Shown here piece by piece: positions 1-26,799 of a stretch of DNA of 26,799 nt. How positions within the stretch are numbered: the first letter of the stretch is position 1; the number at the start of each line of letters is the position of its first letter. This DNA comes from Amoeboradix gromovi X-113. Its lineage: Eukaryota > Fungi > Sanchytriomycota. Location of the stretch: assembly GCA_018985225.1 (NCBI GenBank), contig JADGIF010000052.1:1-26799 (forward strand). The letters are read 5' to 3'. The position numbers and the translations under genes are program-made. The notes beneath the pieces were generated by a model. That model saw nothing but the letters and a program-made list of their open reading frames with translations. It was not told the origin of the DNA and did no database searches.

Positions 1-141
1 AGTTATTTATTTTCCTTTCATACTCATCAACTCCTCAACTAGCTGAGTGTCCACTCGCCTGTAAGTCCATAAATTAATAAAGCTGAAATAATGTTCCAAG
101 TTGCTTCAGAAAGTTAGTCTACTTTTTATATTTGATGTCCC
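1..141 (-). mobile_element. Left end of another family A element, running off the window start
   Basis: TIR GGGACATCAAATATAAAAAGTAGACTAACT at 141-112; homologous to 8821-8940; preceded by C-ATAA. Confidence 0.85.
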
Positions 142-199
142 TTATGCTTTATGGCGGTTTGGTAACTTGAATAAATAAATCATGTATTGAGAACACATG

Positions 200-665
200 C
201 CTTCTATAGCTCGAACAGATAGTTGTAATAGAGTTTTTAAATTGAGTAAATCAGGACATACACCTCACGTCTGAAAATGTCTTAAAATTTCAAAAGTTAG
301 AATATGCCAAATCACTAAGCAACAAAGAGCACAGTCGTACACGTTGTAAAATGCTCTATTTATCAAGTTCTTGTCCAAAAAAAGACAGACATTGATGAAA
401 TGTAATGAAGCAATTACTAGTCCAATGTTTGCAAGCGTGGTACTCGGAATAGAAGCAAGCTGGAGAGATGTGAATATAAAAGCGGTCTTTCAAAGCAGAA
501 GGTTACCGAATGGTAGTAAGGAATGTATTCTCAAGTGGTATGCGTCCTTATCCAATGTCGCGTCAGGGCAGCGCACGCATGAGCAACTGCTGTAACGGAA
601 TGACAAGCATGCTTAGTATCTATGTGGAAATTCTTGATTTTCTCGCAAATCTGCACTTTAAATGA
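200..665 (+). pseudogene. Fanzor2 remnant, second copy, plus candidate omega-RNA
   Basis: KKRQTLMKCNEAITS in ORF 371-595; nucleotides ~517-665 homologous to the reverse complement of 5390-5245; 5' limit approximate. Confidence 0.72.
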
Positions 666-1339
666 AGAGACACTAGACTTTTAACCAGCTCATAAGAGCA
701 TTGGCTTTTCAACAAGTTTTGAATCATGAAAGAATTTAACTTATTTTAGTAAAATCGTTTATTGCAGTGCAATGATTGTGTTCTAGGAAGAGCTATTTGT
801 GACTGCAACTGCTATTTATTATGAAGTGGGTGTTTCCAAGGATAGAATACGACATAGTCCTTATGAAGCTTAATAATGTGCCTTTTGAGAGCGTCCTTTC
901 GAGATAGCATTCGGTAGCAAATGGGGCAGACAAACTTGTTATTGTTATGAACTACATTAAACTATAATACCATGATCTACATGTCTTTTAAGGTCAAATA
1001 TCCTATTAAAACCGGTTTGGCAATAAATGCAATTAAATTGCAGCGTTGGCACTTGCATAATCGAAAATTGAAATATATGCAACTTATATGGTTACTTAAA
1101 TTCCCCTCACTACAGTAGCACCACTTGAACTTCCATGTGAGTAGGATGTCGACGTATTCATCTTAGTCTAAAACATCTTGGCGTACTTAGCCCGTTAGGA
1201 ACGTGAATTCTTAGAGCAGAAGAAAGTTAGTATTTAAAAATTCTGGTACAAGCGTCTCGAAATGAGTTAGATATGCAAATCAGTATGTATATGCTTATCA
1301 CACTTCACAGTTACATCTAGTCAAAATTCAATTTACTTA

Positions 1340-4300
1340 TCATTGCCCTGTACCTTTTTTTGCTACAGTTTCTGGGTTAATCTGAACTCTTTGCGTCTCA
1401 TTGGTAAGATAACTGATATCGTCCCACTAAATTAATAAATAACTACTGGATGTCGATACAATCCCTGCTTCAATCTCTTCTGATCCAAATAATGTCCAGT
1501 GAATCCAATTGTTCTACCCAATACGAATAACCCATTTAATGTCCCAATTTTGATGTATTCTTCAGCTTCTTCCTTGCTAAAGCACCCTGAATGTCTTAAC
1601 AAATCGACGAACAGTACTCCAATCGCACCATCAACGTTTAAAATCAAGTTTTCCTTTTTTAAAGTCGTAATCTCCTCAACTTGTAGAGCATAGTCTAAAA
1701 TTGGAGTTTGGGGGAAATGTGATTTTGCGTAATTCACAACTAGCTCGACTCGCTTGTCTGGGTTTGTCTTACTCTTAATCAAATGGCCAATTCCTAAAAT
1801 TAGCCTGTTCTCCCTTCTCATGTTGTCCACAAACTCACGTGGCGTTTTGCCTGCATCATAATTTTGGCTGAATATCTGAGCAGCTCCATCCAGTGCACCT
1901 CCAAACTTGTCCCCAATAGTTAGCATTCCGCTCACTATAGACGAAATCAAATCTTTTCCTGCCCTTGCTGTAACTATTGTATTGTGCGCTCCACTGACCG
2001 CTGGACCATGATCCGCTGTCAATATTAAAACCATTTCAATGAATTTGCATGCGTATTCTGGCAGTTTACGTTTGAACCAGAGCAAAGAGATAACTCCACC
2101 AATTCCCAGATTCTGGTTAAATATCTCACTGATGGGAACGCCCGCATACAGCAATTCCTCTCCTCTATCATCCGTTATAGTGCTTGTAAAGTTAGCCGGT
2201 TTTCTAATTAGCCCCAAAGAGACGGCCCATGCATAGTCGACAGGAATCTTTGGTATTGCTGGTTCTTTTTCCACAACAATGTCTCTACTCTCTACCAACT
2301 TCAAATAAACAGCATGAAGCATTTCCGGCAACTCTTCAAATGTGTTTGGTACGTTTATATTTGCTTCCTTCATTGCCTTGTTTTTAGCCATCGCTGTCTC
2401 CCTAGAACTGTTGGCGAATGCGCCTGCATGTCCAAATTGTACATTAGTTGTGAACAAATCAGCACATGTACCTATACACCAAGCAACAATTGGTGTAGTG
2501 ATAGTTTTGCTCTTTACTGCCTCAATCACGGCATATTCTTCACTTCCACCTACTTCACCTAGCAGAACAATTAGTTTAACATGCGGGTCATTGTCAAATC
2601 TAATTACGTGGTCAATAAATGTACTATTTGGGTATTTATCCCCTCCGATAGCTACACCTTCATATACTCCGTTTGTGCATCTGCTAATCATATTATTTAG
2701 TTCGTTGCTCATTCCGCCACTCTTACTTATGTAGCCTACACTTCCTGGTCTGTACAGCTTACTATCGACAATATTATCCATCATTCCACCCGTATTTCCA
2801 ATTTTAAAACAGCCAGCTTTGACACCACCAACAGTGGCAGGTCCTATAATAAGCACACCTTGCTGCTTCGCTTTATGCAGCAGCACTCTTGCACGCTGCT
2901 CTGGCACTCCTTCTGCTATAATACAGATAGTTTTAATTTGTGGAAAGTTTAGCATTTCCAAAGTGCTTGAATAAACAGATCTGCAGCTAGTGAAGTTAAC
3001 AACAACCTCTACATTTGGATGGTTGTTTATTGCCTTTAACAAAGAATCGTAAACGTTAATCAATATTTCACTGGTACCCCAGTAATATTTCATCTTTGAG
3101 TCACCTCCAAACGGATAAATAATGGCTGCAACAGAGGGTGAAGATCTTTTACATATATAGTCGAAATCCAACATTCCTTGAACTGCTTTAGGCTGCATTC
3201 CCCATATAAAAGATTGTGTTTGACTTGTAAAGGTTGGTTCAAATGACGCATTTGGAAACTTAGTAGGCGAAGTAGTAGACACTCTGTTTGACTCTGTGGT
3301 TACTTTAGATCCGGACATGTTATTAGAACCAGCTGCTCCACTAGTTGCTGTGCTAGTTGCTGTGTTAGATGGAGTTTCTCCCCATTCTAATCCAGGCTTA
3401 TTAAACAGAGCCATTGGAACTATACCAGTCACATGTGTCTCAGGACCATAAACATGCATATCCAATTTCAAAGAGATACCCACAGCCTTGATTTCTTCTA
3501 ATCCTTGCTGGTAGTTAGGGCCAGCTCTGCGTATATAAATACGAGTATTATGCTGCTGTAATTTAACAGCGTACTCATGTAGTGCTTTAATTATTCCCTT
3601 GAAAGTTGAAGCAACATTTGTAAAATTGGCAATTCCACCTCCAATTAATAAAATTTTTTGTTTAGTCATATCGTTACGAGTCATTAAGTCCATCACAGTT
3701 TTGGCGTAAAGATATGTTTGTTCCGTAGAGGGTGCACCACTGTATTCACCATAATTAGCTAGCTCTTCGCTAAAGCCATGATTGCAAATCGCATCAGCAT
3801 AAGCCACACTTGCACCACCACCGGCAACTAATGTCCAAACTGTACCAAATGGGTTAAGTATTGTAAGCTTTAATGAAGCGCCTGTTTTGGCATCTAGTTC
3901 GCTAATAAATATTTCTTCAGGTGACTGAACTCGACCAAACGGTGGGGGATAACTTAAAGGACTAGAAAGTGCCTTCAAATACTTGTCGTGACATTCAAAA
4001 TCAGCAGTTTGATCAATAATAGCTGCTAGATCCATCATAGAGATAGTAAACGGCTTGTTGTTTATCAAACCGGCAGATTGGGTAATTGCGGTTAAAAGTG
4101 GCGAGTTTGAAATTTCACTAGATTCTAACAAAACCAATGGGTTGATTTCCAGATAAGTGAAATGCAAGTCAACATAAACAGCGACCAGACGCATAATAAA
4201 TTCAATCAAAACAGCATGATGATTTTCAGGCACTTTCGTTAACAAAGACTTGACAAGTGACTCCGTGCATCGTTCTAAAGCTGGAATCAATACTTGCTCA

Positions 4301-4773
4301 GACTTAACATCTACATCGCCAATATCAACACCACCTAAATGGTAAAAATAGATGATGTCACCCTGTCTCTGACTAGTTATGCAGATGTAATACTCTAACT
4401 TGTGTGGGATAAAAGGCTCCACAATAAAGTGAGTAAGTTGCCCGGAGACCTTGTCAAATGCAACAGAACTGTGCTGATTAATCCACTCCAAGCACTCTGA
4501 GTAAGATTTGTTAAGGCCTATCAGACCTAGTTTTCCGCGGCGCTTGATGAGCATATCTGGTTTGACCACATATTTCAAAGATTCAGAAGGCGCTTGAGGA
4601 TGGGGTTTGTTGGTGTATTGGCACATGTTGCCGGCAAGAAAGTTGAACGAGACGCTGTTTTTGTCCTCTTCATGAGTTTTTTTGAAGTCATTGTTTAGAA
4701 GGAGATGACTGCGGTGCAAATGATGTTGGATAATCAATTTACCATCAAATTCACGAATGGGTTTGGCACTCAT
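1340..4773 (-). CDS. ACL1: ATP-citrate lyase, single-chain (fused) form, ~1137 aa; exons 4773-1447 and 1426-1340
   Basis: Begins MSAKPIREFDGK; contains KPDMLIKRRGK, GGGIANFT, phospho-His QFGHAG and ADHGPAVSGA motifs. Removing a 20-nt intron restores the conserved C-terminal YRHP|WDDISY. Confidence 0.96.
1427..1446 (-). other. 20-nt spliceosomal intron (ACL)
   Basis: GTAGTTATTTATTAATTTAG; splicing joins RHP to WDDISY. Confidence 0.93.
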
Positions 4774-4957
4774 TGCTGTATTAAGGAGGAGGGGGTAAAA
4801 ATAGATTCTTTTCATGCGAACATGTGGGACAGGATCTATGGATTATTAAACTAAATGGAAGAGACTGCGTGAAATTACTCTAGCACTGCACATCGTGTGC
4901 CGTGGGGAAGGGCTATAGCGTGAATTCACACTTCTTTATTTTATTATATACATCAAT

Positions 4958-5243
4958 ATATCCCGTTTATTTTGGCTAGTTGCATCTTTGAATATGAAAA
5001 AGTATTGGTATGATATTCATGAAATAATTACAACGGAAACGCAAGTGTTCCTGAGTATACTTCGTTATAAAAGCAGGAAAAGTCATTTGCTGGGTATACG
5101 CCCCAAAGAATCCTTTCCGCGGGCATCTAGTAGCGCCTAACAGAAGGTTGTTCAAAGATATCTGACGGGCCGACACTTTTGAAATCATTGCTTGGTATAA
5201 AACCCGATCTATCAACCCAGAAAATGTCATGTATACTTGCTTC
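4958..5243 (+). pseudogene. Possible piggyBac-like transposase C-terminal remnant
   Basis: RLFWLVASLN...LSILRYK...HLLG...RYLTGRHF*...PRKCHV in one frame with stops; weak resemblance by eye. Confidence 0.3.
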
Positions 5244-5244
5244 T

Positions 5245-5740
5245 CGTTAAAAGTCCTGCATTCCGCAGAAAATCGACAATTTCCACAGAGAAACTAGCAG
5301 TGCCACATGCTCCGTTACAGTGCCTGCTCACGCTCTCACTACCTGAGGCGGGATTGAATGAGGATGCATATACTTGATGTATATGTTCCTTGCAGCCATA
5401 TGGTCTCTATCTATTTCCAAATGACAATTGGTACATGTTTATGTTTCTAAATTAGTTTTCTTTAGAGTACCATACCTTGTACATGTCTGACTAGTAAATG
5501 ATTCATTGCATTCGATCATCGTCTTTCCTCTTTGCTTACACTTGAACTTCAAGCGTTCCTTGTATAAATTATTCAGATATCACTGTCTAGGCATTGAAAG
5601 ACATCTAATTCTTCCATGTTTGGACCCGTTCCTCAGTGTTGATGAATTTATGCTGTACCTTTAGTTATTTGTTTAGAATTGATTTACCGTTTGCGAAAAA
5701 GAAAAATATCGAGTGTTAAGGTATTAGAAAAATCTGGAAA
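5245..5740 (-). pseudogene. Fanzor2 (IS607-TnpB-like) remnant plus candidate omega-RNA
   Basis: From 5564 down: YKERLKFKCKQRGKTMIECNESFTSQTCTRYG...*TCTNCHLEIDRDHMAARNIYIKY; limits approximate. Confidence 0.88.
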
Positions 5741-5849
5741 AGTCTTGAAATGATACAAAAATATATACAAATTCGCTATAAATGATTTATTCAAGAAAAC
5801 AATCGAGCTGTACTACTCATAAAAAACAACTTGGCAGCTAAGTGCCTTA

Positions 5850-6002
5850 ATAGACTATTGTTGAGACGTTTTTGAAGGAGAAATTTCAACTTATAATTTG
5901 CCCATTATCGCAAAGTATGCATAAACATGTTTTTCACCACTATTTTCAAACGTAAGAAAGGTTTTTTGTTAATACCAGCGGGAAAAGTAACTAGCGATAG
6001 AC
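5850..6002 (+). pseudogene. Possible hAT dimerisation-domain remnant
   Basis: YNLPIIAKYA*...SP..SNV / ERFF / AGKVTSDR across frameshifts. Confidence 0.3.
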
Positions 6003-6185
6003 CCACTGCAGTGCGGTAGAGAGTAGAGCCCTGGATATATGTTTAAGCGGTCTCGAGTCTATCAGCTGTATGCTCTAGACATGTGAAGCCCGAATCTTCA
6101 AAATCTTGCTGTGAGTCGGGGTAAATGAGGAACCACTTTTGCATTTTTTGGAAAATTGTTGTCTAACAAAGGAGTTGTAATTTTA

Positions 6186-7142
6186 ATGATCGTAATATTT
6201 CTAGATTTTATATCTGCTCTACCGTACAACCAATTAAGGCCCCTCCATTCAAGTCATGGACTCAAAACGATGCTTTCAAACGCTGATGTTATGGGTACCG
6301 CTGCAGCTGCAGCGGCCGAGATTTTCACTTCCAGTGGACTATCCCTTGGTCAATTCATTCGTGTCTCATGGGATTCAATTATGCCTAGGAGCCAAATGGG
6401 TGCGATCACAGATTCAGAATTTCAAAATGAAATGGCAAACAAACTTAAAGCAGCAAGCACTTTTAATGATTTTGCAATGCTGTGGCCACTCGTTTACTGT
6501 TATAACGATGATTACCTTTATCGCTTTAACACCTTCTTTGACATATCACCTAAATTAAATTACGAGTATATTGAGAAATACAAGCCATCAGATGATATAG
6601 ATATTGTTACGTACCTGGTAAACCATTATTTATCGTGCAGTTCAGATTATGGGCTTCGAAAGCTTTCCGATCTACCGATCGAAAGCATACGGGTTTCTAA
6701 CTGGCTTTACTTTGTTTCGGTACATCCTAGCATTCATTCAGAAATTTTAGAGTTAATAGGAAATAAGCTCCTTCAGGAGGATGTTGTTCTGGATCTGAAT
6801 TATGCTCATTTAACTTCCTATTTCTTCTACAATATGGAGAAAATATATCAAAGCTTGCCGGCTGATAGCACTGAAATTAAGAACAATTTTGGCAAATGGT
6901 ATTCAGAAATAAGAAAGCTTTTAGATGATGGCCCCCTAATCGAGAATTTATCTAAGAATGTTTATAGTTCTATTCCTCAATATCAGGCGATTGGAAAAAA
7001 TGGCTTAGTTCAAAATATTCCTGAAACTCGTCTTGATGATACAATTACTGTTCGTGGCAAGAATCCACCATTCCCTGTTCCAATAAGAACACCGCGCGGA
7101 AATTCATTATGGGGAATTTCGCCAAAGGCTGGCAATAAATAA
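6186..7142 (+). CDS. Hypothetical, probably secreted protein (~318 aa)
   Basis: Long ORF with hydrophobic N-terminus MIVIFLDFISALP; no recognisable domain; start chosen as first ATG. Confidence 0.6.
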   Translation: MIVIFLDFISALPYNQLRPLHSSHGLKTMLSNADVMGTAAAAAAEIFTSSGLSLGQFIRVSWDSIMPRSQMGAITDSEFQNEMANKLKAASTFNDFAMLWPLVYCYNDDYLYRFNTFFDISPKLNYEYIEKYKPSDDIDIVTYLVNHYLSCSSDYGLRKLSDLPIESIRVSNWLYFVSVHPSIHSEILELIGNKLLQEDVVLDLNYAHLTSYFFYNMEKIYQSLPADSTEIKNNFGKWYSEIRKLLDDGPLIENLSKNVYSSIPQYQAIGKNGLVQNIPETRLDDTITVRGKNPPFPVPIRTPRGNSLWGISPKAGNK

Positions 7143-7464
7143 CTATTTAGTCTAATAACCTTCAGTCCACGTAGCCTATTGGATGGGCTCAATTTATTTT
7201 TTACCCCAAGTTATTTCCTAACAATATCAATGATGTAGTTTGATTGGTGTGTAATATATTTCTGAAACGGAAATCTTACTCAAATAGAAACTTGATCGTC
7301 TACAACTATGTTTTATGACACATACGAGTTAACAGATAGTGTAAATGGCAAGTACCAAACATTCAAGCTTCAAAGACGATTTTCGATAACTGATTTACCT
7401 ATAATTCAGATGGACCTCTATGACAAAGATCCGATAATAATAAATGATGTGTATATTTATTTAT

Positions 7465-8102
7465 TCAATCCATTCTTCCTCTCAATCGTTTAGTAACAAT
7501 CTTGTCTTTTGTTCTACGTTAATTTAGAAATACAGAACTACGACCTCGATTCCCCATCCACTGAAAGCGTCTCTATCAACTCCATTTAACATACACTGGG
7601 CAGTACACTCAAAAATCTCATCATGGCTCAAATCATCAGTAACTAAATTCTCAGCCATACCGAACAAACTGTGCTCTGCCGTTCCACCGACAACGAAGTC
7701 TTTCGCAAAGTTGATACAACCTATAACATCCATCGAACAAATAAATGGCTCGCCGTCACCGTCAAAACCGCAAACAATAGGTTCCACAAAGTACGGACCA
7801 AATCTTTTTTCATAAAGTAAGCTGCTGATCATATGTGCACAGTCCTTGGCTGTAATATCTTTATGGTGAGTTAGCTTGTAAATATTGGTATGGTATTTCA
7901 ATAGCTGCATTAATTGTTGGGTATCTGTGGCTAATCCCGGCAAAGCTACAACAACTTTTGAGTTTACTCTAAAAATTTTGGAAAAATTACAGCCCAAGGT
8001 CAACAATTGCTGGCCAAATCTTAAATCGCTAGCTATACTAACGCATCCTTTACCTTTTACAGCCATACACGAAGCACCATTTTGTTGCATTGGAGAGGAC
8101 AT
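7465..8102 (-). CDS. PUP3: 20S proteasome subunit beta type-3, 205 aa; exons 8102-7534 and 7513-7465
   Basis: Motifs GKGCVSIASDLRFG, GLATD, LYEKRFGPYFVEP, DRDAFSGWG. Splicing gives the canonical end TKRLRGRMD and a length of 205 aa. Confidence 0.96.
7514..7533 (-). other. 20-nt spliceosomal intron (proteasome beta3)
   Basis: GTATTTCTAAATTAACGTAG; restores the C-terminus. Confidence 0.93.
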
Positions 8103-8139
8103 GTTGCAAAAATAATAAAAATACAAACTGGTGTATGTC

Positions 8140-8400
8140 AGCCATTTCAATTAAAAACATGTAAGTCTAAAGAACTGACTAGCAGACATGTAAAACAATC
8201 ATCCACGCTTAAATTCTGGTCCAATCAGAGTAACACAATCTTTATCAACACCAGGAAAGAGATTCACACCGATACATACTATTGATAACTGTCTAGTATA
8301 CGACAGATAAGAATCCCACATATTGAAAAAAAAGAATTTAGATCTCTATCTTAAACCACAATCCTCTGTACACAGTCATGAATTTTAATTGAACAAACCA
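8140..8400 (-). pseudogene. Short Fanzor/TnpB C-terminal remnant
   Basis: LCTEDCGL (frameshift) DRDLNSFF at ~8375-8327; downstream hairpins such as CTGTC/GACAG. Confidence 0.5.
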
Positions 8401-8510
8401 GTCATCCCAACAGCGTGAATTTTATCCCAAACCGTTATTTTTACTATAATCTATTAATTGAATAAAAACGAGATATTTTACTTTTATCTTTTATTGCAAA
8501 AGTCTATTTA

Positions 8511-8718
8511 TCATCTTTGGTAAAATGCGTCAAATTTAGATACATTGCGTTAGTATACGAAATTATAGATTAGTACTGGATTATGTTACAATACAGAAAC
8601 TAAGAGTTGAAATGCATTGCTTTAAAATGATTTGTATTATCCTGTCCTAAACTATTTAAAGAATTGAAATTTTGCACTTTCGAAGATAGCAAGAAAATCG
8701 TTTGCATTTTACCGATGA
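8511..8718. repeat. Possible ~208-bp MITE
   Basis: TCATC(TTT)GGTAAAATGC ... GCATTTTACCGATGA inverted repeat, TA near both flanks. Confidence 0.33.
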
Positions 8719-8820
8719 GTAGTGTACATATAGACACTATCTGAAGTGCAGTCATGTGGCATTAAATTGAATGACTGTTCAGTCATGGAGGTCGATGGAA
8801 TTTCACTAAAGAAAACATGC

Positions 8821-9263
8821 GGGACATCAAACATAAAAACTGGACTAACTTTCTGTAACAACTTGGAACATTATTTCAGCTTTATTACTTTATGGATTTA
8901 AGAGACGAGTTGGCGAGTATAAAAGGAAAATAAATATTCTGTACAGCTATTCTCTTACTCTTTCATCCAATCTTTATTTCAAATAAAATATCACTATTAT
9001 AGATAAGAGTAATGATGTCAGTATAACATTAAATGACACTAGAAAAGAATAACGTCTAAGAAAATGCACCTTTTGCTTAGATGCTCAAAGACCTCGTATA
9101 TTTGAACGAGATGCAGGGTCTTCTACTATTATTTTGAAGAGGGGATTGATAGTAATGAAAGAAAATTGGTATAATAGAAGAAGATCTTTTATTAATGATA
9201 GCATTTCCTCCGTATGGAGCACCTTTAAAAACGAGTTAGTCTAGTTTTTATATTTGGTGTCCC
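8821..9263 (+). mobile_element. Complete non-autonomous TIR element ('ghost') of Fanzor1 family A, 443 bp
   Basis: 30-bp TIRs at 8821-8850 and 9234-9263 (27/30 match); ATGC duplicated at 8817-8820 and 9264-9267; internal frame 9053-9244 reads RLRKCTFC...FERD (zinc-ribbon half plus RuvC-III). Confidence 0.88.
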
Positions 9264-9267
9264 ATGC

Positions 9268-9983
9268 CTTTCTTTCAAATTTGAGACAAGTCCCAAGTCT
9301 AAACCCATTAATTACTATGAGGCACGCAATCATAAACTGACCCCATTCCATTAAATAGGGGTTTTGATTGATGCACATAATGGGTGTCCCAAAGGAATCG
9401 TTGCATAAAAGTTCATATCTTACCATAATGTTTCTTGTAGGTGCTACAATAACTTATTATAACTTGTTCTATTTTTATAGATGCATCCATCTCTCTTTCA
9501 GTTACAAGAGTATTTGTACACCGACGTTGTTGTTGAGCGTTAAGTGATATCATCTCTTTTAGTAAGGTGTGATGACATTCGTAACACAACTTTGAGGTTT
9601 CAAATTCTGGTGCTATAATCATTCTAGTTCTATCACATAAGAATGTATTAGGCGTTTAATTGGAACAGTGGATTCCCTTAACAATTACCATAACTACCAT
9701 CTCCAAATAAATGTTTCTTCTTCTTTCATGATTTTTCTTGACAAAGATTTATAATTCCACCGACTACTCTATCCATCAAGATGAAAAGATCTAGATGGAA
9801 CAAGGCTTTCTCCAAGGTTATTGAGATAGCTTGTTATCTATTTGGAGTATTCAAAGGACATGAATGCATATCAACAAACTTAAAGATATCAAATCTCTCA
9901 TCAATTGCTTCTTTGGTACGAAGATCTTTGACCGTTTTCAACTTCTTTTTGCGCTCATAAAGAATAGGAACATCATGATGCAT
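9268..9983 (-). pseudogene. Fanzor1 family B pseudogene plus candidate omega-RNA
   Basis: Frameshifted LFGDGSYG / TVPIKRLI / FLCDRTRMIIAPEFETSKLCYECH ... RRCTN ... REMDASIKI; long hairpin at 9393-9280 downstream of the stop. Confidence 0.8.
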
Positions 9984-10206
9984 ATTAGTTTATTTTTAAT
10001 TCTAGAATTACAAAAAGTATTTATTGAAGTATGAAACAATTTGGTTGAATATCGATAAAGTCAAACTGTCGTTGGATGTCTCTAATATTTAGCTCTCCTA
10101 AATTTGAATTCAGCCACTCAAGATTCTTAATATTGATTGGGAAAGAAATTTGATACCAATCAAACTGCCAATTTGTAGTTTAAAACCATCCTGTAATCTA
10201 GGTAGG

Positions 10207-10533
10207 ATGGAAATATCTTTTTTATTAAACCCTCGGCTCAATTGCTATAAGTGCTCAAAATCTTTCAAAAAGCCTTGCAGCTTGTATCGACATGAGCGAA
10301 ATGTACATGCAGATCGTTTCACATGCAAGTTTTGCTTAAAACGAATCAAAGCTATGGGCAGACCCGATGCTTTACGGGCGCATTTATACCGGTGCAAGCA
10401 ATTTTTAAGTAGCAGCAATGCCTGTACTAAAATCGAACTTAACGATGAGATTGAGGAAGTTTCCTCTATAGTATTTAAAAAATCCGGGTTTGACAAAAGA
10501 ACTGGGTTAAGTCAACAGTTCGATTTGATTTGA
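10207..10533 (+). CDS. Small C2H2 zinc-finger protein (~108 aa)
   Basis: CYKC-x12-HERNVH finger plus a second CKFC...HLYRC finger; N-terminal MEISFLLN. Confidence 0.75.
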   Translation: MEISFLLNPRLNCYKCSKSFKKPCSLYRHERNVHADRFTCKFCLKRIKAMGRPDALRAHLYRCKQFLSSSNACTKIELNDEIEEVSSIVFKKSGFDKRTGLSQQFDLI

Positions 10534-10559
10534 AGAATTTAAGAAAATAAATCTATTAA

Positions 10560-10925
10560 AGGTATTGAAGTTATTTTTATATAAAGCTGATGAATCTTAT
10601 TGGATAAACCATTTATCGAGAATACATCTTTTTTGGTATACATACTCTTCTTTTCTAGATAGTCTAATGGGATAAAAACGCGATGTCCCCGCTATTTATT
10701 AATGACAAGTAGTTCTAAACCTGCGATCCCGAACATATAGGATCTAAAGAAATAACAACAGATACAGCATATCATCGACATTGTGAAACTGGTGTGGATA
10801 GAGATCATATTGCAGCAAGAAATAGATATCAAAAGTATATACCCTAATTCAATCCCGCCACAGGGTACTAAAAGCTCGAGAAACCACTGTAATGGAGAAA
10901 TTAATTTCTCTGAAATTGCGTCTTT
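10560..10925 (+). pseudogene. Fanzor2 remnant, third copy, plus candidate omega-RNA
   Basis: WYTYSSFLDSL...; HCETGVDRDHIAARN (10779-10823); downstream TTCAATCCCGCC...CACTGTAA shared with the 5245-5740 copy. Confidence 0.78.
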
Positions 10926-11160
10926 TAAACCGTTTGGCATTTAAAATATTATTTTTTTTCTCTCCGTCTTAAAGAAAATGCCACATCGGTCTGAGGACTA
11001 CAAAGAGACTGAGTCTTCCTACATTACTAGCAAATATTTTCCTAAAACATTCAGCAGACGCCCAACTATATAAAGCTGCCTTGGACTCTAAAGTTTGTAC
11101 AAGTGGAACAATTCACAGTTTTAACGGGTCAGTCCGTTAAATTTAATCTGTACAGAAAGA
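10926..11160 (+). mobile_element. Internally deleted IS630/Tc1-mariner-like element
   Basis: TA-AACCGTTTGGCATTTAAAA end, then MPHRSEDYKET (resembles the HKSEDYK N-terminus of IS630-like transposases, from recall); no matching right TIR found. Confidence 0.45.
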
Positions 11161-11165
11161 TTTTA

Positions 11166-11258
11166 AACACCTTTTTGACTAAGAATGTACCTCGTGACTA
11201 AGGATACACACCAACATGAAATAGCGGGGAAACGACACTAGTCGTCAGATAAGGTGTT
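11166..11258. repeat. Possible ~93-bp MITE
   Basis: Imperfect inverted repeat AACACCTTTTTGAC ... GTCAGATAAGGTGTT. Confidence 0.35.
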
Positions 11259-11725
11259 CAAGAAAAGAATTTGAAGGGAGCATAAGCGTTTAGAAGATTA
11301 AAAAGTTGAAATTAAAGGCTATCTCATCATTGCATAAGCTCTGTGCACATAATATGGCTTCATGTTCTGTTGGGCTTTTAATGGCCATCACTAGACTATA
11401 TCACTTTCTGGTGAGGTGCTTTCCCTTATTATTTCCTGCTTTCATCCTATTGGTATTTGTACCCGATATTTTCTCATAGTTGTCTATCAGTAGAATAAAT
11501 TTCATGTCTTTCTGTTCAATTTAGTACCCTGGATAACAGCCTTTTCCCACTGACCATGCGCAGTGTCTGGATCTAAACCACGGAGAACGTAAATGTGAAC
11601 ATTCACGTGACATACAAACGTCACTCTTTCGGCAATGCACAGGGCATCTAATTCGATGTTTATTTCCCTCTTGCAATATTTTTCAATCCCTCCTGTCTAA
11701 CTTTCATACAGCAAGTCCTCTTTAT

Positions 11726-12085
11726 GGGACACCAAATGTAAAAACAAGACCAAGTCGTCTTTAAAGGAGGTGCTCCATAAGGAGGAAATACTATTATTAA
11801 TAAAAATCCTTCTTCTTTCACACCAATTCTTTTTCATTAATGCCATTCCTCTCTTTAAAATAAAACAAGATGACCCAATATCTCTTTCAAGTAAGGTCTT
11901 TGAGTATCTAAGCAAAGGTGCATTTTCTTAGACGATACTCTTTATCTGTTCCATTTCTTTTTCTTCTTACCACCTTTCGTATAACTTATTTTTTGTTTTC
12001 TCTTCTTCTTGTAATCATTGTTTCTAAGATTTTGATGGATGAAAAGCTTTTACACTAAAACAATTTACTTCAATATGATATCACC
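11726..12085 (-). pseudogene. Fanzor1 family A 3' remnant with right TIR
   Basis: EYRLRKCTF.../LERDIGSSCFILKRG; ends GGTGTCCC|ATAA; 5' limit approximate. Confidence 0.82.
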
Positions 12086-12098
12086 TATGTTAAAACAA

Positions 12099-13214
12099 TT
12101 ATTCTTTATTAAACATTACCAAATCATGCAGCCGTGGCACAAATGGAAGCATAGTTTCCTGGTTAGTAAACTCTGATTGTTTTTTCTGCAGTTTTCTTCT
12201 GTAAGTAAAAGATCTATGCACAAATAAAATTATCAACATAATCAGTGCACTCAAACCAACAGTCAGTCCTATAATTAGGCCAAGCTCCAAATTTGACTGC
12301 TGACTCTGCTGAGTTTCATCAACTAGCCGCCTCAGCTTAACTTGTTCAAGTCCATCAGCATCCACGTCAAAAACGTCTATGCATCCCAACCCTTGACCAT
12401 ATTCAGATTCGCATCGTCCCACGACAAACAAAGTCTTGTTAATAATCTCCAGATTTGCGGGATTATTAAACGAGATATTGATATTTCTTTCTAGAAGAGT
12501 ATCTAGAAATATTGATACTCTTCCTGCACCATTTCTAGTAGTGTACAGTCTGTTGGTTGCATCAAACCGAATTCCATCCACATCTATATGTCCTGAGTTA
12601 TCAAGAGTGTTGAAGTCTACAACAAGGTCCTTCGAGCTCAAGTCGATGCCGCTATTTTTAAACTTGAATTTATAGATTTTATTAGAGCTTGGGGTGCTAT
12701 TAGTGTTGAATGCTTCCGTGACGTATAGAAACTGACCATCAGGATGAACAGCAATGCCATTAGTTCTGCCCATATGAGCAAGTACTTTTGATCGGCCTAA
12801 TTTATCACACATCCATATCTGCCCATCTCCAATTTTTGTATATGGTGTATACTTTTGGCCGCTTACGAATATGTTATTCTCATGCAATACTATATCGTTA
12901 CTCATCCCATTAATTCCATCTGGATGCTTGCAAAACTCTTTAAATCCACCATCATATTTGTATATCTTATTTTCAGTTACTTCTATGGCATAGAAAACAT
13001 CGTTCCCGGCCCATTTGATGCCATTAAAAAAGTGCGATGAATTCTTTGAACGGAAATTTTGATGGTTTGTGGATAAGATCTCGGCGGTACTCATATGGCC
13101 ATTTGTAGCAAATAAAACACCTGTAGGATCTACACCAGCACCCTCAATAAATGATCCAAACGTAGAATTTGATTTATCAATGAATACTATTGCACAAATT
13201 AGAGAAAATATCAT
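12099..13214 (-). CDS. SMP-30/gluconolactonase-family beta-propeller with signal peptide and C-terminal TM helix
   Basis: Blade motifs IEG, FNG, SND, TNGIAVHPDGQFLYV, VDGIRFD; hydrophobic N-terminus; TM segment LGLIIG...LFV followed by basic residues. Confidence 0.85.
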   Translation of the reverse strand: MIFSLICAIVFIDKSNSTFGSFIEGAGVDPTGVLFATNGHMSTAEILSTNHQNFRSKNSSHFFNGIKWAGNDVFYAIEVTENKIYKYDGGFKEFCKHPDGINGMSNDIVLHENNIFVSGQKYTPYTKIGDGQIWMCDKLGRSKVLAHMGRTNGIAVHPDGQFLYVTEAFNTNSTPSSNKIYKFKFKNSGIDLSSKDLVVDFNTLDNSGHIDVDGIRFDATNRLYTTRNGAGRVSIFLDTLLERNINISFNNPANLEIINKTLFVVGRCESEYGQGLGCIDVFDVDADGLEQVKLRRLVDETQQSQQSNLELGLIIGLTVGLSALIMLIILFVHRSFTYRRKLQKKQSEFTNQETMLPFVPRLHDLVMFNKE

Positions 13215-13751
13215 GGTTCAAGGATAAACGACGACTTGCAATGCTTACTTTGATTGGTGATGTCATGAATTCGGAGATAAACGCAAAAGTTCAATCTGAA
13301 GTCCTCTGGTTAATCGGGAATCTAGTACTTCATAATGTAGATAACCTAGGCAGGTCTGTTATAATACAAAAGAAGTTAAGTATAGATACTAAACAAGAAA
13401 TAGGCAAGATGCTTCGGCTTCTACGGCAATGGAGGCCAGTAAAGTAGCTTTTCAAGGGCTCGTAGGGATCCAACGCTTGACTGGTGCACTCACAGTGATA
13501 TAACTGTGGATCAAGATGCGAACGCGTGCTTTAACAATTCTCATATTGTACAAGATATGTTCATAAATTATGAAGGAACTGAATTGCAAAGAAATTAAAT
13601 TGTTAAAAGGCTTTATCTAAGAGTATATATCATACGTTGCGAGGTCTTTGTACTTGGTTACATCTTTACCGACATTTGCTTCAATACGTTTGTACCAGTC
13701 TTTGTAGTGCACCCGAAAAATGTATGAAAATATGGTTTAAATTTAAAGTTT
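13213..13751 (+). pseudogene. Fanzor remnant family C plus candidate omega-RNA
   Basis: WCTHSDITVDQDANACFNNSHIV...LQRN* (13482-13598) resembles Cxx(C)...DRDxNAxxNI; followed by a long imperfect hairpin at 13608-13751. Confidence 0.65.
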
Positions 13752-13844
13752 ATCTGTTACGGCAAGAGGGCTCTAAAATTTAGTTATTTTAATTACTCCA
13801 TTGCCTCTAAACAGCATAAAAGAAATCGATTTAAACTTTACTCG

Positions 13845-15086
13845 ATGAACACAGCAGCTCAAATATTTCAAAGTAAATCTGATCCAGTTGATACCTCTAC
13901 TTCAACTAAGAGCAAAACAGCAGCTAATGAGAAGATGGAAGCCTTGGCCTGGTTTGGTACTGAGGACATTCGACTTGTAAAGGTTGAAAAGCCTTTGATC
14001 ACTGACCCCACAGACGCTATTGTGAGAGTGACGAAATCCACAATCTGCGGAAGTGATTTGCATCTATACACAAATGAGATAAAAGATATGCGACCATATG
14101 ATATCGTAGGCCATGAAGCTTGTGGTGTAGTAGAAAGTATTGGTAAACAAGTCAAAAACGTCAAAGAGGGCCAAAGGGTGGTCATTTCCTTTGCAGTGTC
14201 TTGCGGTGAATGCAGTTACTGCAAAAGAGGTGAGACTTCTGGTTGCGACACTACGAATCCCTCTAGGTTGATGGAGAAGATGTACGGCCACCGAACTGCT
14301 GGTATTTTGGGCTACTCTCATCTGTTGGGTGGCTATTCAGGATGCCAAGCTCAATTTGTTCGAGTTCCATTTGCTGATGTTGACTTGTTGCCTATACCTG
14401 ATCAGGTATCCGACGACAAGGCTCTTTTTCTCAGTGATGTGTTGTGTACCTCTTACCATGCAACCGAACTTTGCAGTGTCAAGGAAGGCGATGTTGTTGC
14501 TATATGGGGCTTGGGTCCTATTGGGTTGCTGGCTGCTAAATGGTGCCAGATAAAGAAAGCAAAGCGAGTAATTGGTATTGATGGAGTTGATTATAGACTT
14601 CAGATGGGATTGAACGAGCTAGGTATTGAAATTATCGATTTTACCAAGGATAATGTTTGTGAGCTGCTTGGAAAAATGGTACCTGGTGGTGTAGACTGTG
14701 CTATAGATGCTGCAGGATTCAGGTACACAACGAGTACTACTCATAAGATTGAGAGAGCACTGAATTTGGAAACAGACTCTTGTGACGTATTAACTGAATG
14801 CATCACTGGTTTACGAAAATACGGTAGGCTATCAATTATTGCAGACTATGCGGGATACACAAACCACTTTCCGATTGGGGCTTTTATGGAGAAACACTTG
14901 AGTTGTGCAGGCGGACAGTGCCCTGTTCAAGCGGTGTGGCACAAGTGTTTAGAGTATATCCTATCGGGCGATATGGATCCAACATTCATCGTAACTCATA
15001 CAGGTACATTGAAGGATGGCCCAGAGTTATATTCAAAGTTCCACAAAAAGGAAGACGGAATTATTAAAGTGATACTAAGTACGTAA
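13845..15086 (+). CDS. Zinc-dependent MDR alcohol/formaldehyde dehydrogenase-like protein (YbdR/FDH-like), intronless
   Basis: ICGSDLH, GHE, structural zinc CGECSYC-x7-C, GYSHLLGGY, Rossmann GLGPIG. Confidence 0.93.
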   Translation: MNTAAQIFQSKSDPVDTSTSTKSKTAANEKMEALAWFGTEDIRLVKVEKPLITDPTDAIVRVTKSTICGSDLHLYTNEIKDMRPYDIVGHEACGVVESIGKQVKNVKEGQRVVISFAVSCGECSYCKRGETSGCDTTNPSRLMEKMYGHRTAGILGYSHLLGGYSGCQAQFVRVPFADVDLLPIPDQVSDDKALFLSDVLCTSYHATELCSVKEGDVVAIWGLGPIGLLAAKWCQIKKAKRVIGIDGVDYRLQMGLNELGIEIIDFTKDNVCELLGKMVPGGVDCAIDAAGFRYTTSTTHKIERALNLETDSCDVLTECITGLRKYGRLSIIADYAGYTNHFPIGAFMEKHLSCAGGQCPVQAVWHKCLEYILSGDMDPTFIVTHTGTLKDGPELYSKFHKKEDGIIKVILST

Positions 15087-15299
15087 GTGCAGATTAATAA
15101 AACAATTTTTATTTCATTCATTGGTGTGGTTAGTACAGCCCAAGAAAAACGTGCTTCTGTTTCTTATCTTTTTTTATTCGGAAGATTGTATATAGTCATA
15201 CCGTCTAGTAGTAAAGAGGTATTGAGCCATTTATCATCTGAAAACTAGTAAAAAAAGCTCCTCCATCACCCCCAACTTTCCTTTTTATTAGTTCTTAAA

Positions 15300-15395
15300 A
15301 GACATTCAAATGGCTTGAAGATTTGACTCATTTTCGTTGTAACCCTTTATAGCATTGAGCAAGCCTGGTGTACCCTCAAGCATCATTAATATACC
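15300..15395 (+). pseudogene. Possible Tc1/IS630 transposase fragment
   Basis: KWLED...NP / IEQAWCTLKHH resembles the NPIExxWxxLK motif. Confidence 0.3.
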
Positions 15396-15436
15396 TGGTA
15401 GAATGTTTGAATAGATATTTTTGGATCCTCTTCTCC

Positions 15437-15615
15437 CTCAGAGACCTCGTATATTTGAAAGAGATAGCGTGTCATCTTGTTTATTTTAAAGAGGGGATTG
15501 ACATTAATGAAAGAAAATTGGTTTGAAAGAAGGACTTTTATTAATAATAGTATTTCCTCCCTATGGAGTGCCTCCTTTAAAAACGACTTGGTCTAGTTTT
15601 TATATTTGGTGTCCC
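15437..15615 (+). pseudogene. Fanzor1 family A 3' remnant with right TIR
   Basis: RPRIFERD...KRGLTLMKENW...FKNDLV*; ends GGTGTCCC|ATGA. Confidence 0.82.
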
Positions 15616-15684
15616 ATGAGGTTTGATACAAGGAATAACGAACTTCATTTTAAACTAGAAGAATGGTGGAAAAGTTTTTATTAT

Positions 15685-16315
15685 CTACAATATAATGCAC
15701 TTCTTAACCTTTGATTTCTTCTTTTGATCTGCGTCTGGGTCATTACTTCTAAACTTCCTAATTTCCCTAACTAAAGTATAATAACACTCATTGACATTGT
15801 TTCTTAACTTGGCGCTAGATTCAAAAAATTTGGAATTCCAAGTCTTTGCAAGATCTTTTCCTTCCTGAGTGCTAACCTGACGTTCACTTTCCATGTCACA
15901 CTTATTTCCCACCAAAACCACCGGAAAGTAACTTTGATCAACTACTCTTAATATTTGTTCATGGAACCCACTTGTCTCTTCAAACGTGCTTCTCTGTGTA
16001 ATTGAATAAACTAGTAAAAATCCATCTCCTGTTCTCATATATTGTTCCCTCATCGCGCTATACTACGTTATTTTATACATACTTCTTCTTGTCCTGCAGT
16101 ATCTAATATATCTAGTAATACTACTTCCTCGTCAACTACGCATTGCTTTCGGTAAGAATCTTCAATAGTTGGACTATATTAATAATAAAATACTCATATT
16201 CATCCTCAAATCGTGATAATATAAATTGTATGGTCAATGCTGATTTCCCTACACCTCCGCTTCCCACTGTTACAATTTTATACTTAATTACAGACTCTTC
16301 CTTTGCTCCACCCAT
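15685..16315 (-). CDS. RAS: Ras GTPase, 196 aa; exons 16315-16194, 16173-16083, 16062-15685
   Basis: After splicing: [39 protein letters not shown], polybasic tail plus CAAX (CIIL). Confidence 0.96.
16063..16082 (-). other. 20-nt intron 2 (Ras)
   Basis: GTATGTATAAAATAACGTAG between GQEE and YSAM. Confidence 0.95.
16174..16193 (-). other. 20-nt intron 1 (Ras)
   Basis: GTATTTTATTATTAATATAG splits the Asp codon of YDPTIED. Confidence 0.95.
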
Positions 16316-16426
16316 CGTTTCAAAATCTGAACAAATTTGTCGGCTGAAATAAGAAAACGCATTAAAAGAAAGGATAGCATGGAACCGAGGCCAAGACTTT
16401 TCATTTATTTTAACAAATATTATTTA

Positions 16427-19400
16427 CTAAATATTCTGCTGCTCATTATCAATCAACTCATATACATGTGTCTTGTTCATTTCTCGATTATATTCGCTCT
16501 CTAGCATCATCAAGATTTTTTTCTTTGACATCTCACCTTCTCTCATAAACATTCGTATGCTTTCTATGAGCCGGTCATCAGGTATTGCTCCAACCTCATC
16601 ACTCACGTACGGCTGCCTTTTTCTGACCATGGATGCTCTTGGTGATGGATTTGCTCGGAGCTGATCTCCCAACATGGGGCTCGCCATCATGGGACTGGAG
16701 TACATTGACATTCGTGGTGTATCTTGTCGCGGTGAGGCTGCAACAAATGGCGAGTACATAGTAGACATTCTTGGATTAGAATTAGTCACATTTTGCACAT
16801 CTGCAGGCGCATCTACAAACCAGCTAGCTTCTCTGCTATGTTTAAATAACTGCGGTCTTTGTTGTAACAGCTCATTTACCTCATTTGAATATTCCTGCCA
16901 TGTCTTGTGAGGTATCTGATTTATATCAAAAGTATCCACCTGCTTGCTAATTATTTGCTGTTTACCACCCTCTCCCAAGATCACTCGAGTAGTTCCCCAG
17001 CTAAAATCGTCAAAATGCCAAAAACTATACACTGGTAACATCAAATTGAATACCGGAATTGCGATTATGTAAATTAGCATCCACCCAATATGCTGGAAGT
17101 CTCTCTTAATTATGAATATTAAGGCCTGCAATCCATAGATGGCAGCTAACAAAATAAACGAAATGACAGGGAACAATCCTGGAGTTCCAAAGACATAGTC
17201 GTAAATTATCCTAGAAATCAAGTACATCAAATAAACAACACCTATAGGTCCTACAACAGTACTTATCAAATCAATAAATACGATAAAGCGCATGCTAAAA
17301 CAGCAAAAACCGCATAAACTATCAATCCAAATCAATTCTGCCAAATTATGGACTGTGCTGTTAATCCACCTACGTCTCTGGGATTTTAATATGGACCATT
17401 TATCAGGAGCATTAGTTAGGCACTGGCTATTACTAACAAATACCATTTTACTATATGGAAAATACTTCAGCATAAGCTACGTTAGTCTCAAATACTGTTG
17501 TTAGGTATCTATCCTCTCCCAAAGATAGCAAATTCTTTTTATGAAGTGTGTCAACCTGATTATTTCCATAATCCTCGATAATCTGATTGTTAACTAATAA
17601 CGGCTTACCTCCCGTACTAGATCCAGCAGCAATAACTGGGCTTCGAATTCTGTACATGCAGAAACAGCCAGGAAGACAAGTTACGCTTCCAAACATGCTT
17701 TCAAATGCTTTGCTTAAGTGATGACTAATGTAGTACTCATAAACCTGAATCATCGTAATAACGGATTGATTTTCGTTGCTGATTCTTGTTTCGCCACAGC
17801 ATCCCATAACTGATGCGTCAAAGTTCATTCTGGCGACTAATGGAGTTAGCGAGTCCTTAAGTATCTCAGTATCTGCGTCTACCATCAGTACTAGTTCATA
17901 AAGATTCGGATCAACACCGATAGTGTTCTGAATGTTGTGATATATCTCTAACTCTAATGGACTCATCGGCGTCTTGTAAATAACCTTATTTAGAAACCTC
18001 ATCAAAATCATTTGAGAGTCCCTTTTACCTCTGTTTCCAGGCTTTATACGTTCATTTAGTCTACCGCACTTAACCACAACTATGAAAGGTACAAGGTGGC
18101 CTTTTACTCCGTACAAACCGCTGAATACTTTGCCCATGTTATGTTGCTTACTGCCTTCCCCTATACTTACGAAACTTAACGGTTCAGTAGCTGCATCCAC
18201 ATCTGTACTTACTCCCAATATGTCTAATACTATTTGTGGTGTAGTTCTATCGTTTCCACTTCCCATTACTAAGCCGTCGCAAATCAAGAATAGTAATTTG
18301 TGTTGATCGCTGTATTTACAATTAGCACAGCTATCAATAGTTCTTCTTATGCTTTCTTCACCTTCGCTATAACAAGGAATTTGGATAATTGTGTATTTGT
18401 GTATTTCTTCAGGATTACTAGTCAACGCACTTCGTAAAGCAGCCAAAAACTTGATACCGATAATTAGTACTAGAAGTACAGAGGTTGTGAGCAGCAATAC
18501 ATTGCTCATAACACAAGGAATGCTCAATCTATCGTCTCTAACACCTACATAAAACAGATTATTAAAACACTGTTTGATGTTATTCTCATTTGCGTTCCAT
18601 TTCTGCATAAAATTGGAGTTATCGCTAAGGTCGGTACCAAAAGACTTCTGCAAATACTGAGTAACATCGCTACTAAAGAACTTGTAGTTTGGGTCAGTTG
18701 ATTTGTAGTTCCAAAAAGTCAAATCGTATACTTTTTTACTTATTATAACCATTTTGCGTGGTTCAGTGGCGTCCTTGAGGCTATTCACATACTGAGGTGC
18801 CCATGCTAGCTCTTTAACCCAGCGTTGTTTAGTTATAAAATTGTTAATAAAGGCACTTCCAAGAGCAGGGTTAGTAAGCCATCTCTTATGATGTTCAACA
18901 AATTTGGTAGCGTTCGTATCTGCGTACCGCGGTGGAGGTTCTAGAAACACAGCTTTATCCGTAGGTACGTTACAATATAGATTTGCTGGTCTAAACTGAA
19001 CTAGAGCAGAACTAACGTCCTTACCACCATACATTATCTTCATCCCTTTTGTGGTCTGAGAATGAACATAGTTCATATCATATATATCATTCAAGCTGTA
19101 TACCTTTCCATATGCGCTAACAATTTCATTGTTCAAAGTTAGCTCAAAGGGTGAATAGATATTTTGGAGAGGACAGATAAGTGGACCAAGGCCTACGATA
19201 AAAAAAAGGACTATCAGACTCATTAATAGTATAATCAAGCACAGCGCCACCTTTTCTCTCCAAGCTAACTGAACATCTCCTCTCTTCATTCTACCACAAA
19301 TTCGAATACAAAAGTCAGGAATAAAGAAAGTTAGCCCGTACACACAGCACAACCACCTTTTTCTTATCGTGGTTAACGGAACCTCTTCAATTTTTTCCTG

Positions 19401-21572
19401 ATCCTTGTTCAATGGAATGTTTACAATTGTATCAGCGATACTGGCATCGTCCTCATCCACTACACTTAATGCCACACTGCTCATATCACTCGTACTTATT
19501 TCGCTTTGATCATCACCATTCTGAGAATTGTTTTGCGAGTTGTTGATAGAAATGTTGTCGTTTGCTGCTGTGGTATTTAAGTGCTGCTGCAACCTCAATT
19601 TGCTCTCCAATTGCACAAATATCTTGTTTCCTATCATCACTTGTCGCTGTCCAAGATATAAATCAGAATTGTTTAAATGATTTGTAGTCTTGTACAATTC
19701 AATTACATCGCCATTTGCTGTGTTTCCATTATCAACGTTCAAAACACTACTATATTTTAATAAAAAGTCCGAAAATGTCATACTAGCTACATAGTCGCCC
19801 TTAAAATCCAGCAACTCTTTGTACAAATCATATATCTTATAATGTTTCAAATAAGTCCCGTTGATTTTATTGTTCGACTTTGGCACAACATAGACTACGC
19901 TAACCATTGTTTCCTGAACAATCTCTACCAGTTTGGAATAGGCTTGTAAGTAGTGAGTCCCTTTGCAATGCCTCTTTTTGTTTCCTTTGATTGGAACAAG
20001 AATATTGCATTGCTTCATTGCTAGATTTCTTATGCTTTTAGACGTGAATATCTTGTAAAGCACAGCATTTTCGGATTGAGGATACTCTGCACTACCTGCC
20101 ATCAGCACTACCAAGTCGTTGCTCAAGTACTCTTGATTTTGATGAGTTAGTAATTTGCCTTCATAAAACACAGTGCCATTAAAATGGTCAATTCCAAAGT
20201 TTGTGGAACTTCTACCTGTAGATAACAACTCAGATCCTTGGAATTCTTTTCTAATTTGTTGTAACAATGTAGCATAATCCTTATGAGTATTTATGAGCGT
20301 TAAAACACTATTTTTACTAAACAATAAATCATTTGTATTAGAATATTTGTATTGAACATCATTTTTTGGAAGTCCTTCAATTCTAAAATGAGTAGTGTTT
20401 AAGATCTGCTTAATGCAGGTTTCATGAAAATGTTGATAAACGGAATTGTTGATAAAATCCACTAGCTCATTCTCTTTTTCGATATAAATAGGCTTCAGGT
20501 CCACAAATAGAATGGTATTGGCATACTCAGAAGCAGCAATTCTTTTATTAACATGCTCAATGAACCAAGCATAAACCATGGCATAAAGCTGGCTAGCTAG
20601 CAAGTCTGTCTGCTGTTTAGCCTCGTCTTTATTAAGTAGCGCAGTAAAATACTCTCCATCCGTTATAGTAGTTTTAATAGTTAAACTAGCTTCCAAAGCA
20701 CTGGGATCAACACTAAACAGCAAAGCAACAATGTCTCGTACTTCTGTATTTTGTATCTTGCAAGGCTCATTTAATTGACTAGTATTCGAAAACTGAATAT
20801 TACCAAGATGAAGGATACCAGCGAGAATGCTATAAATGTGCAGTTTGGATTTTGAACTTAAATTAAGCAAACTAAGTCCGTTATCCAGTAGTCGAAAGTT
20901 ATCGCCATCTTTATGTGATATGGAAGTACTAAATTGACTCAAATAGCTGTACTGGTTAGGCTCGCCTAAATGTAAAGTAGATTTGATTTCTGAAGTACTT
21001 TGAAGTAGAGCATAGAACACATCAAAGTTTCGTTGATTGGACCCTTTGGAAACGACTCGATTGTATTCAAATAATGTACTAGTAAGTCTATAACCATTAA
21101 GGTGGCCTCTCTCATTAATTTGGGCCTGAACAATAATACCACACCGTTGGCTGGATTGGTCGTTGATCAAACAACTAGTGAACAGCTCATGGATGTTCAA
21201 AGCTGTTACCACCTTTGCGCAGTACTTTGTGTCTCTTTTTCCACCCATAACTTTTCCTAAATGAGATATCATATGATCTCTTATCTTCCCACCATTACCA
21301 AAATAAGCAATTGTTTGGTCTTTTGCCAACCTCCTTAGCCTAAAGTAAGTGTTATTGATTAGCTGAAGCGGGTTTGCATCATAGTTCCATTTATCCAAAC
21401 TGTCTTTGTAAGCTTCAACATATTCTTCATTCTCCAAATTTAATTGTGATTGAGCTGCAATCAATACCTGAGAACCTATTTTAACATACTTGTTGTTCAA
21501 TAAACGCGCCCCTATCTCTTCAGTTACAGAGTCTTTACTAGGATCTCTTAAATTTAAAAGATCAGAATCCAT
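16427..21572 (-). CDS. Division II (class V/VII-type) chitin synthase with degenerate myosin motor-like domain, ~1708 aa; exons 21572-17496 and 17476-16427
   Basis: Myosin-like N-terminus (QRNFDVFY, GILHLGNIQF, FGIDHFNGTVFY), AWREKVALC, GNRGKRDSQ, DADT, CLPGCF, LGEDRYLTT|LMLK, QRRRW, SWG. Confidence 0.95.
17477..17495 (-). other. 19-nt intron (chitin synthase)
   Basis: GTATTTGAGACTAACGTAG with CTAAC branch motif; restores EDRYLTTLMLK. Confidence 0.93.
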
Positions 21573-21721
21573 TTGAAACGCAAGTCGACGTTCTCTTCGA
21601 CTACTAATTAAGAAGTGTCAGGCTTTAAGATTTTCTACATTTTAAAACTTCTCGTAGTTTGCCTTTACAATTGCGCAAAATTACTAATTGGATAAACGGT
21701 TCTCAAACATCCCGCAACTGT

Positions 21722-22651
21722 ATGATTTTTATAATCCATTTAGTTGTATTCGGTTTTTTGCATAGGCAAGTAGATCCTCTAAAAGAGAAGGTGGAAGAAG
21801 CGTTTAGAGCCAAGGATTTTGGTGAGGTTATCAAAATTATGCATGATGTTAATTATGATCCGTTTAGCGAAGATATAGTTGATGGACACTACGTAAGAAC
21901 AGGTATGGCATTGCAAGGTTACTGCAATATTTACATCTTTGAGCTCTTTTGTAAAGGCGAAGTGATACAGGATTTCGTCTTAACAATATCTGAGGAATAT
22001 GAAAAAGTTTTTCTTTCTGAAGAATGTATTAAACTTTACAATCAAGCTTGGTTAAAGTTACCTTCAGAACAGGATTTCGCAATCAATCTGTTACAGAATC
22101 CGATAAAAAGTCTCTTAATGGACGTGCAAAAGCGTTATATTGTGAACAGTTTTGAATTCGGCTTGCATAATTACATCATTCGCAAAAATATTGTCTTGAC
22201 ACCCACCTTAAGAGAGAATTTGTTCCTGTTGGACGAGTTATGGCCTCAAAACTTTCTCATAACTGCCATGGATAACAAGAATGGCCATAAATACATACTT
22301 GATTTGTTTCCATATGCATTGCAGCGAAAAATGGTACCATGGAGAGATTTAGTATCACTCTTCTCGCTAAATTGTGATATTGCACCATTGGATATGGAAA
22401 CAGGTGATGATTCTATGTGGTTTGACTCAAGATCTACTTTGGATAAACTGTTGCTCTACATCATTTCTACAACTGTCAGATATGATCGCGAACTGATTCC
22501 AAGATGGAAAAAGTTTCAACAAAGCGATGTGGCGCTATTATATCAGAGTTTAAGATTAAACGATTCAAGAAAAGTTGCAGAATTACTAACAAAAGTGTTT
22601 TACAAGTCAAAAGGGAGTATAAAATGCTTCAAACGAAATAAAAATAAATGA
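21722..22651 (+). CDS. Hypothetical, probably secreted protein (~309 aa)
   Basis: Long ORF with hydrophobic N-terminus MIFIIHLVVFG; no recognised domain; 3' end may be transposon-derived. Confidence 0.6.
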   Translation: MIFIIHLVVFGFLHRQVDPLKEKVEEAFRAKDFGEVIKIMHDVNYDPFSEDIVDGHYVRTGMALQGYCNIYIFELFCKGEVIQDFVLTISEEYEKVFLSEECIKLYNQAWLKLPSEQDFAINLLQNPIKSLLMDVQKRYIVNSFEFGLHNYIIRKNIVLTPTLRENLFLLDELWPQNFLITAMDNKNGHKYILDLFPYALQRKMVPWRDLVSLFSLNCDIAPLDMETGDDSMWFDSRSTLDKLLLYIISTTVRYDRELIPRWKKFQQSDVALLYQSLRLNDSRKVAELLTKVFYKSKGSIKCFKRNKNK

Positions 22652-23030
22652 GACTAATTCTGACAAAATATCCTACTTTCCAAGTGGGAGAGACATTTAG
22701 AAACCACACCAGATCACCCATTATCATTAATTCAGCATGCTCAAAACCAAAAGAAACAAAAAAGACAAAATGATACATTGCAATAGAGCAAATAAAGATG
22801 ATAATGAAGTACTAGAAAGAGCACTACAAACATTGAGACAGAATATGAAAATGGTTATCGGTTGAGGCATTGCAACATATGCTTAGGTGCTAATCAGCCA
22901 AGCTGTTTTGAAAGAAATATTTCCAGTGCATTTTTATGTTGAAAAAGGCTTGATTGCATACTATGCAACTGACACATCTTTCCAGGAAATACTTAGATTT
23001 AGAGTTGGGGCATTTTCTGAAATTGGGTCC
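22600..23030 (+). pseudogene. Divergent family-A-related Fanzor1 remnant
   Basis: YRLRHCNICLGANQPSCFERNISSAF at 22856-22933 aligns with YRLRKCTFCLDAQRPRIFERD; ends TTGGGTCC|ATAT; 5' limit approximate. Confidence 0.72.
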
Positions 23031-23055
23031 ATATGATAGAGAAACAAAAAGTTTA

Positions 23056-25928
23056 TTAAGTTGCAGCGGCTTCAGATTCACTCACCAACCTCAAAAATAC
23101 GTCTTCTAAAGATGTCTGTGTAATTCCAAAATCAAGAATACCGCTTTTGTTCTTACGAGCAGCTTCTAGTTCTGAAAACCACTTAGTTAGACATCCTTTT
23201 TTGTATTCCAACTGCAAGTTAATCAGGTTTTCAAAACTGTCAATAAATTGGTAATCAATTCCTTCAAATATGGTAGCTAGTATCTTTTTCACGCTTTCAG
23301 TTTTAGATTTTTCAACGCTTAAAGTCAGGTGATAACCGTTTCCATATAGGTCCTTTAATCTTTGTAATGTTCCAAGGCATTTAAAAGAACCATGTACGAA
23401 TATGCCAATTTTAGTGCAAAGCTGCTCAGCTTCTTCCAGGTTATGTGTTGTTAGAATAACTGTGGAGTGCTTCTTCATACTTTCAATTATTGCCCATATG
23501 CTTCGTCTGACTTCAGGCTAAATTAATTCATAAATACATCTAGACCAGTAGTTGGCTCATCTAAAAATATCAGCGAGGGACTGGCCATGTTTGCCATAGA
23601 TATGGAGACTCTTCGCTTTTCGCCTCCGCTAAGTTTATTTGGAAATCTCCTCTCGAATCCTGTGAGTTTTGCAAAATCCAAGCTGGCTTTAGCGAGTTGT
23701 TTTGATTCATTTAAAGTATAGCCCTTCAGCAATGCTAACATGATTAAGTGCTCTTCGGAAGTTAGATCTGGAATAAATATATCATGTTGAGCACATATCC
23801 CAATGTTGTTGTGAATTAGATCAATGTCTTCTATTAGATCCAAGACAGAGCCGTCAGTGCATTTGAATGACGCAGTGCCATTGGAAGGCTCAGTTAATCC
23901 GCTCAGCATACTAATTAAGGTAGATTTTCCCGCACCGTTACTCCCTAGCAATCCGAACACCGTATTCCTTTCGACAAAGTAAGTGGCATCCTTAACAGCC
24001 AACTTTGGACCGTATCTTTTTCTTAAATGGCAAACAATAAGAGCCGCGTCGGGACAATTTCCCGAGTCCACGGCAATGCGCATATCCTTCACATCTGAGT
24101 CCTCAGTTTCTAGGTTTCCCTGTTCCACATCATTATTGTGAAAATGCAAGTAGGCCTTTCCTTTCTTTGCCTTGGTGCTTTCTTTTGATATCACGCCCAT
24201 TATATAAGTAACCGGAAAGAACCACTTCTTTCTGGTTCCAAACTGGGATTTGGTGACCAGGAATATGTATATGCTAAATATAAAATATAAAATCCAAGTG
24301 AAAAGCAGAGCAATTAGACCTAACCCTACCTCATTAGGAGGCGAGGCTTGAGCAAAGCCATATGGCATTTTAGCAGAAGATGAACTGGCTTCAACAATCA
24401 AAATTAAAGACCTGAAAAATGCGAAAGGTGAGTACACCATAACATAATTTGGTATATTCAAATTTATCGCAGAAGTTGATAATATACCCAGGACTACATT
24501 ACCCAAGGTTAGCAGAGCAGTAAAAATAGTGGCAGATTTAGATTTTTTAAAGAAAGCACCTATTAGAAACGCCAATGAAATTTGGCTAAGACCCCACAAG
24601 ACTAGTAGAAACAGAAGCAGTAAAAAGTTTGTTTTCAAAATAAACTCCAGTTTCCACATCGCTCCCACTATTAAAAAAACTATCATACTACAAGCGTACA
24701 TAATGAAGTTTTGAACAAACAATACAATGAAGTAGCGAGAACTGTCCACTCCATTCATTTTTAGCAGAATAAAAACTCTTTCTTCTTTTTCCTTTACCAG
24801 GGCACTAACAAAAATGGGCAATAAAAACGAAAAACAAAGAGGCACAAAAAATGATAAAACTTGGCCACTGAAATCAAATTTTCCATCGTAGTACTTTGAA
24901 GTGGGCATCAGCCTAAATGCTCCATTTAAGAAGCCTGTAGGTGAGATTTGTTTGAACATTGCATTTGAAATCATATTTAAGAGATTTCCAATTTTCAGAG
25001 CGCTGTAAGTCGAAGTGTATCCCATAGCAGCGTTATCAAAATCACCAGATTGAATTGTTGCGGTTATTGATCTTTTAGAAATGCTGCTTTTACCTACAAA
25101 TACGGCATAATCTGGATATTTACCAACTAAATCGTTGTAGTGCCAGTATGTTCTACTACTTTCGTTAGAGTACTTCTTTTTTTCATCTAAAATGACTTTA
25201 ATTACTTCATCTTTAATACTCTGGGCATCTTTAAATGATCTTACAACAGTTGCTGTCTTGCAATAATTAGTGCTACATCTAAAATAATTAGGAAACAGCT
25301 TGAAAAGCCCAGTTCCAAATCTAGGGTTGACAGGCGAATTGGATGAATTAAACTCAATTGGTACATTCGCGTTAAAGTCGGTTATTTGAAAATAGGAATT
25401 TTCGCGATTACCCCACGCATCAATCTCATCTCCCAATGATATCCAAATACTTGAATTCGCTCCGGACACCAACTCGTATGTACCGTTTATAATTTCCATA
25501 GCTACTGTAGGATATGAAGTTGTGAAGAGCCAATTACGCGGACTATAAAACTCCGAGGCTTTTAGAGTATTGTTTATATCGTTATCAGTCTTTTTGGTTC
25601 CATAGTTTATTCCTCTTTGATCCGAAAAATCCTCATCGGTTGGAATCGGCAAATAGTAATGATTACATTCATCGTTCCTAAGAATGTTATTAGAACTTAC
25701 AGGTAAAGAGTTGAATCTCACGCACGTATAAGAAGTATATGGCTGAAAGTCATATACATTCAAATTCAAAAGTGTTTGAATCACACCACAAACACTAACG
25801 AGGATAGTGGGGCAGAGTAAAAGACAGATTATGTTTGTAAATCTCTGCCTTTTTTGCGTCTGGAAACTCTTGTAAAATAAAGCTTTGAATGCGCGACTTT
25901 CTCTCTTTATCTTCTTAGTATCTGACAT
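23056..25928 (-). CDS. Half-size ABC transporter, subfamily A, ~950 aa; exons 25928-23538 and 23517-23056
   Basis: LVKEKEER...LKMNG, Walker A GSNGAGKST, LSGGEKRR, LDEPTTGLD|PEVRR, TTHNLEEAE, TSLEDVF; start codon inferred. Confidence 0.93.
23518..23537 (-). other. 20-nt intron (ABCA)
   Basis: GTATTTATGAATTAATTTAG; restores DEPTTGLD-PEVRR. Confidence 0.94.
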
Positions 25929-26042
25929 TTCAAAAGCAGTCAAGTGGCTTGGCATATGGTAATGCTCAAAAAAAACTAGGCAGGCGCTTTGAAATAACAG
26001 TCCCATAAACTAGTGAAAGATGTTCCATATTAAATAACGCAT

Positions 26043-26799
26043 GGGACACACTCTGTAAAAACTAGACCAAGTTATTTTTAAAGAGACCCCATACGAAGAA
26101 AAGATTGTTTCTAATAAATCTATTCCTCTTTAAATTAAAACAAGAAGACCCAGTATCTCGTTCAAAGTAACAAGGTCTAAAAGCGTCTGAGCAAAAGGTG
26201 CATTTTCTTAGACGAACTTTTCTCTTTTATCATTTATTAACAGCTTCGTTTGTATCATATCGTTTGTCAATAAAAGACCTGCAAACACTACAATGCTTGG
26301 ATGTGTAATCTTCATTGACTAGAACAAAGTCCACTTTAGATTTACAAGGTCTTGCAAAGAAGTCTCGAATACTATGACAAGGACTACAATTATTCTTTTT
26401 AACGTTGGTCTTGAGCTTGCCATCAACCCAAAGTAACAGGGTCTTTTTACCTGGACCAGATTGTTTTTGAAGACTTTTTTACGCCAGGCTTTCAAGTCAT
26501 AATCTGCCATCATATGGTTTAGGTCTGTATTAAATATAGGCATGGGTTGCTCTTGAACAAGTTCACCTTTAAGCTGCTCCTCGGTTTACTAATTTTGAAA
26601 ACATCAAGTCTTGAGTAAACAAGCCGTGCAATCTAGTAAAATGGTCTTGAGATGGTTTAAAATCATTTGGTGGTTGTTGGTTTCTAAAACCCAATTCCAA
26701 AAGAGAAGAAATTGAAGCTCTATGATGAAGACGACGAAATGTATCTCTAATCCTAGTTTTTAGCGTGTTAGCTTCTTTTTAACAGTTAAAGGACCCTCT
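26043..26799 (-). pseudogene. Fanzor1 family A pseudogene, longest copy, continues off the window end
   Basis: One frame 26460-26062: LLLWVDGK...SPCHSIRDFF...VLVNEDYTSKHCSVC...(2 stops)...RLRKCTFC...FERDTGSS, i.e. RuvC-II Glu, two CxxC, RuvC-III Asp; ends GTGTCCC|ATGC. Confidence 0.9.

Follow-up and report, generated by a model that had tools for sequence, protein, structure and literature searches.

A 443-bp element at positions 8821–9263 of the window (the whole 26,799-nt stretch of DNA analysed here) is a ghost, that is, a Fanzor1-carrying terminal inverted repeat (TIR) transposon reduced to a non-autonomous, MITE-like deletion derivative. It retains both ends, is devoid of a functional ORF and has its right-end region in common with copies that encode protein. 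The host, Amoeboradix gromovi, is a sanchytrid, a tiny fungus that parasitizes algae. That the family is a transposon with a Fanzor1 gene is, taken by itself, almost certain. By comparison with described systems, it is a new Fanzor1 family, which would combine a Spu-1-like way of working with the target duplication of the Sola2–Fanzor elements of dictyostelids.

The first and last 30 bases of the element are complementary at 27 of 30 positions and the 4-mer ATGC is found on both sides (8817–8820 and 9264–9267), which reproduces the coordinates of a first-pass annotation (Table 1). As ATGC is rare in the family (1 of 42 left flanks), this match is probably a true target-site duplication. No empty paralogous site for the element was found in the genome, because its left flank is unique. 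The remnant of the Fanzor gene is an 81-codon frame (8999–9241), with an internal stop at 9050–9052 and a final TAG at 9242–9244. This TAG falls inside the right repeat (9234–9263), as had been reported. The presence of a Fanzor tail was also correctly reported, but the length then given, about 63 codons, is that of the portion past the internal stop.

Table 1. Features of the ghost element and of other copies of its family in the window
Feature	Positions	Strand	Remarks
Left-flank target motif	8812–8816	+	Ends in C at −5 (8816); candidate part of the TAM
Left copy of the 4-bp target-site duplication, ATGC	8817–8820	+	
Left terminal inverted repeat	8821–8850	+	27/30 to the right repeat; 22/30 to the L087 left end
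Non-coding left part	8851–8998	+	Common to family copies; small deletions relative to the 480-bp consensus
Last 81 codons of the Fanzor1 gene	8999–9244	+	Second zinc-finger CxxC and RuvC-III ERD
Candidate omega-RNA 3′ hairpin	9212–9263	+	Purine-rich strand pairs with right-repeat T-tract, plus outer stem
Right terminal inverted repeat	9234–9263	−	Contains the stop codon; 29/30 identical to the L087 right repeat
Right duplication copy (9264–9267) and candidate guide	9264–9283	+	By analogy with SpuFz1 (PMC10432273)
Left end of another copy	1–141	−	Runs off the contig start; missed in the first-pass annotation
Right-end-only copy, variant subfamily	11726–12000	−	Left end absent nearby
Right-end-only copy, variant subfamily	15437–15615	+	Left end absent nearby
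Sister-subfamily copy, 3′ 757 bp	26043–26799	−	Broken Fanzor remnant with RuvC-II; runs off the contig end

Three other right ends recognized earlier in the window, at 11726(−), 15615(+) and 26043(−), were all located. Their flanks, described as different at each site, are mostly so; however, because of the target preference, all four flanks in the window start with AT and two with ATGC. The copy at 26043 does read NEDYTSK-CxxC...CxxC-ERD, across two adjacent stops. It had been taken for the same element and it has the right end, but we assign it to a sister subfamily, whose copies measure about 985 bp and differ in the letters of their repeats.

The window also contains DNA of other origin. 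Three remnants, at 5238–5811(−), 365–669 and 10579–10903, belong to a second, unrelated family of IS607/Fanzor2 type; the first includes a PF07282 match of 60.6 bits at 5382–5561, and the genome holds at least 150 such remnants (560 candidates). A third repeat (9317–9470; about 25 copies) begins 54 bp past the ghost and matches the DNA where a Fanzor1-like open frame of 693 codons (C363:1502–2557) has its 3′ end. Judging from this sequence match, it is probably the right end of a different Fanzor family. A location of the ghost within the RNA hairpin of another family was not supported, as this repeat begins only near 9317. At 22811–22948(+), a weak match to a Fanzor C terminus (43%, E = 2e-5) is possibly an old remnant. 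Two ordinary fungal genes, both identified by eye and nearly intron-free, encode a fused ATP-citrate lyase of 1,127 aa (1432–4815(−)) and, in two frames, a myosin-like/chitin-synthase protein (16427–21572(−)).

The protein was identified using a longer relative. Contig C1157 (locus L054) begins inside an uninterrupted 436-codon frame that ends in the family right repeat and contains all three RuvC motifs (IGIDPG and NESYTSK-CSVC...CTFC...ERD). The RuvC-I aspartate lies in a DPG motif (IGIDPG in L054 and GVDPG in P0007, the product of an intact element presented below), a region deleted in the ghost. The RuvC-II glutamate and the [TS][TS]xx-C4 zinc finger, followed by RD, are complete in L054 and broken in the 26043 copy; the ghost keeps CTFC and ERD. 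The ghost remnant matches the L054 protein at 59% over 56 aa (E = 2e-21) and P0002 at 82% over 34 aa. P0002, an A. gromovi protein from EukProt, is 100% identical to contig C33 and ends early, before the ERD motif. Coding copies 92–95% like P0002 lie at contig edges, and at two of these loci (C33 and C363) the right repeat is exactly that of the family. In the assembly, the best frames of this family stop at contig edges and a full-length Fanzor gene was nowhere seen whole; whole genes may exist in the genome, unassembled.

Relatives of this protein are scarce: two large searches returned 4 and 16 proteins (the 16 at 50% clustering). Single-sequence searches of solved structures with the L054 protein and P0007 yielded no match, and a profile of the relatives alone succeeded, matching GtFz1 (E = 6.8e-16) and SpuFz1 (1.1e-4), with the three catalytic motifs in register; Cas12f/TnpB scored only 0.08 or worse. 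A low-confidence structural model (pLDDT 50) of P0003, a full-length homologue, aligns best to SpuFz1, PpFz1 and GtFz1 with Z-scores of 6.9–11.2 (9–11 for SpuFz1 and PpFz1), compared with 3.6 for the next, unrelated structure. Foldseek with the same model gave no match below E = 0.001, because the model is poor. As judged from the uninterrupted L054 relative, the profile matches and the alignment of the P0003 model, the family protein is nearer to characterized Fanzor1 proteins than to TnpB, Cas12f or Fanzor2, in agreement with its earlier naming as a Fanzor1. The comparison with RuvC and TnpB proteins, envisaged for the broken 26043 frame, was made with the L054 frame in its place and returned RuvC motifs and a Fanzor1 profile match. 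We rejected an IS607-type Fanzor2 for this family: repeats and a duplication are present, and PF07282 scores below the cut-off.

Elsewhere in the genome (G000), locus L070 (C542) contains an uninterrupted Fanzor2-type ORF at 1417–3126(−), with 569 aa from the first start and an open frame of 672 codons. A resolvase-like ORF of the sort typical of IS607 TnpA overlaps it at 2711–3169(−). Other Fanzor1 lineages have long open frames at C363:1502–2557 (693 codons), C1184:4715–5680 (748 codons) and C574:9137–9832 (273 codons). The C574 protein, P0009, is 51–53% like the virus-like P0003 and groups with it in the protein tree.

A scan of metagenomes for the repeat pattern revealed a complete element, L087, 2,071 bp in length, with repeats at 151 and 2221. 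It contains one intact ORF of 642 aa (P0007) and no transposase, and the stop codon again lies inside the right repeat. P0007 is 31% identical to the L054 protein; the right repeat, by comparison, matches that of the window at 29 of 30 positions and the left ends match at 22 of 30. Ends of the same element were found on several contigs of a related assembly with giant-virus genes, and these contigs encode a giant-virus major capsid protein, VLTF3, D5 primase and YqaJ. Closer relatives with like ends are present on one lake metagenome contig and in another run; further full-length homologues are located on gene-dense, virus-like contigs, where no repeats are visible. A search of the viral contig collection did not return the end pattern. 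In the protein tree, the fungal proteins and the closer metagenome relatives are joined firmly, and the support is too weak to give the direction of transfer.

The virus-like contigs bear additional structures. On L085, a giant-virus-like contig, ends of the Fanzor1 element occur together with a gene for a 557-aa Fanzor2/TnpB that looks intact (582–2252) and, at 373–435(−), with a tandem pair of left-end repeats 62 bp apart, the outer of which is nearly of the fungal type. On another virus-like metagenome contig, L090, a mini element of about 50 bp (2132–2182(−)) consists of scarcely more than two family repeats.

The first-pass annotation had proposed to collect copies genome-wide by their TIRs, and in the A. 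gromovi genome (published size 10.5 Mb; PMC8371127) the end pattern gives 1,576 matches with up to 2 mismatches. The reversed control gives 0, and the pattern is therefore not due to chance. We estimate about 790 elements, or one per 13 kb, which at 480 bp each amount to about 3.6% of the genome; summed unitig depth puts the element at about 1,000 times its flanks, a figure that is not a copy number. Statistics on flanks, duplications and divergence were derived from 38 of the ~790 copies, picked by similarity to the query. These 38 full copies yield a 480-bp consensus, with a median divergence of about 4.6%.

Private mutations are evenly spread over the element (0.011–0.016 per site) and do not spare the hairpin (0.016 per site, compared with 0.015 outside it), and the remnant frame is intact in only 9 of 35 copies. 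Thus, neither the private mutations nor the remnant frame in the 35 copies reveal purifying selection on the ghost frame, and most individual ghosts are now decaying neutrally. The copies are also mosaic. Haplotype blocks reassort inside the element, with linkage decaying within 10–30 bp and blocks broken within 17 bp. Two copies share right flanks that are 98% identical and have unrelated left flanks, and one copy is bordered by a different repeat family at each side. Two pairs of copies (L028:1940 and L074, on C729 and C941; L053 and L060, on C88 and C459) are joined at the right end to the same position of another repeat; left flanks are unrelated between L028 and L074. Such pairs could reflect flank swapping or hot-spot insertion.

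The target site was defined from the 38 full copies. Flanking 4-mers follow A-W-N-T, and a W-A-C consensus stands ahead of the 4-mer on the left. A C occupies position −5 in 36 of 38 left flanks, whereas 16 of 38 right flanks have the mirror G; discordant copies are distributed 20:0 (p = 2e-6). The motif therefore lies upstream of the left end only, a feature of ghost loci of the Spu-1 type, and the one-sided C at −5 is as expected of a TAM. In Spu-1, the one-sided CA motif before left ends belongs to the CATA TAM (PMC10432273), and for IS607 it has been proposed that sites bearing a TAM are selected (10.1101/2023.08.09.552727). By analogy, the TAM of this family would be approximately 5′-WAC-AWNT, or 5′-WAC if the guide takes in the 4-mer, and the candidate guide of the ghost would begin at +1 or +5.

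An exact 4-bp duplication flanks 13 of the 38 full copies, compared with 4.1 expected by shuffling (p = 1e-4). The duplication predicted for other full copies is thus present above the shuffled expectation, but the rest of the copies are mismatched. In 13 of 38 the duplication differs at two or more places, compared with about 2 predicted from 5% decay (p = 2e-8). We rejected age as the cause, as mismatch does not rise with age: exact duplications are found in 6 of the 8 most diverged copies versus 7 of the other 30.

Recombination among copies explains the broken duplications, the swapped flanks and the internal mosaicism alike. Mismatched duplications and swapped flanks could alternatively be assembly artefacts arising from the mis-threading of ~800 near-identical repeats. 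The genome was assembled with SPAdes from short reads after whole-genome amplification of single-sporangium DNA (PMC8371127), unitigs break within the element, and exact duplications tend to be in the most diverged copies, all of which would suit such artefacts. Homology-dependent recombination, however, likewise favours near-identical copies. Moreover, linkage decay over 10–30 bp and blocks broken inside 17 bp are below the usual assembly words, and the fine mosaicism must therefore be in the reads. Mis-assembly could produce flank swaps, hardly the fine mosaicism, and we regard it as a possible but doubtful source of the mismatched duplications and swapped flanks.

The family right end is predicted, from its sequence, to give rise to an omega-RNA. 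The last 52 bases of the element fold as a hairpin formed by a purine-rich strand and the repeat T-tract, under an outer stem. This terminal hairpin is common to right ends and is missing from left ends. Its topology was recovered in 8 of 9 right ends, drawn from several lineages, and in 0 of 6 control ends; the L054 fold is not that of minimum energy. Against shuffles of the 24 upstream bases that left the repeat unchanged, the nine right ends, which are not independent, have z-scores of −0.5 to −5.1 (five with p < 0.05, and weak in three lineages), compared with −0.04 to +2.4 for six control ends of related repeats. In the virus-borne lineage, the 5′ strand is of another sequence, yet 12 bases are paired, with five G-U pairs. 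Because this differing strand still pairs, using G-U pairs, the hairpin points to an RNA and not to a DNA repeat. RNAalifold applied to 16 right ends returned a single 4-bp stem with no two-sided changes; the alignment used omits a one-base shift that is required between the lineages. No strong structure in common emerged when 100–230 nt were folded. Among sequencing runs, the locus is contained in a single DNA run and in no RNA run.

The hairpin bears on whether the ghosts are plain MITEs, amplified by a transposase alone, in which the Fanzor tail was spared by a founder deletion and the ghost RNA is irrelevant. The one-sided C would then arise because the transposase acts on unequal ends and inserts the element in an oriented manner, and with the mirror G on the right in 42% of copies, part of the motif does resemble a palindromic preference of a transposase. 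Neutral decay across the element, with the remnant frame intact in 9 of 35 copies, and the absence of an intact gene from the assembly are what such an origin would leave. It accounts poorly for a hairpin that left ends lack and that persists, through G-U pairs and with a changed 5′ strand, between lineages with a protein identity of 31%. In addition, several deletion types retain the same 3′ part, and Spu ghost RNAs function with SpuFz1 (PMC10432273). We find a plain MITE origin unlikely.

We then consider the mobilizing enzyme. DUF7869, which we take to be a Sola-type transposase domain, is present at 28 loci over the cut-off in the genome, and of 29 DUF7869 loci only 2 (C488:8071 and C781:7292) have a related repeat in a fitting place. 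A Fanzor gene of this family is interrupted by some 4.2 kb of DNA that includes one DUF7869 gene and has at one end a related repeat, then AATT. At another DUF7869 locus, a sister-subfamily repeat is located 1.8 kb upstream in a fitting direction. The terminal repeats of the family start with GGG or GAG, and those of Sola2 start with GRG. Sola2–Fanzor elements have AWWT duplications (PMC3627910). On this circumstantial evidence, a Sola-type partner, either Sola1 or Sola2, is likely. That another DDE transposase uses these repeats instead appears rather improbable: no element with both family repeats around a transposase gene was seen, which leaves room for such an enzyme, but the 4-bp A-W-N-T duplication and the GRG termini are unlike the TA duplication of Tc1/mariner/IS630, and DUF7869 loci with related repeats are found at C488 and C781.

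We propose the following mechanism. The parent would be an element of about 2.1 kb with the Fanzor gene alone between the repeats, as shown for L087 and inferred for A. gromovi. A DDE transposase encoded elsewhere, probably of Sola type, would recognize the repeats and insert the element at W-A-C-A-W-N-T sites, making the 4-bp duplication. By analogy with SpuFz1, and given the hairpin, the right end would serve both as the ORF end and as the omega-RNA scaffold, with read-through into the flank providing the guide. After excision, Fanzor supplied in trans would recut the empty donor site at the TAM. Repair from a filled copy would then restore the element, favouring copies with the left C and driving copy number up, and repair from ectopic copies would generate mosaics and swapped flanks. 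For the whole chain (Sola-type transposase in trans, right-end omega-RNA guide, recutting and repair from filled copies), we estimate a probability of roughly 0.65.

The closest functional parallel is Spu-1/SpuFz1 of Spizellomyces punctatus (PMC10432273; PMC3627910), likewise a Fanzor-only element of about 2.1 kb with 30-nt repeats. Both systems have shorter, gene-less ghosts (550 nt in Spu and 480 nt in A. gromovi), a motif before the left end only, no transposase inside and an omega-RNA (predicted in A. gromovi) that takes in the right repeat. Spu-1, however, has a TA duplication and a CATA TAM, whereas this family has a 4-bp A-W-N-T duplication; the Spu-1 stop lies about 75 nt before the end and its ghosts are without an ORF, whereas here the stop is in the repeat and ~80 codons are kept. 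Spu-1 has 134 ghosts in 24 Mb, compared with ~790 in 10.5 Mb, and the likeness to the SpuFz1 protein is seen at profile level only (E = 1e-4).

The dictyostelid Sola2–Fanzor1 elements DFa-1 to DFa-3 and PPa-1, PPa-4 and PPa-5 (PMC3627910) likewise carry Fanzor1 between TIRs, with an AWWT 4-bp duplication and a G-R-G start (DFa-2 begins GAG). They are 10–15 kb in length, with 12–22-bp repeats, intron-rich Fanzors of more than 1,000 aa and a Sola2 transposase inside, whole or deleted, whereas this family has 30-bp repeats, an intron-free Fanzor of about 640 aa and no transposase inside. Of the solved structures, GtFz1 of Guillardia theta (PDB 9cer) gives the strongest profile match, which covers the RuvC and zinc-finger half. 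The GtFz1 locus is seemingly without inverted repeats (PMC10432273), its TAM is TTAAN and it has N at the position of this family's RuvC-III D. Finally, the unclassified viral Fanzor1 families HVav-1, SFav-1, PUgv-1 and kin (PMC3627910) likewise have inverted repeats, a 4-bp duplication and no transposase, and reside in large DNA viruses. Their repeats are 13 bp, their duplication is TTAN and their hosts are insect viruses; unlike them, this family shares its 30-bp right repeat between giant-virus contigs and the nucleus of a fungus.

Non-autonomous Fanzor elements and the overlap of RNA and repeat are already known (PMC10530073). In the literature searched, no paper pairs Fanzor with A. gromovi or its phylum. 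Within this literature, the earlier suggestion of an undescribed system appears to hold for the family itself, although systems of this kind have been described. What sets the family apart is that its stop codon lies within the repeat, that its copies are so numerous and mosaic, and that giant-virus DNA carries a nearly identical right end.

A broader scenario, which we consider a long shot, is that the ~800 ghosts form a working, self-shuffling guide library, with right flanks swapped through breaks at element ends, and that, in addition, the element shuttles between sanchytrids and their giant viruses and the near-invariant right end lets one host transposase move Fanzors only 31% alike.

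The family provides a Fanzor1 lineage with very few database relatives. It includes an intact member from nature, and both a TAM and a compact RNA end are predicted for it, which makes it ready for a standard assay. Hundreds of copies with a one-sided flank motif offer a good natural test of whether a Fanzor aids its transposon by recutting empty sites. The right repeat, identical at 29 of 30 positions between a fungal nucleus and giant-virus contigs, bears on the question of viruses carrying Fanzors between hosts. Finally, a family of mosaic copies that occupies about 3.6% of a reduced 10.5-Mb parasite genome may be among the main causes of rearrangement there.
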